Shown here piece after piece: positions 1 to 64,000 of a DNA stretch of 64,000 nt. Made by a program: the position numbers and the translations under genes. Below the pieces are notes generated by a model. The model saw nothing but the letters and a program-made list of their open reading frames with translations. It did no database searches and had not been told where the DNA came from. This stretch comes from Roseomonas sp. (GTDB lineage: Bacteria > Pseudomonadota > Alphaproteobacteria > Acetobacterales > Acetobacteraceae). The DNA is taken from the NCBI GenBank assembly GCA_051860065.1, contig JBHYEQ010000002.1:277773-341772 (forward strand), written 5' to 3'. The number at the start of each line of letters is the position of its first letter. Positions within the stretch are counted from its first letter, which is position 1.

Positions 1-142
1 CGACGGCGCCGCCCGGGGGCCAGCGCAGACCGGCTCGCTGCCGATGCCGCCGTCGGCTGGGTCGAAGCGGCCCGAAACAGCGACGCTGCGCGGCGCAATC
101 ATTGTTTCGCCGGGCGATCTCGGTCACGCTGCCCGGGTCAGG

Positions 143-490
143 ATGGAGTGTGCGCCGTTGGAACCCAAGGACATCCGCATCCCGTTCCCGCTCGACATGC
201 TCGGGGACCTCGACACGACGCTGCGCTATGTCGAGGACCGGCACCTCGTGGACATGAATGCAGCCCAGGCGGGTTTCCACCCGCTGGCCGCCGCGGTGCA
301 TGCCATCAAGTCGGCGATCCAGGCCTATCGTGCCAAGGCGGCTGACGAGGCGCTGTCGATCGAGAACCTTCCGATCGAGCGGCACCACCTTGCGACCGTG
401 ATGGATTTCGCGCGCATGGGCACCGATGGCGACCCCGACCAGCGCCTGGCCACCGGGAACGTATCGGAATGGCTGGACCGCGACATTTGA
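143..490 (+). CDS. hypothetical protein
   Basis: ORF with protein-like composition; start chosen at ATG 143 (ORF open from 44); no recognised motif. Confidence 0.55.
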   Translation: MECAPLEPKDIRIPFPLDMLGDLDTTLRYVEDRHLVDMNAAQAGFHPLAAAVHAIKSAIQAYRAKAADEALSIENLPIERHHLATVMDFARMGTDGDPDQRLATGNVSEWLDRDI

Positions 491-505
491 GCGCGGCGGC
501 GCGAC

Positions 506-943
506 CTACAGCGCCTTCCGGAACCACACCCGGGCATGCCCCGCCGGCATGCCCTCGAGCCGGCCGAATTCGGCATAGCCGTTGCGCTGCCAGAAGCCCG
601 GCGCCTGGAAGCTGAAGGTATCGGTATAGGCGTTGGTGCAGCCGCGTTCGCGCGCGATGGCCTCCGCGCGCGCCAGCAATTCGTTGCCGACGCCCTGGCC
701 GCGGAGCTCCGGGCTCAGCCACAGCCAGTCGATGAAAAGCCAGCCCCAGAAGGTCAGGCCGAGCAGCCCGCCCAGCGTCTTGCCATCCGCATCATGCACC
801 AGCAGCGTGACGGGCTCGCGGTCGTAGTCACCGCCCATCTCCTGGTTGAAGGCGTGCAGGCCGCGCTGGATGGCGCCCACCGCTTCGAATTCCGGCGCGG
901 CGTCCTCGACGATCTCGAAGCCGCGCGTCTCAACCGTGGTCAT
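506..943 (-). CDS. GNAT family N-acetyltransferase
   Basis: acetyl-CoA motif LRGQGVG, WLFIDWLWL, TFSFQAPGFW..GY..FG. Confidence 0.9.
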   Translation of the reverse strand: MTTVETRGFEIVEDAAPEFEAVGAIQRGLHAFNQEMGGDYDREPVTLLVHDADGKTLGGLLGLTFWGWLFIDWLWLSPELRGQGVGNELLARAEAIARERGCTNAYTDTFSFQAPGFWQRNGYAEFGRLEGMPAGHARVWFRKAL

Positions 944-1401
944 CCGCCGAACCGTCCCCATGCCGCGACCGCCACGGTGAGCAGCCCAAGTGCGAGATTG
1001 ACACTGACGCCTTTCCGGATCCTGTCCAGCGCGGCCGCCGCGCCCGGCGCATCCCCGGCCGCCAGGGCCGCGCGCATGCCGCGCCCCGGCCCCAGCGCGA
1101 CCAGCGCGAAGATGGCGGCCATCAGCAGGCCGGTCAGGTGCATCAGGTGCACGTGCCAGATGCTGCCCCCGAAGCCCCAGTACCAGCCCAGCCACATGGC
1201 CCAGCCGGTCAGCAGCACGATCGGCACGACATGCCACAGGATGCGGAAGAAGCGCTTGAACACCCCGCCCATCAGCGCCAGGCGCTGCGGCGGATCGAGC
1301 GTCTCATGCGCCGCAGGCCGCAAGGCGAGGATGGCGAAGGCCATGCCCCCCACCCAGACGACAGCGCCCAGCACATGCAGCACGAACAACAGCGTTGCCA
1401 T
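940..1401 (-). CDS. CopD/DUF4149-like membrane protein
   Basis: LHVLGAVVWVGGMAF N-terminal motif, about 4 hydrophobic helices; 4-nt overlap with the GNAT gene. Confidence 0.7.
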   Translation of the reverse strand: MATLLFVLHVLGAVVWVGGMAFAILALRPAAHETLDPPQRLALMGGVFKRFFRILWHVVPIVLLTGWAMWLGWYWGFGGSIWHVHLMHLTGLLMAAIFALVALGPGRGMRAALAAGDAPGAAAALDRIRKGVSVNLALGLLTVAVAAWGRFGG

Positions 1402-1402
1402 C

Positions 1403-2035
1403 TCAGCGGTCCTTGAGCGCGCGCAGCGCGGCGGCGAGCGCACGGGCCTCGGCCGCGGCGACACCCTTGGGCGCGGCTTCCACCGCGCCGAGCCCGGCCA
1501 TGAAGGCCTGGGCGAAAGCAGTCCGGTTGCCCAGCGAGGCACCCACCAGCGGCAGGTCGCGTTCGCGGATCGCGGCATGCACCTGGTCGAGCAGCCTGCC
1601 CGAGGCGGGCGCGCGGTTCAGCACGAGCGCCACCTCGCGGCCTTCCTTCTTCGCGAGTTCCAGCGTGGCATCCATCGACCACAGGTCGGCCGCCGAGGGT
1701 TGCAGCGGCAGCAGCACCAGGTCGGCGCCGCGCACCGCCGTGCGCGCATCGCTGTCGTCATGCGGCGCGGTGTCGAGCAGCACGACATCGGCCTCGCGCC
1801 GCAGCCGGTCGAGGATGGAGGGCAGCCGCCAGCCGGTCGGCGCCTCGAAATGCAGCGGCCGCGCCTTGGGCGAGCGCCCGCGCACCTCGTCCCAGCGCGC
1901 CAGCGAACGCTGCGGGTCGATGTCCAGCAAGGCAACGCGCGCGCCCTCCTCCGCATAGGCGGCGGCGAGGTTGGCGGCGATGGTGGACTTGCCGGCGCCG
2001 CCCTTGCGTTGCGCGACGGCGATGACGAAGGCCAT
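1403..2035 (-). CDS. ParA family ATPase (orphan)
   Basis: deviant Walker A QRKGGAGKST, DIDPQRS, LLDTAP. Confidence 0.9.
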   Translation of the reverse strand: MAFVIAVAQRKGGAGKSTIAANLAAAYAEEGARVALLDIDPQRSLARWDEVRGRSPKARPLHFEAPTGWRLPSILDRLRREADVVLLDTAPHDDSDARTAVRGADLVLLPLQPSAADLWSMDATLELAKKEGREVALVLNRAPASGRLLDQVHAAIRERDLPLVGASLGNRTAFAQAFMAGLGAVEAAPKGVAAAEARALAAALRALKDR

Positions 2036-2091
2036 GCGCGACTCCGTGTGTGGCGATGCAGCATAGCAGAACGCCGCAAACAGCCCGGAGT

Positions 2092-2469
2092 TCAGTCGAG
2101 GAACGGATTTCCCCCGCGTGGCCCGCGCGCCCGCGGCCCGTAATGCTGCGCCAGGTAGTCCACGATCGTGGTGCGGAACTCGCCATCGATCGGGTTCATG
2201 CCGTGCTTCTCCGCCATCCAGTCCATCAGCTCGTCCCAGCGGTCGCGCGAGAAGGCCGAACGCCGGATCAGCGCCGTGTTGTGGCAGGCGGTGCAGTAGG
2301 CGAAGGTCTCGGAACGGCCTTCGCCCTCGGCCAGCACGGTTTCTTCCTCGGTGCGGGCGGCGATTTCGGCGGCGGCCTCGGCCTGGCGGCGCGCCAGGTC
2401 CGCATCCTGCGCGAAGGCCAGGCTGGCGGTGAGCAGCGCGCCCACCGCCGGAACCATCCATGCCCGCAT
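2092..2469 (-). CDS. monoheme cytochrome c (SorB/SorU-like partner)
   Basis: signal peptide, CTACH heme motif, later M..KHGM; 1-nt overlap with the upstream Mo enzyme gene. Confidence 0.85.
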   Translation of the reverse strand: MRAWMVPAVGALLTASLAFAQDADLARRQAEAAAEIAARTEEETVLAEGEGRSETFAYCTACHNTALIRRSAFSRDRWDELMDWMAEKHGMNPIDGEFRTTIVDYLAQHYGPRARGPRGGNPFLD

Positions 2470-3770
2470 CAGCCGACCAGCACCGCGGCGCGGCTGATCG
2501 GGTTGGCGCCGTAGCCCTGCGGGTTCCAGTTCGCCGCGACATGCGGCTGCATGCGCCCGTTGCTGTCGGTCGCGCGGTACCAGATTTCGTAGTAGCCGTC
2601 GGAGGGGAAGGCGACGCGCCCGCTCCAGCGCTGCCAGGAATGCCGGTTGGGCGGCGCCGCCACCGTCATGGCCTGCCAGGACTGGCCGAAATCCACCGAG
2701 ACGTCGACCGCGCGCACCGTCAGGTCGCCGGCCCAGGCCTGGCCGCGGATGTCCAGGTTGCGCGTGCCCGCCGGCAGGCGCGTGCCATGCGCGTGGCTGG
2801 TCAGCACGGAGCGCACCGGCATGCTCTCCATGTCCACGAAATCCGCGCCATTGTTGCGGCTGCCGGGCACGATCGGGCGCACCGGGATGCGGTAGGAGGT
2901 GCCGCCCATGCCGCGCCCGGTATGCGGCGTGGCCTTCAGCTCGATGCGCGTGAACCATTTCTGGCTGAGCGAGCCCGGCCAGCCCGGCACGATCAGGCGC
3001 ACCGGCGCGCCATGCATCTGCGGGATCGCGGCGCCATTCATGCGGATGGCGACGAGCGTGTCCTCGTCCATCGCCTTGTCGATCCGCATGCCGCGGCTGA
3101 TCGCCGGGCCCTGGGCGGACAGGTGCGTATCGGCGCCGTGATGGCCGGTGAATCTCGCGCTTTCCTTCAGCCCGGCCGCGCGCAGCACATCGCGCAGCCG
3201 CACGCCGGTCCATTCGGCGTTGGAGATGGCGCCATTGCCCCATTGGTTGCCCGCCGCCTGCGGCGTGAAGCCCGAGCGTCCATTGCCGCCGCATTCCATC
3301 TGCAGGCGCATGGTGACCAGCGGGAAGCGCGATTCCAACTCGCCCACCGTCAGTTCGAGCGGCGTGTTCACCTCGCCATCGACCGTCACCTTCCAGGCGC
3401 GCGGGTCGGCGGCGGGCTCGGGCACGGCGCCATTGTTGCGGATAAAGAATTTCTCCGCCGGGGTGATGTCGTCATCGAGCAGCGCCTCGGGCGTCTCGGC
3501 ATTGAGCGGGCGCTCGCCCTGCATGATGAGGCGCGCCTTGCCTTCCATCTGCAGGAACTGCGGCGCTGACCCTTGCGCGAGTGCCGCCGGCAGCAGCCCA
3601 CCCGGCAGGTGGCGCGCGAAGGGGATGGCACTGCCCAGCGCCACTCCCATGGCCGCCAGCGCCGCGCCCTTCAGCGTGTCGCGCCGGCCCCAGGCCAGGG
3701 CATCGGCACGCTCGGGGTCGTCGCTGTAGAGTTCGGCGAGCGAGCGCTCGGTCCGCGTGTATCTCGGCAT
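2469..3770 (-). CDS. sulfite oxidase family molybdoenzyme (SorA/SorT-like)
   Basis: Tat motif GRRDTLK, FFIRNNG, Mo-ligand ECGGNGR, HGAPVRLIVPGW, C-terminal dimerisation domain (WNPQGYGAN). Confidence 0.9.
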   Translation of the reverse strand: MPRYTRTERSLAELYSDDPERADALAWGRRDTLKGAALAAMGVALGSAIPFARHLPGGLLPAALAQGSAPQFLQMEGKARLIMQGERPLNAETPEALLDDDITPAEKFFIRNNGAVPEPAADPRAWKVTVDGEVNTPLELTVGELESRFPLVTMRLQMECGGNGRSGFTPQAAGNQWGNGAISNAEWTGVRLRDVLRAAGLKESARFTGHHGADTHLSAQGPAISRGMRIDKAMDEDTLVAIRMNGAAIPQMHGAPVRLIVPGWPGSLSQKWFTRIELKATPHTGRGMGGTSYRIPVRPIVPGSRNNGADFVDMESMPVRSVLTSHAHGTRLPAGTRNLDIRGQAWAGDLTVRAVDVSVDFGQSWQAMTVAAPPNRHSWQRWSGRVAFPSDGYYEIWYRATDSNGRMQPHVAANWNPQGYGANPISRAAVLVG

Positions 3771-3820
3771 CGCTTCCTCCGTGATTGTTTGCGCGTTTAC
3801 GCATGAAGGATGTCGCACCC

Positions 3821-5299
3821 ATGCCCCACCCGGCAAGGCCCTTTGAGCTCCTGACGCCGGAGGAGATGGCGCACGCCGATGGCCTGGCGATCGCCGGCGG
3901 CATCCCGGTGGACCGGCTGATGGAGGCCGCGGGCCGCGCCGTGGCGCGCGCGGCGATGCGGCGCTTCCGGCCGGTGCGGACGCTGGTGCTGGCCGGGCCG
4001 GGGAACAATGGCGGGGATGGCTATGTGGCGGCGCGGCTGCTGGACCAGGCGGGCTGGCCGGTCGCGGTGGCGTCCCTGGCGGCGCCGCGCCCGGACAGCG
4101 CTGCCGCCCGCGCCGCGGCGCGCTGGCGCGGGCTGGTGGTGCCGTTCTCGCCCGCCGAAGCCGCCCGGGCCGGTCTGGTGATCGACGCGGTGTTCGGCGC
4201 CGGCCTGGCGCGGCCTGTCGATGGACTGGTGGCCGCAACGCTGGCGGCCGCGGGTGGGCCGGTGCTGGCGGTGGACATGCCCTCGGGCGTCGATGGCGCG
4301 ACCGGGCAGGTGCTGGGCTATGCGCCGCAGGCCGCCCTGAGCGTCACCTTCTTCCGCCGCAAGCCTGGGCACCTGCTGCTGCCCGGGCGGCTGCTCTGCG
4401 GCAAGGTGGTGCTGGCCGATATCGGCCTGCCGGCATCGGTGCTGGACGCCGTGGCGCCGGGCTGCGCGCACAACCTGCCCGGCCTGTGGCGCCTGCCCCA
4501 GACCGACCACGGCGCGCACAAATACAGCCGGGGCCATGTGACGGTGGTGGCCGGCGCGGGCATGACCGGCGCGGCCCGGCTGGCGGCGGATGGCGCGCGG
4601 CGGGGCGGCGCCGGGTTGCTCACCATCGCCGCGCCGGACCGCCAGGCCGCTGATGTACTGCGCGGCGGCGCGCCTGGCGTGATCGTCACCGAGGCAGCGC
4701 CGGCCGATCTCCTGGCCGACCCGCGCCGCGGCACCTGGGTGATCGGACCCGGCCTGTCGCCCGACGCCGCCACGCTCGCCCTGCTGCGCCAGGTGGTGGA
4801 GGCGGGCAGGGCGGTGGTGGCCGATGCCGGGGCGCTCGGTGCCGCAACCGGCAACCCTGCTGCGCTGGCCGGCTGCGCGGTGCTGACGCCGCATGCGGGG
4901 GAATTCACCCGGATCTTCGGCCCGATCGGCGGCGACCGGCTGGCCGCGGTGCGGCGGGCGGCGGCGCTGTCCGGCGCGGTGGTCGTGCTGAAAGGTCCGG
5001 ATACGGTGATCGCCGCGCCTGACGGCCAGACGGCGATCAACGACCACGCACCGCCCTGGCTGGCGACCGGCGGGACCGGGGACGTGCTGGCCGGCATGGT
5101 GGCCGCGCTGCTCGCGGCGGGAAGCACGGCCTTCGAAGCCGCCTGCGCCGCGGCCTGGTTGCATGGCGAGGCCGGTTTCGCCTGTGGCGAGGGGTTGCTG
5201 GCGGAGGATCTCGCCGCCTGCATCCCGGCGGCGATGGCGCGGGCGCGGGAGGTGATGGAGTTCCCGCGCCAGGACCAGCCCGCAACGCAATATCATTAG
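3821..5299 (+). CDS. nnr: bifunctional NAD(P)H-hydrate epimerase/dehydratase
   Basis: GPGNNGGDG, DAVFGAG, AVDMPSG, HKYSRG, LTPHAGEF, LATGGTGDVLAG; start could be 3803. Confidence 0.93.
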   Translation: MPHPARPFELLTPEEMAHADGLAIAGGIPVDRLMEAAGRAVARAAMRRFRPVRTLVLAGPGNNGGDGYVAARLLDQAGWPVAVASLAAPRPDSAAARAAARWRGLVVPFSPAEAARAGLVIDAVFGAGLARPVDGLVAATLAAAGGPVLAVDMPSGVDGATGQVLGYAPQAALSVTFFRRKPGHLLLPGRLLCGKVVLADIGLPASVLDAVAPGCAHNLPGLWRLPQTDHGAHKYSRGHVTVVAGAGMTGAARLAADGARRGGAGLLTIAAPDRQAADVLRGGAPGVIVTEAAPADLLADPRRGTWVIGPGLSPDAATLALLRQVVEAGRAVVADAGALGAATGNPAALAGCAVLTPHAGEFTRIFGPIGGDRLAAVRRAAALSGAVVVLKGPDTVIAAPDGQTAINDHAPPWLATGGTGDVLAGMVAALLAAGSTAFEAACAAAWLHGEAGFACGEGLLAEDLAACIPAAMARAREVMEFPRQDQPATQYH

Positions 5300-5471
5300 C
5301 TTAGGCGATCCAGCTTAGACAAAAGATAAACCAGGTTTCGCGCCCTGGTGAGTCCCAATCTCACGTTTCCGTGTCATGCGCGTGGCGCCGAGTGAGAAAC
5401 CACCATGGCGCGAACAATATATAGTTGAGCGCCACGGCCTCATCCACAACATGATGTAGAATTCCAAATTT

Positions 5472-5495
5472 AACACAATTGGTTACTAATGTGTT
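5472..5495. promoter_or_regulatory. inverted repeat AACACA-N12-TGTGTT, putative operator
   Basis: dyad in an AT-rich intergenic region upstream of the ORF at 5550. Confidence 0.35.
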
Positions 5496-5549
5496 GAAAA
5501 GGCAGAATCTCTCACGCTAGGGTACCTACGGGAAAACCCCGGGGGATCC

Positions 5550-5912
5550 ATGAGCAGCACTCTCGTCAGCGCCCTTCACAACGAGGAGCGCTCCATCATC
5601 GCAGAACTTCGCGCCTCCAAGCCGTTCCAGCGGCTGGAAGGCATCCACAAGTTGCTGACGCTGTACGACGCGCAACCATCGGTCTCGGTGAGCCTGGGTG
5701 CCGGCGCGTCCGAACCCGAGCGCAACGCTGCGCCGGTCATCCAGCTCGCCCCGCCGCCCACCACGCCGATCGCCATGCCGGGGCCGACCGGCACCGAGCA
5801 GGTCGCCGCCGGCGGTGCCGTCGCGGTGAACCAGGGCGGCATGGCCATCGAGGAGCCCTCGGGCGTCGTCTCCTCCGTGCGTGCCGCGCTGCTGGGGATC
5901 GGCAAGGGCTGA
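5550..5912 (+). CDS. hypothetical protein
   Basis: 120-aa ORF with helical N-terminus and a Pro/Ala-rich linker; RBS-like GGGGGA upstream. Confidence 0.7.
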   Translation: MSSTLVSALHNEERSIIAELRASKPFQRLEGIHKLLTLYDAQPSVSVSLGAGASEPERNAAPVIQLAPPPTTPIAMPGPTGTEQVAAGGAVAVNQGGMAIEEPSGVVSSVRAALLGIGKG

Positions 5913-6084
5913 TCGCGGGTTGCGGATCGCGCCGCCTGGCGCGGTCCTGCCACCGGCGGGCAGGCTTCATCGCTTGGCAAGGCCGCGCACCGCAGGGTGG
6001 GCGGCCTTGTCGCGCCGGGCATACAATCCTGGCGCTTCACGGAATGTGTCGCTAGATTTCAACCCCGACGGGAAGGGGTGAGGC

Positions 6085-7536
6085 ATGTCGGACATTGCCG
6101 TGCAGGCCGGGTTGCTCGACAGGGCCATGAAGCGCGTCACCACCCTGTGGCGCGATATGGCCGCCGCGGTGGGCGTTTCCGACCCCGACCCCGACCTCGC
6201 GGCCCGCCTGGCCGCCTGCCTCGAAGCCCGCGGCGGCGAGGTCTCGGCCCGCAACCGCGCCGCCGGGCTGGCCGAAGCCTATCGTACCCTGGATCCCGAA
6301 GGGCGTACGGATTTCCTGCGCGCCCTCGCATCCTTCGATTCCGACGCCGATGCCGTTGCCCGGGCCATGGAGAAGGTGGCCGCCGCCGCCGATGCCGCCG
6401 AGCGTGCCGTCGCCACGGCCCGCCTGCGCCGCGCGCTCGAACCGCCGCGCATCCGCCTGCTGACGGCCTTCGCTGCCATCCCGGACGGGGTGAAGTTCCT
6501 GGTGGATCTGCGCGCGGACCTGCTGGCGCGCCTGGACGGCGACAAGCTGCTCCAGGCGCTGGAGACCGACCTCAAGGGGTTGCTGGCCGCCTGGTTCGAC
6601 GTCGGCTTCCTGGAATTGCGCCGGATCGACTGGCATTCGCCCGCCATCATCCTGGAGAAGCTGGTCCAGTACGAGGCCGTCCACCGTATCCGATCCTGGC
6701 GCGACCTGCGGAACAGGCTGGAATCCGACCGCCGCTGCTACGCCTTCTTTCATCCGCGCATGCCCGAGGAACCGCTCATTTTCGTCGAGGTTGCGCTGGT
6801 CCAGGGCATGTCCGACAACGTGCAGCGCCTGCTGGACGACAAGGCGCCGATCCTTGACCCGAAGCTCGCCGACACCGCGGTGTTCTATTCCATCAACAAC
6901 TGCCAGCGCGGGCTGGATGGCATTTCCTTCGGCAACTTCCTGATCAAGCGCGTGGTCGGGCTGCTGTCGGATGAGTTCCGCAACCTCAAGGCCTTCTGCA
7001 CGCTTTCGCCGATCCCGGGCTTTCGGCGCTGGCTCGATGGCGCGCTGGCCACCGGGGCGCTGACGCTGGCCGAGGATGAACGCAAGGCCCTGCTCGCCGC
7101 CTCGCCGCCCGCCCTGGCGCTGCCGGCGCCCGATGGCGACGCCCTGGCCGAACCCGCCGCCTTCCGATCGGACGACGGGGTCGCAGCCCTGCAGCGGCTG
7201 ATCGCGCGCCGCGGCTGGTCGCGCGACGACGCCGCGGCGAAGGTGCTGGAACCGCTGCTGACCCGGCTCTGCGCGCGCTACCTCGCGAAGGAGGATGCGC
7301 CGGGCCGCGCCGGCCGCGCGCGGGATCCGGTGGCACATTTCCATTTGTCTAACGGCGCGCGCATCGAGCGGCTGAACTGGCGTGGCGATACCTCGGACAA
7401 TGGCATGCGCCAGGCGCTGGGGCTGATGGTGAACTACCTGTATGACCCCGACCGCATCGAGGAGAACCACGAGGGGTATGTGGGCGAGGGCAAGCGGGCC
7501 GTGTCGAGCGCGCTGAAGAAGCTGGCGAAGGGGTAG
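6085..7536 (+). CDS. malonyl-CoA decarboxylase
   Basis: LEKLVQYEAVH, DRRCYAFFHP, FYSINNCQRGL.GISFGNFLIKRVV, TLSPIPGF, DPVAHFHLSNGA. Confidence 0.95.
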   Translation: MSDIAVQAGLLDRAMKRVTTLWRDMAAAVGVSDPDPDLAARLAACLEARGGEVSARNRAAGLAEAYRTLDPEGRTDFLRALASFDSDADAVARAMEKVAAAADAAERAVATARLRRALEPPRIRLLTAFAAIPDGVKFLVDLRADLLARLDGDKLLQALETDLKGLLAAWFDVGFLELRRIDWHSPAIILEKLVQYEAVHRIRSWRDLRNRLESDRRCYAFFHPRMPEEPLIFVEVALVQGMSDNVQRLLDDKAPILDPKLADTAVFYSINNCQRGLDGISFGNFLIKRVVGLLSDEFRNLKAFCTLSPIPGFRRWLDGALATGALTLAEDERKALLAASPPALALPAPDGDALAEPAAFRSDDGVAALQRLIARRGWSRDDAAAKVLEPLLTRLCARYLAKEDAPGRAGRARDPVAHFHLSNGARIERLNWRGDTSDNGMRQALGLMVNYLYDPDRIEENHEGYVGEGKRAVSSALKKLAKG

Positions 7537-7550
7537 CGCAGGCGACGATC

Positions 7551-7920
7551 GCGCCGAACCTGTCAGCCGCGCCAGCGCGCCAGTGCACGGCGCGAGGGCA
7601 AGCCGGCTGGACGGCCGGCGCCCGCCTCTTGAGGGTCGCAAAACCACGTCGGATCGTGCGGATGCATGATCCGGGAGCGCACGGCGCCACCGCGCCGGGA
7701 CCATCAGCCGCGTCCAGCGCGCTGGTGCATGGCGCGAAGGCAAGCCGGCCGGATGGCCGGTGCCTGCCGCTTGAGGGTCCAACACAGACTCGGATCGAGG
7801 CTTGCCTCGATCCGGGAGCGCACGGCGCGACCGCGCCCAGACCATCATTCGCCGCCAGCGCGCCAGTGCACGGCGCGAAGGCAAGCCGCGCGGATGCGCG
7901 GCGCCCGCCGTCTGAGGGTC
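7551..7920. repeat. ~142-bp structured tandem repeat, about 2.6 copies (REP/BIME-like)
   Basis: units end in GAGGGTC at 7637, 7779 and 7920; shared core CCAGCGCGCYRGTGCAYGGCGCGARGGCAAGCCG; several internal hairpins. Confidence 0.85.
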
Positions 7921-9130
7921 AACTGAAACTGTGCATCATCGCCCGCACCCGCGGGTAGATCTCCTGCTGCCAGCGCCGCCCGGCGAACACGCCGTAATGC
8001 CCAACCCCCGTCTGCAGATGATGGCTGCGCATCGACACCGGCACGCCGCTGCACAAATCCAGCGCCGCCATGGTCTGGCCGATACCGCAGATGTCGTCGC
8101 GCTCGCCCTCCACCGTCATCAGCCCCATGCGGCGGATGGCCGCCGGGCGCACCGGCCGGTCGCGCCATGTCAGCCGGCCATCGGGCAGGTCATGCGTCTG
8201 GAACACGCGCTCGATGGTCTCGAGGTAGAATTCCGCCGGCAGGTCCATCACCGCGAAATATTCCTCGTAGAAGCGCCGATGCGCCTCCGCCGCCGCTGTG
8301 TCGCCATTGGCGATGTTGCGATACTGCGTCTCGTGCGCGGCGATGTGCCGGCCGATGTTCATGGACATGAACGCCGTCAGCTGCGTCAGCCCCGGATAGA
8401 CCCGCCGCCCCGCGCCAGGCGCGGTCCAGGGTACGGTCGCGATCAGGTTGCGCGCGAACCATTCGATCGGCTTCGAGCCGGCCAGCACGTTCACCTTGGT
8501 CGGGTTCATCCGCGTGTCGATCGGCCCGGCCATCAACACCATGCTGCGCGGGCGGGCCGGGTCGCGATCCTCGTGCATCAGCGCGCCCGCCGCCAGCACC
8601 GCGACCGAGGGCTGGCAGACCGCCAGCACATGCGCGCCTTCGCCCATGGCGCGCAGGAAGTCCATGATGTGCTCGACATACTCGTCGAAGCCGAAGCGCC
8701 CGGCGGAGACCGGCGCGTCGCGCGCATTGTGCCAGTCGGTCACGTACAGGTCGAAATCGGGCAGCAGCGTTTCGGCGGTGTCGCGCAGCAGGGTGGCGAA
8801 ATGGCCCGACATGGGCGCCACCAGCAGCAGGGGCGGCTGGCGGCCCGGCGCGTCCTTGGCGAAGCGCAGCAGCGAACCGAAGGGAGTGGATCGCACCACC
8901 TCCTCGCGCACAGCGACCTCGCGATTGCCCATGCGCGTGGTGGCCAGGCCGAAATCCGGGCGGCGATGCGTCGTGCGGATCGACGCCATCAATTCCCAGG
9001 CCGCGATGGTGCGGCGCATGGCCGGTGCGGCGGCGGCGCCCGCGGCGCGCATCAGCGCGGCCAGGCCGCCGGCCTGCTGCCGCAACGGGTCCATGGCCAG
9101 GCGCTGGGCCTCGTAGAGCGCGTAGATCAT
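7919..9130 (-). CDS. phaZ: intracellular polyhydroxyalkanoate depolymerase
   Basis: LLVAPMSGHFATLLR, YVTDW.NAR, catalytic-type AVCQPSV, TVEGERDDICG.GQT, GHYGVF.GRRW. Confidence 0.93.
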   Translation of the reverse strand: MIYALYEAQRLAMDPLRQQAGGLAALMRAAGAAAAPAMRRTIAAWELMASIRTTHRRPDFGLATTRMGNREVAVREEVVRSTPFGSLLRFAKDAPGRQPPLLLVAPMSGHFATLLRDTAETLLPDFDLYVTDWHNARDAPVSAGRFGFDEYVEHIMDFLRAMGEGAHVLAVCQPSVAVLAAGALMHEDRDPARPRSMVLMAGPIDTRMNPTKVNVLAGSKPIEWFARNLIATVPWTAPGAGRRVYPGLTQLTAFMSMNIGRHIAAHETQYRNIANGDTAAAEAHRRFYEEYFAVMDLPAEFYLETIERVFQTHDLPDGRLTWRDRPVRPAAIRRMGLMTVEGERDDICGIGQTMAALDLCSGVPVSMRSHHLQTGVGHYGVFAGRRWQQEIYPRVRAMMHSFS

Positions 9131-9240
9131 CGACCCCCGCTGCGACGTGCGGTCCGGGCTATCCCGCGACTGGCCGCCGATGGTAATGCTGCACTGCAAA
9201 CGCGCTGCGGAGCAACACCGGCGCGTGACAGGAGAGCGGC

Positions 9241-9900
9241 ATGGCCGAGGCGACGCTGCTGATCACGAGCCGCAACTACTCCTCCTGGTCGCTGCGCGGC
9301 TTCCTGCTGTGCCGGCTCTCGGGCATCGACTTCGTGGCCGAGACCATTTCCCCGGACGACCCGATTGCGCGCGAGGAATTGCTGCTGCGTTCCTCCTCCA
9401 TCCGCTATCCGCGCCTCGAACATGGCGATGTGCGCGTGTGGGACGTGCTGGCGATCGCCGAATACCTGAACGAAATCCGCCCCAAGGCGGGCATGCTGCC
9501 GGCCGAACCCGGCGCGCGCGCGCTGTGCCGGTCGATCAGCGGGGAGATGCATTCGGGCTTCGCCGCGCTGCGCTCCGCGCTGCCGATGAACCTCAAGCTG
9601 ACGCGCAGCGGCTTCCCGATCTGGTCCGCCCCGCGCGCCGACATCGCGGCGATCGAGGCGATCTGGCAGGACTGCATCGCACGGTCCGGCGGCCCATGGC
9701 TGTTCGGCGCCGCGCCGACCATCGCGGATGCGATGTATGCGCCGGTGGCGACGCGGCTGCGGACCTATGGCGTCACGCTGGGAGCCGCCGGCGCGGCCTA
9801 TATGGCGCATGTGCTGGCCTGGCCCGACCTTGTGGAATGGGCCGACGCGGCGCGCTACGAGCCCGAGGAAGAGATCGCCGAGCTCGAAGTCGAGTTCTGA
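9241..9900 (+). CDS. glutathione S-transferase family protein
   Basis: NYSSWSLRG, VWDVLAIAEYL, EMHSGF.ALR, TIADAMYAPV. Confidence 0.9.
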   Translation: MAEATLLITSRNYSSWSLRGFLLCRLSGIDFVAETISPDDPIAREELLLRSSSIRYPRLEHGDVRVWDVLAIAEYLNEIRPKAGMLPAEPGARALCRSISGEMHSGFAALRSALPMNLKLTRSGFPIWSAPRADIAAIEAIWQDCIARSGGPWLFGAAPTIADAMYAPVATRLRTYGVTLGAAGAAYMAHVLAWPDLVEWADAARYEPEEEIAELEVEF

Positions 9901-9951
9901 CGTCACGGCGCGCCGGGCGCCGCGTCGCGCCTGCACGGCGCGCCGCCCGCT

Positions 9952-10395
9952 TCAGCCGACCTTGGCACCCTCCGGCCAGGGCGTCGGTGCCGGCACGTCG
10001 CAGGGGCCTTCGGCATCCATGCTGCCGAAATCGGCCGGCCCGACCACCTCCAGGTATTCCATGTCGGGCGAGTAATCATACAGGTAGTGCACGATGCCCG
10101 GGCGCTGGTGGACGCAGTCGCCGGCCTCGACCAGCGTGATCTTGTCCTCGTACATGAACTTGGCCCAGCCCTTCGTCATGAAGACGATCTGGAACTCGGC
10201 CTGGTGGGTGTGCCAGCCGGTGCCTTTCTCGGGGGCCTCGTTGGCGCGGACCAGGTGGGCGATGACGCGCCCGCCGGTCGCCGCCGCGACGCCGAGGTCG
10301 CGATAGGCGAAGAAGGACCGCAGCCCGTCCGTGCGCCACGGCACCTCGTTGGACTTCACATGGCTGAAGAGATTGACCTGGGGCGTGTCGAGCAT
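9952..10395 (-). CDS. cupin domain protein
   Basis: GWHTH...FQIVFM.KG and GDCVHQRPGIVH cupin motifs. Confidence 0.85.
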   Translation of the reverse strand: MLDTPQVNLFSHVKSNEVPWRTDGLRSFFAYRDLGVAAATGGRVIAHLVRANEAPEKGTGWHTHQAEFQIVFMTKGWAKFMYEDKITLVEAGDCVHQRPGIVHYLYDYSPDMEYLEVVGPADFGSMDAEGPCDVPAPTPWPEGAKVG

Positions 10396-10604
10396 GGGCG
10401 CAGGCCTCCTGCTGGCGCCGGGCGAGGGGCCGGGCGCGGTTGACGGCCGTGGTGCGTGGCATTCCTCAGGCGCACCAGCACACGCCCTTCGCGGCGCAAA
10501 AGCAACGGTAATTGCTGCGCTGCGGCATGCGCCGCGTGACCGGGGACACGGCGGCCGGAGGCGCTGGATGCCCAAAGATCGCCTGTCGAATGGGAGCCCC
10601 GGCC

Positions 10605-10745
10605 ATGGTGCCACTCGCGCAATTCGCCTTCGTCCTGGTCCTGGCGGCCATGCCGGTCCTGCTGGTCACCTCACTCGCCCGGCCGGCGCGGCCGCGGCGC
10701 GGCGGCGACCCGGTTGCCTTCCCGCTGCGCCGCAGGCTCGGCTGA
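10605..10745 (+). CDS. putative 46-aa single-pass membrane protein
   Basis: MVPLAQFAFVLVLAAMPVLLVTSLA hydrophobic stretch followed by a basic tail; GGGAG upstream. Confidence 0.4.
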   Translation: MVPLAQFAFVLVLAAMPVLLVTSLARPARPRRGGDPVAFPLRRRLG

Positions 10746-10814
10746 ACCCGCCGGCCTTCTCGCAGCGCGGCCGAACGCCCATACTCCGCCACGAAAAGTG
10801 GTGGAGAGAACGTC

Positions 10815-13199
10815 ATGACAGTGCAGGGCAAGGGCCGTCGCCTGGACACGCCGGATGGGGCGCGACGCGTCGAGATCCTGCATGCGCTGGAACGCAAGCT
10901 GCTTTGGCTCAGCGCCTGGATGATCCACCACGCCAACCATATCCGCCCGAACCGCGACGGGCTGAAGGTGGGCGGCCACCAGGCGTCCTGCGCGTCGTCG
11001 GTGTCGATCCTCTCGGCGCTGTATTTCGGCATCCTGAAGCCGGCCGACCGGGTGGCGGTGAAGCCGCATGCCGGGCCGGTCTTCCATGCCATCAACTACC
11101 TGCTCGGCCGGCAGGACCGCGAACGCCTGTCCACGCTGCGTGCCTTCGGCGGCATCCAGCCCTATCCATCCCGCGTGAAGGACGGGGCAGAGGTGGATTT
11201 CTCCACGGGCTCGGTGGGCCTGGGCGTGGCGCTCGCATCCTTCGGGTCGCTGGTGCAGGACTATGTGCGGCTGCACGAACTGGCCCCCGAGGGGCTGCCC
11301 GCCGGCCGGCACGTCGCGGTGGTGGGCGATGCGGAACTCGACGAGGGCAACATCTACGAAGCCCTGCTGGAAGGCTGGAAGCACGACATCCGCAATGTCT
11401 GGTGGGTGGTGGACTACAACCGCCAGTCGCTCGATTCCGTGGTGCCCGACCGGCTGTTCGGCCGCATCGAGGGCCTGTTCCGCGACATGGGCTGGAACGT
11501 CGTCACCATCAAATACGGCCGCAAGCTGGAAGCCGCCTTCGCGCGCCCGGATGGCGAGCATCTGCGCCGCTGGATCGATGACTGCCCCAACAGCCTCTAT
11601 GCCGCACTGACCTTCCAGGGCGGGGCGGCCTGGCGCTCGGCGGTGCTGGCGGAACTCGGCCGCATCGAGGGCATCCGCGCCATCATCGACCCGCTGACCG
11701 ATGATGAATTGGCGACGCTGATGACCAACCTCGGCGGCCACGACATCGAGACGCTGGCCGATGCCTTCCGCGCCCAGGATGCCGAGGGCGACCAGCCGAC
11801 CTGCTTCATTGCCTATACCGTGAAGGGAATGGGCCTGCCCTTCGCCGGCCACAAGGACAACCATTCCGGCCTGATGACCAAGGAGCAGATGGGCAGCTTC
11901 CGCGAGGCGATGCGCATCCGTCCCGGCCATGAATGGGATCTGTTCGAGGGCCTCGACATCCCCGAGGCGGAGCTGCGGGATTTCCTGGCGCAGGTGCCCT
12001 TCGCGCAGCTCTTGACGCCGGCCGGGCGCCGGTTGTCGTCGCCCACCATCCATGTTCCGGCGGTGATCGCCGCGCCCAAGGTGGGCGAGGGTCGCAAGCA
12101 ATCCACCCAGGCGGCCTTCGGCGACATCCTCGCCGAGATCGGCCGCGGCAACGGCGAATTCGCCGAGCTGTCGAAGCGCATCGTCACCACCAGCCCGGAT
12201 GTGACGGTGTCCACCAACCTCGGCCCCTGGGTCAATCGCCGCGGCATCTTCGACCGGCACAAGAAGAACGACGTGTTCCGCGACGCGAAACTGGCCTCCG
12301 CGCAGCGCTGGGGCATGTCGCCGGAAGGCCAGCATGTCGAACTGGGCATCGCCGAGCAGAACCTGTTCCTGGTGCTGGCGGGGTTGGGGCTGGCCGATCG
12401 GTTGTATGGCGCGCGGCTGCTGCCGATCGGCACGGTGTACGACCCCTTCGTCAACCGCGGCCTCGATGCGCTGATCTATGCCTGCTACCAGGATGCGCGC
12501 TTCCTGCTGGTCTCCACGCCGTCCGGGCTGACGCTGGCGCCGGAAGGCGGGCAGCACCAGTCGGTGAACACGCCGCTGATCGGCATGGCGGCGGATCGAT
12601 TGGCGAGCTTCGAACCGGCGCATGCGGATGAACTCGCCATCCTGCTGCGCCACGCCTTCGATCACATGCAGAAGCCGGATGGCTCGGCGGTCTGGCTGCG
12701 GCTGTCCACGCGCGGGCTGGAGCAGCCGGCGCGCGTGCTGGACCCGGCCGCGGTGGTCGCCGGCGGGCATTGGGTGGTGGAGCCGGGGCAGGGCGCGCGC
12801 ATCGCCATCGCCTACCAGGGTTCGCTGGCGCCCGAGGCTGTCGCCGCGTTCGAGGAATTGCGCAGCGAGGAACCGACAGCCGGTCTGCTCGCCATCACCA
12901 GCCCTGACCGGATGCATGCGGAATGGCTCGCGGCGCGCCGGTCCGCGCGCAACGGCACGCGTGTGGAATCGCATGTGGAGCGACTGCTCGCACCCCTGGC
13001 GCGCAATGCCGCGCTGGTCACGGTGCTGGACGGCCACCCGGCGGCGCATGCCTGGATGGGCGCGGTGCGCGGCCAGCGCGTGGTGCCGCTCGGCGTGGAC
13101 CGCTTCGGGCAGGCGGGCGATATCCCGGACCTCTACCGCGAATACGGGCTGGATTCCGACGCGATCCTGGATGCCTGCGCCGAGGCGCTGCTGGGCTAG
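10815..13199 (+). CDS. TPP-dependent AceE/transketolase-like enzyme (pyruvate dehydrogenase E1-like)
   Basis: KVGGHQASCAS, DFSTGSVGLG, TPP motif GDAELDEGN, YNRQSLD, ELGIAEQN, EGGQHQS. Confidence 0.85.
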   Translation: MTVQGKGRRLDTPDGARRVEILHALERKLLWLSAWMIHHANHIRPNRDGLKVGGHQASCASSVSILSALYFGILKPADRVAVKPHAGPVFHAINYLLGRQDRERLSTLRAFGGIQPYPSRVKDGAEVDFSTGSVGLGVALASFGSLVQDYVRLHELAPEGLPAGRHVAVVGDAELDEGNIYEALLEGWKHDIRNVWWVVDYNRQSLDSVVPDRLFGRIEGLFRDMGWNVVTIKYGRKLEAAFARPDGEHLRRWIDDCPNSLYAALTFQGGAAWRSAVLAELGRIEGIRAIIDPLTDDELATLMTNLGGHDIETLADAFRAQDAEGDQPTCFIAYTVKGMGLPFAGHKDNHSGLMTKEQMGSFREAMRIRPGHEWDLFEGLDIPEAELRDFLAQVPFAQLLTPAGRRLSSPTIHVPAVIAAPKVGEGRKQSTQAAFGDILAEIGRGNGEFAELSKRIVTTSPDVTVSTNLGPWVNRRGIFDRHKKNDVFRDAKLASAQRWGMSPEGQHVELGIAEQNLFLVLAGLGLADRLYGARLLPIGTVYDPFVNRGLDALIYACYQDARFLLVSTPSGLTLAPEGGQHQSVNTPLIGMAADRLASFEPAHADELAILLRHAFDHMQKPDGSAVWLRLSTRGLEQPARVLDPAAVVAGGHWVVEPGQGARIAIAYQGSLAPEAVAAFEELRSEEPTAGLLAITSPDRMHAEWLAARRSARNGTRVESHVERLLAPLARNAALVTVLDGHPAAHAWMGAVRGQRVVPLGVDRFGQAGDIPDLYREYGLDSDAILDACAEALLG

Positions 13200-13609
13200 G
13201 GTAGGACCGCCAGGCCACGCGATGACGCGGCGTCGCGCAAGGCGCGGTCGCGCGTGGCGAGCGGCAGCGCGAGCCGTTCGGCAAGTTCGAGGTAGCTCGC
13301 GTCATGCACCGTGAGCCGGAGCTCCGCCGCAAGGCCGATCAGCCCGGCCCAATCCAGCCCTTGCGGCGCGGGATGCGTTTCGGTTGGCAGGCGGGCAAGC
13401 CGTTGCAGAAGCGCCGGGATCCGCCCGGGCAGGAGCCGCTTCCGGCTTTCCGCCTGGAGCAGCACGTTGGCAACCTCGTAGTGCCACAGGGCTGGCACGG
13501 CCGCGCCGTCGCGCGCCGTGCGGTCGAGCAGCGCATCGGTCTCGGGTGCCGCCTCGTCCTCGAACAGCCAGGCGACCGCGACCGAACAGTCGAGCACCAG
13601 CGCGCTCAC
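13196..13609 (-). CDS. vapC: type II TA toxin, VapC/PIN domain
   Basis: LVLDCSVAVAW, LWHYEVANVL, LTVHDASYLELA, LATRD. Confidence 0.92.
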   Translation of the reverse strand: MSALVLDCSVAVAWLFEDEAAPETDALLDRTARDGAAVPALWHYEVANVLLQAESRKRLLPGRIPALLQRLARLPTETHPAPQGLDWAGLIGLAAELRLTVHDASYLELAERLALPLATRDRALRDAASSRGLAVLP

Positions 13610-13845
13610 CGTCGCCCTTCGTCACGCATTGCCTTCCAATCCAGCCCATCCAGCCGGTTGGCGCGCCGCAATCCGCGCAACTCCTCCGCCGCGCGCTGCG
13701 CGTCCTCCCCATCAGGGGTGACGGGCACGATGCGGGCGACAGGCCTGCCGCGGCGGGTGATGGTGATGGCCTCGCCATGCTCGACGCGATCGAGCAGATC
13801 GCCCAACCGCGTCTTGGCGTCGAAGGCGCCGATGCTGCGTGTCAT
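13606..13845 (-). CDS. type II TA antitoxin, Phd/YefM family
   Basis: IGAFDAKTRLGDLLDRVEHGEAITITRRGRPVARIVP; 4-nt overlap with the toxin gene. Confidence 0.92.
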   Translation of the reverse strand: MTRSIGAFDAKTRLGDLLDRVEHGEAITITRRGRPVARIVPVTPDGEDAQRAAEELRGLRRANRLDGLDWKAMRDEGRR

Positions 13846-13851
13846 GCGAAC

Positions 13852-13880
13852 AAACTAGTCTTGTAAACCAGTCGTTTCAA
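13852..13880 (-). promoter_or_regulatory. sigma70-type promoter of the TA operon with operator repeats; likely leaderless mRNA
   Basis: minus strand TTGAAA-N17-TAGTTT, 6 nt before ATG; GACTGGTT/GACTAGTT repeats overlap the promoter. Confidence 0.65.
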
Positions 13881-13896
13881 GGATGACGCGCATGGC

Positions 13897-13931
13897 AAAA
13901 CGGGGCGCAGCCGTCGCCGGCTGCGCCCCGT
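13897..13931 (-). terminator. intrinsic terminator of the DUF2171 gene
   Basis: CGGGGCGCAGCCG/CGGCTGCGCCCCG stem followed by TTTT on the minus strand. Confidence 0.75.
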
Positions 13932-13935
13932 CCGG

Positions 13936-14187
13936 TCAGCGCTGCTGGCGCTGCTCGCCCTGGCCGGCCTGCTGCTGCTGCTTCGCCTGCGAAGCCGAGC
14001 AGTTCAGCTGGACCTGCTGACCCGCCACGCCCTGCACCGCCTGCAGGGGCAGGTAGTGGTGCTGCTGGTCGGCACCCTTGGTCAGCTTGATGCGGTCGCC
14101 CTCGACGCGGTCGACCGTGCCGACGCGCTGGCCGTCATTGCCGACGACGTCCATGTGCTCGCGGATCTGGTTGGCGTGTGCGTTCAT
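13936..14187 (-). CDS. DUF2171 family protein
   Basis: IREHMDVVGNDGQRVGTVDRVEGDRIKLTK...HHYLPL. Confidence 0.85.
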   Translation of the reverse strand: MNAHANQIREHMDVVGNDGQRVGTVDRVEGDRIKLTKGADQQHHYLPLQAVQGVAGQQVQLNCSASQAKQQQQAGQGEQRQQR

Positions 14188-14381
14188 TGCGTTCTCTCCT
14201 TGTCTTGGGGCCCGTCTTGCGGTGCCGTCCAAGGAACGCCCGGACAGGGCAGGGGATGCGGGTGCGCGCGCAACCGTGTTGTAACCGCGCTGGCCTGCCG
14301 CTCGGCCCCCGGCACCCAAACCGCCTTGGAAACCCCGCGATCCTGCGCTAAACCCCCGCCCCTGCCGCCCTAAGGCGCCTT

Positions 14382-14466
14382 GCGGGCGTGGTGGAACTGG
14401 CAGACACGCCGGATTTAGGTTCCGGTGGCGCAAGCCGTGGGGGTTCGAATCCCTTCGCCCGCACCA
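14382..14466 (+). tRNA. tRNA-Leu (anticodon TAG)
   Basis: acceptor GCGGGCG/CGCCCGC plus ACCA, anticodon arm CCGGA-TTTAGGT-TCCGG, long variable arm, GGTTCGAAT T-loop. Confidence 0.97.
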
Positions 14467-14506
14467 AAGGCGCCGCTGGTTTTCTCTAGCTGTTGGAAGT
14501 CTCTCG

Positions 14507-16345
14507 ATGCAGGTCACCGAGCTCGCGAATGACGGGCTGAAGCGCGCCTATTCCGTCATCGTCACCGCGGGCGACATCGCCACCACGCGCGACAAGCGCC
14601 TGGCGGAGATCGCCAAGACCGTCTCCATGCCCGGCTTCCGCCCCGGCAAGGTGCCGATGTCGGTGGTCAAGCAGCGCTACGGCGCCGCCGTGCTGGGCGA
14701 GGTGCTGGAACAGCAGGTGTCCGACGCCTCCCGGCAGGTGGTGACCGACCGCGGCCTCAAGCCCGCGCTGCAGCCCAAGATCGACATCGTGAACTTCGCC
14801 GAGGGCGCGGATCTCGAATTCCGCATGGACCTCGAGGTGCTGCCCGAGGTGCCGATGCCCGAATTCGCCGGCATCGAGCTCGAGCGCCTCAAGACCGAGC
14901 CGACGGATGAGGCGATCGACAAGGCGCTGGCCTCGATCGCCGAGCGCAACGGCACCCTGGAAGATGCCGAGCCGCGCGCCGCCGGCAATGGCGACATCCT
15001 GGTGTGCGACTTCACCGGCCGCCTGCCGCAGAACCTGCTGAAGAACGGCGTGGGCCTCGGCGCGCGCCCCGGCAGCCCGGGCGAGGTGCCGACCGAGTGG
15101 TCGGTCGATGTCTCCGGCGGCCTCGCGCATGAAGTGGCGGCGATCGGCTCCGAGCGCGGCCTGCCCTATTTCGACGCGAAGGTGACGGGCACCGCGAGCG
15201 AGGCCGGCTTCATCCGCATCTTCGCCGCGCGCCCGAATGGCCTCGCGGCCAAGCCGGGCGCCGTCTACACGCTGTCCGTGCAGGCGCATGTCGCCGCCGG
15301 CGCGCTGCCGCAGGGCGCGATGGCGCAGTTCGGCTTCAATGAGCGCTCGGCGGATGCCTTCCTGCGCTCGACCCGGGCCAATTGCAGCCTGAACGCGCAT
15401 GGCGACCGCGCGACCTTCACGCTGACCGACGATGCAGCGCTGGCCTTCGCCCGCCCGGTGATCGACATCGCCTTCCCGTCCGGCGCCACGGTGGACCTGA
15501 CGCTGCGCGTCGGCCCGATGCGCGTGGTGGCCGGCGCCGAGGAAGGCGAGGCCCCGGCCTTCGCCGGCGGCGCCGCGACGGACATGCCCATCGAGGTCGG
15601 CGGCCAGGGCTTCATCCCCGGCTTCACCGAGCAGATGGTCGGCATGGCCCCGGGCGACAGCCGCGACATCGACGTGACCTTCCCGGCCGACTACGGCTCG
15701 GCCGACCTGGCCGGCAAGCATGCCCGCTTCACCATCGCCGCCAAGGCGCTGAAGGCGCGCAAGCCGGTCGCGATCGACGACGACCTCGCCAAGGCCGTCG
15801 GCATGGCCGACCTGGCGGCGCTGAAGGATGCGATTCGCGGATCGCTGCAGCGCGAATACGACGCGCTGTCGCGCATGAAGGTGAAGCGCGCGCTGCTGGA
15901 CCAGCTGGCCGACCGCGCCTCCTTCCCGGTGCCGGAAGGCATGGTCGAGGCCGAGTTCGCGCAGATCTGGCAGCGCGTCGAGGCCGACCTCAAGGCCGGT
16001 CGGCTCGATGCCGACGACCAGGGCAAGGACGAGGAAACGCTCAAGGCCGAATACCGCACCATTGCCGAGCGCCGCATCCGCTTGGGCCTGATGCTGTCGG
16101 AGATCGGCCGGGCCAACAACGTCCAGGTCGGCCAGGACGAGATGACCCGCGCCGTGCGCCAGGAGGCCTCGCGCTATCCCGGCCAGGAGCAGCAGGTGCT
16201 GGAGTTCTTCCGCAAGAACCCGCAGGCCGCCGAGAATCTCCGCGCGCCGATCTTCGAGGAGAAGGTCGTCGACTTCATGCTGGAACTGGCGAAGGTGAAT
16301 GACCGCCAGGTGACGCCCGAGGAGCTGAGCGCCTCGGTCGCCTGA
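14507..16345 (+). CDS. tig: trigger factor with a ~170-aa internal insertion
   Basis: ribosome-binding motif PGFRPGKVP, FKBP motif GGQGFIPGFTEQMVGM and VTFPADY..LAGK.A.F, C-terminal RRIRLGL and LRAPIFEEKVVD. Confidence 0.95.
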   Translation: MQVTELANDGLKRAYSVIVTAGDIATTRDKRLAEIAKTVSMPGFRPGKVPMSVVKQRYGAAVLGEVLEQQVSDASRQVVTDRGLKPALQPKIDIVNFAEGADLEFRMDLEVLPEVPMPEFAGIELERLKTEPTDEAIDKALASIAERNGTLEDAEPRAAGNGDILVCDFTGRLPQNLLKNGVGLGARPGSPGEVPTEWSVDVSGGLAHEVAAIGSERGLPYFDAKVTGTASEAGFIRIFAARPNGLAAKPGAVYTLSVQAHVAAGALPQGAMAQFGFNERSADAFLRSTRANCSLNAHGDRATFTLTDDAALAFARPVIDIAFPSGATVDLTLRVGPMRVVAGAEEGEAPAFAGGAATDMPIEVGGQGFIPGFTEQMVGMAPGDSRDIDVTFPADYGSADLAGKHARFTIAAKALKARKPVAIDDDLAKAVGMADLAALKDAIRGSLQREYDALSRMKVKRALLDQLADRASFPVPEGMVEAEFAQIWQRVEADLKAGRLDADDQGKDEETLKAEYRTIAERRIRLGLMLSEIGRANNVQVGQDEMTRAVRQEASRYPGQEQQVLEFFRKNPQAAENLRAPIFEEKVVDFMLELAKVNDRQVTPEELSASVA

Positions 16346-16370
16346 CCAAGGCCTGCGCAAGGGTTCCGAG

Positions 16371-16402
16371 AGGGGCGGCCGGTCCACCGGCTGCCCCTTT
16401 TT
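16371..16402 (+). terminator. intrinsic terminator after tig
   Basis: AGGGGCGGCCGG-TCCA-CCGGCTGCCCCT followed by TTTT. Confidence 0.8.
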
Positions 16403-16562
16403 CGTGCAGGAACGGCGGCCCGGACGCCATGCAGCCCGTGCGTCATGGAAATTCATGCGCCAAGCGCGGGCCTGCCTTGCGCGGCGCACCGCGCCTCGCC
16501 TACACCGCAGTATCGAAGTGCGATCGGCCATCCAGGCCGGCGGGTAGGGGAGCGGTTCAAGC

Positions 16563-17324
16563 GTGTCCGACGCGATTCTGGAAACCAGTGGCCTGACGAA
16601 GGAGTTCCGCGGCTTCGTCGCCGTGAACGACGTGAACCTGTCGGTGAAGCGCGGCAGCATCCATGGGCTGATCGGCCCGAACGGCGCGGGCAAGACCACC
16701 TGCTTCAACCTGCTCACCAAGTTCCTTCTGCCGACGCGCGGCACCATCCGCTACGACGGGCGGGACATCACCGGCATGAAGCCGGCGGAGATCGCACGGC
16801 TGGGGCTGGTGCGGTCCTTCCAGATCTCGGCGGTCTTCCCGCATCTGTCGGTGCTGGAGAATGTGCGCGTCGCGTTGCAGCGCCAGCGCGGCGGGTCGTT
16901 CGACTTCTGGCGTTCGGACAGCGTGCTGCGGTCCTACGATGCGCGGGCGCGCGAGTTGCTCGACGATGTCGGGCTGTCCACCTATGCGAACCTCACCGCC
17001 GGCGAATTGCCCTATGGGCGCAAGCGCGCGCTGGAGATCGCCACCACGCTGGCGCTCGAACCCACCATGCTGCTGCTCGACGAGCCCACCGCGGGCATGG
17101 CGCATGACGACGTGGACCGCATCGTGACACTGGTGCGGCGCGTGGCGGCCGGGCGCACGGTGCTGCTGGTCGAGCACAACCTCAAGGTGGTCTCGGGCCT
17201 GTGCGACACCATCACGGTGCTGGCGCGCGGCTCCGTCCTGGCCGAGGGCGACTACGCCACCGTGGCCCGCAACCCCGAGGTCATCGCCGCCTACCTTGGC
17301 ACCGAGGTTTCCGAGCATGTCTGA
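16563..17324 (+). CDS. HAAT ABC transporter ATP-binding protein (LivG-like)
   Basis: GPNGAGKT, LPYGRKRALEIA, LLLDEPTAG; GTG start. Confidence 0.92.
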   Translation: MSDAILETSGLTKEFRGFVAVNDVNLSVKRGSIHGLIGPNGAGKTTCFNLLTKFLLPTRGTIRYDGRDITGMKPAEIARLGLVRSFQISAVFPHLSVLENVRVALQRQRGGSFDFWRSDSVLRSYDARARELLDDVGLSTYANLTAGELPYGRKRALEIATTLALEPTMLLLDEPTAGMAHDDVDRIVTLVRRVAAGRTVLLVEHNLKVVSGLCDTITVLARGSVLAEGDYATVARNPEVIAAYLGTEVSEHV

Positions 17325-18063
17325 CGCCATCGCCACCCTGCCGATCGCCGCCCAGGATGGCGGTGCGCCCCTGCTGGTCGTGAAGGGCCTCGAGGCCTGG
17401 TACGGCGAGAGCCATGTGCTGCACGGCGTCACGCTCGACATCCACGAGGGCGAGGTGGTTACGCTGCTCGGGCGCAACGGCGCGGGCAAGACCACCACGC
17501 TGCGCTCCATCATGGGGCTGGTGCCCAAGCGCTCCGGGTCGGTGCATTACGCGGGGCGGGAGCTGATCGGCGCACGGTCGGACGTCATCGCGCGATCGGG
17601 CATCGCCTATTGCCCGGAGGAGCGCGGCATCTTCGCCTCGCTCGACGTCACCGAGAACCTGATGCTGCCCCCGGTGGTCCGCCCCGGCGGGCTGCCGGTT
17701 AGCGAAATCTACGAGCTGTTCCCCAACCTCAAGGAACGCGCGCGCAGCCAGGGCACCAAGCTTTCGGGTGGCGAGCAGCAGATGCTGGCGATCGGGCGCA
17801 TCCTGCGCACCGGCGCGAAGCTGCTGCTGCTGGACGAACCCTCCGAAGGCCTCGCACCCGTCATCGTCCAGCAGATCGGGCGCACCATCCGCGAATTGAA
17901 GCGCCGCGGCTTCACCGTGCTGCTGGTCGAGCAGAATTTCCGCTTCGCGCAGACCGTGGCGGACCGTCACTACGTGATGGAACACGGCCGCGTGGTCGAC
18001 ATGGTCCGCAACGCGGAACTCGAATCCTCGATGGACCGGCTGCACCAGTATCTCGGCGTCTGA
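17317..18063 (+). CDS. HAAT ABC transporter ATP-binding protein (LivF-like)
   Basis: GRNGAGKTT, LSGGEQQML, LLLDEPSEGLAP. Confidence 0.92.
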   Translation: MSDAIATLPIAAQDGGAPLLVVKGLEAWYGESHVLHGVTLDIHEGEVVTLLGRNGAGKTTTLRSIMGLVPKRSGSVHYAGRELIGARSDVIARSGIAYCPEERGIFASLDVTENLMLPPVVRPGGLPVSEIYELFPNLKERARSQGTKLSGGEQQMLAIGRILRTGAKLLLLDEPSEGLAPVIVQQIGRTIRELKRRGFTVLLVEQNFRFAQTVADRHYVMEHGRVVDMVRNAELESSMDRLHQYLGV

Positions 18064-18088
18064 CGCCGCGCCTCCAGGAGACCTGCTC

Positions 18089-19327
18089 ATGGACCAGACC
18101 ACCCGCCGCGGCATCCTCGCCGGCACCGCCGCCACCGCGGCCTGGGGCGCGCTGCCCTATCGTTCGGCTCGCGCGCAGGCCGCCAATACCATCAAGATCG
18201 GCGTGCTCGGCGATGGCTCGGGCATGTATCGCGACCTCGGCGGGCCGGGCTCGACCGTCTGCGTGCGCCAGGCGGTGCAGGAATTCGGCGCCCAGGGCTT
18301 CAACGTGGAAGTGGTCGAGGCCGACCACCAGAACCGCCCCGATGTCGGCTCGACCATCGCGCGGCAATGGATCGACCGCGACGGCGTGGACATGATCACC
18401 GACGGCACGACGTCGTCCGTCGCGCTCGCGCTGAACCAGCTGGTGCGCGAGAAGAACAAGGTGATGCTGAATTCCGGTGCGGCGACCTCCGACCTGACCG
18501 GGGCGGCCTGCACCGCCAACACGATCCACTGGACCTACGACACCTGGATGCTGGCGAATTCCACCGGCGGTGCGATGGTGCGCGCGGGCGGGGACAGCTG
18601 GTACTTCATCACCGCCGACTATGCCTTCGGCCACGCGCTCGAACGCGACACCGCCAATTTCGTCCGCAATGCCGGCGGGCGCGTGATCGGCCAGGTGCGC
18701 ACGCCCTTCCCGGGCACGACGGATTTCAGCAGCTTCCTGCTGCAGGCGCAGACCTCGCGCGCCAAGGTGATCGGCCTGGCCAATGCCGGGGCGGACACCA
18801 CGAACTGCATCAAGCAGGCGGCGGAATTCGGCCTGACGCGCCGCGGCGTGAAGCTCGCGGGGCTGCTGGTGTTCCTCAGCGACGTGCATTCGCTGGGGCT
18901 GCAGACCGCGCAGGGCCTGGTGCTGACCGAGACCTTCTACTGGGACCTCAACGACCGCACCCGCGCCTTCACGACGCGCGTGCGTCCGCGCATGCCGAAC
19001 CAGGCGCCGCCGACCATGGTGCAGGCGGGCGTCTATTCCGCCACGCTGCACTACCTGAAGGCGGTCAAGGAACTGGGCGTGGCGGCGGCGAAGGACGGCG
19101 CCGCGACGGTCGCGCGCATGAAGGCGATGCCGACCGACGACGACGCCTTCGGCCCCGGTTCGGTGCGCGCCGATGGCCGCAAGCTGACGCCGGCCTACCT
19201 GTTCGAAGTGAAGGCGCCGGGCGAGAGCCGCGCACCCTACGACTACTACAAGCTGCTGCAGACCACCGCGGCCGACCAGGCCTTCCGCCCCGTGGCGGAC
19301 GGCAATTGCGCGCTGGCCCGCAGCTGA
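18089..19327 (+). CDS. ABC substrate-binding protein 1 (Leu/Ile/Val-binding superfamily)
   Basis: Tat-like TRRGILAG, ADHQNRPDVG, ITADYAFGHALE, FYWDLND. Confidence 0.92.
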   Translation: MDQTTRRGILAGTAATAAWGALPYRSARAQAANTIKIGVLGDGSGMYRDLGGPGSTVCVRQAVQEFGAQGFNVEVVEADHQNRPDVGSTIARQWIDRDGVDMITDGTTSSVALALNQLVREKNKVMLNSGAATSDLTGAACTANTIHWTYDTWMLANSTGGAMVRAGGDSWYFITADYAFGHALERDTANFVRNAGGRVIGQVRTPFPGTTDFSSFLLQAQTSRAKVIGLANAGADTTNCIKQAAEFGLTRRGVKLAGLLVFLSDVHSLGLQTAQGLVLTETFYWDLNDRTRAFTTRVRPRMPNQAPPTMVQAGVYSATLHYLKAVKELGVAAAKDGAATVARMKAMPTDDDAFGPGSVRADGRKLTPAYLFEVKAPGESRAPYDYYKLLQTTAADQAFRPVADGNCALARS

Positions 19328-19398
19328 CCAACACCAGACGACCGGCGCGCTTGGGATGTCCCTGCGCGCCGGCGAGCGTCGATCGAGGGAGAGACTGA

Positions 19399-20646
19399 AT
19401 GAATACCATCAACCGCCGCGGCATCCTCGCCGCCGGTGCCGCCGGCGCCGCCTTCGGCGCGCTGCCCTATCGCAGCGCCCGCGCGCAGGCCGCCAACACC
19501 ATCAAGATCGGCGTGCTGAACGACCAGTCGGGCCTGTATCGTGACGTGAACGGCCCTGGCTCCGTCGCCTGCGTGCGCCAGGCGATCAGCGAACTGGGCC
19601 TGGCGGCGCGCGGCATCAACGTGGAAGTCGTGGTGGGCGACCACCAGAACCGCCCCGATGTCGGCGTGAACATCTCCCGCCAGTGGATCGACCGCGACGG
19701 CGTGGACATGATCATCGACGTGCCGACCTCCTCGGTCGCGCTCGCGGTGAACACCGTCGTGCGGGAGAAGAACAAGGTCTACATCAACTCCTCGGGCGCG
19801 ACGTCGGACCTGACGGGCTCGGCCTGTTCGCCCAACACGGTGCACTGGACCTACGACACCTACATGCTCGCCAAGAGCACGGGTGGCGCGATGGTGCGCG
19901 CGGGCGGCGACAGCTGGTTCTTCATCACCGCCGACTACGCCTTCGGCCACGCGCTGGAACGCGACACGGGCGCCTTCGTGCGTGCGGCCGGCGGGCGCGT
20001 GCTGGGTGCGGTCCGCACGCCCTTCCCGGGCACCACCGACTTCAGTTCCTTCCTGGTGCAGGCGCAGGCGTCGCGCGCCAAGGTGATCGGCCTGGCCAAT
20101 GCCGGCGGCGACACCATCAACTCCATCAAGCAGGCGGCGGAGTTCGGTGTCACGCGCCGTGGCGTGAAGCTGGCCGCGCTGCTGATGTTCATCTCGGACG
20201 TGCATTCGCTTGGCCTGCAGACCGCGCAGGGCCTGGTCTGCACCGAGACCTTCTACTGGGACCTGAACGACCGCACCCGCGCCTTCACCGCGCGCGTGCT
20301 GCCGAACATGCCGCAGCAGCTGCGCCCGGGCATGGCGCAGGCCGGCTGCTATTCCGGCACGATGCATTACCTGAAGGCGGCGATGGAGCTCGGCGTCGCC
20401 GCGGCCAAGGCCGATGGCGCGGCGACCGTCGCGCGCATGAAGGCGATGCCGACCGAGGACGACGCCTTCGGCCCCGGTTCCATCCGCGCCGATGGGCGGC
20501 GCCTGTGCCCGGCCTACCTGCTGGAGGTGAAGACCCCGGCCGAGAGCCGCGGCGCCTGGGACTACTACAAGCTGCTGCAGACCACCGCGGCGGACGAGGC
20601 CTTCCGCCCGCTGGCCGAAGGCGGCTGCTCGCTCGTGCGCAGCTGA
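19399..20646 (+). CDS. ABC substrate-binding protein 2
   Basis: paralogue of SBP1, same motifs, NRRGILAA signal. Confidence 0.92.
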   Translation: MNTINRRGILAAGAAGAAFGALPYRSARAQAANTIKIGVLNDQSGLYRDVNGPGSVACVRQAISELGLAARGINVEVVVGDHQNRPDVGVNISRQWIDRDGVDMIIDVPTSSVALAVNTVVREKNKVYINSSGATSDLTGSACSPNTVHWTYDTYMLAKSTGGAMVRAGGDSWFFITADYAFGHALERDTGAFVRAAGGRVLGAVRTPFPGTTDFSSFLVQAQASRAKVIGLANAGGDTINSIKQAAEFGVTRRGVKLAALLMFISDVHSLGLQTAQGLVCTETFYWDLNDRTRAFTARVLPNMPQQLRPGMAQAGCYSGTMHYLKAAMELGVAAAKADGAATVARMKAMPTEDDAFGPGSIRADGRRLCPAYLLEVKTPAESRGAWDYYKLLQTTAADEAFRPLAEGGCSLVRS

Positions 20647-20815
20647 CATGCCGGCACCGGCTTCCTCCCGCACGAGCGCGCGCTTGATGCGCGGTCGCGT
20701 GCGGGAGGGCGCCAGTGCCGGGCTGCGTAATGCGTCCGCGCGCATTCGCTGAACAGCACCGTGCGGGGAGCCAACCCCGCCGGTGTCCAGAACAACGCAA
20801 CAGGAGGATGTCCCC

Positions 20816-22039
20816 ATGGAGCTGACCCGTCGCGGCGCACTCGCCGCCGGAACCGCCGCCGCGATCGCGCCGATGTCGCGCGCCCGCGCGCAGGCGAACA
20901 CGATCCGCATCGGCGTGCTCACCGACATGTCGGGCACCTACCGCGACAATACCGGCCCGACCTCGGTGGCCTGCACGCGCGAAGCGGTTGCCGAGTTCGG
21001 CGCAAGCCACGGCTTCACGGTCGAGGTGATCGAGGCCGACCACCAGAACCGCCCCGATGTCGGATCGAACATCGCGCGGCAATGGTACGACCAGGGCGTG
21101 GACGTCATCGTGGACGTGCCGACCTCGTCCGTCGGGCTCGCGGTCAACCAGATCGCGCGGGAGAAGAACAAGGCCTACCTGAATGTCGGCTCCGCCACGG
21201 CGGACATGACCGGGCCGGCCTGTTCGCCCAACACCATCCACTGGGCCTATGACACCTACATGCTGGCGAAGTCGACCGGCGGTGCGATGGTGCGCGCGGG
21301 CGGCGACAGCTGGTTCTTCATCACGGCGGACTACGCCTTCGGCCATGCTCTGGAACGCGACAACGCGAATTTCGTGCGCGCCGCCGGCGGGCGCGTGCTC
21401 GGTCAGGTGCGCACGCCGTTTCCGGGCACGACGGATTTCAGCAGCTTCCTGGTGCAGGCCGCGGCCGCACGGCCGAAGGTGATCGGCCTGGCCAATGCCG
21501 GCGCCGATACCGCGAACTGCGTGAAGCAGGCCGCCGAGTTCGGCATCACCCGCCGCGGCATCAAGCTGGCTGCGCTGCTGCTGTTCGTGAACGACGTCCA
21601 GGGCATCGGGCTGCAGACCGCGCAGGGGCTGGTCTGCACGGAATCCTTCTACTGGAACACCAACGACAAGACGCGCGCCTGGACGCAGCGCATCATCCGT
21701 CGCACGCCGACCAACTACCCGAACATGATCCATGCGGGCTGCTACTCGGCGACGCTGCATTTCCTCAAGACCGTGGCGGCGATGGGCGTGCCGGCGGCCA
21801 AGGCCTCGGGCGTCGAGCTCATCAACCGCATGAAGGCCGCGCCGAGCGAAGACGACTGCTTCGGCACCGGCACCACGCGCGCCGATGGCCGTCACCTGAT
21901 CCCGTCCTTCCTGTTCGAGGTGAAGGCGCCGGGCGAGAGCAGCGGCCCGTGGGATTTCTACAAGCTGCTCCAGACCACGCCGGCGAACGAGGCCTTCCGC
22001 CCGCTCGCCGAAGGCAATTGCCCGCTGGTCCGCGGCTGA
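20816..22039 (+). CDS. ABC substrate-binding protein 3
   Basis: paralogue, LTRRGALAA signal, RBS AGGAGG. Confidence 0.92.
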   Translation: MELTRRGALAAGTAAAIAPMSRARAQANTIRIGVLTDMSGTYRDNTGPTSVACTREAVAEFGASHGFTVEVIEADHQNRPDVGSNIARQWYDQGVDVIVDVPTSSVGLAVNQIAREKNKAYLNVGSATADMTGPACSPNTIHWAYDTYMLAKSTGGAMVRAGGDSWFFITADYAFGHALERDNANFVRAAGGRVLGQVRTPFPGTTDFSSFLVQAAAARPKVIGLANAGADTANCVKQAAEFGITRRGIKLAALLLFVNDVQGIGLQTAQGLVCTESFYWNTNDKTRAWTQRIIRRTPTNYPNMIHAGCYSATLHFLKTVAAMGVPAAKASGVELINRMKAAPSEDDCFGTGTTRADGRHLIPSFLFEVKAPGESSGPWDFYKLLQTTPANEAFRPLAEGNCPLVRG

Positions 22040-22109
22040 CGACAGACAACCATCGAGCACCGCGCGACAGAATGCGGGCCGGGGTCACAACCAGGGAGGA
22101 ACAACAACA

Positions 22110-23339
22110 ATGACGGAACTCAGCAGGCGTGCAGTCGTGGCGGCGGCGGGCTTCGGCGCCTTGCCGTTCTCGCGCGCGCGCGCCCAGGCGGCCAATACCA
22201 TCAAGATCGCGCTGCTGTGCGACTTCTCCGGCACCTATCGCGACGTGACCGGGCCGAACGAACTGGCCTGCGTGCGCCAGGCCGCGGCCGAATTCGCCAA
22301 TCGCGGCTTCAACATCGAGGTCACCTACGCCGACAACCAGAACCGCGCCGATGTGGGGTCCAACATTGCGCGCACCTGGTTCGACCGCGACGGCGTGGAC
22401 TGCCTGGTCGATGGCGGCGCGTCGTCGGTCGCGCTCGCGGTCAACGACGTGGTGCGGGAGAAGAACAAGGTCTACGTCAATTCGTCCTCGGCGACGTCCG
22501 ACCTGACGGGGCGGGCCTGTTCGCCTAACCTCGTGCACTGGACCTACGACACCTACATGCTGGCGAAGTCCACCGGTGGTGCGACCGTGCGCGCGGGTGG
22601 GGATACCTGGTTCTTCGTGACGGCCGACTACGCCTTTGGCCATGCCTTGGAACGCGACACCGCGAATTTCGTGCGCCAGGCCGGCGGGCGCGTGCTCGGG
22701 CAGGTGCGGACGCCGTTTCCGGGAACTTCGGATTTCAGCAGCTTCCTGCTTCAGGCGCAGGCTTCGCGCGCCAAGGTGATCGGCCTCGCGAATGCCGGAT
22801 CGGACACCATCAACTGCATCAAGCAGGCGTCGGAATTCGGGCTGGCGCGGCGCGGCATCAAGCTCGCCTCGCTGCTGATGTTCATGCCCGATGTCCATTC
22901 GCTGGGCCTGGAAGCGACGCAGGGGCTGATCTGCACGGAGACCTTCTACTGGGACCTGAACGACCGCACCCGCGCCTTCACCAACCGCGTGCGCGCCAAC
23001 CTGCAGCCCAACGTGCCGCTGTGCATGAACCATGCGGGCGGCTACGCATCGGTGCTGCATTACCTGAAGGCCGTGGCCGACATGGGCGTAGCCCGCGCCA
23101 AGGCGAATGGCGCCGAGGTCGTGGCCCGCATGAAGGCGATGCCCTGCGACGATGACTGCTTCGGCCCCGGCACCATCCGCCAGGACGGGCGCAAGCTGCA
23201 CCCGGCCTATCTGTTCGAGGTGAAGTCGCCTGCCGAGAGCCGCGGCCAGTACGACTACTACAAGCTGCTGCAGACCACCGCCGGCGACGACGCCTTCCGC
23301 CCGATGGCCGAAGGCGGATGTTCGCTGGTGCGCAGCTGA
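22110..23339 (+). CDS. ABC substrate-binding protein 4
   Basis: paralogue, LSRRAVVAA signal, RBS GGGAGG followed by a CA-rich spacer. Confidence 0.92.
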   Translation: MTELSRRAVVAAAGFGALPFSRARAQAANTIKIALLCDFSGTYRDVTGPNELACVRQAAAEFANRGFNIEVTYADNQNRADVGSNIARTWFDRDGVDCLVDGGASSVALAVNDVVREKNKVYVNSSSATSDLTGRACSPNLVHWTYDTYMLAKSTGGATVRAGGDTWFFVTADYAFGHALERDTANFVRQAGGRVLGQVRTPFPGTSDFSSFLLQAQASRAKVIGLANAGSDTINCIKQASEFGLARRGIKLASLLMFMPDVHSLGLEATQGLICTETFYWDLNDRTRAFTNRVRANLQPNVPLCMNHAGGYASVLHYLKAVADMGVARAKANGAEVVARMKAMPCDDDCFGPGTIRQDGRKLHPAYLFEVKSPAESRGQYDYYKLLQTTAGDDAFRPMAEGGCSLVRS

Positions 23340-23408
23340 TCGCCCAGGGATGATGAACCGGCGGTGCCGAATCCCCGGCGCCGCCCGACACGCAGGGAGA
23401 ACGGAGTG

Positions 23409-24620
23409 ATGCACGCCAGTCGCCGAAGCCTTCTCGCCTCCGCCGCGCTCGCGGCGCCACTGTCGCGCGCCCGCGCCCAGGGCAACACCATCCGCATCGG
23501 CGTCCTGACCGACATGTCGGGGCCGTATCGCGACACCACCGGCCCCGGCAGCGTGGTGCTGACACAGGCCGCCGCCGCCGAATTCGCCAATCGCGGCTTC
23601 ACCGTGGAGGTGCTGCAGGCCGACCACCAGAACCGCCCCGATGTCGGCGCCAACCTGGCGCGCCAATGGTACGACCAGGGCGTGGATGCGATCGTCGACG
23701 TGCCGACCTCATCCGTCGCCTTCGCGGTCAACACCATCGCGCGCGAGAAGAACAAGGTCTTCCTGAATTCCGGCGCGGCGTCCTCCGACCTCACGGGCGC
23801 GCAATGCAGCCCGAACACGGTGCACTGGACCTACGACACCTGGATGCTGGCCAAGGGCACGGGTGCCGCCATCGTCCGCACCGGCGGCGACAGCTGGTTC
23901 TTCGTCACCGCCGACTACGCCTTCGGCCATGCGCTGGAACGCGACACCGCCAGTTTCGTGCGCGCCGCCGGCGGACGCGTGGTGGGACAGGTGCGCTACC
24001 CGTTCCCGGCGACCACCGACTTCTCGGCCTTTGTGCTCCAGGCGCAGTCGAGCCGCGCCAAGGTGCTGGGCATGGCCAATGCCAGCACCGACACGGTCAA
24101 CACCATCAAGTCGGCGCGCGAATTCGGCCTGCATCGCAGCATGAAGTTCGCAGCCTTGCTGATGGGCGTCATGGACATCCATGCGCTGGGGCTGGAATCC
24201 GCGCAGGGGCTGCTGCTGACGGAATCCTTCTACTGGGACCTCAACGACCGCACCCGCGCGCTGACGCAGCGCACCCGCCAGGCCAACCAGAACCGCCCGC
24301 CGGCTATGGTGCCGGCCGGCTGCTATGGCGCCACGCTGCACTACCTCAAGGCCGTGGCCGACATGGGCGTGGCCGCCGCCAAGGCCGATGGCCGCGCCGC
24401 GGTCGCGCGCATGAAGGCCATGCCGACCGATGACGACGCCTTCGGCCCCGGCCGCATCCGCGAGGATGGCCGCAAGATCCATCCCGTCTTCCTGTTCGAG
24501 GTGAAATCGCCTTCCGAATCCCGTGCCCCCTTCGACTACTACAAGGTCGCCGCGACCACCCCGGCGGAGGAAGCCTTCCGCCCGGTGGCCGAGGGCGGCT
24601 GCTCGCTCGTGCGTTCCTGA
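23409..24620 (+). CDS. ABC substrate-binding protein 5
   Basis: paralogue, ASRRSLLAS signal. Confidence 0.92.
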   Translation: MHASRRSLLASAALAAPLSRARAQGNTIRIGVLTDMSGPYRDTTGPGSVVLTQAAAAEFANRGFTVEVLQADHQNRPDVGANLARQWYDQGVDAIVDVPTSSVAFAVNTIAREKNKVFLNSGAASSDLTGAQCSPNTVHWTYDTWMLAKGTGAAIVRTGGDSWFFVTADYAFGHALERDTASFVRAAGGRVVGQVRYPFPATTDFSAFVLQAQSSRAKVLGMANASTDTVNTIKSAREFGLHRSMKFAALLMGVMDIHALGLESAQGLLLTESFYWDLNDRTRALTQRTRQANQNRPPAMVPAGCYGATLHYLKAVADMGVAAAKADGRAAVARMKAMPTDDDAFGPGRIREDGRKIHPVFLFEVKSPSESRAPFDYYKVAATTPAEEAFRPVAEGGCSLVRS

Positions 24621-24637
24621 CAAGGATCTGACTGCCC

Positions 24638-25534
24638 ATGCTCGATATCATCGAGAATTTCCTCGGCATCCCGGCGCCATTGCTGTTCGGGCAATTGCTG
24701 CTCGGCCTCATCAACGGCGCCTTCTATGCGATGCTCTCGCTCGGCCTCGCGGTGATCTTCGGGCTGCTCAACATCATCAACTTCACCCATGGCGCGCAGT
24801 TCATGATGGGCGCCTTCGTCGCCTGGATGCTGCTCGCCTGGGGGGGGCTGGGCTATTGGTGGGCGCTGCTGATCACGCCGCTGATCGTCGGTGCGACAGG
24901 CGTCGTGATTGAACGGCTGATGATCTCGCGGCTGTACAAGCTCGACCATCTGTACGGGTTGCTGCTGACATTCGGCATCGGGCTGATCATCGAGGGCCTG
25001 TTCCGCAACCATTTCGGCTCCTCGGGCCTGCCCTACCAGATCCCGCCGCAGCTCTCCGGCGCCTGGGACCTCGGCTTCATGTTCATGCCGATCTACCGCG
25101 GCTGGGTGGTGGTCTTCGCGCTGGTCTGCTGCCTGGCGACCTGGCTGGTGATCGAGAAGACGCGGCTTGGCGCCTACCTGCGCGCCGCCACCGAGAACGC
25201 GGCGCTGGTGCAGGCCTTCGGCGTGAACGTGCCGCGAATGATCACGCTGACCTACGGGGCAGGGGTGGCGCTGGCGGCACTCGCCGGCGTGCTGGCCGCG
25301 CCCATCTATTCGGTGAACCCGCAGATGGGCACGAACCTCATCATCGTGGTCTTCGCCGTCGTCGTCATTGGCGGGATGGGGTCGATCCTGGGGTCGGTGC
25401 TGACCGGCTTCGGGCTCGGCATCATCGAGGGGCTGACGAAAGTGTTCTGGCCGGAGGCTTCCGCAACCGTGATCTTCGTCATCATGGCGATCGTGCTGCT
25501 GGCACGTCCCGCCGGTCTGTTCGGGAGGGCCTGA
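24638..25534 (+). CDS. HAAT ABC permease (LivH-like)
   Basis: GLAVIFGLLNIINFTHG, RAATEN...QAFGVN, VVVIGGMGS. Confidence 0.92.
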   Translation: MLDIIENFLGIPAPLLFGQLLLGLINGAFYAMLSLGLAVIFGLLNIINFTHGAQFMMGAFVAWMLLAWGGLGYWWALLITPLIVGATGVVIERLMISRLYKLDHLYGLLLTFGIGLIIEGLFRNHFGSSGLPYQIPPQLSGAWDLGFMFMPIYRGWVVVFALVCCLATWLVIEKTRLGAYLRAATENAALVQAFGVNVPRMITLTYGAGVALAALAGVLAAPIYSVNPQMGTNLIIVVFAVVVIGGMGSILGSVLTGFGLGIIEGLTKVFWPEASATVIFVIMAIVLLARPAGLFGRA

Positions 25535-25537
25535 TCC

Positions 25538-26527
25538 ATGGCATCCGAAACCACCGCCGGCGCCATCGCGCCCGCCAGCAACGACCAGGGCGTGATCTGG
25601 GGCTTCTCCAGCGCGCAGCTCGCAGCCCTTGGCGTGCTGGTCGTCTTCCTCGCGGTAGCACCCTTCTTCCTCTACCCCGTCTTCCTGATGAAGCTGCTGT
25701 GCTTCGCGCTGTTCGCCTGCGCCTTCAACCTGCTGATCGGCTATGTCGGCCTGCTGAGTTTCGGCCATGCGGCGTATTTCGGCATGGGCGGCTACATCGC
25801 CGGCTATACGGCCAAGGCCTATGGCCTCACGCCCGAGTTCGCGGTGCTGGCCGGTGCCGCCGTCGCCGGTTTCCAGGGCTGGATCTTCGGCTGGATCGCC
25901 ATCCGCCGGCAGGGCATCTACTTCGCCATGATCACGCTGGCGCTGGCGCAGATGATCTACTTCTTCTGCGTTCAGGCGCCCTTCACCGGCGGCGAGGACG
26001 GCATCCAGGCGATCCCGCGCGGGTCGCTGTTCGGCTCCATCAGCCTGTCCTCCGACATGAACATGTACTGGTTCGTCGCCGCCATCTTCCTGGCCGGCTT
26101 CCTGGCCATCCACCGCATCATCCATTCGCCCTACGGCCAGGTGCTGAAGGCGATCCGCGAGAACGAGCCCCGCGCGACCTCGCTCGGCTACCGCACGGAT
26201 GACTACAAGCTGGTCGCCTTCATCCTGTCCGCCACGCTGGCGGGTGTGGCGGGCGGCGTGAAGTCGCTGGTCTTCGGCATCGCGACCCTGACCGACGTCC
26301 ACTGGGCGATGTCGGGCGAGGTGGTGCTGATGACGCTGGTGGGCGGCCTCGGCACGGTGTTCGGCCCGGTGGTCGGTGCCGCCGTCATCGTCACCATGCA
26401 GAACTACCTGGCCGAGATGGGCGCCTGGGTCACGGTCATCCAGGGGGCGATCTTTGTCACCGTGGTGCTGGCCTTCCGCCGCGGCATCGTCGGCGAGATC
26501 GCCAACCTGTTCCGCGTGAAGCTGTAG
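25538..26527 (+). CDS. HAAT ABC permease (LivM-like)
   Basis: GLLSFGHAAYFG, GIYFAMITLA, AIRENEPRA.SLGY, LVGGLGT.FGP. Confidence 0.92.
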   Translation: MASETTAGAIAPASNDQGVIWGFSSAQLAALGVLVVFLAVAPFFLYPVFLMKLLCFALFACAFNLLIGYVGLLSFGHAAYFGMGGYIAGYTAKAYGLTPEFAVLAGAAVAGFQGWIFGWIAIRRQGIYFAMITLALAQMIYFFCVQAPFTGGEDGIQAIPRGSLFGSISLSSDMNMYWFVAAIFLAGFLAIHRIIHSPYGQVLKAIRENEPRATSLGYRTDDYKLVAFILSATLAGVAGGVKSLVFGIATLTDVHWAMSGEVVLMTLVGGLGTVFGPVVGAAVIVTMQNYLAEMGAWVTVIQGAIFVTVVLAFRRGIVGEIANLFRVKL

Positions 26528-26592
26528 GGCAGGGCCTTTACGACCCGCCCGCCCCGCGCCACGCTGCACTGCAGCAACGGCGTGGGGCGGGC

Positions 26593-27903
26593 ATGGGCGC
26601 GAAGAAGTTTCATCTCGGCTGGTTCCTCCAGGGCTCCTCGGTGCAGGCCTGGGGCGAGGACTGGACCGGCAATATCGGCACCGAATGGATGGTGCCCGAC
26701 TTCTTCATCGAGATGACGAAGAACCTGGAGCGCGCCTGCTTCGACTACGTGCTGCTGGAAGACAGCTCCTACATCGGCGAATCCTACGGCGGGTCGCGCG
26801 AGATCTACCTCCATCACGGCCTGTCAGTGCCCCGCCAGGACCCCTCCGTCGTTGCTGCCCTGCTGGCGCGCGAGACGCAGCGCATCGGCATCGTCGCGAC
26901 CTTCGGCACCTTCGCCTACCCGCCCTATCTGCTGGCGCGGTTGGTGGCGTCGCTCGACCAGGTATCGTCGGGGCGCATCGGCTGGAACGCGGTGACCGGG
27001 TCGTCGGACTATGCCGCGCGGAACTTTGGGCTGGACGGCATGCCCCCGCACGACACGCGCTACGACATCGCCGACGAATACATGGAGGTGGCGCGCAAGC
27101 TCTGGGGGTCCTGGGAACCCGGTGCCATCATCGCCGACCGCGAGAGCGGCGTGCTGGTGGACCACACCAAAGTCCATGCCATCGACCATGCCGGCACCTA
27201 CTTCAAGGTGCGCGGCCCCCTGAACTCAGGCCCCTGCCCGCAGGGCCAGCCGGTGATCGCCCAGGCCGGCGGCTCGCCGCGCGGGCGCGAATTCGCCTCG
27301 CGCCATTCCGACACCATCGTGGCCATGGTGAAGGGCACGGCGGGGATGAAGGCCTATCGCGACGACATCCGTGCCCGCATGGTCGCGCATGGGCGCAACC
27401 CCGATGACTGCAAGGTGCTGTTCCTGGTCTCCCCCGTGCTGGGCGACACCGAGGAGGAAGCCCGCGCCCGCCACAAGCGCCGCCTGGCCACCACCGAGGA
27501 AGAGATCGCGCGCCGCCTCGCGCACCTGTCCAAGATCACCAACCTCGATTTCGGCGCGCTGCCGCTCGACAAGCCGCTCGGGTCGCTGACCACCAACGGC
27601 CACCAGCAATCGCTCGACGAGTTCCTGAAGAAGGCCGGCAACAAGACGCTGCGCGAGGCGGCCGAGATCTACTCCGACGCGGGATCGATCCCGCTGGTCG
27701 GCACGCCGGCGCAGGTCGCGGACCAGATGCGCGCCGCGATGGAGGAGATCGGCGGTGACGGCTTCCTCATCACCACCAACCAGACCTCGCGGCGCGTCAT
27801 CGCCGAGATCGCCGACGGGCTGGTGCCGGAACTCCAGCGCCGCGGCCTGACGCGCAGGTCCTACGAGCACGCGATGTTCCGCGACAACCTGCTCGCATTT
27901 TGA
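26593..27903 (+). CDS. NtaA/DmoA/DszA family FMN-dependent monooxygenase (LLM class)
   Basis: LERACFDYVLLEDS, SSGRIGWNAVT, YFKVRGPLN..P.PQGQPVIAQAGGSPRGREFA, LVPELQRRGL. Confidence 0.9.
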   Translation: MGAKKFHLGWFLQGSSVQAWGEDWTGNIGTEWMVPDFFIEMTKNLERACFDYVLLEDSSYIGESYGGSREIYLHHGLSVPRQDPSVVAALLARETQRIGIVATFGTFAYPPYLLARLVASLDQVSSGRIGWNAVTGSSDYAARNFGLDGMPPHDTRYDIADEYMEVARKLWGSWEPGAIIADRESGVLVDHTKVHAIDHAGTYFKVRGPLNSGPCPQGQPVIAQAGGSPRGREFASRHSDTIVAMVKGTAGMKAYRDDIRARMVAHGRNPDDCKVLFLVSPVLGDTEEEARARHKRRLATTEEEIARRLAHLSKITNLDFGALPLDKPLGSLTTNGHQQSLDEFLKKAGNKTLREAAEIYSDAGSIPLVGTPAQVADQMRAAMEEIGGDGFLITTNQTSRRVIAEIADGLVPELQRRGLTRRSYEHAMFRDNLLAF

Positions 27904-27966
27904 TGCCTTGCGTCGCCGGGTGGCGGCTCCGGCGGCGTGGCTTCTCGCGCCGCCAGCCGCCCCGCG

Positions 27967-28893
27967 TCAGCGCGCCTTCGGCCCATACACATCCGGCACA
28001 TACAATTCGCGCGGCAGCGTCGCGCGTTCGTAGTTCGGGTTGAACACGCGCTCCGGCAGCACCACGGGTTCGTGCGGCACCTCGCCATAGGGAATGACCG
28101 ACAGCAGGTGAGCGATGCAGTTCAGCCGCGCCAGCTTCTTGTCGTTGCCCTCGACGATCGTCCAGGGCGCCTCGGCGATGTTGGTACGGGCGAACATGTC
28201 CTCCTTCGCCTTGGTGTACTGCTCCCAGCGCACGCGGGATTGCAGGTCCATCGGCGAGAGCTTCCACTGCTTGATCGGGTCGTGGATGCGCATGAGGAAG
28301 CGGAACTGCTGCTCCTCATCCGTGATGGAGAACCAGTACTTCACCAGCACGATGCCCGAGCGCACCAGCATGCGCTCGAATTCCGGCACGTCGTTGAAGA
28401 ACTGCTCGACCTGGTCCTCGCTGGCGAAGCCCATCACGCGCTCGACGCCGGCGCGGTTGTACCAGGACCGGTCGAACAGCACGATCTCGCCGGCCGCGGG
28501 CAGATGCGGGACGTAGCGCTGGAAATACCACTGCGTCTTCTCGCGGTCGTTGGGGGCGGGCAGGGCGACCACGCGGCAGGATCGCGGGTTCACGCGCTGG
28601 GTGATGCGCTTGATGACGCCGCCCTTGCCGGCGGAATCGCGCCCCTCGAACAGCACGACCAGCTTCAGGCCCTTATGCGCCACCCAGTCCTGCAGCTTCA
28701 CCAACTCCGATTGCAGGCGCAGCAATTCGCGGAAGTAGAAGCCGCGCTCCAGTGTCGCCTTCTTCCGCTTGCCCAGCAGGGCGCGCAGCTCGGCCGGGAT
28801 GCGCGAATCATCGACCTCCTGTTCCAGCTCCTCGTCGAAATCGTCCTCGAGCTCGAGGTCGAGCCAGGGGCGGTCTTCGGCGGCGTCGGTCAT
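27967..28893 (-). CDS. ppk2: polyphosphate kinase 2
   Basis: FEGRDSAGKGG, QWYFQRY, LFDRSWYNRAGVERVMG, WKLSPMD, GNDKKLARLNCI. Confidence 0.96.
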   Translation of the reverse strand: MTDAAEDRPWLDLELEDDFDEELEQEVDDSRIPAELRALLGKRKKATLERGFYFRELLRLQSELVKLQDWVAHKGLKLVVLFEGRDSAGKGGVIKRITQRVNPRSCRVVALPAPNDREKTQWYFQRYVPHLPAAGEIVLFDRSWYNRAGVERVMGFASEDQVEQFFNDVPEFERMLVRSGIVLVKYWFSITDEEQQFRFLMRIHDPIKQWKLSPMDLQSRVRWEQYTKAKEDMFARTNIAEAPWTIVEGNDKKLARLNCIAHLLSVIPYGEVPHEPVVLPERVFNPNYERATLPRELYVPDVYGPKAR

Positions 28894-29054
28894 GCGGAGG
28901 CGCTCGCGGCTGTCATGGGGTGCCGGCGCAACGTCCGGCGGACGGATGGGCTGCGCGGAAACCGGCCGGACCCGTCGATCCGGCCGGCTGCCTCTGTAGT
29001 CGCTTCGCGCGATGCGTGTGTGACGGTTTCGCGTCGTTCAGGCGAAACGCGCCG

Positions 29055-30023
29055 TCAATCGGCGAAGGACCCGGCCGCGGTGATGATCGGCCGCCAGCGC
29101 GCGATCTCCTCGGCATGGAAGCGGCGGTGGAAGGCGAGGCCCGCGCGTTCCGGCGTGGCGGGGTCCGTCGCCAGTTCCGCGAACCGGGTCCGCAGCCGCT
29201 CATCCTGCATCGCCAGCAGCAGCGCGGCATTAAGGCGCTGCTGCACTGCCTCCGGCGTGCCGGCCGGCGCATAGAGCCCGTGCCATGTGCTCATGCTGAT
29301 CGCCGGCGCGCCGGCTTCGGTGGTGGTCGGCACATCCGGCAGGCCGGGCAGGCGACGCGGGCTGGTCACGCCATAGGCGCGCACCCGGTTGTCGCGGATG
29401 AAGGGCGCGGTGTTGGTCGCCTGGTCGCACAACAGGTCGAGCCGCCCGGCCATGAGTTCCGTGATGGCCGGCGCGGTGCCGCGGAAGCCCACGATGGTGG
29501 CGCGGTTGCCGGCGGCCTGTTGCAGCAGCAGCCCGCACAGGTTCGCCGCGGACCCAAGGCCCGCAGTGCCGAGGTTCAGCGCATCCCCGCGGCGGTTCAG
29601 CTCCGCCACCAGCCCCGCCAGGTTCTCCGCCGGGAAGTCGGGGCGCGCGATGATGGTCATGGCCGCATCCGACACCAGGCCGAGTGGCGCGAAGCCGTTC
29701 AGCGTGTCGAAGGCCAGCCGGCGGAACAGCGTCGCGCCCGCCGCCATGCCGACATTCGTCATCAGCAGCGTGTAGCCATCGGGCCGCGCCTGGGCCACGC
29801 GCTGCGCGCCGACATGGGCGGGGCCGATATTCTCGACCACCACCGGCTGCGGCAGGTGCTTGCCCATCGCCTCCGCGACCAGGCGCGAGATCACGTCGGT
29901 CGGCCCGCCGGCGGCAGCGCCGGCGACGATGGTGATGGTGCGGGACGGATAATCCTGCGCCAGCGCGGGCGTGGCGAGCATCACGGCGGCCGCGGCCAGG
30001 GCGGCCCTGCGGGAATGGTTCAT
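29055..30023 (-). CDS. tripartite tricarboxylate transporter receptor (Bug/TctC)
   Basis: AAGGPTDVISR, VVENI, DGYTLL, FRGTAPAITELMAG, PDVPTTTEAG. Confidence 0.9.
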   Translation of the reverse strand: MNHSRRAALAAAAVMLATPALAQDYPSRTITIVAGAAAGGPTDVISRLVAEAMGKHLPQPVVVENIGPAHVGAQRVAQARPDGYTLLMTNVGMAAGATLFRRLAFDTLNGFAPLGLVSDAAMTIIARPDFPAENLAGLVAELNRRGDALNLGTAGLGSAANLCGLLLQQAAGNRATIVGFRGTAPAITELMAGRLDLLCDQATNTAPFIRDNRVRAYGVTSPRRLPGLPDVPTTTEAGAPAISMSTWHGLYAPAGTPEAVQQRLNAALLLAMQDERLRTRFAELATDPATPERAGLAFHRRFHAEEIARWRPIITAAGSFAD

Positions 30024-30097
30024 GGCGTTTCCTCCGGCGCGATCCCGTTTGCCGGGCCGTCGCTTCGGCGCGATGGCAGCACCTTTCGCGCCCGCCG

Positions 30098-30580
30098 TCA
30101 TCCCGCTCCGACAGGCAGCCCCGCTGGCGGCTTCACGCTGCGCAGCACGAAGGCGCTTCGGGTATCCTTCACGCCAGGCAGGCGCAGCAGCCGCCGCGTC
30201 GCGAATTCGCCATAGGCTTCGAGGTCGGCGGCGACCACGTGCAGCAGGTAGTCGGTCTCACCGCTCATCGCCCAGGCCGCCAGCACCTCGGGCATGCGGC
30301 CGATGGCGGCATGGAAGGCCTCGACCGTTTCCTCGGAGCGAGAGGCCAGGCTGACCTGCACGAAGGCGGTCAGCCCAAGGCCGAGCCGCGGCGCATCCAG
30401 CACGGCGGCATAGCCGGTGATCACGCCGGCCTCCTCCAGCCGCTTCAGCCGGCGCTGGCACGGGGTCGGCGAGAGCCCGACGCGTTCGGCCAGCGCGACG
30501 ACGGAGGCGCGGCCGTCGCGCTGCACCTCGCGCAGCAGGCTGCGGTCGATGGCATCGAGCGTGATGGTGGAATTCGTCAT
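30098..30580 (-). CDS. Lrp/AsnC family regulator (divergent from hppD)
   Basis: LDAIDRSLLREVQRDGR, VGLSPTPCQRRLKRLEEAGVITGY, SGETDYLL. Confidence 0.93.
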   Translation of the reverse strand: MTNSTITLDAIDRSLLREVQRDGRASVVALAERVGLSPTPCQRRLKRLEEAGVITGYAAVLDAPRLGLGLTAFVQVSLASRSEETVEAFHAAIGRMPEVLAAWAMSGETDYLLHVVAADLEAYGEFATRRLLRLPGVKDTRSAFVLRSVKPPAGLPVGAG

Positions 30581-30694
30581 GCGAGCGGCCTTCTGTAGGT
30601 GTTTTCACCACAATGAGCGCAGCACACGGCCCAATTCGCCGGAATTCTTCCGGCTTCAGCGGTGATCCTACACCATCCGCACAGGAGCCTCGCC

Positions 30695-31795
30695 ATGGAC
30701 ATCCCCCCCGACCGCACCGCGCATGCCGGCACCGTCTCGGACGCCAATCCGATGGGCACGGACGGCTTCGACTTCGTCGAATTCGCCGGACCGGACACGG
30801 CGGCGCTGGAGGCGGTGTTCGCCCGCCTGGGCTTCGCGCCGGTGGCGCGGCATCGTTCGAAGCAGGTCACGCTGTGGCGCCAGGGCGATGTGAACTTCGT
30901 GCTGAATGCCGAACCGGCCTCCTTCGCGCAGGGCTTTGCGCGCGTGCATGGTGCCGGTGCCTGCGCCATGGCCTTCCGGGTGGCGGATGCGGCAGCGGCC
31001 TTCGACCGAGCCATCAGCCTCGGCGCGCGGCCCTTCCATGGCCGCGTCGGTCCGATGGAGTTGAACATCCCGGCCATCGAGGGCATCGGCGGGTCGCTGA
31101 TCTACTTCGTCGATCGCTACGGGCCATCCGGCAGCATCTGGGATGTCGATTTCCGCCCCATCCCCGGCGCGGAACTGCATCCCAAGGGCGCGGGGCTGAC
31201 GGTGATCGACCACCTCACGCACAACGTCCATCGCGGCCGAATGGATGCCTGGGCCGGGTTCTACGAGCGTTTGTTCAACTTCCGCGAAATCCGCTACTTC
31301 GACATTGAGGGCAAGCTGACCGGCCTGAAGTCCAAGGCCATGACCAGCCCCTGCGGGCAGATCCGCATCCCGATCAACGAGAGCAGCGACGACAAGTCGC
31401 AGATCGAGGAATACCTGCGCGCCTATAATGGCGAAGGCATCCAGCACATCGCGATGGGCACCGCCGACATCCACGCGAGCGTCGAGGGCCTGGCGGCCGC
31501 CGGCGTGCGCTTCCTCGACACCCCCGACACCTACTACGAATTGCTGCCCCGGCGCCTGCCCGATACCGGTGAGGACATGGCGCGCCTGGCGCGCAACAGG
31601 GTGCTGATGGATGGGTCGCCTTCCGGCGGCCGGCTGCTGCAGATCTTCACCGAGACGGTGATCGGACCGATTTTCTTCGAACTGATCCAGCGCAAGGGCG
31701 ACCAGGGCTTCGGCGAGGGCAATTTCCGCGCCTTGTTCGAATCCATCGAGTTGGACCAGGTGCGGCGTGGGGTACTGAACCCGGCAGCCGAATAG
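30695..31795 (+). CDS. hppD: 4-hydroxyphenylpyruvate dioxygenase
   Basis: NPMGTDGFDFVEF, IDHLTHNV, GEGIQHIA, FFELIQRKGDQGFGEGNF.ALFESIE. Confidence 0.96.
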   Translation: MDIPPDRTAHAGTVSDANPMGTDGFDFVEFAGPDTAALEAVFARLGFAPVARHRSKQVTLWRQGDVNFVLNAEPASFAQGFARVHGAGACAMAFRVADAAAAFDRAISLGARPFHGRVGPMELNIPAIEGIGGSLIYFVDRYGPSGSIWDVDFRPIPGAELHPKGAGLTVIDHLTHNVHRGRMDAWAGFYERLFNFREIRYFDIEGKLTGLKSKAMTSPCGQIRIPINESSDDKSQIEEYLRAYNGEGIQHIAMGTADIHASVEGLAAAGVRFLDTPDTYYELLPRRLPDTGEDMARLARNRVLMDGSPSGGRLLQIFTETVIGPIFFELIQRKGDQGFGEGNFRALFESIELDQVRRGVLNPAAE

Positions 31796-32113
31796 GCCAC
31801 CGGCCGAGGGCGCGCCACGCCAGACGAACGGCGGTGTGCTGAAGCCGGCGGCCGATTATGCCCACCACATTGAGCCCGAGACGCGCGGCCGAGGCCGGCA
31901 TGGCCCGGCTGCGCGAGGTGTTGCTGCGCATCGTGGCGGCATGCGGCGGGCCGTAGCGCCAGGCCGCCTGACTGGGAGCGCGGCACCGGCTGCACCCCGG
32001 CGAGGCAGCCGGCTCCGCCCGGCACGTTTCGCGGCCGTCGGGGGGCTTGCGTCCGGCGGGCAGGGCGGGCTTCCTCCCGCCATGGCTTGCTGCACCCAAC
32101 CGCGCCGGACGCC

Positions 32114-33091
32114 ATGACCGCGGCCCTCGACGTCGCCGGCCTCACGCTCGACTTCCGCCAGGACGGGCGCGTGCTGCGCGTGCTCGATGGCGTGTCATTC
32201 CGCGTCGATCCCGGCCGCACCCTGGCGATCGTGGGGGAATCCGGCTGCGGCAAGTCGGTCTCGGCGCTGGCGGTGATGGGGCTGCTGCCGGGCACGGCCT
32301 CCATCGGCGGCGCCATACGGCTGAACGGTCGCGACCTGACCGCGCTTTCGGCCGAGGAACGCCGGAAGCTGCGCGGCGGCGAGATGGCGATGATCTTCCA
32401 GGAGCCCATGACCAGCCTGAACCCGGCCTTCACCGCGGGTGAGCAGGTGGCCGAGGCGCTGCGTGTCCACCAGGGCCTGGACGATGCCGCGGCCTTTGCG
32501 GAGGCGGTCCGGATGATCGACCGCGTGCGCATCCCGGACGCGGCGCGCCGCGCGCGGCAATACCCTCACCAGCTCTCGGGCGGGATGCGCCAGCGGGTGA
32601 TGATCGCCATGGCGCTCGCCTGCCGGCCGAAGCTGCTGATCGCGGACGAACCGACCACGGCGCTGGATGTGACGGTGCAGGCGCAGATCCTCGCGCTGCT
32701 GGATGACATGAAGCGCGAGACCGGGACCGCCGTCGTGCTGGTCACCCACGACCTGGGCGTGGTGGCCGACCATGCCGACGAGGTCGCGGTGATGTATGCC
32801 GGGCGCATCGCCGAACAGGCGCCGGCGGCCACCCTGTTCGCCCGGCCCGAGCACCCCTACACCGCAGGCCTGCTCGGCGCCGCGCCGGGGGAGGGCGAGC
32901 CCGGCCAGCGCCTGGCCAGCATCGAGGGCACCGTGCCTGACCTGCGCGCGCCCCCGCCCGGCTGCCGCTTCGCCCCGCGCTGCCCCTTCGCGATCGCACG
33001 CTGCGACACGGCGCCGCCGCTGGCGGAGGTCGCACCCGGCCACCTGTCAGCCTGCTGGCGCGCACCGCTCGACCAGGTCCTGGCGGCATGA
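32114..33091 (+). CDS. peptide/opine ABC ATP-binding protein (DppD-like)
   Basis: [34 protein letters not shown]-terminal Cys motif. Confidence 0.92.
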
Positions 33092-34143
33092 CCGCGCTGC
33101 TGGAACTCGACGGGCTGGTGAAGCGCTTCCCGGTGCGCGATGCGCTCGGGCGCAGGGCAGGGGCCGTGCATGCGGTGGATGGCGTGTCGCTGTCGGTCGC
33201 GCAGGGGGAGGTGCTGGCCATCGTCGGCGAATCCGGCTGCGGGAAATCGACGCTCGGCCGGCTGATGCTGAACCTCATCACGCCCGATGCCGGCACGGTG
33301 CGCTTCGGCGGCGACGACCTGACGAAGCTGTCGGCCGCCGCGCTGCGCGCGCGCCGCCGCGACATGCAGCTGATCTTCCAGGACCCCTTCGCCAGCCTCG
33401 ACCCGCGCATGACGGTTGAGCAGGCGGTGGCCGAACCGCTCCGCCTGCACCGCATCGTCCCGCACGACCAGGAACGCGCGCGGGTGGCGGACCTGCTCTC
33501 GCGCGTCGGGCTGCGGCCGGAGCTGGCACGTCGCTGGCCGCATGAATTCTCCGGCGGGCAGCGCCAGCGCGTGGCGATCGCGCGCGCGCTGGCCTCGCAA
33601 CCCAAGTTGATCGTGGGTGACGAGCCGGTCAGCGCATTGGATGTCAGCGTGCAGGCGCAGGTGGTGAACCTGCTGTCCGACCTGATCCGCGACCTTGGCC
33701 TGACCTTCGTGCTGATCAGCCACGACCTGGGTGTGGTGCGCCACGTCGCGGACCGCGTGGCGGTGATGTATCTCGGCCGCATCGTCGAGGAAGGGCCGGC
33801 CGACGCCGTGCTGTCGGCGCCCAAGCACCCCTATACGCGCGCGCTGCTGGCCGCGGTGCCGGGCCACGGCACCAAGGCGCCGCCCATCGAGGGCGACGTG
33901 CCATCGCCCATCGCGCCGCCGCCGGGCTGTCGCTTCCACACGCGCTGCCCCTTCGCGGAAGCCATTTGCCGCGAGACGCAGCCCGCATTGACCGCCCCGC
34001 CGCATCGCGTCGCCTGCCACCTCGATGGCCGCCTGCCGCCGCCGGCCCCGCGCGCCGAACGCCTGGCCGGTGGCGAAAGGCTGCGGCGCCTGCAATCCTT
34101 CTTTCGGGCCCCAGGCCCCCAACCGGGAGTGCCACATCCATGA
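33088..34143 (+). CDS. peptide/opine ABC ATP-binding protein (DppF-like)
   Basis: [34 protein letters not shown]. Confidence 0.92.
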   Translation: MTALLELDGLVKRFPVRDALGRRAGAVHAVDGVSLSVAQGEVLAIVGESGCGKSTLGRLMLNLITPDAGTVRFGGDDLTKLSAAALRARRRDMQLIFQDPFASLDPRMTVEQAVAEPLRLHRIVPHDQERARVADLLSRVGLRPELARRWPHEFSGGQRQRVAIARALASQPKLIVGDEPVSALDVSVQAQVVNLLSDLIRDLGLTFVLISHDLGVVRHVADRVAVMYLGRIVEEGPADAVLSAPKHPYTRALLAAVPGHGTKAPPIEGDVPSPIAPPPGCRFHTRCPFAEAICRETQPALTAPPHRVACHLDGRLPPPAPRAERLAGGERLRRLQSFFRAPGPQPGVPHP

Positions 34144-35651
34144 AGACCACCCTCCGCACCCTGCTGGCGGCGGCCGCCATCGTCGCCGCCGCGACATCCG
34201 CCAGCGCGCAGAACCTCCGCATCGGGTTGCGCGAGGACCCCGACATCCTCGACCCCACCCTGTCGCGCACCTATGTCGGGCGCATCGTCTACATGGCGCT
34301 GTGCGACAAGCTGTTCGACATCAACGAACGCCTGGAGATCGTCCCCCAGCTCGCCACCGCGCATCGCTGGGAAACCCCGACGCAGCTTCTCATCACCCTG
34401 CGCGAGGGCGTGCGCTTCCACGATGGCGAGGCGATGGACGCCGAAGCCGTGCGCTATTCGCTGAACCGCCACCTGACCATGCAGGGCAGCTTCCGCCGCT
34501 CCGAGATCGCCGACATGGAGTCGGTCGAAGTCGTGGATTCGCGCACTGTCCGCATCACGCTGAAGGCGCCCTCGGCCTCCTTCATGGCCGCACTCACCGA
34601 CCGCGCCGGCATGATCGTCAGCCCCAAGGCGGCCGAGGCGCTGGGCCGCAACTTCGGCACCCGCCCGGTCTGCGCCGGGCCCTTCCGCTTCGTCGAGCGC
34701 GTGGCGCAGGAACGCATCGTGGTCGAGCGCTTCCGCGAATACTGGGATGCCGCGAACATCCACTTCGACCGCGTGACCTACCTGCCCATCCCGGACAACA
34801 CCGTGCGCCTGGCCAACCTGCAATCCGGCGCGGTGGAATTCGTCGAGCGCATGGAACCCGACGACATCCGCACCATCCAGCGCCAGCGCAACCTGCGCGC
34901 GGTGAATGTGGATGAGCTCGGCTACCAGTCCATCACCATCAACCACAACAACGGCGAACGCGCGAACAACCCGATGGGCCGCGATGCGCGCGTGCGCCAG
35001 GCCTTCGAACTCGCGCTCGACCGCGCCGCCATCAACCAGGTGGTCTACGAAGGGATGTACACGCCCACGCGCCAGCCATGGCCTCCGGCGAACCCCTTCC
35101 ATGTGCGCGACTTCACGCCGCCCGCGCGCAATGTCGACCGCGCCCGCGCGCTGCTGCGCGAAGCCGGCATCACCGCGCCGGTCCAGATCGAGATGACGGT
35201 CCCGAACAACCCCGACCTTCGCCAGGTGGGCGAGGTGATTCAGTCCATGGTCGCCGAGGCCGGCTTCCAGGTGACGTTGCGGGCGATGGAGTTCGCCTCC
35301 TCGCTTCAGGCCGCCACGCGGGGCGAGTACCAACTCTACCTGGTCGGCTGGTCCGGCCGCACCGATCCCGACGGCAACTTCTTCACCTTCACCCGCACCG
35401 GCGGCGGGCAGAATGACGGGCGCTATTCGAATGCCGAGGTCGATGCGGCGCTCGATGCCGCGCGCACCGAGCTCGATATCGAGAAGCGCCGGGACCTCTA
35501 TGCCCGCGCGCTGCGCCAGGCGATCGGGACGGATGTCGCGCGCATCTACCTGTGGCATCGCAAGAACATCATGGCGCACCAGACGCGCCTGGTGGGCTAC
35601 CGGCCGATCGCGGATGGCATGATCCGGCTGCAGGGCATGAGGTTCCAGTAA
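34140..35651 (+). CDS. family 5 ABC substrate-binding protein
   Basis: signal peptide, LREGVRFHDG, PVCAGPFRF, VRQAFELALDR. Confidence 0.92.
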   Translation: MKTTLRTLLAAAAIVAAATSASAQNLRIGLREDPDILDPTLSRTYVGRIVYMALCDKLFDINERLEIVPQLATAHRWETPTQLLITLREGVRFHDGEAMDAEAVRYSLNRHLTMQGSFRRSEIADMESVEVVDSRTVRITLKAPSASFMAALTDRAGMIVSPKAAEALGRNFGTRPVCAGPFRFVERVAQERIVVERFREYWDAANIHFDRVTYLPIPDNTVRLANLQSGAVEFVERMEPDDIRTIQRQRNLRAVNVDELGYQSITINHNNGERANNPMGRDARVRQAFELALDRAAINQVVYEGMYTPTRQPWPPANPFHVRDFTPPARNVDRARALLREAGITAPVQIEMTVPNNPDLRQVGEVIQSMVAEAGFQVTLRAMEFASSLQAATRGEYQLYLVGWSGRTDPDGNFFTFTRTGGGQNDGRYSNAEVDAALDAARTELDIEKRRDLYARALRQAIGTDVARIYLWHRKNIMAHQTRLVGYRPIADGMIRLQGMRFQ

Positions 35652-35655
35652 CCCC

Positions 35656-36603
35656 ATGGGCATCTGGCTGCTGCGCCGCGTTGGGCAGGTGATCCCCACG
35701 CTGGTCATCCTGTCGATCCTGATCTTCGGGTTGCAGCAGCTCATGCCCGGCGACCCGGCGCTGATCCTGGCCGGCGAGGAGCGCGGCGACCCCGCGGTGC
35801 TCGCCGCCATCCGCGCCGAGCTCGGCCTCGACAAGCCGATCTGGCAGCAATACCTGATCTGGATGGGCAAGGTGCTCACGGGGGATTTCGGCTTCTCCTG
35901 GCGCATCCGGGTGCCGGTGAGCGAGCTGATCCTGACCAAGCTGCCGGTCACCTTCCAACTCGCCACCATGGCCTTCATCATCGCCATCCTGATCGGCGTG
36001 CCGCTCGGCATCCTCTCCGCCGTGCGGAAGGACACGCCGGCCGACTGGGCGGCGAATGGGGCGGCGCTGTTCGGCATCTCCACGCCGAATTTCTGGCTCG
36101 GCATCATGATGATCCTGCTGTTCAGCGTGGAACTCGGCTGGCTGCCGCCCTCGGGCTATGTGCCGCTGTTCGAGGATCCGGTGCAGTCCCTCGCCACCAC
36201 CATCATGCCGGCCTTCGTGCTGGGCACCGGCGTGGCCTCGGTGCTGATGCGCCACACCCGCGCGGCGATGCTGACCGCACTCAGCCAGGACTACGTCCGC
36301 ACCGCGCGCGCGAAGGGACTGCGCGAAAGGGTGGTGGTCTGGAAGCACGCGCTACGCAATGCGTTGATCCCGGTGGTCACGCTCGGCGCCATCGAATTCG
36401 GCCGCCTGCTGGCCGGTGCCGTGCTGACCGAGCAGATCTTCACCATCCCTGGCTTCGGCAAGCTGATCGTCGATGCAGTGTTCAACCGCGACTACCCGGT
36501 GGTGCAGGGGGTGGTACTGGCGACCGCGCTGATCTTCGTGGTGCTGAGCCTGATCGCCGACATGCTCTACATGGCGATCAACCCGCGGCTGCGGCAGGCA
36601 TGA
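35656..36603 (+). CDS. peptide ABC permease (DppB-like)
   Basis: EAA loop DYVRTARAKGL, RDYPVVQG, INPRLR. Confidence 0.92.
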   Translation: MGIWLLRRVGQVIPTLVILSILIFGLQQLMPGDPALILAGEERGDPAVLAAIRAELGLDKPIWQQYLIWMGKVLTGDFGFSWRIRVPVSELILTKLPVTFQLATMAFIIAILIGVPLGILSAVRKDTPADWAANGAALFGISTPNFWLGIMMILLFSVELGWLPPSGYVPLFEDPVQSLATTIMPAFVLGTGVASVLMRHTRAAMLTALSQDYVRTARAKGLRERVVVWKHALRNALIPVVTLGAIEFGRLLAGAVLTEQIFTIPGFGKLIVDAVFNRDYPVVQGVVLATALIFVVLSLIADMLYMAINPRLRQA

Positions 36604-37256
36604 ACGCCATGCCCAACGATCTCATCGACCCCGCCGCCTGGCTGACGCCGCCGCCGTCATGCCCGCGCTTCGCCGTGGCCACCACCCCGGACCTGCGCAG
36701 GCGGGGCATTCGCGGCAGCCGTGTCGTGGTCGTCCTGGTGAACGACACCATCGGCTTCATGGGCGTCGAAGGCGGCGATTTTGCGATGCCATTGGCCCGA
36801 CTGGCCGGGCTGCGGGCCGGGCGGGTCCGTGTCCAGCGCCATGACGACATGAAGTTCCGGCTGTTCTTCCGGAACCCGGAGGAGACGCTGGTCCTCAACC
36901 CCTTGCCCGACCCCGCCGATGCCCTCGCGCAACGGCGCGCCTATCCCGACCTGGTTCGGGCGGTCGCCGGCCGGCTGGCCGCGCAGGGCCGGCTCGACGC
37001 CATCGAGACCGGCATCGGCTGGGGCTGGGCGGTCGTCAGCACCGCGCTGCTGTCCTTGCCCGCCATCGGCATGGTGGCGGTGTTCGCCTGGGTCGTGGTG
37101 AGTCCGCTGCCGCCGGAGGAGCACGGGATCGCGCTCGCCTTCACCGGGCTGGCGATGGCGGGCATGATCGCCCTGGCGCTCTATTGGTGGCGGGCGACCT
37201 GGCCGCGGCGCATCCACCGGCTTCCCGACCTCGAACGCGTGCTGCCCCGGCTATGA
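36600..37256 (+). CDS. hypothetical membrane protein embedded in the ABC operon
   Basis: two C-terminal TM helices; ATGA overlaps with both flanking permease genes. Confidence 0.75.
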   Translation: MNAMPNDLIDPAAWLTPPPSCPRFAVATTPDLRRRGIRGSRVVVVLVNDTIGFMGVEGGDFAMPLARLAGLRAGRVRVQRHDDMKFRLFFRNPEETLVLNPLPDPADALAQRRAYPDLVRAVAGRLAAQGRLDAIETGIGWGWAVVSTALLSLPAIGMVAVFAWVVVSPLPPEEHGIALAFTGLAMAGMIALALYWWRATWPRRIHRLPDLERVLPRL

Positions 37257-38125
37257 GCGCCACGACCCTTCCCGCCGCCGCCGAGAGCCCGACGCGCCGC
37301 GCCATCAAGCGCTTCCTCCGCCACCGCCTGGCGGTCTTCGGGTTGATCGTCGTCGTGCTGTTCATCGCCGTCGCCGTGCTGGCGCCGCTGATCGCGCCCT
37401 ACGACCCGTTGCAGACCTCCTGGTCGCGCATCCGCCGCCCGCCATCCTGGGAACACTGGATGGGCACGGACGAGAACGGGCGAGACGTGCTCTCGCGCGT
37501 CATCTGGGGCGCGCGGGCGTCGCTGATGGCGGGCGTGATCTCGGTGCTCGGCGCGCTCATCATCGGCGTGCCGCTCGGGCTGCTGGCGGGGCTGTCCGGC
37601 GGGTGGGTGGATGCCGTCATCTCGCGCATCGCCGATGCCATGCTGTCGGTGCCCTTCCTGATCCTGGCGATCGCGCTGGCGGCCTTCCTCGGACCCGCCT
37701 TGGAAAACGCGATGCTCGCCATCGCCATCACCGCCTCGCCGGTCTTCGCGCGGCTGGCGCGCGGCATGGCGCTGGACGCGAAATCCACCGACTGGGTGGA
37801 GGCGGCGCGCGCGCTCGGCAATCCGCCCTGGCGCATCGCCTTCGTGCATGTGCTGCCCAACATCATCCCGCCGCTGCTGGTGCAAGCCACGCTCGCCATC
37901 GCGGAGGCCATCATCGCCGAGGCCGCGCTGTCCTTCCTCGGCCTGGGGATGCAGCCGCCCAACCCGTCCTGGGGGTCGATGCTGAATTCGTCGCAGCGGT
38001 TCCTCACCCAGGCGCCGTGGCTGTCGATCTTCCCGGGTGTCACCATCATGATCGTGGTGCTGGCCTTCAACCTGATGGGGGATGGGCTGCGCGACGCGCT
38101 CGACCCGCGCGCGGACAAGAAATGA
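37253..38125 (+). CDS. peptide ABC permease (DppC-like)
   Basis: HWMGTDENGRDVLSR, WVEAARALG, LSFLGLG.QPP.PSWG, GDGLRDALDPR. Confidence 0.92.
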   Translation: MSATTLPAAAESPTRRAIKRFLRHRLAVFGLIVVVLFIAVAVLAPLIAPYDPLQTSWSRIRRPPSWEHWMGTDENGRDVLSRVIWGARASLMAGVISVLGALIIGVPLGLLAGLSGGWVDAVISRIADAMLSVPFLILAIALAAFLGPALENAMLAIAITASPVFARLARGMALDAKSTDWVEAARALGNPPWRIAFVHVLPNIIPPLLVQATLAIAEAIIAEAALSFLGLGMQPPNPSWGSMLNSSQRFLTQAPWLSIFPGVTIMIVVLAFNLMGDGLRDALDPRADKK

Positions 38126-38835
38126 TCGCGCTTCGTGCCGCCCCCGCCAGCCTGCCGCGCGGCCGGCGCATCTACGCCATCGGCGACATCCACGGCTCCA
38201 TCGCGCAGCTGCGCGACCTGCACGGGCAGATCGCCGCCGACCTGCGCGCCCGACCGGTCGCCTCCGCGCTGCTGATCCACCTGGGCGACTATGTTGACAA
38301 GGGCGGCGACAGCCGCGCCGTGCTCGACCACCTGATCGAGACCGACCCCGTGCCCGGCATCGACATGCTGAACCTGACGGGCAATCACGAGGAGACGATG
38401 CTCGCCGCCCTCGATGGCGATGGCGCCGCGGCGGCCGACTGGCTCTGGGGCGGTGGGCGCGCGACGCTCGATGCCTGGGGCGTGCCGGCCGAGACACCGA
38501 AGGAAGACTGGCCCCAGCACTTCGCCCCGCAGCACATGCGCTTTCTGCGCCGGCTGCATTTGCATCACCAGGAAGGCGGCTACCTTTTCGTCCATGCCGG
38601 CATCCGCCCGGGTATCGCCCTGGAGGACCAGTCGCGCGAGGACCTCATCCGCATCCGCCACGACTTCCTGGGGTCCGAGCGCGACCACGGCGTGGTGGTC
38701 GTGCATGGCCACACCGCGGGCTTCCAGCCGGTGGTGCGCGACAACCGCGTCTGCCTCGACACCGCCGCCTGGTCGGGCGGGCCGCTCACCTGCGGCGTGT
38801 TCGAGGGCGAGACGCTGGGCTTCCTGCAGGCCTGA
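38122..38835 (+). CDS. metallophosphoesterase (PPP/ApaH-like)
   Basis: IGDIHG, LGDYVDKG, GNHE, FVHAG, VVHGHT, LDT motifs. Confidence 0.92.
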   Translation: MIALRAAPASLPRGRRIYAIGDIHGSIAQLRDLHGQIAADLRARPVASALLIHLGDYVDKGGDSRAVLDHLIETDPVPGIDMLNLTGNHEETMLAALDGDGAAAADWLWGGGRATLDAWGVPAETPKEDWPQHFAPQHMRFLRRLHLHHQEGGYLFVHAGIRPGIALEDQSREDLIRIRHDFLGSERDHGVVVVHGHTAGFQPVVRDNRVCLDTAAWSGGPLTCGVFEGETLGFLQA

Positions 38836-38840
38836 CGCGC

Positions 38841-39608
38841 TCAGCCGCGCCGCTGCACCACGGTGGCGTCGGCATCGGGTTCGCGCAGGAAGGTCAGGTC
38901 CATCCAGTACGGCCCGTTCGGCTGGCCCGGATCGAAGGCGATGTTCACCGCCGACATGCCGCGCATCTGCGGCACCGGGTCGAAGGGGAGGGGCTCGCTT
39001 TCAAAGAGCCGCTGCACGCCGCTGCGCGGGTCGGCCCAGCGCGCCTGCAACACCCACCGCATCCCGTCGCGCCGCAGCCCGACCAGCGGCACGGCGAAAG
39101 TCATGGCGGCCGGCGCTTGCGCCGCGGCCGGCACGGCGGCGCCTGGCGAGCGCCCCACGCGCAGCATCGCCAGCCCAATTCCGGTGAACACCACGCCCAT
39201 GCCGCCCAGGATCATCGCCACCAGCCAGCTCTGCACGAAGCTGACCATGGCCGCGCTCTCCGGCCTGGCCGGGTCGTAGCGCACGCGCACCCGCTCCCCC
39301 ACGCTGCAGCAGGGCGGGTTGGAGGCGAAGCTGCCCTGCGCCCGGACCTCCTTGCCGCCGTCAGGCGAGAACACGAAGACCGGGCGGTAGGTGGCCGACC
39401 GACGCCCGGAATTGCTGCTGCTGCTGCCGAGTTCGCGGATCATCTCGACCACGCGCCCGTCGGTCTCGACCGCGATGCGCCGGAACGCGATCTCGCTCCA
39501 GACCGCGTAGCCGGCGCCCAGCAACAGCGGCAGGCCCACCGCCAGGATCAGCAGCGCGATGATGCGCGAGGCCCGCCCGCTCAGCCTGGATGTGGTGTTC
39601 ACCGGCAT
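38841..39608 (-). CDS. DUF3592-like membrane protein
   Basis: TM, then OB-like domain (YRPVFVF..DG, VGERVRVRYDPARP), then TM. Confidence 0.75.
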   Translation of the reverse strand: MPVNTTSRLSGRASRIIALLILAVGLPLLLGAGYAVWSEIAFRRIAVETDGRVVEMIRELGSSSSNSGRRSATYRPVFVFSPDGGKEVRAQGSFASNPPCCSVGERVRVRYDPARPESAAMVSFVQSWLVAMILGGMGVVFTGIGLAMLRVGRSPGAAVPAAAQAPAAMTFAVPLVGLRRDGMRWVLQARWADPRSGVQRLFESEPLPFDPVPQMRGMSAVNIAFDPGQPNGPYWMDLTFLREPDADATVVQRRG

Positions 39609-39725
39609 CGCGCTCTCCCCTTCTGCCGCACGGGACGAGCATACCCCATGCGCGACCGGATCGAAGGACGCCGGGTCACACCGCGCGCGGGCGAACCGGG
39701 CGCGCCGCAATGCCGTTCACGGCGC

Positions 39726-40655
39726 TCACCCCGGCTGCCCGGCCTTGTGTGCGACCAGCGCCATCAGCCGCCGGTCGCGCCAGCCGGAGCGATCCGCGAT
39801 CGCTTCCCGCGGCAGCACCGCGCGGCGCGCGCCATCCACCGCCGCGACGGTCGGGGCGTCGTAGTCGTAGGGCGTCTGTTCCTGCGTGATGCCGCCCATC
39901 AGCGCGCCGAAGCGCGCGGCGTAGTCCGCCACGCCCCCCGGCGCGTTCATGTCGATGGTCTCGAAGGGCCCCATGAAGGACCAGCGCAGACCCAGCCCAT
40001 CCTTCACGCAGGCATCGACGTCCTCGACCGACATGACGCCGTCGCGCACCAGTCGGAAGGCCTCGGCCACCAGTGCCGCCTGCAACCGGTTCAGCACGAA
40101 GCCGCGGGTCTCCTTCAGCGCCACCACCGGCACCTGGCGCACCGCTTCCATCAAGGCCCGCGTGCGCGCCACCACCGCCGCGTCGGTCCAGGGCGCGCCG
40201 ACCAGTTCCACCAGCGGCACCAGGTAGGGAGGGTTGACCGGATGCGCCACCAGGCAGCGCGCCCGCCCCGCCAGCGTTTCGGTGAACGCGGAAGCAGGAA
40301 TGCCGGAGGTCGAGGACGCCAGCACCACATCCGGCCCGCACAGCGCGTCCAGCTTTGCGAAGGTCTCGCGCTTCACCTCGACGCGCTCGGGCCCGTTCTC
40401 CTGGACGTGGCCGGCACCCTCCAGGCAGTCCTCCAGCGTCGTCGCCACGGCGATGCGCGCGGCCACAACCGCTGGCGCCTCGGCGATCAGCCCGGCCGCG
40501 TGCAGGTCGGGCAGGCGCGCGCCGATCACCGCCATCGCCGACTCGCTCGCCCCCGGCGCGGGGTCCCAGATGCGGACCCGATGCCCCGCGCGGGCAAACA
40601 CCATCGCCCAGGCGCTGCCGATCAACCCCGCGCCGACCACCGCGATGCGTTCCAT
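39726..40655 (-). CDS. 3-hydroxyacyl-CoA dehydrogenase family (L-gulonate 3-dehydrogenase-like)
   Basis: GAGLIG, VQENGPE, LASSTS, AHPVNPPYLVPLVE, GFVLNRLQ. Confidence 0.9.
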   Translation of the reverse strand: MERIAVVGAGLIGSAWAMVFARAGHRVRIWDPAPGASESAMAVIGARLPDLHAAGLIAEAPAVVAARIAVATTLEDCLEGAGHVQENGPERVEVKRETFAKLDALCGPDVVLASSTSGIPASAFTETLAGRARCLVAHPVNPPYLVPLVELVGAPWTDAAVVARTRALMEAVRQVPVVALKETRGFVLNRLQAALVAEAFRLVRDGVMSVEDVDACVKDGLGLRWSFMGPFETIDMNAPGGVADYAARFGALMGGITQEQTPYDYDAPTVAAVDGARRAVLPREAIADRSGWRDRRLMALVAHKAGQPG

Positions 40656-40720
40656 GTCCTGGCGTCCCCCAACACCGCGCCTTGATCGGCGGCGGCACAC
40701 GGGCGATCTAAGTCCCCGAC

Positions 40721-40870
40721 ATGACCCCACGCAACGCACCCATGGCCCCGCCCACCGCGCCGCCCCCGATCGGCGCGCGGATGATCGGCTTCTTCCTGCT
40801 CGGCGGCACGATGTGGATCGCCGGGCTGCTGGCGCTGTTCCGGTCGATCTTCACAGTGGTGAACCCATGA
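40721..40870 (+). CDS. putative 49-aa membrane microprotein (absent from the ORF track)
   Basis: MTPRNAPMAPPTAPPPIGARMIGFFLLGGTMWIAGLLALFRSIFTVVNP*; ATGA overlap with the next gene. Confidence 0.55.
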   Translation: MTPRNAPMAPPTAPPPIGARMIGFFLLGGTMWIAGLLALFRSIFTVVNP

Positions 40871-41592
40871 TCTCGGCCTTCTGGCGGCGCTGGATCCTGC
40901 CCTTCACCATCGTCCCGCTGCTGCCAGCGACCCTGTTCAACCTGTTCGCGGGGCGTGAGGTCGCGCTGCTGGGCTGCGTGCTCGGCCTGGGCTTCCCGAT
41001 GGCCGCTGCCTGGCTGATGCGCCGCGGCCGGGCAGGGGATGCCGGCCTGGCCGCGCTGGCCATGGGTGCGAGTGCCGCGAGCGTCACCTGGCTCGGCGCC
41101 GATGCCGCCCCGGTGGCGGCGCTGATCCTGGGTGCGGGCGCCTGGGGTGGCACGCGCCTGCTCTATTCCGGCGTGCAGGAGGTGGCCCCGCCGCCACCCC
41201 CGCCCGAGCCGCTGCCCCCGCCGCCTCCGCGACCTCTGGACGACGCCCGCGCCCGCCTGCGCGCCATTGCCGAGGCCGCGCAGCGCATCCCCGAACCCCG
41301 CCTGCTGCCGGTCGCGGCGGCCATCGGCGCGGTGATGGATGAATTCGAACGCCGCCCCGAGCGGCTGGAGGAAGCGCGCCGCTTCCTTGGCGTGAACCTG
41401 GACGGGCTGGAGCGCATCGCCGCGCGCCTGTCCGCCGGGGCGCAGCCGCCGCCCGGCCTGCCATCCCTGCTGCGCGAGATGGAGGCCGCCGCCACCGGCC
41501 TGCGCACGCGCCTGCGCGAGGAGGAAAGCGCCGCCCTCGCGGTGCAGGTCAACGTGCTGGGCAGCAAGATCCGCGAGGCCGGCTACGGCTGA
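40867..41592 (+). CDS. membrane protein, XpaC-like (5-bromo-4-chloroindolyl phosphate hydrolysis family)
   Basis: N-terminal TM helices, Pro linker, helical C-domain with EARRFLGVNLDG and a LAVQVNVL end. Confidence 0.6.
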   Translation: MISAFWRRWILPFTIVPLLPATLFNLFAGREVALLGCVLGLGFPMAAAWLMRRGRAGDAGLAALAMGASAASVTWLGADAAPVAALILGAGAWGGTRLLYSGVQEVAPPPPPPEPLPPPPPRPLDDARARLRAIAEAAQRIPEPRLLPVAAAIGAVMDEFERRPERLEEARRFLGVNLDGLERIAARLSAGAQPPPGLPSLLREMEAAATGLRTRLREEESAALAVQVNVLGSKIREAGYG

Positions 41593-41697
41593 CACCTGCG
41601 GCCGGTCCACCCGCTGCTGCATGAAGCGGCACGACCTCCGTGAATGCGCCGTCCATCCCTTCATGCCATCATGCGCCCCTGCATGGAGGACACCGGC

Positions 41698-42222
41698 ATG
41701 ATCCGACGCACCGTCATCCTGGGCGCGCTGGCGCTCGGCGCCTGCGGGCCCACCGCGCCGCCGCCCACCATCCCGGCCAGCGCCGCGCCGGGTGAGCGCG
41801 TGATCGAACCCATCACACGCGCCGCCAACAATGCCATCGCTTTCTTCCGCCGCCCGCAGCCCAACCAACCGGCCGCCGCGGCGCGGGCCATCGCGGACAT
41901 CGAATTCCTCGCCGGCGCCGTACCGACGGACCCGCGCTGGCAAACCAGCTCAGCCGGCGTGCAACTCATGCAGGCGCGCAACCAGGGGCGCCAGGCGCTC
42001 GGCATCCCGTCGTCCGCCCCGGCGCAAGGCGTGATCGACGGGCTGACGCGCGCGGCCGATGCGCTGGACGCCAACGACCAGGCAGGTGCCGCCCAGGCAC
42101 TGCCGGCGAGCATCTTCACGGCCGGCCCGCAGCAGACCATCGCGCGTTTGGCCCGGCCGCCGCGCATTCCGACGGCCAGCGCAGCGCTCACCGCTCTGAC
42201 CGTCGGACCTGCGCCGCGCTGA
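41698..42222 (+). CDS. putative lipoprotein
   Basis: lipobox LGAC, RBS GGAGG. Confidence 0.7.
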   Translation: MIRRTVILGALALGACGPTAPPPTIPASAAPGERVIEPITRAANNAIAFFRRPQPNQPAAAARAIADIEFLAGAVPTDPRWQTSSAGVQLMQARNQGRQALGIPSSAPAQGVIDGLTRAADALDANDQAGAAQALPASIFTAGPQQTIARLARPPRIPTASAALTALTVGPAPR

Positions 42223-42295
42223 CGCGCCTGTCCCCTTGACGGAACCGGCACCGTGGTCACCCTCGGTGCCGGAGACCCCCGGGAGGACAACGACA

Positions 42296-43264
42296 ATGAT
42301 CCAACGACGCCCGCTGCTGGCGGCAACCGCGATGCTGGCCACGCCCGCCATCGCCCGCGCGCAGGCCGCCTGGCCCAACGGCCCCATTCGCATCATCGTG
42401 CCCTTCCCGCCGGGCGGGTCGACCGACGCGCTCTCCCGCATGCTCCAGCCGCGCCTGCAGGCGGAATTCGGCGTGCCGATCGTGGTCGAGAACCGCGCCG
42501 GCGCCTCGGGCTCGCTCGGCACCGGCTTCGTCGCCCGCAGCGCGCCCGACGGCAATACCTGGGTGCTGGTGTTCGACACCCACGCCGTGAACCCGGCGCT
42601 GATCCCGACCATGGGCTTTGACACCCAGCGTGACATGACGCCGCTGCTGCTGTTCGGCACCGCGCCGATGGTGCTGACGGCGCACCGCACACGCCCCTAC
42701 CGGACCATGGCCCAGGTGGTCGAGGCCGCCAAGGCGCGCCCCGAAACCGTCACCTACGGCACCATCGGCAACGGCTCGGTCGCCCACCTGACAATGGCGA
42801 TGGCCCAGCGCATCGGTGGGTTCAGCCTGGTCCATGTGCCCTATCGCGGCGGTGGGCCGCTCGCCGTCGCCTCGGTCGCCGGCGAGGTCGACCTGCCCAT
42901 CGCCACCCGCCCCGCCATCGGCGTGCACATCGATTCCGGCGCGCTGGTCCCGTTGGCGCAGACCGGCGCCACCCGGTCGCCCTCCATGCCCGACATCCCG
43001 ACGCTTGAGGAATCGGGCATCCCGGGCATCGACGCCCGCGCCTTCTGGGGCTTCCTCGGCCCGGCGAACCTGCCGCCGGCCATCAAGGAGCGCATGGAAG
43101 CCGCCATCCGCAGCGCCCTGGCGGTGCCCGAGATCCGCCAGCGCGTGATCGGCCTGGGCATCGACCTCGACCCCCAGGGCGAGGCCGTCTTCGGCCCCTT
43201 CCTGGCCCGCCAGATGGAAACCTGGGCGCGCGTGGTGCGCGAGAACAACATCCGCCCGGACTGA
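42296..43264 (+). CDS. tripartite tricarboxylate transporter receptor (Bug/TctC)
   Basis: VPFPPGGSTDALSR, VVENRAGASG, PDGNT, HVPYRGGGP. Confidence 0.92.
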   Translation: MIQRRPLLAATAMLATPAIARAQAAWPNGPIRIIVPFPPGGSTDALSRMLQPRLQAEFGVPIVVENRAGASGSLGTGFVARSAPDGNTWVLVFDTHAVNPALIPTMGFDTQRDMTPLLLFGTAPMVLTAHRTRPYRTMAQVVEAAKARPETVTYGTIGNGSVAHLTMAMAQRIGGFSLVHVPYRGGGPLAVASVAGEVDLPIATRPAIGVHIDSGALVPLAQTGATRSPSMPDIPTLEESGIPGIDARAFWGFLGPANLPPAIKERMEAAIRSALAVPEIRQRVIGLGIDLDPQGEAVFGPFLARQMETWARVVRENNIRPD

Positions 43265-43308
43265 AACGCGCCACACCCACGCCCCCTTCGGCGTGGCACC
43301 CTGCGGCC

Positions 43309-43587
43309 ATGAAGCGACTTCTCCTCGCCCTGCCGCTCGCCGGCTGCATCGTCCTGCCTCTGGCGGGCTGCATCACCGTGCAGCCGGTGCCCATCCCCCT
43401 GCCGCCAGGCCCAAGTTGCGAGGACCCGGCCACCGGCGCGGCCTACGGCGCAGCCATCGGGGCCGGGATCGGCGCCATCGCCGGGTCCACGACCGCCGAT
43501 GCGGGACGCGGGGCGCTGGTGGGGGCAGGGGTGGGGGCGCTGGCGGGGGCGGCTATCGGGAGCGTGCCTTGCGACAATCCGAAGTGA
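43309..43587 (+). CDS. glycine-zipper lipoprotein
   Basis: LAGC lipobox(es), GAAYGAAIGAGIGAIAG...GALVGAGVGALAGAAIG. Confidence 0.8.
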   Translation: MKRLLLALPLAGCIVLPLAGCITVQPVPIPLPPGPSCEDPATGAAYGAAIGAGIGAIAGSTTADAGRGALVGAGVGALAGAAIGSVPCDNPK

Positions 43588-43591
43588 AAGG

Positions 43592-43640
43592 CCAGGGGCG
43601 CTGCCCCTGGACCCCGCCAGGGCACACGGTGCCCTGGACC
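43592..43640. repeat. REP-like doublet of palindromes
   Basis: CCAGGGGC-GCT-GCCCCTGG-ACC and CCAGGGCAC-ACG-GTGCCCTGG-ACC. Confidence 0.65.
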
Positions 43641-43657
43641 GCGATCAATTGGGCCAA

Positions 43658-44458
43658 ATGAAGCGGATGCTGACCGCGATCGCCATACTCGCCAGCCTGC
43701 CGCTGGTGCTCGTGGGCGCATTATGGGCAGGGCAGGAACGGCTGATCTTTCTGCCCGATCCACGCGTCATCGCGGCGCCGCCGGGCTGGGAACGACCCAC
43801 CATCCGCACCGAGGACGGGCTCGACATCGCCTTCCTCGCCCGTCCAGGCCCACCCGGCGCACCCGTCGTGCTGCACTTCCACGGCAATGGGGGCAATGCG
43901 GAGGACCGCACCGGCCTCGCGACCCTCATCCACCGCGCCGGCTACGGCATTGTCCTTGCGGAATACCGCGGCTACGGCGGCAACCACGGCCGCCCCGGCG
44001 AGGACACCATCGCCACCGACGCCACCGCCATCCTGGCCTGGACCACGACCCGCTTCCCCACCGCGCCCGTGGTGCTATGGGGCGAAAGCCTGGGCACCGG
44101 CGTCGTCACCCGCTTGGCCGAGAACCGCCCGACCATCGCGGCGGTGGTGCTGGAAAGCCCCTTCACCTCCATCGCCGACCTCGCCCGCAGCATGTACCCG
44201 GTGGTTCCGACCGACTGGCTGCTGCGCCACCGCTTCGAAAGCCTGTCCCGGCTGCCGGGCGTGACCGCCCCGGTGCTGGTGGTGGCGAGCGAACAGGACC
44301 GCATCACCCCGCCCGGCCACGCGCTGCGGATGGTGGCGGGCGCGCGGAACGGCACGCTGGTGATGCTGCCGGGCGGGGCGCATCCGGCGGTGCTGAATGA
44401 TGCGAGCGGGGAAGGGGCAAGGGCGGTGTTGAGGTTTCTGGCCGGCGTGGGGCGGTAG
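43658..44458 (+). CDS. alpha/beta hydrolase (membrane anchored)
   Basis: FHGNGG, EYRGYG, nucleophile GESLG, ESPFTS, SEQDRI, GAH. Confidence 0.9.
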   Translation: MKRMLTAIAILASLPLVLVGALWAGQERLIFLPDPRVIAAPPGWERPTIRTEDGLDIAFLARPGPPGAPVVLHFHGNGGNAEDRTGLATLIHRAGYGIVLAEYRGYGGNHGRPGEDTIATDATAILAWTTTRFPTAPVVLWGESLGTGVVTRLAENRPTIAAVVLESPFTSIADLARSMYPVVPTDWLLRHRFESLSRLPGVTAPVLVVASEQDRITPPGHALRMVAGARNGTLVMLPGGAHPAVLNDASGEGARAVLRFLAGVGR

Positions 44459-44505
44459 ACGCACCGCATCCCCCGCCGGCACGCCCTCCCTGTTGCCGCC
44501 CCGCC

Positions 44506-45063
44506 TCAGCGCAACGGTCGCGGCTTCTGCGGCAAGGGTGCCCCACCGTCGCCATCCAGGCCCGGCTTGCCGGCCGGTCCTTGGTTCGGCGGCTGCGTGC
44601 CGCCGCCTCGGCCCATCAGGGCTTCCAGCATGCCAGCCACCCCGCCGCCCTGGCCGCCGCCCGGCTGCCCGCCACCCAGCAGCCCGCCCAGCATGGCTCC
44701 CAGGCCGCCACCGGCCGGCGCAGCGCCACCCTGGCCGCCCATCATCTGCGCCAGCAGCCCACCCATGCCGCCCTGGCCGAAGTCGTCATCCCGCTGCGGC
44801 ACGCGCCCCTGCGGTGTCAGGCCGTTGATGAGCTGCGGGAGCAACGCGGCCAGGATCCCGGCCATCCCTCCGGCGCCTGCCGTCCCGCCACTGCCGCCGA
44901 ACTGCCGTGCCAGGCCGGCCAGCGTGTCGGCGCCGAGCGCATTCGCCAGCCGGTCAGGGGCCACCGGCTTGTTCGCGCCAGTGCCGACCCAACTGTCCAC
45001 TTCATCGCCCAATCCCGCCTGGCGCAGTCGGTCCACCAGCGACCCAAGCCCCTGTGCGCCCCC
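44506..45063 (-). CDS. YidB/DUF937-like protein with a Gly-rich tail
   Basis: LRQAGLGDEVDSWVGTGAN, LLPQLINGLTPQG. Confidence 0.8.
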   Translation of the reverse strand, partial: GGAQGLGSLVDRLRQAGLGDEVDSWVGTGANKPVAPDRLANALGADTLAGLARQFGGSGGTAGAGGMAGILAALLPQLINGLTPQGRVPQRDDDFGQGGMGGLLAQMMGGQGGAAPAGGGLGAMLGGLLGGGQPGGGQGGGVAGMLEALMGRGGGTQPPNQGPAGKPGLDGDGGAPLPQKPRPLR

Positions 45064-45270
45064 TTGACCGCCGGCCAACATACCGAGCAGCCCGTCGATC
45101 CCACCGCCCATCCTGTTGGACATCCTGTCCCTCCTGTCGGGTTGCTGGCCGATGCGCAGCCTACACACGCCGGTTGCCGCCACGCATCCTTTGCGCACGC
45201 GGCGTCGCCCTTGACCCGCGCCACCCCCGTTGGTCCGATGCGCCCACACGACTCAACCGGAGGAACCACC

Positions 45271-46332
45271 ATGCGCGCCTGGGCCGTCATCGAGACCGGG
45301 AAGCCGCTCCAGGAAATCGAGCTGCCGACCCCCGAGCCCACCGGCAAGCAGGTCCTGCTGGAAATCACCCATGCCGGCGTCTGCCATTCCGACCTGCACA
45401 TCTGGGAGGGCGAATACGACCTCGGCAGCCGCGGCAAGATGCACCTGAAGGACCGCGGCGTGGTGCTCCCGCTCGCCATGGGCCACGAGATCGTCGGCCG
45501 CGTCGTGAAATGGGGTCCTGACGCCAACGATTCCGGCCTGAAGGTCGGCGACCACATGATCGTCTTCCCCTGGGTCGGCTGCGGCAAATGCGCCAAGTGC
45601 CTGGCGGATGAGGACAACATGTGCCTCACCCCGCGCAGCCTCGGCGTCTACCAGAATGGCGGCTACGCGACGCATGTGGTGGCGCCCGAACCGCGCCACC
45701 TGGTCCCGGTCGGCAGCCTCGACCCCGCCCTGGCGGCGACTTATGCGTGCTCGGGCATCACGGTGTTCAGCGCCATCAACAAGGTCATGCCGATGGACCC
45801 GGACGACCCCATCGTGGTGGTGGGCTCCGGGGGGCTCGGGCTGAACGCCATCGCGGTGCTGCGGGCCAAGGGCCACAAGCGCATCGTGGTGGTGGACGTG
45901 GCGCAGTCGAAGCTGGACGGGGCCAAGGCCGCCGGCGCCACCGACACCGTGCTGGCCGCCGGCGAGGACACCGCCAAGGCCATCATCGCCGCGGCCGGTG
46001 GCGCGGTCGGCGCCATCATCGACCTGGTCAACGGCACCGAGACCGCCCGCTTCGCCTTCGACGCCCTGCGCAAGGGCGGCAAGCTGATCCAGGTCGGCCT
46101 GTTCGGGGGCGAGATGAACATCCCCCTCCCGCTGGTGCCGATCCGCGCGCTGACCATCCAGGGCAGCTATGTGGGCAATGTGAAGGAACTGCGCGAACTG
46201 GTTGGAATCGCAGCATCCGGCGCACTGCCGGCGATCCCGATCACAACCATGCCGCTGAACCAGGCCGATGCCGCGCTGAACCGCCTGAAGGACGGCAAGG
46301 TCATCGGCCGCATCGTGCTGACCGCGGCGTGA
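45271..46332 (+). CDS. zinc-binding alcohol dehydrogenase
   Basis: GVCHSDLH, GHEIVG, CGKCAKC..DEDNMC, GSGGLG. Confidence 0.93.
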   Translation: MRAWAVIETGKPLQEIELPTPEPTGKQVLLEITHAGVCHSDLHIWEGEYDLGSRGKMHLKDRGVVLPLAMGHEIVGRVVKWGPDANDSGLKVGDHMIVFPWVGCGKCAKCLADEDNMCLTPRSLGVYQNGGYATHVVAPEPRHLVPVGSLDPALAATYACSGITVFSAINKVMPMDPDDPIVVVGSGGLGLNAIAVLRAKGHKRIVVVDVAQSKLDGAKAAGATDTVLAAGEDTAKAIIAAAGGAVGAIIDLVNGTETARFAFDALRKGGKLIQVGLFGGEMNIPLPLVPIRALTIQGSYVGNVKELRELVGIAASGALPAIPITTMPLNQADAALNRLKDGKVIGRIVLTAA

Positions 46333-46339
46333 AGTCCAT

Positions 46340-46367
46340 CCCGCCCAGGCATCCGCGCCTGGGCGGG
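46340..46367. terminator. hairpin between convergent genes
   Basis: CCCGCCCAGGC-ATCCGC-GCCTGGGCGGG. Confidence 0.55.
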
Positions 46368-46393
46368 TTCTCGGGCTGCCGCGCGCCCTCGTT

Positions 46394-46897
46394 TCAGCCG
46401 CGCGGATAGGCCCCGCCGGCGACCGGGTCGCTCGGCGGGTCGGCGGTGGCGGCGATGGCGCGCACGGCGTGCGCCCATTCCCCGGGCGCGCCGTGCAGCA
46501 TGTCCGGCGGCTCGGACCCCTCGGGATAGGCACCAACCACCAGCAGGTCGTCGCTGGCGCCGAGGTTGCGGTGGCCGGTCCCGGCCGGCAGCACGACCAC
46601 GTCGCCGGCATGCAGGTCGACGGGCAAACCGGTCTCGCCGCCCAGCTGCACGCGCACCTGGCCACTGACCACCGCCAGCGCCTCATGCGCGTTGGAATGG
46701 TAGTGGTGCCAGTCATGGATGCCGTCGCGCCAGGCGGCCCGCCAGCCATGCCGGGCGAACAGGGCCTCGGCCCCGTCCGCATCGCCGACCCGCACCGCGG
46801 CCCGATGCAGCAGCACCGGCAGGCGCTCGTTGTTCGGGATGGCCGGATCAGGCCGGAGAAACAGCATCTCCGCACCGTCGCGCCGATGTTCGTGCAT
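46394..46897 (-). CDS. cupin domain protein (YjlB-like)
   Basis: IPNNERLPVL, WHHYHSNAHE, GDVVVLPAGTGH, VVGAYP. Confidence 0.85.
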   Translation of the reverse strand: MHEHRRDGAEMLFLRPDPAIPNNERLPVLLHRAAVRVGDADGAEALFARHGWRAAWRDGIHDWHHYHSNAHEALAVVSGQVRVQLGGETGLPVDLHAGDVVVLPAGTGHRNLGASDDLLVVGAYPEGSEPPDMLHGAPGEWAHAVRAIAATADPPSDPVAGGAYPRG

Positions 46898-46963
46898 TCC
46901 CCGCCTTCCGTCCGCCGTGGAATCCTGTTCCCATCCTGCCCGGATATGCGGAGGGGAACCAGG

Positions 46964-47554
46964 ATGACGGACATTGCACCGCTGCGGAAATTCATCCGCG
47001 CCATGACCAGGCTCGCCGATGAAGGTGCCAGCGAGACACGCTGCCTCGCCGAGGGCGGCGCCCTGCTGCGCGCCCTGGTCGCCGACGACACCTGGCTGCC
47101 CGACGCCTTCGCCGAGGCCGGCCCGCGGTATCGCCAGTACCTGCTGCATTGCGACCCGCTGGAGCGTTTCTGCGTCGTCTCCTTCGTCTGGGGGCCGGGG
47201 CAGCGCACGCCGGTCCACAACCACACCGTCTGGGGCCTGGTGGGCATGCTGCGCGGGGAGGAGGTCTCGACCGAGATGCAGCCCGGCGCGCCGATGCGCC
47301 CCGGCCAGGTGGACCGCCTGCGCCAGGGCGATGTCGCCGCCGTCAGCGCCGACACCTACGACATCCATGTAGTGGAGAACGCGCTGCCCGACCGCGTGTC
47401 GATCAGCATCCATGTCTATGGCGGCAATATCGGCGCCGTGCTGAGGAGCGTCTTCGACCCCGAGACCGGGGCGCAGAAGCGGTTCGTCTCGGGCTACGAC
47501 AATACCGCGGTGCCGAACCTGTGGGATCGCAGCCGGGACATGATGGCGGCCTGA
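46964..47554 (+). CDS. thiol dioxygenase, cysteine dioxygenase family (probable Gln-type)
   Basis: YRQYLLHCDP, WGPGQRTPVHNHTVWG, DIHVVEN, SISIHVYG. Confidence 0.88.
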   Translation: MTDIAPLRKFIRAMTRLADEGASETRCLAEGGALLRALVADDTWLPDAFAEAGPRYRQYLLHCDPLERFCVVSFVWGPGQRTPVHNHTVWGLVGMLRGEEVSTEMQPGAPMRPGQVDRLRQGDVAAVSADTYDIHVVENALPDRVSISIHVYGGNIGAVLRSVFDPETGAQKRFVSGYDNTAVPNLWDRSRDMMAA

Positions 47555-47558
47555 ACGC

Positions 47559-47590
47559 AAAAAGGGCCGCCCCATCGCCGGGGCGGCCCT
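47559..47590 (-). terminator. intrinsic terminator of the CHAP gene
   Basis: AGGGCCGCCCC/GGGGCGGCCCT stem with an A-run on the left (U-tract on the minus strand). Confidence 0.7.
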
Positions 47591-47612
47591 GATGCAGGGG
47601 CGAAGGCGAGGC

Positions 47613-48410
47613 TCAGCGGCGGCGCGCGGGGGCCTGCGCGACTTCCTCGAGGCCGAGGGCGGCGGCCTGCGCGGCATTGACGCGCAGCGGCGCGCGCCCG
47701 GCCATCATCGAACCGCCGGTCACGTCGGGCCGGTTGTAGATGAAGCCATAGACCGGGTAGGTGCGGCCGTAATTCTCGGCGCTATGGCCGACCTGCACGC
47801 GCACCTGGGTCCAGTCGTTGTTGGGCGATGCGTCGATCACGGACACGCCGCGCATGATGGATCCGCGGCGGATGCCCGGGCCGCCCCAATTGGCGTGGTG
47901 GATATGGACCTCGCGCGCGGAGACGACGCGCTCGACCACAGCGACATGGCCCGAGCGCATGCCGCCCGAACCCGGGAAGGCCAGGATCGAGCCGGGCTCG
48001 GGCCGGTTGCCACGCGCATAGAGGCCGGCGGCGTTGTGCCACCAGTCGCGGCCATTGCCGCTGATGTCCATGCCGGTGGCTTGGCGCGCATAGGGCACGC
48101 AGGAAATGCCGCCGGAGCGACCGGCGACGGCGTGGCCGCGGCGGCCATTGCGCGTGGTGGCATTGCCACGGCCATTCGTGGCGACGCGCACCGCCTGCTG
48201 GTTGCGGCCGCGCTGCGCGCTGGCGCGGGCGGTCGGGTTGGCGGGGCGGGCTGCGGCGCGTCGCGCAGCGGTGGGTGCCGGTGCGGCTGCGGCGCGCGCC
48301 GATGGCTTGCCTTGCCGTCCATCCGATGAGCGTGCCTGCGCGTCATGCGCCGCGAGAGAGAAACCACCGAACAGGATCGCCAATGCGATCGCCGCGCTTT
48401 TTGCCGTCAT
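47613..48410 (-). CDS. CHAP domain peptidoglycan hydrolase
   Basis: signal peptide, Arg/Ala linker, SCVPYAR catalytic Cys, GHVAVVE His, HANWG. Confidence 0.9.
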   Translation of the reverse strand: MTAKSAAIALAILFGGFSLAAHDAQARSSDGRQGKPSARAAAAPAPTAARRAAARPANPTARASAQRGRNQQAVRVATNGRGNATTRNGRRGHAVAGRSGGISCVPYARQATGMDISGNGRDWWHNAAGLYARGNRPEPGSILAFPGSGGMRSGHVAVVERVVSAREVHIHHANWGGPGIRRGSIMRGVSVIDASPNNDWTQVRVQVGHSAENYGRTYPVYGFIYNRPDVTGGSMMAGRAPLRVNAAQAAALGLEEVAQAPARRR

Positions 48411-48715
48411 GTATCCCCAGTGCCCCCAGGTCACCCCTGGCCGGACGCAGAGCGCCCTGCCGTGTGACGTGGCTAACAACCCAGGCGGTGGGCCGGCAAC
48501 GGCCCGGTCTGTAACCGGGCGAAATCTGGAGTGATTCGTCCGCAACATAGGCGGCGCAGCCGGCGTATCGGGAAATTATTCCTGCGAATTGGGCAGGATC
48601 TGGACGCTGCCACAGTGTGGTGGCCATAAAGCAACAACGCCCGGCGCAGGGCACCGGGCGTTGAACGTCAGAGTCGAGGAAAGGTTTCCGACCATTTTTG
48701 CGGCCGGTCGGATCC

Positions 48716-49066
48716 TCAGCGGCAGGCGGTCACCATGATCTCAACCAGGTGGCGAGGATCGGCCATGTTCGCCTCGACGCAGGCGCGGGCGGGCGCCGCG
48801 CCTTCCGGCAGCCAGGGCGTCCAGAGCTCGTTCATCGCGGCGCGGTCGGCGATGTGCTTCACCCAGATGGTGGCGGTCAGCAGGCGGGTCTTGTCGGTGC
48901 CGTTGGCTTCCAGCGCGGCGTCGATCTTGGCCAGGACCTCGGCCGTCTGGCCCTTGATGTCCTTGGAGAGATCGTCGGCGGTGATGCCCGCGAGGTAGAC
49001 GAAATTGTGGTACTCGACCGAGGTCGAGAGGATCTTGTTGGTCCCCTGGCGGGTGATCTTGCTCAT
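48716..49066 (-). CDS. RidA (YjgF/YER057c) family protein
   Basis: VYLAG, QTAEVLAKID..L, MNELW..W....APARACVEA, LVEIMVTA. Confidence 0.92.
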   Translation of the reverse strand: MSKITRQGTNKILSTSVEYHNFVYLAGITADDLSKDIKGQTAEVLAKIDAALEANGTDKTRLLTATIWVKHIADRAAMNELWTPWLPEGAAPARACVEANMADPRHLVEIMVTACR

Positions 49067-49197
49067 GCGGGCCGTTCCTTTGCTGCCGGCGCCCCCGGGC
49101 GCAGGGGGCAATGGGCGCCCCGGGCGCGGGGCTGCGCTCGCGCGCGGCTCGCTTCTAGAACAGGTTGCGCGGGTCGGGAATGGACCGCGGCGCGCCT

Positions 49198-49428
49198 TCA
49201 GCGCGTGTCCTTCGACGCCGCCGCGCAATGCGGGCAGCCGACGCCGTCCTGGCCGCCATCGGCGACGAAGCGCGCCTTGGCCTCGGCGCAGGCCTTGGAC
49301 GGCGCGCCCGGCGCGCAGGCGTCGGGCATAATGGGCCCGGCGGACTTGGCCGAGGCAGCGCGCAGGCCGGCGCCGAGCATCAGCAGCGGAAGGGCGGTGG
49401 CGGCAAGGCCGCGGCGGGTGGTGTTCAT
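49198..49428 (-). CDS. small 4-Cys protein A with a Tat-like signal
   Basis: MNTTRRGLAA signal; C-x8-C-x17-CPHC. Confidence 0.6.
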   Translation of the reverse strand: MNTTRRGLAATALPLLMLGAGLRAASAKSAGPIMPDACAPGAPSKACAEAKARFVADGGQDGVGCPHCAAASKDTR

Positions 49429-49472
49429 GCCCCGATGCTGCACGGCGCCGAACCGCCCGGAAACGAAACGCT

Positions 49473-49700
49473 TCAGCGCATCACTGGCAGGCGATGCCCT
49501 CCGCCGCACAACGGGCAGCGCCCGCCGGTGGCGATCGGCAGCGAATCCTGCAACGCCTCGCAGGCGATGAAGCGGCCGCCGGGGTCGCCGCAATGGCGCC
49601 GCGGCTCGGGGCCGGCGACCGCCGCGGCGCGCCCGACGGAACGCGGCAGGGCCAGCAGCGGCAGCATCAGGGAGAGTCCGGCCAGGCGACGCGGGATCAT
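49473..49700 (-). CDS. small 4-Cys protein B with a Tat-like signal
   Basis: MIPRRLAGL signal; C-x9-C-x14-CPLC; GGAG RBS. Confidence 0.6.
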   Translation of the reverse strand: MIPRRLAGLSLMLPLLALPRSVGRAAAVAGPEPRRHCGDPGGRFIACEALQDSLPIATGGRCPLCGGGHRLPVMR

Positions 49701-49927
49701 CGCAGTCTCCGGAGGAAGCCGGCCGTCCCGAGGGGCGGCCGGGTTGCGCGCAGCGGTGCCACGGCATCTGCGCGCGAAACGAATGCCGCGCCGCCGAACG
49801 CACGGCCATTCCACGCAGGCGTGCGGCCTTCGGCACGATTCGCAGCGATGGTACCGCGCCGATCCTTACCGCCGCACTGATGAATCGCCGCGCGGGGCGT
49901 CAATTCGCCATCATGGGCAGGCGCGGC

Positions 49928-50905
49928 TCACGCCACGCGATAGGTGCTGCCCGAGGCCGCGGCGCCGATCATCGCCTCATAGACGGCGACGCCATGCACC
50001 GCCTCCTCGACCGGCAGCGGATAGGCCGGGCCACCCGCGACCGCAGTGGCGAATGCCGCAAGTTCAGCGGCTTCAATGTCGGTCTTGGGAAAGACTCGCT
50101 CCTGCGGGGTGCCGTCGCGCGTGCAGATGACCAGGTTTTCGTGGCCATGCAGCACGGCCCAGGCATCGGTGCCGAACAGCCCGACCCGCCACAGCCGCGG
50201 CGCATAGGCCAGGGTCGCGAAGGTGGCGCTCGCGCCGCTCTCGAAGCGCATCAGCGCCGCGGTGGTGTCGTCGAGCCCGTTGTCGATGGCGCGCGCATGC
50301 GACTGCACCGTCACCTCGGCAATGCGCCCGGCCAGGTTGATGAACATGTCCACCATGTGGATGCCCATGCCGCCCATGCCGCCGAGCGGGCTCTCCTTCG
50401 GATCCGCCCGCCACATGCCGGGCTTGTAGGCGATGGCGCCGGGCCCGCTGAACTGGCCCTCGACATGCAGGAGGGTGCCGAGCCGGCCATCGGCCAGCAT
50501 CGCCTTCATCTCGGCGATGGCCGGCAGGAAGCGCCGGTTGTGGCCGAGTGCCATCACCACGCCGGCGGCGCGGCAGGCATCGACGGCGGCCTGGGCCGAC
50601 GCCTTGGTCATGGTGAAGGGCTTCTCGACGAACACATGCTTGCCGGCGCGTGCGGCGGCGATCACCTGGTCGGCATGCATGCCGTGCGGCGAGGCGATGG
50701 CGACGGCCTTCACCGCCGGGTCGGCCAGCACGGCGTCGAAATCCGGCAGGATGCGGATGCCCTGGCGCGCGGACCATTCCGCGGCGCGCTCAGGCCGGCC
50801 GGTGCAGCCGGCCACGAAGCGCAACCCGGCGTCGTTCCGGCCTTGCACGCTGTCAACCAGCGTCTGGCCCCAGCGGCCCATGCCAATGATGGCGGTGTCG
50901 AGCAT
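49928..50905 (-). CDS. Gfo/Idh/MocA family oxidoreductase
   Basis: IIGMGRWG, IASPHGMHA, GKHVFVEKP, GHNRRF, GIHMVD. Confidence 0.92.
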   Translation of the reverse strand: MLDTAIIGMGRWGQTLVDSVQGRNDAGLRFVAGCTGRPERAAEWSARQGIRILPDFDAVLADPAVKAVAIASPHGMHADQVIAAARAGKHVFVEKPFTMTKASAQAAVDACRAAGVVMALGHNRRFLPAIAEMKAMLADGRLGTLLHVEGQFSGPGAIAYKPGMWRADPKESPLGGMGGMGIHMVDMFINLAGRIAEVTVQSHARAIDNGLDDTTAALMRFESGASATFATLAYAPRLWRVGLFGTDAWAVLHGHENLVICTRDGTPQERVFPKTDIEAAELAAFATAVAGGPAYPLPVEEAVHGVAVYEAMIGAAASGSTYRVA

Positions 50906-50920
50906 GTTCACTCCTGCGAT

Positions 50921-52174
50921 TCAGCGATTGGCGTGGTCGGGTGGCGGCCCTTCGAGGGCGGCGGCGATGCGCCCCATCCGCGCGAGGCCCCAGGCGACCA
51001 CCAGCAGGGACAGCGCGACGGCGGTCAGCGTTGGCAGGGCCAGCCCCCAGACCTCGCCTGCCGCCCCCAGGATCAGCGCGCCAAGCGCGGGGAAGGCGCG
51101 GGTAATGAGGCCCCACAGGCTCAGCACGCGCCCGCGCATCGCGTGGTCCGATGCATTCTGCGCCAGCATCTGCACGCTGATGCCGTGCACCGACCCCGCC
51201 GCGCCCATCAGTGCGGCGCAGAGCACGCCGAAGGGGAACCAGCCGGTCGCCGCGAAGCCCGCGGTGGACAGCGCAAGCGCCAGCACGCCCAGGATCGCCA
51301 GGCGCGTGGTGCCTTCCAGCCGCCCGCGCGCCGCCACCAGCAGCCCCGAGACCAGCGCGCCGACGCCAAAGGCCGCCGTCAGCACCGCCAGCGATTCCGC
51401 CCCGCGCCCGAAGGCACGGTCGACGAAAGGCGGCAGGATCTCCTGCACCCCGCGCAGCAGCAGCGCCGAGACCGCGGCGAACAGCAGGATCGGCCCCAGC
51501 CCCGGATGCCGCGCGGCATAGCGGATGCCATCCAGCGTCTCGCCCATCAGACTGGCGGTGGCGGCATGGCCGCGCCTGGCGGCGGCCTCCACGCGCAGCA
51601 TCGGCGTGGTCAGCGTCGCGACCAGGTAGGCCAGGGCATTGAGCGCAATGGCCGGCCACACCCCGGCGACTGCGATGATCGGCCCGGCCAGCGCGGGCCC
51701 GATGAACCGCGCCACGTTGAAGGTCAGCGAATTCAGCGCGACGGCGGCGGGAAGGTCAGCCCGCGGCACCAGCCCCGGCATCAGCGATTGCCGCGCCGGC
51801 TGGGCGAAGGATGCCGCGACGCCGCCCACCACCTCCAGCACCAGCAGCAGCCAGATATCCATCCAGCCGAGTGCCACCAGCAGCGCGATCAGCGCCGCGT
51901 TCAGCCCGATCGCCGCCTGGCTGAGCATGGTCAGGCGCAGCCGGTCGGCGCGGTCGGCGATGGCCCCCGCGATCGGGCTGACCACCACGGCGGGTGCCAG
52001 GTCGCAGAACGCCACCATGCCGACCCAGAAGGCGCTGCCGGTCAGTTCCCAGGCCAGCCAGGACACCGCGATGCGGTGCATCCACAGCCCGGTCCAGGCG
52101 GTGAGGGAGGCGCCGAAGAAAATCCGTGCGTTGCGGTGGGACAGCGCGCGGGTGAGGGTCGAGAGCCGGGCCAT
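50921..52174 (-). CDS. MFS transporter
   Basis: about 12 TM helices, GAIADRADR motif A, AVALNSLTFNVARFIGP, MRGRVLSL. Confidence 0.92.
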   Translation of the reverse strand: MARLSTLTRALSHRNARIFFGASLTAWTGLWMHRIAVSWLAWELTGSAFWVGMVAFCDLAPAVVVSPIAGAIADRADRLRLTMLSQAAIGLNAALIALLVALGWMDIWLLLVLEVVGGVAASFAQPARQSLMPGLVPRADLPAAVALNSLTFNVARFIGPALAGPIIAVAGVWPAIALNALAYLVATLTTPMLRVEAAARRGHAATASLMGETLDGIRYAARHPGLGPILLFAAVSALLLRGVQEILPPFVDRAFGRGAESLAVLTAAFGVGALVSGLLVAARGRLEGTTRLAILGVLALALSTAGFAATGWFPFGVLCAALMGAAGSVHGISVQMLAQNASDHAMRGRVLSLWGLITRAFPALGALILGAAGEVWGLALPTLTAVALSLLVVAWGLARMGRIAAALEGPPPDHANR

Positions 52175-52195
52175 GGCGGGGCTGTCCCCGCGCCG

Positions 52196-52567
52196 TCAGC
52201 TCCGGCGGCCGCGCGCGGGCTGGGTGGCCGGGTCCTGCGGGCGCGGGCCGGCGGTGTTCGCGCGGATGCATTCGCGGATCAGGTCCTCGCGCAGCACACG
52301 GCGGTTGAACTGGTCGGCCTGCACGCGAAGGGTCGGGATGTTGTTGGTCTGGTCGGTCATGAACATCGCCTGGTCCTCGCGGGCCGACTGGCCGCGCTCG
52401 CGGAAGTTCACGGCACGCTCGGCCTCGGCGGTGCACTGGGCGCGCAGCGTGCCGTCATCCCCGGCGCCGGCGGTGGCGGAGGACAGGCTGCGCGGCGCAT
52501 CGGCGGTGGCGCAGGCCGCGACCAGCAGCATGGCGAGAAGCGACAGCGGGGGCGCCAGGCGGGTCAT
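52196..52567 (-). CDS. putative lipoprotein
   Basis: LVAAC lipobox, two further Cys. Confidence 0.65.
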   Translation of the reverse strand: MTRLAPPLSLLAMLLVAACATADAPRSLSSATAGAGDDGTLRAQCTAEAERAVNFRERGQSAREDQAMFMTDQTNNIPTLRVQADQFNRRVLREDLIRECIRANTAGPRPQDPATQPARGRRS

Positions 52568-53058
52568 GCGGATGCTCCGGTAGGAATCGGGCGCGACAAT
52601 AGGCGCCTCAGACCCGTTTCGTCGAACCGCGCGGCGGCGTCCAGCGGCATTGCGGCGGCGGCGCGCAGCAGGGCAGGGTGCAGCTCGATCCCGTCCGCGG
52701 CCAGCGTGAACAGGCCGCGCAGCCAATGCGCGCGCGTCATGACCTCGATCAGCGCCAGCAGCCGCAGGCACAGCGACAGCCCGGACAGCGTGCCGAGATC
52801 GTGCCCGGCATCGACCGCCTCGGCCCAGCAGGCGGCGTCGGCATCGGCGAGCAGCAGTTCCTGCGCACTGCCATCGGGGCGGCGGAACACCAGGCGGCGC
52901 GGCGCGCCCCAATGCTCGGCCGCTGCCGCGGCGCGGGCGCGGTCCCAAGCGGCCTCGAGGTCCCGCGGGGCGACCGGCGGGAGGCTCTCGGGCGGCAGGG
53001 GGATTGCGTAGGCCAGCACACCATCCGGGGCGCGTGCGACCCGGATCGGGTTCGACAT
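52564..53058 (-). CDS. hypothetical protein
   Basis: protein-like ORF with a 4-nt overlap to the lipoprotein gene. Confidence 0.65.
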   Translation of the reverse strand: MSNPIRVARAPDGVLAYAIPLPPESLPPVAPRDLEAAWDRARAAAAAEHWGAPRRLVFRRPDGSAQELLLADADAACWAEAVDAGHDLGTLSGLSLCLRLLALIEVMTRAHWLRGLFTLAADGIELHPALLRAAAAMPLDAAARFDETGLRRLLSRPIPTGASA

Positions 53059-53215
53059 GCCCCCTATGTCGCAATCGGGATGGCGCTGCGCCAGTGCCGA
53101 TCGCGTGCGGCGGGCATGTGCTCCGCGCGGGCAGCGGGGCGGGCACACTGGGCGCGGCTGGCTTGCCTCCGTCGCACGCCTTGACGGCCGGGCCACCGCG
53201 CCGCGTCATGCGGGC

Positions 53216-54484
53216 ATGACCGACACCCCCGATCTCACCGCCACCGCCGCCCTCGCCGCGATCCGCGCCGGGCGCCTTTCCGCCGCCGCGCTGATGGAGG
53301 CCTGCCTCGACCGCATCGCGGAACGCGAAGCCGAGATACGCGCCTTCGCCTGGTTCGATGCGGCGCAGGCGCGCCGCGCGGCGGGCGCGGCCGGGCAAGG
53401 GGCGCTGGCGGGAATCCCGATCGGGGTGAAGGACGTGATCGATACGGACGACATGCCCGCCCAATACGGATCGCCCGCCTGGGCGGGGCATCGGCCGCGA
53501 TCGGATGCCGCCTGCGTGGCCGCGGCGCGCGCCGCCGGCGCGGTGGTGATAGGCAAGACCGTGACCACCGAATTCGCTACGCGCCACCCCGGACCGACCG
53601 CCAACCCACGGAATGTGAAGCATACCCCGGGCGGGTCGTCCTCGGGGTCGGCGGCGGGCGTGGCGGCGGGGTTCTTCCCGATCGCCTTCGGCACGCAGAC
53701 CGCGGGCAGCATCGTCCGCCCGGCGGCCTATTGCGGCGTGGTCGGCTTCAAGCCGACCTACGGGACGCTGCACCGCGCCGGCATGAAGGTGATGAGCGAG
53801 AGCCTGGACACCATCGGCGTCATGGCGCGCAGCGTGGCGGATTGCGCGCTGGGCATGGCGGCGATGACCGGCGGCAACTACGGCACGCCGGAGGCCAAGA
53901 CATCGCGGCCGCCGCGCCTGGCGCTGGTGATGGGCCCCTCGGCCGACCAGGCCGCGCCCGAGACCGTGGCGCTGATGGACCGCGCCGCCGAGGCCTGCCG
54001 GCGCGCCGGGGCCACCGTGACACCGCTGACGCTGGGCGAGCCTTTCGCCGCCGCCTATGCCGCCCATCCCACGGTGATGAACGCGGAATCGGCCGAGGCG
54101 CTGGGTTGGGAACTGGCCCATGCGCGCGCGCAGCTCAGCGCCGTGCTGGCCGAACGGATGGATTGGGGGCGCGCGCAGGGGGCGGGCGCCCTGGCCTCCG
54201 CACGCGCCGCCTTCGCCGCCGCCCGCGCCGCCTTCCCCACCGCCATCGAGGGCTTCGACGCGGTGCTGACGCCCTCCGCACCTGGCGAGGCGCCCGAGGG
54301 CCTCGGCTGGACCGGCGACCCGGCCTTCAACACGCTCTGGACGCTGCTGCACGGGCCCTGCGTGACGGTGCCGGCGGGGGTGGGGCCGAACGGATTGCCG
54401 CTCGGCGTGCAGGTCGCCGGGCGGATCGGCGAGGATGCGGCGGTGCTGGGCTGGGCCGCCTGGGTGCAGGCAGCGCTGGGCTGA
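53216..54484 (+). CDS. amidase signature family enzyme
   Basis: GVKDVID, GKTVTTEFA, TPGGSSSGSAA, GTQTAGSIVRPA. Confidence 0.93.
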   Translation: MTDTPDLTATAALAAIRAGRLSAAALMEACLDRIAEREAEIRAFAWFDAAQARRAAGAAGQGALAGIPIGVKDVIDTDDMPAQYGSPAWAGHRPRSDAACVAAARAAGAVVIGKTVTTEFATRHPGPTANPRNVKHTPGGSSSGSAAGVAAGFFPIAFGTQTAGSIVRPAAYCGVVGFKPTYGTLHRAGMKVMSESLDTIGVMARSVADCALGMAAMTGGNYGTPEAKTSRPPRLALVMGPSADQAAPETVALMDRAAEACRRAGATVTPLTLGEPFAAAYAAHPTVMNAESAEALGWELAHARAQLSAVLAERMDWGRAQGAGALASARAAFAAARAAFPTAIEGFDAVLTPSAPGEAPEGLGWTGDPAFNTLWTLLHGPCVTVPAGVGPNGLPLGVQVAGRIGEDAAVLGWAAWVQAALG

Positions 54485-54573
54485 CGGTGGCCCTGGCCTA
54501 AACGACGGTCGCCAGCCTTTTGTGTGAACGGGATTTCCTGCCCGGTCGGCGGCGCCGCCGACCGGGATCGGCA

Positions 54574-56223
54574 CTACGTCCGCGCGCCGCCCGGCAGGCC
54601 CTTCAGCGCATCCGTCGTGTCGAAATCCCGCAGCACGGCGTCGTCGGCCATCTCGACCTCGACCATGCGGTCGCCGTGGCGGCCGACCAGGTGGCGGGCG
54701 CCGACATCGCCGGTGATGGTCATGATCTCGGGAATGAACTCGCGCGACCACAGCATCGGGTTGCCCTGCTTGCCGCGGAAGGTCGGCATGACGATGGCGC
54801 GGCCTTCCTCCGGGTCGAAGGCGGCGATCAGGCGGTCGAGCATCGGCCCGGCCACCAGCGGCATGTCGCCCAGGCAGATCAGCACGCCCTCGGCATCCGG
54901 CGGCAGCGCGGCGATGCCGGCCTTGAGCGAGGCGGACAGCCCCTCGGCATAATCGTCGGCATGGGCGGAGATGACCGGGCGGCCGGCCAGCGCTTCCTCG
55001 ACGCGGTCGCGTTCATGGCCGGTGACCACGATGACGGGCCGCGCATGGGAGGCCAGGACATTGTCCACCACCCGCGCGACCATCGCGGTTCCCTGCGTGT
55101 CGGCCACCAGCAGCTTGTTGAGCGGCGCCATGCGGCGCGACCGCCCGGCCGCCAGCACGATGGCCGCGACACTGCGCGCGCGGCGCGGGGCCAGCGCCGG
55201 CGGGGCCACGCGTGGCGCCTGGTCACGGGGCAGGGGGCGGACCTCGATTTCCTTCAGCAGCCCGCCCACGCCCATGGCCATGACGTCGGCGGGCATGACC
55301 GGCACGCCGGCGAAGATGCGCTGCAGCACCCAGTCGAAGCCGTTGAGCTTCGGGCTGCGCGCGCAGCCGGGCAGCACCATGGCGGGGATGTCGCCGATGT
55401 GGCCGAGGCAGAGCAGGTTGCCCGGGTCCACCGGCATGCCGAAATGGTCGATCCGCCCGCCGGCGCGGATGATGGCGGCCGGGCCCACATCGCGCCGGTC
55501 CACCACCGCCGAGGCGCCGGCGACCAGCAGCATCTGCGCGCCGGCGCGCTTGAGGCGCGACAGCGCCTCGGCCACCGGGGCTTCCTCGTGGCGCACGCGC
55601 TCGACCGGCAGGACGGTGCCGCAGAGGCTCTCGACGCGCGCCGTGGTGGCCTCCACCGCGCCCTCCATCACGCTTTCCTTGATGCCGGGCAGTTCGGTCA
55701 GCACCAGGCCAACCTTGAGGGGACGGAAGGGATGCACGGCGAAGACGGGGGCGCGGCCGCCGCGGGCCACCGCCTCCGCCACGCCGAGCACGGCGCCGGG
55801 CACGGCGAAGGGGATGACCTTGATGGTGGCGATCATCTCCCGCGGGGAGACCGGCGTGTGGTTGGGTAGGGTCGCGATGGTCAGGCTTTCGTCCACCGCG
55901 TTCACGGCGTCGATGCGCCTGGCGTCGAGCACCAGCAGCCCGGCGGTCTCGGCCAGCAGGTTGACGCGGCCGGTGGCGGCGCGGGAGCGGGCGATCAGCG
56001 GCGCGGTGAGGGTGGTGGCCAGGCGCTCGGCGGCCTCGTTCTCCGGCACGTCGCCGGCTTCCAGGCGGGCGGTGATGACGTCGCGCTTGCCGGCTTCCTT
56101 GAGCGCGGCAACCGCCTCGTCGTCCAGCACGGTTCCTTTCTTGATCACGCGGCCGGGCAGGCGGAGCGAATGCGCGAGGATCGCGCCCTTGGCTTCCTCG
56201 AGCGGCGTTGGGCCGAAGATCAT
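54574..56223 (-). CDS. mocA: molybdopterin-binding domain / Mo cofactor cytidylyltransferase fusion (MocA-like)
   Basis: N-terminal MoeA-like part (GMPVDPGNLL, LPGCARSPKLNGFD); C-terminal LAAGRSRRM..NKLL, LGDMP, GDVGAR. Confidence 0.85.
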   Translation of the reverse strand: MIFGPTPLEEAKGAILAHSLRLPGRVIKKGTVLDDEAVAALKEAGKRDVITARLEAGDVPENEAAERLATTLTAPLIARSRAATGRVNLLAETAGLLVLDARRIDAVNAVDESLTIATLPNHTPVSPREMIATIKVIPFAVPGAVLGVAEAVARGGRAPVFAVHPFRPLKVGLVLTELPGIKESVMEGAVEATTARVESLCGTVLPVERVRHEEAPVAEALSRLKRAGAQMLLVAGASAVVDRRDVGPAAIIRAGGRIDHFGMPVDPGNLLCLGHIGDIPAMVLPGCARSPKLNGFDWVLQRIFAGVPVMPADVMAMGVGGLLKEIEVRPLPRDQAPRVAPPALAPRRARSVAAIVLAAGRSRRMAPLNKLLVADTQGTAMVARVVDNVLASHARPVIVVTGHERDRVEEALAGRPVISAHADDYAEGLSASLKAGIAALPPDAEGVLICLGDMPLVAGPMLDRLIAAFDPEEGRAIVMPTFRGKQGNPMLWSREFIPEIMTITGDVGARHLVGRHGDRMVEVEMADDAVLRDFDTTDALKGLPGGART

Positions 56224-56957
56224 GCCGGGATGCCGATGCTGACGCGCGGTTCCGATGGGGCGGCGGGCCGCGGTGCGCCGAGGGATGCGCCACGCCGTGC
56301 GGCGACGATCTCCGCCATCACGGACAGCGCGATTTCGGGCGCGGTGACGGCCGCGATGTCGAGGCCCACGGGGGCATGGATGCGCGCCATGGCGGTATCG
56401 TCGTGGCCGAGTTCCCGCAGCCGCGCGACGCGCTTGGCGTGCGTGCGGCGGCTGCCCAGCGCGCCGATGTAGAAGGCCGGGCTGCGCAGCGCGGCATCGA
56501 GCGCCGGGTCGTCCAGCTTCGGGTCATGCGTCAGCGTCACCACGGCGGAACGCGCATCGGGCTTCAGCGCGACCATCGCATCATCCGGCCAGTCGGTGTT
56601 GAGCATCACGCCGGGCAGGCGTTCTTCCGTCGCGAAGGCGCCTCGCGGGTCGACCACGATCAGTTGGAAGCCGAGCGGCGCGGCCATCGGCGCCATGGCC
56701 TGGGCGATATGCACCGCGCCGACCACGATGATCCGCAGCGGCGGGTTGTGCGGGTGGATGAACCAGGCCTCGGTGCCGATCGTGACGGTGCCGGCCTTCT
56801 CGCTGCCGAGTGCGGCGCGCGCGGCATCGGCCAGCGCATCGGGCACGGCATCCTGCGGCCAGAGGGTCTGCGCGCCGTCGGCCAGGCGCGTGAGCAGCAC
56901 CACCGGACGTTGCGCTTCGCGTTCGGCCTGCAGCCGGGCGAGGGTATCGGCCTTCAC
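56220..56957 (-). CDS. xdhC: XdhC/CoxF family protein, C-terminal part
   Basis: VGAVHIAQ, LTHDPKLDD, YIGALGSRRTH, IHAPVGLDI; GTGA overlap start. Confidence 0.88.
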   Translation of the reverse strand: MKADTLARLQAEREAQRPVVLLTRLADGAQTLWPQDAVPDALADAARAALGSEKAGTVTIGTEAWFIHPHNPPLRIIVVGAVHIAQAMAPMAAPLGFQLIVVDPRGAFATEERLPGVMLNTDWPDDAMVALKPDARSAVVTLTHDPKLDDPALDAALRSPAFYIGALGSRRTHAKRVARLRELGHDDTAMARIHAPVGLDIAAVTAPEIALSVMAEIVAARRGASLGAPRPAAPSEPRVSIGIPA

Positions 56958-57286
56958 GTCAGCGGCTCCACGAAGACCTTCACCTTGCCGCCGCAGGACA
57001 GGCCGACTTCCCAGGCCCGTTCGTCCGAGACGCCGAAGTCCAGCAGTTGCGGCGCGCCGGTCGCCATGGCCTGCTTCGCGGCATCCGCCACCGCGCCCTC
57101 GATGCAGCCGCCCGAGACCGAGCCCATCAGCCGGCCCGACGCGGTGACCGCCAGGCGCGAGCCCGCCGGGCGGGGGCTGGAGCCCCAGGTCTCCACAACC
57201 GTGGCGATCGCGACCTTTTCGCCCGCCGCGCGCCATGCGGCGGCGATGGCGAGGATGTCCTCGGATTGCGTGGTGTCGGTGGTCAT
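56954..57286 (-). CDS. XdhC/CoxI N-terminal domain protein
   Basis: ATVVETWGSSPRPAG, GSVSGGCIEG, AWEVGLSCGG. Confidence 0.9.
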   Translation of the reverse strand: MTTDTTQSEDILAIAAAWRAAGEKVAIATVVETWGSSPRPAGSRLAVTASGRLMGSVSGGCIEGAVADAAKQAMATGAPQLLDFGVSDERAWEVGLSCGGKVKVFVEPLT

Positions 57287-58542
57287 GCCGCCATCCTCCC
57301 GCGCTGCGCGGCGTGCGGGTCCGACAGCGTCGAGACCAGTTCGCGCAGGCTGTTCAGGTTATGCACCGGGCGGAAGTCGTCCACATGGGGCAGCATCGCC
57401 CGGATGCCCTGGGATTTGGGCTGGAAGCCGTCGAACCGCAACAGGGGATTGAGCCAGATGAGCCGCCGGCAGGACCCACGCAGGCGTTCCGTGGCTTCCG
57501 CGAGGCCCTTGGCACCTTCCCGGTCCAGGCCATCGGTGATGAGCAGCACCACCGCGCCCTGGCCCAGCACGCGCCGTGCCCACAACCGGTTGAACAGCGC
57601 AATGGATTCGCCGATGCGCGTGCCGCCCGACCAGTCGGGCACGATGGAGCCGATCATCTCGAACGCCACTTCCGGGTCGCGATGCTTCAACTGTCGCGTG
57701 ACGTTGGTCAGCCGCGTGCCGAACAGGAAGGTCTGCACGCGGTCGCGGTCGTTCGCCACCGCATGGAGGAAATGCAGCAGGATCTGCGCGTAGCGCGACA
57801 TGCTGCCGCTGATGTCGCACAGCGCGACCAGCGGCGGCGGACGCATGACGCGGCGGCGCCGGGCGATGTCCAGGATCTCGCCGCCGGTGCGCAGCGACTG
57901 GCGCACCGTGGCCCGCAAATCGGTGACGGGGCCGAAGGGGTCGGGGCGGAAGCGGCGGGTGCGCTGTTCGTCCAGCGGCAGCGCCAGGCGGCGGATCTCC
58001 TGCTTGGCGCGGGCGATGTCCTCGGCCGACATCGCCTCGAAATCCATCTGCTGGAGGCGTTCGCGCTCGCTGACCGTGAAGGTCATGTCGTGGCGCGGCG
58101 GGGGCGGTTCGGGCGGCTTGGGCTTGGGGGCGTTGTGCTGCATGGCCTCGGCCAGGCGGCGCGACGCCGGGGGCGGCTTCTCGTCCTTGGGCTTGTTGCC
58201 GTCCAGTAGCGCCATGGCAGCGGCGTGGGCGGCGGCCTCGGGGTCGCGCCAGAACAGCTGGAAGGCCTGGTCGAAAATTTCGAAGTGCTCGCGCCGGTGG
58301 ACCATCACGGCGCGCAGCGCGGCATGGACCTGGCGGCGGTCGGCCAGGTCGATCTCGGCCAGGGCCTGCAGGCCGGCGATCGCCTCGCCCGGGCCGAGCG
58401 GCAGGCCGGTGCGCCGCAGCAGCCGGGTGAAGGCGAGGAGGTTGGAGGCCAGGTGCCCGCCGGGCGCCATGGCGGCGCCGGCAGCGCGCGCCTGGGCGGC
58501 GCCGATGATGCGCGCGGCGTCGCGGTCAGGCGTCAGCGCCAT
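57283..58542 (-). CDS. coxE: VWA domain protein, CoxE family
   Basis: MIDAS motif DISGSMSRY, FGTRLTNVT, DWSGGTRIG, LIWLNPLL; start may be 58470. Confidence 0.88.
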   Translation of the reverse strand: MALTPDRDAARIIGAAQARAAGAAMAPGGHLASNLLAFTRLLRRTGLPLGPGEAIAGLQALAEIDLADRRQVHAALRAVMVHRREHFEIFDQAFQLFWRDPEAAAHAAAMALLDGNKPKDEKPPPASRRLAEAMQHNAPKPKPPEPPPPRHDMTFTVSERERLQQMDFEAMSAEDIARAKQEIRRLALPLDEQRTRRFRPDPFGPVTDLRATVRQSLRTGGEILDIARRRRVMRPPPLVALCDISGSMSRYAQILLHFLHAVANDRDRVQTFLFGTRLTNVTRQLKHRDPEVAFEMIGSIVPDWSGGTRIGESIALFNRLWARRVLGQGAVVLLITDGLDREGAKGLAEATERLRGSCRRLIWLNPLLRFDGFQPKSQGIRAMLPHVDDFRPVHNLNSLRELVSTLSDPHAAQRGRMAA

Positions 58543-58558
58543 GACGCGCGCCGGGGTG

Positions 58559-59521
58559 TCATCCCGCGGCCTCCGCCAGCAGGCGGGCGGCCTCGGCGCC
58601 GCGCAGCTTGGCGATGTCGTCCTGGTATTTCAGCAGCACGCCCAGCGTTTCGTCGACCGCGCCGGGTTCCAGTTCCTTCGCGTCCAGTGCGGCCAGCGCC
58701 TGCGCCCAGTCGATGGTCTCGGCCACGCCGGGCAGCTTGAAGTAGTCGCCCTCGCGGACCTTCTGCACGAAGGCGACGATCTGCGCGGACAGCGTCTCCG
58801 GCAGGCCGGGTGCGCGCATCTTCAGGATGGCGCGTTCGCGCGCGGCGTCGGGGTAGTCCACCCAGTGGTACAGGCAGCGGCGGCGCACCGCGTCATGGAC
58901 CTCCCGCGTGCGGTTGGACGTGATGATCACCACCGGCGGCGTCACGGCGCGGATGGTACCGAGTTCGGGAATGGTCACCTGGAAATCGGCCAGGATCTCC
59001 AACAGGAAGGCCTCGAAGGGTTCGTCGGCGCGGTCGAGCTCGTCGATCAGCAGGACGGCGGGTTCGCCCTCCAGCGCCTGCAGCAGGGGGCGGGGTTGCA
59101 GGAAGCGGCGGTCGTAGATGCCGCGCTCCAGCGCGTCGCGGTCGGTCTCGCCGGCGGCTTCGGCCAGGCGGATGGCCATCAGTTGCTTCGCGTGGTTCCA
59201 CTCATAGGCTGCGGCGGACAGGTCCAGCCCATCGTAGCATTGCAGCCGCACCAGGTGGCGCGGCAGTTGCGCGGCGAGCACCTTGGCGATCTCGGTCTTG
59301 CCGGTGCCGGGCTCGCCTTCGAGGAACAGCGGGCGGCCCATGCGAAGCGCCAGGTGGATGGTGGTGGCCAGCGCGCGGTCGGCGACGTAGCCGCCCGCGG
59401 CCAGCAGCGCCTGGGTCTCCTCGACGCTTTGTGGGGCCGGCCGATTCAGACCTCCGCGCCCTTCAGCGCTGCGGTCATAGGACGCCCGGTTCTCCTGCGG
59501 CGTGACCTCAGGGCCGCTCAC
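58559..59521 (-). CDS. coxD: MoxR-type AAA+ ATPase, CoxD family
   Basis: EGEPGTGKT, LQCYDGLD, LLIDELDRAD, TSNRTREVHDA; start placed at the GTGA overlap with the coxG stop (uncertain). Confidence 0.88.
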   Translation of the reverse strand: MSGPEVTPQENRASYDRSAEGRGGLNRPAPQSVEETQALLAAGGYVADRALATTIHLALRMGRPLFLEGEPGTGKTEIAKVLAAQLPRHLVRLQCYDGLDLSAAAYEWNHAKQLMAIRLAEAAGETDRDALERGIYDRRFLQPRPLLQALEGEPAVLLIDELDRADEPFEAFLLEILADFQVTIPELGTIRAVTPPVVIITSNRTREVHDAVRRRCLYHWVDYPDAARERAILKMRAPGLPETLSAQIVAFVQKVREGDYFKLPGVAETIDWAQALAALDAKELEPGAVDETLGVLLKYQDDIAKLRGAEAARLLAEAAG

Positions 59522-60147
59522 AGGAACATCAGCGCCAGGATCACCAGCCAAATCGCTCCGCCCGCCCAGGCCAGCAGTGGAATGCCCATCGGCGCTTCCG
59601 GCAGCAGGTCCAGGATGGAGATGCCGGCCGGCGCGGTGATCGGCGCGCGGGGGGCCGGCGCGGCCGCGGCGGCGGCGGTCGGCGCGGCGTCCTCGACCGG
59701 CGCAGGCGGTGTCAGCGCCGCGGCGAAGCGGTCGAAGAACTGGTCGGACATCTGCTTGGCCGTGCTGTCGATCAGCCGCGCGCCGAGCTGTGCCATCTTG
59801 CCGCCGACCTGCGCCTTGACGGTGTAGCGCAGCAGCGTCTCCTCGGGGCCGAGTTCCTCCAGCGCGACATCGGCGCCGCCCTTGGCGAAGCCCATCGCGC
59901 CGCCATTGCCCTCGCCAACGATGGTGTAGGAGACCGGGGCGTTGATGTTCTCGAGCTTCACCTTGGCGCCGAACTTCGCGGCCATGGGGCCGATCTTGAG
60001 CGCCAGCTTCGCCTCGAAGGCGTCATCGGCGGTGCGCGTGACGGATTCGCAGCCGGGGATGGCGGCACGCAGCATCTCGGGGTCGTTCAGCGCATCCCAG
60101 ACCCGCTGGCGGGCGGCGGGGATGCGGCGCTCACCGCTCATGTCCAT
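59518..60147 (-). CDS. coxG: CoxG (SRPBCC/START fold) protein with a C-terminal membrane anchor
   Basis: VWDALNDPE.L..AIPGCES, GGKMAQLGARLID. Confidence 0.9.
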   Translation of the reverse strand: MDMSGERRIPAARQRVWDALNDPEMLRAAIPGCESVTRTADDAFEAKLALKIGPMAAKFGAKVKLENINAPVSYTIVGEGNGGAMGFAKGGADVALEELGPEETLLRYTVKAQVGGKMAQLGARLIDSTAKQMSDQFFDRFAAALTPPAPVEDAAPTAAAAAAPAPRAPITAPAGISILDLLPEAPMGIPLLAWAGGAIWLVILALMFL

Positions 60148-60292
60148 TCGCTGTCACTCCTGTTCGGGGGGCAAACTAGGGCCGGGGGGCCGGGGGGAAA
60201 AGGGGGCCGCCCCCTTGTGGCCGCCGCGATGATCCTGCAAGGCAGCGGGACGCCGGATGCCGAGCCGGCCGCCACCGGAGAGCCCAGACAGC

Positions 60293-61702
60293 ATGCGCCT
60301 GCGCCGCCCCCTTGCCGCGACCGCCCTGGCCCTGGCGTTGGCGGCGGCGGCGCGACCGGCGGCGGCGGCGGGCGTGTCGGGAGCGGACCTGTCGCTGGCC
60401 TGGGGCATTCCCTTCGTCGGGCTGCTGCTGTCGATCGCCATCATGCCGCTGCTGGCGGGGCATCTGTGGCACCATCACTACGGCAAGATCGCCGCCGGCT
60501 GGGGGGCGCTGCTGGTCATTCCGTTTGCCATCGCCTTCGGCCCGCAGGTCGCGGCCGGCGAGGTCTGGCACATCGTCCTGCAGGAATACATCCCGTTCAT
60601 CGCGCTCCTGCTGGCGCTGTACGTGACGGGCGGCGGGGTGCTGCTGAAGGGGTCGCTGGTGGGCACGCCGGCGACCAATACCGCGCTGCTGGCGTTTGGC
60701 ACCGTCATCGCGTCGCTGATGGGGACCACCGGCGCGTCGATGCTGCTGATCCGGCCGGTGCTGCGCGCGAACGCGTTCCGCAAGCGCAAGACGCATACCT
60801 TCGTGTTCTTCATCTTCCTGGTCAGCAACATCGGCGGGTCGCTGACGCCGCTGGGCGATCCGCCGCTGTACCTGGGCTTCCTGAAGGGCGTGTCGTTCTT
60901 CTGGACGACCACGCACCTGTTCTGGGAATTCCTGGCCTGCGCGGCGGTCCTGCTGGCGGTCTACTACGTGCTGGATAGCCTCGCCTGGGCGCGGGAGAAG
61001 CCGGTGCCGCCCGATACCGGCGCGCGCGAACCGCTGCGCGTCGAAGGCCTGGTGAACCTGGCGCTGATCGGCGTGGTGGTCGCGATGGTGCTGGTGCAGG
61101 GCTATTGGCGCCCCGGCTCCGCACATCTGCTGGGCGAGACCATCGGCATCGAGCGGCTGGTGGGTGTGGCGGTCTTCGTCGCCATCGCCTGGCTGTCGAT
61201 GCGGCTGACCACGCTGGACCTGCGCGAGGCGAATGGCTTCGCCTGGGGTGCGATCGCCGAGGTGGCCAAGCTGTTCGCCGCAATTTTCGTGACCATGGCG
61301 CCGGTGCTGGCCATCCTGCGCGCGGGGCTGGCCGGCGCGGCGGCGCCGCTGGTCTCGCTGACGACGGATGCGGCGGGGCAGCCGATCCCGTGGGTGTATT
61401 TCTGGCTGACCGGCCTGCTGTCGTCCTTCCTAGACAATGCGCCGACCTACCTGGTGTTCTTCAACCTGGCGGGCGGCGAGCCGGGATACCTGATGACGCA
61501 GGGCGCGCTGACGCTGGCGGCGATCTCGACCGGCGCGGTGTTCATGGGGGCCAATTCGTATATCGGCAACGCGCCCAACTTCATGGTCAAGGCGATCGTC
61601 GAGGAGAATGGCGAGCGCATGCCGTCCTTCTTCGGCTATTGCGCCTGGGCGCTGGTGTTCCTGGTGCCGTTGTTCGTGCTGGTGACGCTGCTGTTCTTCT
61701 AA
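60293..61702 (+). CDS. putative Na+/H+ antiporter (ion transporter superfamily)
   Basis: GTTGASMLLIRP, SNIGGSLTPLGDPPL, SSFLDNAPTY, SYIGNAPNFMVK. Confidence 0.85.
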   Translation: MRLRRPLAATALALALAAAARPAAAAGVSGADLSLAWGIPFVGLLLSIAIMPLLAGHLWHHHYGKIAAGWGALLVIPFAIAFGPQVAAGEVWHIVLQEYIPFIALLLALYVTGGGVLLKGSLVGTPATNTALLAFGTVIASLMGTTGASMLLIRPVLRANAFRKRKTHTFVFFIFLVSNIGGSLTPLGDPPLYLGFLKGVSFFWTTTHLFWEFLACAAVLLAVYYVLDSLAWAREKPVPPDTGAREPLRVEGLVNLALIGVVVAMVLVQGYWRPGSAHLLGETIGIERLVGVAVFVAIAWLSMRLTTLDLREANGFAWGAIAEVAKLFAAIFVTMAPVLAILRAGLAGAAAPLVSLTTDAAGQPIPWVYFWLTGLLSSFLDNAPTYLVFFNLAGGEPGYLMTQGALTLAAISTGAVFMGANSYIGNAPNFMVKAIVEENGERMPSFFGYCAWALVFLVPLFVLVTLLFF

Positions 61703-61751
61703 GGCGGCGCGGGCTGGACTATAGGCAGGGCTTGCCGCTGGAGAGCCCCGC

Positions 61752-62672
61752 ATGCCCTACGTGATCGCCGACGACCTGCCCGATGAGCCCGCCGGGCTTC
61801 GCTTCCGCCGCATGCTGGATGGCCCCGGCATCGTGCAGATGCCCGGCGCGCATCTGGGGATCTCGGCGTTGCTGGCGAAGAAGGCGGGGTTCGAGGCGCT
61901 GTACATGTCGGGTGCCGCGATGTCCGCCACCATGGGCCTGCCGGACCTCGGCATGATCACGGTGGACGACGTGGCCTGGCATATCCGCCAGGTGGTGCGC
62001 GCCTCGGGCCTGCCCGTGCTGGTCGATGGCGACACCGGCTATGGCGAGGCGCTGAACGTCATGCACATGGTCCGCTGCTTCGAGGAAGCCGGGGCAGGGG
62101 CGGTGCATCTGGAAGACCAGCTGCTGCCCAAGAAGTGCGGGCACCTGAACGACAAGAAGCTCGCCTCCGCCGAGGACATGGCGGCGAAGGTGGCGGCGGC
62201 GCGCAAGGCACGCCGGCACCTCGTGATCATCGCGCGCACCGATGCGGCGGCCAGCGAGGGCATGGACGGTGCCGTGGCGCGCGCGCGGATGTACCTCGAT
62301 GCCGGCGCGGATGCGATCTTCCCCGAGGCGCTGACCACGCGCGAAATGTTCGAGGAATTCGCGCGTCGCATGCCCGGCGTGAAGCTGCTGGCGAACATGA
62401 CCGAGTTCGGCCGCACGCCCTTCTTCACTGCCGCCGAGTTCGAGGCGATGGGCTACGCCATGGTGATCTGGCCGGTGAGCCACCTGCGCGTCGCCGCACG
62501 CGGCATGGAGGAATTGTACGCCGCGATCAGGCGCGACGGTGGCACGCAGAACATGGTCGGGCGCATGCAGACCCGCGCGCAGCTTTACGACACGATCGGC
62601 TACCACGACTACGAGGCGCTGGATGCCAGCCTGATCCGCACGGTGGTGCCGGAAGGGATGCCGCAAGCCTAG
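61752..62672 (+). CDS. prpB: 2-methylisocitrate lyase
   Basis: DGDTGYGE, catalytic EDQLLPKKCGH, IIARTDA, ANMTEFGRTP. Confidence 0.92.
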   Translation: MPYVIADDLPDEPAGLRFRRMLDGPGIVQMPGAHLGISALLAKKAGFEALYMSGAAMSATMGLPDLGMITVDDVAWHIRQVVRASGLPVLVDGDTGYGEALNVMHMVRCFEEAGAGAVHLEDQLLPKKCGHLNDKKLASAEDMAAKVAAARKARRHLVIIARTDAAASEGMDGAVARARMYLDAGADAIFPEALTTREMFEEFARRMPGVKLLANMTEFGRTPFFTAAEFEAMGYAMVIWPVSHLRVAARGMEELYAAIRRDGGTQNMVGRMQTRAQLYDTIGYHDYEALDASLIRTVVPEGMPQA

Positions 62673-62772
62673 CGACACTGAGCTTGCGCCTGTCGGGAGC
62701 TTTCTATGGCGCAAGGCTCCTGCAATGCCTGTGCGCGGCCAATTTCGCTCGGCGCGCGGCAGGCAGCGAGGA

Positions 62773-63540
62773 TTATCCGGCGCCGCAGTTGACCGTAATG
62801 GGCGGTAGATTTTCAAAAAACAGAATTTCTTCCGCGTTGAGCATGCGCAGTCGCTCAAGCGCGAGAGGAAAGTCAGTTTGCTCTTTAGCTGAAAGAATTC
62901 CCTCAGGTTGACTTTTCGAGTTTAAGTGAAGGAGCTTTGATCTATTCTTTTGTTTTGAAACAACCTCAACTGCTTCTATAAATTCTATCAAATTGTGATA
63001 TTTTCCAACTATATAATTTCGTTCACGAATTAATTTTTTTGCAAGGTTAGAATTTTCTGTTCCAAATAGCGTCCGCAATTGGGCGTTCTTACAATGATTG
63101 AAAAATCGCGTGCCCTCTTTTGTAGCATCCAGAAGATTCATTTTTCTTAGTGCTTCATTCTGAGGATGATCCTCACGGTACCGCATGTAGTCATATAAAG
63201 AAACAATTCGATCAACTGGATCGCGCAATATTCCCATAATTATTCTTCTTCGGGGCGCACTTTGAACGAGTGGGTGGTTATACCCGTAGTGGCCTAAAAC
63301 TAGGCGAATAGAGTCATAGAAATTCGGATTTTTTTCCAAGAAACTTCTAAAGTTCTTGTCACCTCCGATTGCGTTAGCGACTTCATGATGAAAAATATAA
63401 TTCGTCTTGAACATTCTCGCAAGCATAGCGTTTATTGTGCTGCCTGCCGTTTTTTGAATATGTAGAAAAAAATAAATCGGCAATTCTTGAGTGCGCAAGT
63501 CGTTGGATAGACCACTGCCGGGCGGGGTCGCTACGTGCAT
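62773..63540 (-). CDS. sulfotransferase family 2-like protein (AT-rich)
   Basis: 5'-PSB motif FLHIQKTAGST and 3'-PB motif LRDPVDRIVSLY; start uncertain. Confidence 0.8.
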   Translation of the reverse strand: MHVATPPGSGLSNDLRTQELPIYFFLHIQKTAGSTINAMLARMFKTNYIFHHEVANAIGGDKNFRSFLEKNPNFYDSIRLVLGHYGYNHPLVQSAPRRRIIMGILRDPVDRIVSLYDYMRYREDHPQNEALRKMNLLDATKEGTRFFNHCKNAQLRTLFGTENSNLAKKLIRERNYIVGKYHNLIEFIEAVEVVSKQKNRSKLLHLNSKSQPEGILSAKEQTDFPLALERLRMLNAEEILFFENLPPITVNCGAG

Positions 63541-64000
63541 GTTTGTCTCGCTGCCTAAAGTCATTCGTCGGCGATCGTGCCGAACGTGCCTTGGAGAGGT
63601 GATCGTAGCGACCATGCGGTGACTGCCGCAACGGCGCCGCCGTTCCAATGCCGCACATATCGGATCGGATCTGAGAAGGCACATCGGCGCAGTAGATAGC
63701 CGCGGCCATAGTGCCACGAACATTCGAGGCAACCCCGCTATCACTTATGACTTTTTTTTGGAAATGTATCGGCAGGTGATTTCTCTCAAATAGAAGAGTA
63801 AATTTTCTGCGAAACGGCATTTTAATCAGTATCCCGCACACTTTCTGGGTTGGCACACGCCCTTGGAGAGTCCTGGGATGCAGAAATATCTCTCAATGCT
63901 AATAGCATCTGGAGCTATACTCCTCTTTGCATCGGCCGGATCGCGCGCCTTCGGGGAAGGTGCACCTGTAGAAGGATTCTATATATCTGGATTTGCAGGT
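62800..64000. other. low-GC region, probably horizontally acquired; continues past the window end
   Basis: hand counts: 16/60 G+C at 62941-63000 versus 44/60 at 62221-62280. Confidence 0.8.
63878..64000 (+). CDS. N-terminus of a probable outer-membrane beta-barrel protein (partial)
   Basis: GGAGAG RBS, signal peptide MQKYLSMLIASGAILLFASAGSRA, then EGFYISGFAG first-strand-like motif. Confidence 0.55.
   Translation, partial: MQKYLSMLIASGAILLFASAGSRAFGEGAPVEGFYISGFAG

Follow-up and report, generated by a model that had tools for sequence, protein, structure and literature searches.

A lineage-restricted family of structured intergenic DNA repeats in the Neoroseomonas clade, probably REP/BIME-like in lifestyle

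The tandem array between the convergent genes mcd and phaZ in a 64,000-nucleotide stretch of Roseomonas sp. DNA (hereafter the window) is probably one array of a dispersed, non-coding DNA repeat that is restricted to the Neoroseomonas clade and combines a REP/BIME-like lifestyle with an architecture of its own. The host genome is a 5.2-Mb draft with 71% GC that belongs to Neoroseomonas. The best-understood intergenic repeats of bacteria are those that a transposase (RAYT) accounts for. The family described here is large, old, and structured and comes without any of the mobility genes tested, which makes it a clean case for the spread and persistence of repeats. It also affects its neighbors by rewriting gene ends: dnaJ and other genes receive a predicted ribosome-binding site, and the ends of convergent genes, such as phaZ, are recoded.

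Positions 7526–7926 of the window contain three head-to-tail units, and a repeat search finds three copies with spacings of 142 and 141. TRF reports the array at 7535–7920 (period 141, 2.7 copies, 80% matches, score 476), by far the strongest tandem array of the 64-kb window. A preliminary description of this DNA had recorded a tandem repeat of about 142 bp with periods of 142 and 141 between convergent mcd and phaZ, and TRF, the repeat search, and the covariance model all find it. It counted about 2.6 units; the covariance model places three, the first truncated at its 5' end. The unit bounds given by the covariance model (cmsearch) are 7526–7643, 7650–7785, and 7791–7926. The features of the array and its neighbors are as follows.

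6085–7536, + strand: mcd, malonyl-CoA decarboxylase (Pfam PF05292, E 1e-104, and PF17408; ORF list)
7537–7635, + strand: unit 1 core, 5'-degenerate and without a 5' hairpin of its own (cmsearch 73.8 bits, 5'-truncated)
7602–7619, + strand: unit 1 GC hairpin H6, GCCGGCT-GGAC-GGCCGGC, with one T.G pair (sequence, helix covariation)
7636–7649, + strand: unit 1 A-rich tail, which is the linker, TCGCAAAACCACGT (tail logo)
7650–7673, + strand: unit 2 5' hairpin H1, CGGATCGTGC-GGAT-GCATGATCCG (sequence, MFE fold, H1 covariation)
7679–7777, + strand: unit 2 core with the near-invariant blocks GCGCCACCGCGCC, GGCGCGAAGGCAAG, and TGAGGG (cmsearch 128 bits)
7744–7761, + strand: unit 2 GC hairpin H6, GCCGGCC-GGAT-GGCCGGT (sequence, helix covariation)
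7778–7790, + strand: unit 2 tail, which is the linker, TCCAACACAGACT (sequence)
7791–7814, + strand: unit 3 5' hairpin H1, CGGATCGAGGC-TT-GCCTCGATCCG, a perfect 11-bp stem (inverted repeat, 100% complementary)
7820–7918, + strand: unit 3 core, closest to the family model (cmsearch 7791–7926)
7885–7902, + strand: unit 3 GC hairpin H6, GCCGCGC-GGAT-GCGCGGC (sequence, helix covariation)
7919–7932, no strand assigned: unit 3 A-rich tail, TCAACTGAAACTGT; read on the minus strand, it encodes the TGA stop of phaZ and the four codons before it
7919–9199, − strand: phaZ, PHB depolymerase, convergent with mcd (Pfam PF06850, E 4e-90)

Unit 1 starts directly after the mcd stop codon (TAG, 7534–7536), is 63% identical to unit 2, and ends in GAGGG at 7631–7635. 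The H1 of unit 2 has one G.T pair, and its tail together with C7791 forms GACTC, a GANTC site. Unit 3 reaches 148.1 bits, the highest covariance-model score among all sources searched, and its H6 is enclosed by a 3-bp helix of GGC (7880–7882) with GCC (7907–7909). The H6 stem is thus present in all three units, and H1 occurs both in a G.T form and in the perfect form at 7791–7814, as the preliminary description had it. The same source had the last unit overlapping the phaZ stop codon; the terminal GAGGG of unit 3 (7914–7918) abuts that stop (TCA on the + strand, 7919–7921), and the A-rich tail covers it together with the final codons. PhaZ here ends in MMHSFS*, and relatives without the element at this site have MMQGFV* or MMQGYQ*. 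In one relative, the gap between mcd and phaZ is 16 nt. The array simply replaces a gap of about 16 nt between two convergent stops, with the last four phaZ codons rewritten.

One unit of the family measures about 141 nt and runs from an A/C-rich leader through H1, GGAGC, the core, H6, and GAGGG to an A-rich tail. H1 has a conserved foot (CGGATCG/CGATCCG) and a variable top, the core of about 99 nt holds three near-invariant blocks and one variable stretch, and H6 combines a hypervariable GC stem, a loop of GGAT, and a 3-bp helix around the stem. The tail extends about 10 nt beyond GAGGG, often with GACTC at its end, and A makes up 46–81% of positions +3 to +9 in the tail logo compared to 14.5% genome-wide; the 5' leader is in general only 30–50% A. 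In BLAST comparisons, the leaders upstream of H1 were locus-unique sequence and no part of a longer element. Core lengths vary from 96 to 100 nt, and since the differences are not multiples of 3, the family is non-coding.

Successive nhmmer iterations over the host's own genome gave 62, 131, and 136 matches. The 136 core copies occupy 105 loci, of which 80 have a single copy, 20 a doublet, 4 a triplet, and 1 a quadruplet; the 25 arrays of two to four units are all direct, with one orientation per array. The family is carried by 13 of 25 genomes of the genus, under the public names Neoroseomonas and Roseomonas, and the smaller genomes of the genus are entirely without it. When 81 genomes representing 80 genera of the bacterial family were scanned with the covariance model, only the genome studied here and one other genus matched, plus a single marginal hit, and the repeat was found in none of 16 other families of the class. 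Public records with matches bear the names Neoroseomonas, Roseomonas, and Roseococcus, and no plasmid or phage record matched. Pattern matches in metagenome-assembled genomes (MAGs) of Betaproteobacteria, Pyrinomonadaceae, and Solirubrobacterales were not confirmed by the covariance model and are attributed to chance. The best Rfam match, an unrelated viral tRNA-like element, scored 20.4 bits (E 0.17) against a gathering score of 40, and the literature searched held no description of the repeat. It is a new REP/BIME-like family, set apart from RIME and the Caulobacter repeats by description only. An undescribed BIME/REP-like mosaic or miniature element had been among the early suggestions, and the copies found here bear it out.

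The stems of these copies vary together. RNAalifold on a MAFFT alignment of all units gave only fragments because stems of unequal length were misaligned, and it was replaced by a mutual-information scan on gap-free cores and a covariance-model alignment of 113 distinct copies from many species. In the H1 and H6 stems, 94.7% of cells are paired compared to 74.0% in shuffles; the H6 helix is 97.3% paired across the family, and in 16 of the 20 pairs both positions vary. Covariation scores 0.406, compared with 0.107 for shuffled data (none of 500 shuffles reached it), with slid controls at 0.01–0.07. The compensatory changes first noticed within the single array are therefore strong across the family, and the mutual-information scan found no covarying pairs outside the two hairpins. 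A third proposed stem, CGCGCC-N7-GGCGCG, does exist but gives no covariation signal because its arms are near-invariant across the family.

Compensation had been taken to imply selection on RNA or single-stranded DNA structure. The compensation itself stands; the implied selection is not required, since covariation also fits the exchange of cassettes between copies or correction on a hairpin template and does not have to reflect selection acting copy by copy. There is almost no linkage between H1 and H6 types (mutual information 1.895 versus 1.692 ± 0.066 in shuffles), and the two modules reassort between copies. In one orthologous pair, for example, the 3' halves are identical and the 5' halves about 50% identical. 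Orthologous loci of different species hold different, perfectly paired stems, a natural experiment in which selection on structure can be set against templated correction or cassette exchange.

Copies lie in the short gaps that separate ORFs. At 86 of the 105 loci, overlap with a called CDS is 30% or less. The element lies antisense to the genes on either side at 43 loci, sense at 30, and convergent at 28, and it is depleted in divergent (promoter) gaps (2 of 105 loci). At 41 of 87 loci, a distance of 0–12 nt separates GAGGG from an ORF boundary, and where it precedes a start codon, as at dnaJ, the usual spacing is 9 nt. These statistics use a GC3-based ORF caller (83% coding fraction) with approximate starts. 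At about 9–10 loci, GAGGG stands 8–12 nt upstream of the start codon, at dnaJ in at least six species, and the element is predicted sometimes to supply the ribosome-binding site of the next gene, as for dnaJ. The tail is 41–49% A even where it is coding, and in genes that abut the element, the final four codons have a GC3 of 0.48, compared to 0.84 genome-wide (p = 1e-6). No sigma-70-like site was found in the element and no intrinsic terminator (GC hairpin and U tract) on its strand; on the opposite strand, the H1 of unit 3 followed by AGTCTGTGTT is a weak terminator match.

Copies turn over between species: some are gained, others lost, and some multiplied into direct arrays. In four species, the ybeY-corC junction has no element, and stop and start codons overlap as ATGA; in at least four others, including the own genome, the junction is filled and reads GAGGG-N9-ATG/GTG. 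An operon junction reading TGAccATG is empty in four species and filled in antisense here, and in another species it is also filled, with a different junction and different stems. The genes found between inward-facing copies are housekeeping genes: trpA, nth, cytochrome c, and a TRAP-transporter solute-binding (DctP-like) protein.

These observations can be joined in one proposed mechanism. The element would spread at the DNA level, unaccompanied by the mobility-enzyme families tested. Homology-driven exchange among more than 100 copies would keep the blocks uniform and swap hairpin cassettes, and unequal recombination would create and resize the arrays. Pairing could be kept because the two arms move as one piece and the hairpin serves as the template for mismatch correction, or because a protein requires the hairpin. 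A "junction-safe" 3' end may be what lets insertions persist at gene junctions. In the sense orientation, GAGGG and the A-rich spacer would re-create a ribosome-binding site about 9 nt before the next start codon; in antisense, the tail would give the convergent ORF a few codons and a stop.

Another reading, possible though doubtful, is a cis-acting RNA module under selection for RNA structure at each locus, with hairpins that protect or process mRNA 3' ends and a GAGGG and A-rich spacer that act as a portable translation-initiation region. REP hairpins are known to protect or process mRNA 3' ends. The GAGGG positions before dnaJ and the other starts speak for such a module, and so does the dnaK-dnaJ locus, where copies from six genomes have pairwise block identities of 91%, 100%, and 98% beside 45% for the upstream spacer and 84% for the dnaJ start, making the blocks more conserved than the coding start. 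Such conservation at an orthologous locus could reflect a host function under purifying selection instead of homogenization. The same orthologues have five different H6 stems, all perfectly paired. Units also fold better than shuffles (z −2.0 to −3.7), but the two strands do so about equally well. Family copies occur on contigs of an activated-sludge metatranscriptome, which is unstranded and may include DNA carry-over. Against an RNA role stand the 43 antisense loci compared to 30 in sense, the lack of any Rfam match, and the stem mispairs, 29 G.T versus 43 A.C, which show no RNA-type wobble excess. As to the early suggestion of a structured non-coding RNA, nothing in the data favors RNA over DNA structure, and there is a hint of the DNA level. 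A closing helix of CCCAGAC with GUCUGAGGG, which would sequester GAGGG, appeared in single-sequence folds and was dropped for want of covariation.

Somewhat less probable is a functional gene-junction cassette, placed precisely at stops and starts by a targeting mechanism and held under purifying selection. A protein, encoded by the host or by the element, would bind its invariant blocks, its stems would change only when compensated, its GAGGG and A-rich end would set translation of the next gene, and GANTC would tie some copies to cell-cycle methylation. A separate reading, that the array is a set of putative sites for a host DNA-binding protein or a regulatory site linked to GANTC methylation by CcrM, whose working parts would be the invariant blocks and GANTC and whose hairpins would be cruciform or architectural, seems unlikely. 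For it speak two blocks, GCGCGACCGCGCCC (14 nt) and GGCGCGAAGGCAAG, both near-invariant between species and 91–100% identical at an orthologous locus, and the CGGAT motif repeated in both H1 arms and the H6 loop. GANTC is 11-fold enriched in the tails (21 observed, 1.9 expected), but those 21 are only 17% of the 121 tails, and the blocks have no known binding protein. Presence at one and the same junction varies by species, and the family is missing altogether from the smaller genomes of the genus, two points against an essential regulatory role.

Mobilization by a RAYT, as in a REP/REPIN family, or by an IS200/IS605 transposase acting on a gene-less derivative as single-stranded DNA through two subterminal hairpins, is largely refuted and must be rated very improbable. 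The family does look the part: it is extragenic, high-copy, and not found on plasmid or phage records; it has a hairpin near each end, no terminal inverted repeats (the ends read CGGATCG... and ...GAGGG with A-rich sequence), and no target-site duplication at 83 loci; and its missing wobble excess is consistent with DNA-level structure. In the hairpins and the plain ends it resembles the PATEs, gene-less IS200/IS605 derivatives. However, the RAYT domain PF01797, whose search gave matches in 6 of 14 control genomes, was absent from the own genome and from 31 genus genomes, including a closed 5.5-Mb carrier, so the nearby RAYT/TnpA-REP gene that had been suspected at the outset is absent from all 31. 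Carriers have neither a Y1 transposase nor a TnpB, the only TnpB matches being a 71-aa zinc-ribbon ORF present in non-carriers too. IS200/IS605 elements insert 3' of a fixed 4–5-nt target and show an orientation bias with replication. Here, neither end adjoins a fixed 4–5-nt motif and the flank is only compositionally A-rich. Strand counts by thirds of the closed genome (10+:4−, 4+:8−, 7+:7−) form a weak pattern for which origin and terminus were not located. GC skew in the draft, which flips sign within contigs and has no association with element strand, is uninformative. The arrays, moreover, are direct and not inverted doublets.

Other enzymes fare no better. IS110 is present in only some carriers, and a search for reverse transcriptase (PF00078) found none in the own genome or in 11 of the 12 carriers covered; none of RAYT, TnpB, IS110, and reverse transcriptase tracks the presence of the element. 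Clustering of ORFs near copies at 80 loci of other genomes gave no recurrent transposase or associated gene, and the clusters were only housekeeping paralogues and orthologous neighbors, such as dnaK/dnaJ. Because no mobilizing enzyme or mechanism was found, "mobile" refers here only to species presence or absence and copy number. A SINE-like element, with RNA copied into DNA, would explain the A-rich 3' tail and the 5'-truncated copies, including unit 1 of the mcd/phaZ array, but is highly improbable given the lack of PF00078 in the own genome and most carriers, the lack of target-site duplications, and 3'-truncated copies as common as 5'-truncated ones.

The dispersed DNA repeat that we prefer shares much with the known systems. 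Like REPs, BIMEs, and REPINs, it is high-copy and extragenic, has hairpins with compensatory stem variation and clustered arrays, avoids divergent gaps, gave no match among plasmid or phage records, and persists in its lineage. A REP is a single imperfect palindrome of 20–40 nt (Bertels and Rainey 2011, PMC3116915; PMC3337134). The Neoroseomonas unit, in contrast, has about 141 nt, two different hairpins, and a conserved, non-palindromic core of about 60 nt, and its arrays are direct instead of alternating or inverted, with RAYT in 0 of 31 genomes searched. REPINs are inverted REP doublets, and a RAYT gene is usually flanked by its REPs. In a BIME, REPs alternate in orientation and a few defined linkers connect them; here each array has one orientation, the linker is the A-rich tail, and "mosaic" applies only to the reassortment of H1 and H6. 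MITEs are marked by terminal inverted repeats and a target-site duplication and share their ends with a parent IS, whereas the Neoroseomonas repeat has neither inverted-repeat ends nor duplications (83 loci), nor a recurrent transposase nearby (80 loci).

Likenesses to less closely related systems also exist. The mycobacterial interspersed repetitive units (MIRUs), reportedly described by Supply et al. in 1997, are likewise tandem intergenic units at ORF junctions that touch stops and starts and vary in number between relatives. MIRUs carry small in-phase ORFs and have a single orientation relative to transcription; the Neoroseomonas repeat is non-coding, strongly structured, and found in either orientation. 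Caulobacter intergenic repeats are said to be associated with GANTC sites (Chen and Shapiro, in 2003), and RIME is an intergenic repeat of Rhizobium/Sinorhizobium. By description only, both resemble the present family in their length of about 100 nt or more, alpha-proteobacterial hosts, large palindromes, and CcrM (GANTC) association; the confinement to the Neoroseomonas clade and GANTC in only about 17% of copies set it apart, again by description and not by sequence. Putative mobile promoters, which Nijveen et al. reportedly presented in 2012, are also small repeated cassettes directly upstream of start codons that bring expression signals. The Neoroseomonas repeat would bring a ribosome-binding site and not a promoter, and more than half of its copies face away from the adjacent gene. 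The repeats could serve as typing markers. In draft assemblies of the genus, they sit at contig ends.

The tandem array between mcd and phaZ is an ordinary member of a lineage-specific family of structured intergenic repeats, recognisable in kind although extraordinary-looking, and the finding is real and well above chance. The periods of 142 and 141 bp claimed in the preliminary description are present: TRF reports one tandem array at 7535-7920 (period 141, 2.7 copies, 80% matches, score 476) and nothing else scoring above 73 within the 64-kb window, and a gap-free repeat search locates three copies at intervals of 142 and 141 nt. A covariance-model search finds only these three units of the element in the window. 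The array occupies the entire gap separating the convergent stop codons of the two genes.

Features at the mcd/phaZ junction (window coordinates)
6085-7536, plus strand: malonyl-CoA decarboxylase gene (mcd)
7534-7536, plus strand: mcd stop codon TAG; array unit 1 begins immediately after it
7914-7918, plus strand: last GAGGG of the array, abutting the phaZ stop
7919-7921: phaZ stop codon (TCA), directly after the last GAGGG
7919-9199, minus strand: PHB depolymerase gene (phaZ)

The unit was defined by lining up every copy together with its flanks. The repeat period of the ~142-bp unit first described stands, and its limits do not, the true unit being a circular permutation of it.

Parts of the unit, in order
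Leader: ~10 nt, A/C-rich and G-poor
H1 (5' hairpin): foot CGGATCG...CGATCCG, sometimes CGGCCCG...CGGGCCG; upper stem variable; loop 3-5 nt
GGAGC
Core: ~99 nt, with GAGGG as its 3' end
Tail: ~10 nt, A-rich

Within the core lie three near-invariant blocks (GCGCGACCGCGCCC, GGCGCGAAGGCAAG and CGCCCGCCGYYTGAGGG), a variable stretch at positions ~20-52, and a GC hairpin, H6, with a stem of 6-7 bp, a GGAT loop, and an enclosing 3-bp helix of GGC with GCC. The loop is conserved (GGAT in 76/114 copies, GGAC in 17/114). Hairpins of the CGGATCG type are almost confined to the element, 84 of the 96 in its own genome adjoining a core. Tail positions +3 to +9 are 46-81% A, compared to 14.5% for the genome. 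The motif methylated by CcrM in alpha-proteobacteria, GANTC, is present (usually as GACTC) at +1..+20 in 21/121 tails, compared to 1.9 expected from genome frequency; one example is the GACTC at 7787-7791 of the window.

A BLAST search with one unit gives 70 matches in its own genome (assembly GCA_051860065.1; 5.25 Mb, 50 contigs, 70.9% GC), and an iterated nhmmer search, run to convergence, finds 136 core copies at 105 loci: 80 singles, 20 doublets, 4 triplets, and 1 quadruplet. Some copies are located at contig ends, where assembly-breaking repeats are expected. All the multi-unit loci found by nhmmer are direct arrays with a period of ~141 nt. At four loci (contig coordinates C16:93,354-93,735; C11:97,123-97,422; C14:143,700-144,001; and C4:18,009-18,355), pairs of copies stand head-to-head with their 5' hairpins facing, 100-250 nt apart; these pairs are REPIN-like, whereas the usual arrays are direct.

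By BLAST, the element is present in 13 of the 25 genomes searched in the same genus and in none of 16 that represent other families of the class. Among genomes G001-G024 of the genus, the carriers are larger (mostly 4-6.3 Mb) and the non-carriers smaller (2.3-4.1 Mb), which suggests either two sub-clades or a loss tied to genome reduction. When 81 genomes representing 80 genera of the family were scanned with the model, it matched the own genome, one more genus (38 hits), and one marginal case. A pattern scan of public species genomes matched Neoroseomonas terrae, soli, rubea, marina, lacus, and oryzicola; Roseomonas nitratireducens, rosulenta, alba, and further strains; and a Roseococcus record and Acetobacteraceae MAGs. 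The covariance model did not bear out three pattern matches from unrelated MAGs, and plasmid and phage collections held no match. As the preliminary description had surmised, the searches made here point to an undescribed family: Rfam gave no match (best E 0.17, far under the gathering score), and a literature search found no paper on repeats in Roseomonas. It falls in a known class, the bacterial interspersed intergenic repeats.

The stems (a) and (b) of the preliminary description, which correspond to H6 and H1, can be read in the sequence just as they were given, and 7791-7801/7804-7814 is a perfect 11-nt inverted repeat. The compensatory change claimed for both stems is borne out by a covariance model built from 45 own-genome units and searched against 80 loci of other genomes plus the window (114 hits). 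In the model alignment, 94.7% of cells are standard pairs, compared to 74.0% when shuffled; 16 of 20 pairs (377 cells) are changed on both sides, compared to 11.2 pairs in shuffles; and the covariation score is 0.406, a value attained by 0 of 500 shuffles, compared to 0.107 in the shuffles. Sliding the partners by 1-3 columns leaves a score of 0.01-0.07. Five positions of H6 alternate between C-G and G-C at about even frequency while 97-98% paired, and the middle pair of the enclosing helix flips too (G-C 71, C-G 23). In an unbiased scan for mutual information over 146 distinct 99-nt cores, no further pairs covaried, so stem (c), CGCGCC-N7-GGCGCG, previously taken for a third covarying helix, is conserved sequence without covariation support. 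The same applies to a closing stem, CCCAGAC/GUCUGAGGG, proposed by single-sequence folds.

The supported stems contain 29 G.T and 43 A.C pairs and the two strands fold about alike (z-scores -2.0 to -3.7), so no RNA strand is singled out, and the pairing constraint looks symmetric, as DNA would give. The element may act in cis as RNA, protecting 3' ends and assisting translation initiation, but this role is weakened by the mixed orientation of the copies and by the lack of the G.U excess.

Gene contexts, from a simple GC3-based gene caller and with orientation relative to the element strand, place 43 loci between two opposite-strand genes, 30 between two same-strand genes, 28 between convergent genes, and 2 between divergent genes, so nearly every copy adjoins at least one gene 3' end. 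The element is packed against the ORF boundary by its 3' end: at 41/87 loci, a start or stop codon is 0-12 nt away from GAGGG, and the H1 foot is equally close at only 3. Ahead of downstream same-strand genes, the distances from GAGGG are 8, 9, 9, 9, 9, 9, 11, 11, and 12 nt. The cluster at 9 is Shine-Dalgarno spacing, at which the element donates its GAGGG. For opposite-strand genes, GAGGG and the stop codon are separated by 0-3 nt at 10 loci and by 4-12 nt at 21. The tail is still A-rich where it is coding (41% A), and in the genes it overlaps, the GC3 of the last four codons is 0.48 vs 0.84 genome-wide (p = 1e-6). For example, PhaZ ends here in ...MMHSFS*, and relatives that lack the element at this junction have ...MMQGFV* or ...MMQGYQ*; at a different locus, a protein keeps its end (ELVI*) with codons changed to rare T-ending ones.

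Species differ in the presence and array length of the element, as seen when the concatenated flanks of 12 loci were searched in nine related genomes and the matching regions fetched. The ybeY/corC junction is a 4-nt ATGA stop/start overlap in four species and is occupied by one or two units in no fewer than four more, own genome included. Filled sites read GAGGG-N9-ATG or GTG, and their stem variants and upstream filler differ, which indicates that more than one insertion took place. The operon junction TGAccATG is empty in four species; in the own genome it is filled, antisense, with GAGGG abutting the stop codon, and in a further species it is filled with another junction and other stems. 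The mcd/phaZ gap is 16 nt in one relative and is taken up by a different sequence in two others, and the genes are non-adjacent in several. At one site, the array measures 0, 1, about 2, or 3 units across species. Neither a target-site duplication nor a terminal inverted repeat is visible at the element ends, and the stretch from the upstream gene to H1 is unique at every locus.

A second, unrelated repeat family in the relatives (hairpin CCAAAGGCC-NNNN-GGCCTTTGG, a G run, and a GC hairpin GGAGGGGC...GCCCCTCC) sits at the same junctions: the mcd/phaZ spacer of G003 (locus L166) and the junction of own-genome C3:64197 (loci L179, L181, and L182). Such junctions seem to be common landing or tolerance sites for several repeat families.

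Six genomes share the position of the element in the dnaK-dnaJ spacer (own genome C1:563,600-563,950; loci L045, L080, L090, L100, and L183 of relatives). A conserved terminator-like hairpin, GCCGCCCGGTCCCCACAAGGGCCGGGCGGC, directly follows dnaK. Since the element comes directly before dnaJ, the ribosome-binding site of dnaJ would be element-borne across the genus.

Mean pairwise identity at dnaK-dnaJ, six genomes
Block 2: 100%
Block 3: 98%
Block 1: 91%
First 30 nt of dnaJ: 84%
H1: 84%
H6: 75%
Variable stretch: 66%
Spacer just upstream of the element: 45%

Among these six copies, H6 takes five different stem sequences, each perfectly paired. One orthologous pair differs in H6 by one compensated swap, G-C to C-G, with the copy otherwise ~95% identical; another has wholly different H1 and H6 set among conserved blocks; in another, the 3' half is identical and the 5' half ~50% identical. 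Family-wide, H1 type and H6 type are nearly unlinked. These patterns reflect either strong purifying selection on blocks and pairing, locus by locus, or, more simply given more than 100 copies per genome, frequent inter-copy exchange that would keep the blocks uniform and move the hairpins as cassettes. The dozen or more stem variants would still have to arise by compensated change, which selection or hairpin-templated correction could supply.

No tested mobility gene tracks the element. The RAYT or TnpA-REP gene envisaged in the preliminary description is missing: Y1/HUH transposases (RAYT, PF01797, and IS200/IS605 TnpA) are absent from the own genome and all 31 genus genomes searched, a closed carrier included, and the positive controls worked. 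A TnpB probe found only a 71-aa zinc-ribbon ORF, which non-carriers have too; IS110 transposases occur in only part of the carriers, the rest having none or sub-threshold matches; and reverse transcriptase is absent from the own genome and 11/12 carriers. At 80 loci of other genomes, no recurrent transposase-like gene adjoins the copies. The genes bracketed by inward-facing copies are housekeeping genes, and orientation bias along the closed relative is weak.

The element is like REP/BIME in lifestyle and like MIRU in occupying ORF junctions, and it does not pass the defining tests for either. It would spread as DNA through an agent other than those tested, with inter-copy exchange probably homogenising the copies, and copies at junctions may survive by virtue of a 3' end that re-creates a ribosome-binding site or supplies an early stop. 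For the specialist, the interest lies in the lack of a recognisable mobilising enzyme among those searched for, in how precisely the element packs against start and stop codons, and in orthologous stems that are hypervariable yet always compensated.

A search of an activated-sludge metatranscriptome with window 7725-7918 (run X24) returned contigs with element copies from related organisms, one of them 423 nt long with a word depth of ~53 in unstranded data in which DNA carry-over is possible. These copies may be transcribed, on the sole RNA data, unstranded and from another sample.

Upstream of one copy, outside the window, lies a ~130-nt non-coding stretch, GTCGCCTACAGTTGCGGGGGCAGCCGCGG...CGCGTTCCCGTTTCAGCCCTTTCGGGCCACCGGCGCATGGG (own genome C6:~242,640-242,770; loci L149-L152). 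It is highly conserved in five species, the DNA after it is unalignable, and the stretch resembles a leader RNA such as a riboswitch.

Follow-up and report, generated by a model that had tools for sequence, protein, structure and literature searches.

Trigger factor (TF, Tig) is among the most conserved and best-studied chaperones. It is a very abundant cytosolic protein and encounters every nascent chain. The canonical protein (TIGR00115; E. coli TF, PDB entries 1w26 and 2vrh) consists of a ribosome-binding domain with a GFRxGxxP signature, an FKBP head and a C-terminal cradle. This three-domain plan is uniform in everything searched here. Neither the solved structures nor the searched literature include a natural TF into which a domain has been inserted, and the same literature contains nothing relevant on a link between TF and phages. 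The nearest described arrangement is that of the SlyD-type FKBPs, in which the IF domain, a small and conserved chaperone domain, is part of the flap (80s loop) and adjoins the active site. These proteins illustrate that an FKBP fold can accommodate an inserted binding domain and may benefit from it. A second relevant system is found in phage virions, where CBM-type decoration modules are carried by evolved Dit, Tal and neck-passage proteins (PMC6669499, PMC7533335, PMC10688798).

The window analysed here is a 64,000-nucleotide stretch of Roseomonas sp. DNA. It encodes a TF that shares the ribosome-binding domain, FKBP head and C-terminal cradle of the canonical protein but has an extra 167-aa folded domain within the FKBP hairpin. 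The gene is followed by LivG/LivF-type ABC ATPase genes, in contrast to clpP-clpX in the canonical case. The features of the locus, in window coordinates, are:

14382..14466, + strand: tRNA-Leu, anticodon TAG (ARAGORN), lying 40 nt ahead of the tig start codon; listed for context only
14507..16345, + strand: tig (trigger factor), 612 aa with the insert counted; coordinates run through the stop codon (intact ORF, TIGR00115, full-length AF2 model)
14507..14935, + strand: N-terminal ribosome-binding domain, aa 1–143, with GFRPGKVP at aa 43–50 (Pfam Trigger_N, 1.5e-38)
14954..15028, + strand: FKBP domain part 1, aa 150–174, with β-strand 164–172 (DILVCDFTG) ending in the split hairpin (E. coli TF alignment, DSSP)
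15029..15529, + strand: inserted module, aa 175–341, one complete CBM4-like β-sandwich unit and hypervariable cassette (long/short alignment, module HMM, AF2, Foldseek)
15530..15766, + strand: FKBP domain part 2, aa 342–420 (Pfam FKBP_C at 352–405, DSSP)
15812..16285, + strand: C-terminal chaperone ('arms/body') domain, aa 436–593 (Pfam Trigger_C, 1.9e-38)

The protein matches the TIGR00115 'tig' model with 387.8 bits (cutoff 180.2) in two stretches that flank the insert. Pfam recognizes Trigger_N at aa 1–143, FKBP_C at 352–405 and Trigger_C at 436–593; the FKBP_C match is partial and covers profile positions 25–86 only, because the insert separates FKBP strand 1. In the pairwise alignment with E. 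coli TF (1w26, 432 aa), residues 1–172 correspond to query residues 1–173 and residues 173–428 to query residues 346–608. Between these two stretches, ~172 aa of the query have no E. coli counterpart, and the FKBP motif is indeed split in the way the preliminary description had proposed. Alignment with 43 short orthologues (440–452 aa) sets the bounds of the insert at aa 175–341, nt 15029–15529. The coordinates first given for it, 15026–15540 (aa 174–344), are therefore correct within a few residues. The insert is flanked by DFTGRLPQ on the N-terminal side and AGAEEGEAPAFAGG on the C-terminal side, while the short forms have just DFVGRLDP-AEGEEGPGEAFPGG at this site. The length of 612 aa and the intact frame stand as initially reported, and without the insert the protein has 445 aa by alignment, close to the earlier estimate of ~440 aa.

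Outside the insert the protein looks like an ordinary TF. The full-length AF2 model (pLDDT 90.3) has E. coli TF 2vrh/1w26 as top matches with E 1e-27. In the ribosome-binding signature, G43, G47 and P50 are invariant in 82 sequences, and F44, R45, P46 and K48 are nearly so. The FKBP strands are unbroken in the model; DSSP assigns strands 351–363, 385–391 and 405–419 and helix 374–377 to FKBP part 2, and D168 and F169 of strand 164–172 are conserved. The FKBP pocket residues F352, I370, F373, Y396 and F408, together with F169, are equally conserved whether or not a protein has the insert. The module interrupts a surface hairpin that joins the first two FKBP strands and lies away from these pocket residues. 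As the ribosome-binding motif, the PPIase pocket and the C-terminal cradle are all intact, the long-form protein should still function as a ribosome-associated chaperone.

Like a SlyD-type FKBP, the window Tig has an autonomous domain in a loop of an FKBP-type PPIase within a protein-folding helper. Nevertheless, it is not an insert-in-flap domain of that type. In sequence, the site follows the first FKBP strand and precedes the xxFxGG strand (E. coli TF 172/173), which from alignment reasoning we take to be near FKBP12 residues 31–33, and both fold and size differ. The SlyD-type IF is a flap domain, whereas the Tig insert is a hypervariable 167-aa CBM-like jelly roll in the first β-hairpin, and the two show no homology.

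The unusual length (612 versus ~440 aa) and the RefSeq truncation of some orthologues raise the question of an artefact or a non-protein element, that is, a misassembly, a pseudogene, an intein or other self-removing element, or a second, paralogous tig; beyond this, nothing supports such a reading. Contigs from three independent DNA runs cover 14627 to 16260 or 16500, cross both junctions and show zero differences to the window, and 36 other genome assemblies carry the same Tig architecture, each as an intact ORF. We therefore reject the misassembly, which the preliminary description had listed as a possible refutation. An intein is also rejected. Pfam detects neither a Hint nor a homing-endonuclease domain, since no family matches the insert at E up to 1, and the insert is modelled as an all-β, CBM-like sandwich. 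The insert starts with N175 after P-Q and ends with V-V before A-G, with no Cys, Ser or Thr at position 1 and no terminal His-Asn. A paralogous copy does not agree with the synteny: an E1-type gene lies upstream of long and short tig loci alike, and one long-form and one short-form locus (L024 and L068) are collinear with 94–96% DNA identity over 9.8 kb, the cassette excepted. There is no second tig within the window, and no long-form genome occurs twice among the best 80 loci. Judged by this orthology, the window tig is the single trigger factor of the organism, and the artefact reading is effectively refuted. In the RNA runs, at most 12% of the tig query words are present in any run.

The AF2 model of the insert (pLDDT 95.2, pTM 0.89) is a folded, all-β sandwich with about 10 strands, as had been suspected from the sequence. 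Its top Foldseek matches in the PDB are the CBM4/CenC-type structures 2y64, 1gui, 3jxs and 3k4z (probability 1.0, E 4.6e-6 to 1.4e-5, TM 0.43–0.57), followed by CBM16, CBM22 and CBM11. Phage tail-fibre domains are also among the matches, and those in BFVD reach TM 0.78. The insert and the CBM4/CenC modules have an alike N-terminal motif, N-L-x-x-N ... G ... W. However, the TM values are only moderate, the insert is located in the cytoplasm and its sugar binding is putative. Within an E limit of 1, the Pfam CBM_4_9 profile (PF02018) does not match the insert. The jelly-roll likeness to CBM4/9 that had been proposed is thus retained at the fold level only (2y64, 1gui, 3jxs) and is lost at the level of the Pfam profile. 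An NCBIfam scan of the insert alone gives no match either. The sequence-profile search of PDB chains yields nothing significant, with weak CBM22 hints at E 0.02–0.06; 'Pizza' designer proteins matched in the same search are dismissed as repeat artefacts. Hints of phage BppA-like chains appear in this search at E 0.02–0.2. In its predicted structure, the insert is a CBM4-type β jelly roll by fold, with putative carbohydrate binding.

The resemblance to alphaproteobacterial phage structural proteins, suggested in the preliminary description, is borne out. An exhaustive phmmer search of representatives finds the module in 2,228 proteins at E up to 1e-3 and in 475 at E up to 1e-10. The module is roughly 170 aa long, and phage virion proteins often contain 1–7 copies in tandem. 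An HMM built from Tig inserts detects 353 copies in 149 representative proteins, of which 299 copies are covered over almost their whole length, with a full-length match in 149/149 proteins; the window insert itself matches the module HMM over its full length, positions 1–173. Identity between the insert and the phage modules is about 27–36% per module, and phmmer E values go down to 1e-56 for multi-copy proteins. Proteins carrying the module match PHROG tail-protein families 5939, 1419 and 5983, while the insert alone matches 0 PHROG families at E up to 0.01. The module is also matched by gp49 of Azospirillum phage Cd, a 'tail protein'. Module genes occur in tail and in head-proximal/structural gene blocks of phages: a protein with seven modules sits within a phage structural gene block, and P0004 is surrounded by a phage structural cluster. 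A fusion of the module to DUF2460 also occurs in the family, and in P0129 a genuine CBM_4_9 domain adjoins the module. Tig inserts and phage virion modules are sequence homologues of equal length and boundaries. They differ in that the insert is a single copy inside a host housekeeping chaperone, not on a virion, and in composition, A/G/L-rich for Tig inserts versus T/S/N-rich for phage modules.

A recent or close phage donor of any Tig allele was not found in INPHARED or in viral contigs. Phage Cd, with 28% identity, is the sole relative in the INPHARED collection. Scans of viral contigs, made with the profile, one phage module and the insert of the window, brought up either no usable pattern or no confirmed relative, and word-indexed homolog searches returned only three fragments for the insert alone and two for the module profile, from error-prone contigs. 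In a single-gene NJ tree with 110 phage modules, 42/42 Tig inserts fall in one clade in 38/40 bootstraps, which favours one ancient capture. This monophyly could be inflated by the composition that Tig inserts share (A/G/L-rich versus T/S/N-rich), and between clades the Tig inserts are no closer to one another than to phage modules. Most likely, as the tree indicates, the module was captured once, long ago, in the ancestor of an Acetobacteraceae subgroup (Roseomonas sensu lato). Codon style is host-like, as had been noticed by eye, with GC3 of 0.928 in the insert and 0.942 in the core. On these sequence features the capture of the insert is old and its codon usage fully ameliorated. The label 'foreign' that it was first given is to be understood in this sense and not as a recent arrival.

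Within the Acetobacteraceae the insert is patchy, with 36 long and 43 short forms among 79 tig loci. All genome-derived long forms (36/36) are intact ORFs and extend across at least six genus-level groups. Near-identical tig genes differ by wholesale replacement of the insert, either by an unrelated allele or by an 8-aa acidic loop. In tig pairs with 94–97% core identity, the identity of the insert goes down to 43%, and genomes with ~95% identity in the tig core retain and exchange alleles of ~30% identity. Swapped cassettes have sharp DNA breakpoints at about nt 500 and 1035. Loci L025, L027 and L047 are an example, with a core dN of 0.02–0.03 and an insert dN of 0.7–0.9. An omega of ~1.1 among these three is rejected as a sign of positive selection, since non-orthologous alleles are compared.

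The insert diverges 4–10 times faster than the Tig core. Its omega (dN/dS) is 0.16–0.36, while that of the core is 0.05–0.15, and these ratios indicate that the insert is under purifying selection. Within the clade of the window no sub-region of the insert reaches omega >= 1, thus positive selection is not demonstrated. The residues conserved within the insert are fold-defining motifs common to the phage modules. That very old alleles are maintained and swapped suggests that diversifying selection acts on a putative binding specificity of the module. As far as these comparisons go, the patchiness of the Tig insert, its fast evolution under purifying selection and its wholesale allele replacement are new.

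We propose that the window encodes an orthologous TF with a once-captured, CBM4-like module of a phage family, which is now a hypervariable, exchangeable cassette and an added binding surface; we place the probability of this reading at about 60%. One module of ~167 aa occupies the hairpin of the FKBP head in the order DFTGRL / module / xxFxGG, most likely after a single ancient capture of the phage-family module by the ancestor of Roseomonas sensu lato. Since then it has behaved as a hypervariable cassette, diverging fast yet still folded and under purifying selection. Homologous recombination in the tig flanks, which are highly conserved, exchanges it between lineages, and an insert-less allele with the 8-aa acidic loop can replace it as well. 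The module would then present an added binding surface at the tip of the TF head, with a ligand that would differ between lineages. This ligand could be a glycan, by analogy with the phage relatives, or else a protein partner.

The main competitor, which we regard as possible though rather unlikely, is a neutral passenger, captured by accident at a permissive hairpin and without a function of its own. It would remain foldable only because misfolding is harmful, and the patchiness would reflect ordinary recombination and occasional loss. Indeed, purifying selection on the insert could reflect only the cost of misfolding in a very abundant protein and not function. The position in a surface hairpin away from unchanged pocket residues is consistent with this, as are a constraint 2–5 fold looser than in the core with no region at omega >= 1, and conserved residues that amount to fold-defining motifs also seen in phage modules. 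Insert-less alleles are viable and common (43/79 loci, including a near-conspecific pair). However, a passenger would not readily account for intact reading frames in every genome-derived long form of at least six genus-level groups, or for omega of 0.2–0.36 instead of about 1. A clean deletion is an easy escape, yet whole clades retain the module, and the keeping and exchange of ~30%-identical alleles at ~95% core identity is more typical of diversifying or balancing selection. A further, improbable alternative also gives the module a function, namely as a decoy or sensor borne by TF, which would either bind or co-assemble with nascent phage structural proteins that share the module, at the point where they leave the ribosome, or bind their glycan ligand, with an arms race keeping the alleles diverse. 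TF meets every nascent chain, and the only other homes of the module are phage virion proteins. A cytoplasmic housekeeping gene that is hypervariable, has ancient alleles and exchanges cassettes bears the hallmarks of a conflict locus, and negative frequency-dependent selection would explain why ancient ~30%-identical alleles persist and are reshuffled among ~95%-identical tig genes. On the other hand, no defence genes were identified beside tig, with only a Phd/PIN toxin-antitoxin pair nearby, the searches turned up no phage sequence close to any of the Tig alleles, and the literature found does not link TF inserts to phages. There is only a slim chance that the module is a host-phage specificity domain, held at high copy near the ribosomal exit, that binds nascent or assembling virion proteins of its family or their target glycan and interferes with or reports infection. 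If it were so, a core chaperone would be part of the immune repertoire.

A hypervariable, lineage-swapped and sometimes absent module is odd for a housekeeping gene, and here a group of Acetobacteraceae carries such a polymorphic, exchangeable, CBM-like module, apparently phage-derived, on the TF head. If the module binds something, as in the reading we prefer, it would amount to a natural experiment in which a ribosome-associated chaperone is re-targeted, much as in engineered FKBP-IF chimeras, and could reveal a new mechanism of client selection or phage interaction. Even a neutral module would be a clean, datable case of a phage structural domain domesticated into a protein of an essential pathway. 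The preliminary description had also considered that the insert might be shared by close relatives and already annotated. Many relatives do carry it, but it is not annotated as a Tig subfamily, and all sources name these proteins just 'trigger factor'. Some of the long-form orthologues are truncated in RefSeq, which is a practical annotation problem for these genes.

The tig gene of the window is an intact open reading frame encoding 612 aa, and the protein belongs to the trigger factor (TF) family, with every defining feature of it. NCBIfam model TIGR00115 'tig' matches it with 387.8 bits against a cutoff of 180.2, split in two stretches. Residues 1-172 of the 432-aa E. coli TF align with residues 1-173 of the query, and residues 173-428 align with 346-608. 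Alignment with 43 orthologues lacking the intervening segment (short forms, 440-452 aa) places the insert between 'DFTGRLPQ' and 'AGAEEGEAPAFAGG'. The features of the gene region (nt, window) and of the protein (aa) are as follows.

10815-13199: transketolase/E1-type gene
13196-13609, minus strand: PIN-domain toxin, with a 4-nt overlap with the antitoxin
13606-13845, minus strand: Phd/YefM antitoxin; type II toxin-antitoxin pair with the former, between the E1-type gene and tig
13936-14187, minus strand: small DUF2171 protein with a Gln-rich C-terminal tail
14382-14466, plus strand: tRNA-Leu, anticodon TAG, ending 40 nt before the tig start codon
14507-16345, plus strand: tig
15029-15529: insert in tig
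16563-18063: LivG/LivF-type ABC ATPase genes, downstream of tig
aa 1-143: Trigger_N (Pfam)
aa 175-341: insert
aa 352-405: partial FKBP_C (Pfam, profile positions 25-86 only)
aa 436-593: Trigger_C (Pfam)

The insert described from the sequence in the preliminary description, with its coordinates, agrees with these limits. Codon usage resembles that of the host; GC3 is 0.928 for the insert and 0.942 for the TF remainder (core). Contigs from three independent DNA runs span both junctions with zero differences, ruling out the misassembly that the preliminary description had left to be checked, and the same architecture occurs in 36 other species-representative genomes, all with intact ORFs of 586-652 aa. 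The insert is therefore not an assembly artefact. The E1-type gene upstream of tig is common to genomes with and without the insert. The reading of an artefact, an intein or a paralogue is very improbable and effectively refuted.

The window gene is the organism's real tig with its TF parts intact. Little or no variation is seen in the ribosome-binding signature GFRPGKVP (aa 43-50), and the FKBP pocket residues F169, F352, I370, F373, Y396 and F408 are equally conserved in forms with the insert (long forms) and short forms. There is no second tig or second module copy within the window, and no long-form genome occurs twice among the best 80 loci. In many bacteria tig is followed by clpP-clpX, whereas here the LivG/LivF-type ATPase genes follow. 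The Phd/YefM-PIN pair occurs in only some related loci, and the DUF2171 gene was found near tig only in the window, in L002 and L014, and in the ENA contig L001. Mechanical extension of the DUF2171 ORF to 14517 is spurious, passing through the tRNA-Leu gene. A 753-aa antisense ORF covering all of tig (14486-16747, minus strand) is not a gene but a typical spurious ORF of 70% GC DNA.

In the full-length AF2 model (alignment of 82 sequences, mean pLDDT 90.3) FKBP strand 164-172 leads into the insert, which forms a separate all-beta domain, and strands 351-363, helix 374-377, and strands 385-391 and 405-419 come after it. The PDB entries closest to this model are those of E. coli TF (2vrh and 1w26, E 1e-27); CBM4 modules rank next and match the insert. 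Modeled alone (28 sequences), the insert has about 10 strands, with a pLDDT of 95.2 and pTM of 0.89. Its best Foldseek matches in the PDB are CBM4/CenC-type modules (2y64, 1gui and 3jxs; E ~5e-6, TM 0.43-0.57), and next come CBM16, CBM22, CBM11, CBM61 and the CBM-like domains of Klebsiella phage tail fibres and tailspikes. A viral structure library yields matches, with TM as high as 0.78, to tail fibre, minor tail, tip-attachment and neck-appendage proteins. The predicted fold is like that of CBM4-type modules, but the Pfam CBM_4_9 profile does not match the insert; taken by itself, the insert has no match among the Pfam, NCBIfam and PHROG profiles or, by sequence, among PDB chains. The analysis shows a canonical TF whose head domain bears an additional autonomous beta-sandwich at a surface hairpin.

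By sequence comparison, the insert is homologous to a family of phage virion modules. An exhaustive search finds 2,228 homologous proteins at E up to 1e-3 and 475 at E up to 1e-10. A Tig-insert HMM run on the 149 best representatives identifies 353 copies, 1-7 in tandem per protein; 299 of the 353 are nearly full length, and therefore the Tig insert corresponds to exactly one complete module. Proteins of the family match the PHROG 'tail protein' families 5939, 1419 and 5983, and the sole INPHARED match is the 'tail protein' gp49 of Azospirillum phage Cd, neighboring a tail-fibre component, a DUF4376 protein and an endolysin. One member is fused to DUF2460, which we take to be the RcGTA-type distal tail protein family, and another adjoins a genuine CBM_4_9 domain. 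The seven-module protein P0004 (1,599 aa; locus L082, 10001-14800) lies within a phage structural block, with terminase, portal and capsid-region genes before it and head-tail connector and baseplate genes after it. Several gene contexts thus confirm the virion setting, which fits the known decoration of siphophage Dit, Tal and neck-passage proteins with CBMs (PMC6669499, PMC7533335, PMC10688798). The interpretation first made from sequence, of a CBM4-like domain related to phage structural proteins, gains support from the modeled all-beta domain, the CBM4 fold matches and the tail-protein homologues. P0004 is located directly 3' of capsid-region genes and 5' of connector genes (Mu Gp36-like, Tail_S) in a Mu/P2-like myovirus cluster, and its array may decorate the head rather than the tail of that phage.

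The distribution is patchy. Of 79 related loci, 36 carry the long form (Neoroseomonas, Plastoroseomonas, Siccirubricoccus, Pseudoroseomonas, Pararoseomonas, R. rosea and several MAGs) and 43 the short form (Belnapia, Dankookia, Roseicella, Roseococcus, Falsiroseomonas, Paracraurococcus and others), and the two are interleaved on a tree of 436 core columns. The clearest case is Roseomonas sp. LUR113 (long) and R. pecuniae (short), collinear with 94-96% DNA identity over 9.8 kb; the sole difference is that the short form has 'DFVGRLV[EGEGDEAT]VGEPFPGG' and the long form 'DFVGRLV[154-aa module]VGEPFPGG'. The longest form, P0229 (652 aa; L014, MAG MFD04716, 4001-5959), is about 40 aa above its relatives, the extra residues lying near the C-terminus (alignment columns 628-681). 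A degenerate Tig paralogue in Caldovatus sediminis (P0117, WP_188899276.1, 645 aa; loci L084 and L085) has 35% identity to the window Tig. Of the TF domains, Trigger_C alone is detected; DVVA stands in place of DFTG, and no alignment is obtained over the N-terminal GFRxGxxP region. The site of insertion and the module are the same as in Tig, the insert falls inside the Tig-insert clade, and the gene lies in a different neighborhood, adjoining a GT61 glycosyltransferase.

The insert changes much faster than the core. Identity to the window Tig is 98% in the core and 81% in the insert for L002, 86% and 43% for L011, and 60-70% and 17-32% between clades. Nei-Gojobori omega (dN/dS) is 0.05-0.15 for the TF domains and 0.16-0.36 for the insert, whose dS is ~1.7 times higher than that of the core, and no insert sub-region reaches an omega of 1 within the window's clade. 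As a folded domain the module is therefore under constraint, yet much freer to change than the core; as judged from these substitution patterns, it is maintained by selection. Loci L025, L027 and L047 share nearly identical cores (dN 0.02-0.03) but have essentially unrelated inserts (dN 0.7-0.9); DNA identity drops from 90-100% to 28-60% precisely over nt 505-1030 of the gene, and the edges of this interval are sharp. When all long forms are compared, insert identity is as low as 43% in pairs whose cores are 94-97% identical. The insert tree mostly tracks core clades, except that the LUR113 insert pairs with a Pseudoroseomonas-clade allele (55% identity) and not with its core neighbors. At the level of these alignments, the insert behaves as an exchangeable hypervariable cassette.

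By similarity alone, phage modules and the Tig inserts of different clades are not told apart. An NJ tree built from 42 Tig inserts and 110 phage modules nevertheless gathers every Tig insert into a single clade in 38 of 40 bootstraps, although the A/G/L-rich composition of these inserts, against T/S/N-rich phage modules, could pull each group together. A single phage-derived origin is probable. The most economical reading is one old capture of a module into tig, which would have diverged into many allelic lineages; alleles, including the insert-less one, would then be exchanged laterally, with the very conserved tig flanks serving for homologous recombination.

We infer a function for the module, which would be an added binding surface on TF. 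The virion relatives of the module and the CBM4 fold suggest by analogy that the ligand may be a glycan, and given the cytoplasmic location a protein would be at least as plausible. Very old alleles are kept and shuffled in otherwise near-identical genes, which points to diversifying selection on module specificity. That the module is a neutral passenger, kept foldable just to avoid toxicity, appears somewhat unlikely, and a role as decoy or sensor in phage conflict is a distant prospect.

Conceptually nearest is the insert-in-flap domain of SlyD-type FKBPs (PMC5034536, PMC11013033), which differs in site, fold and conservation alike. In the literature searched, no TF bearing an inserted domain is described, so that the feature appears undescribed even though the sequences are public; new here are the cassette-like, patchy and fast evolution of the insert and its probable phage-derived single origin. 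Long forms are named simply 'trigger factor' in NCBI, UniRef and IMG, and some are shortened in RefSeq to an internal Met within the insert. The NCBI proteins P0257 (N. marina, 416 aa) and P0251 (N. eburnea, 392 aa) are N-terminally truncated, probably a start-site artefact from the unusual architecture. The annotated start of P0257 is an internal ATG at aa 194, inside the insert, of an intact 609-aa ORF (L005, Neoroseomonas marina, 4001-5830), and the whole ribosome-binding domain is dropped from the annotation. In L001 (ENA ERZ25039462 contig_73657, 3082-4928) the tig of a near-relative is frameshifted into three called genes (295, 142 and 181 aa) with the insert retained; the genes around it are equally fragmented, and the case has the look of a long-read assembly left uncorrected, not of a real pseudogene.
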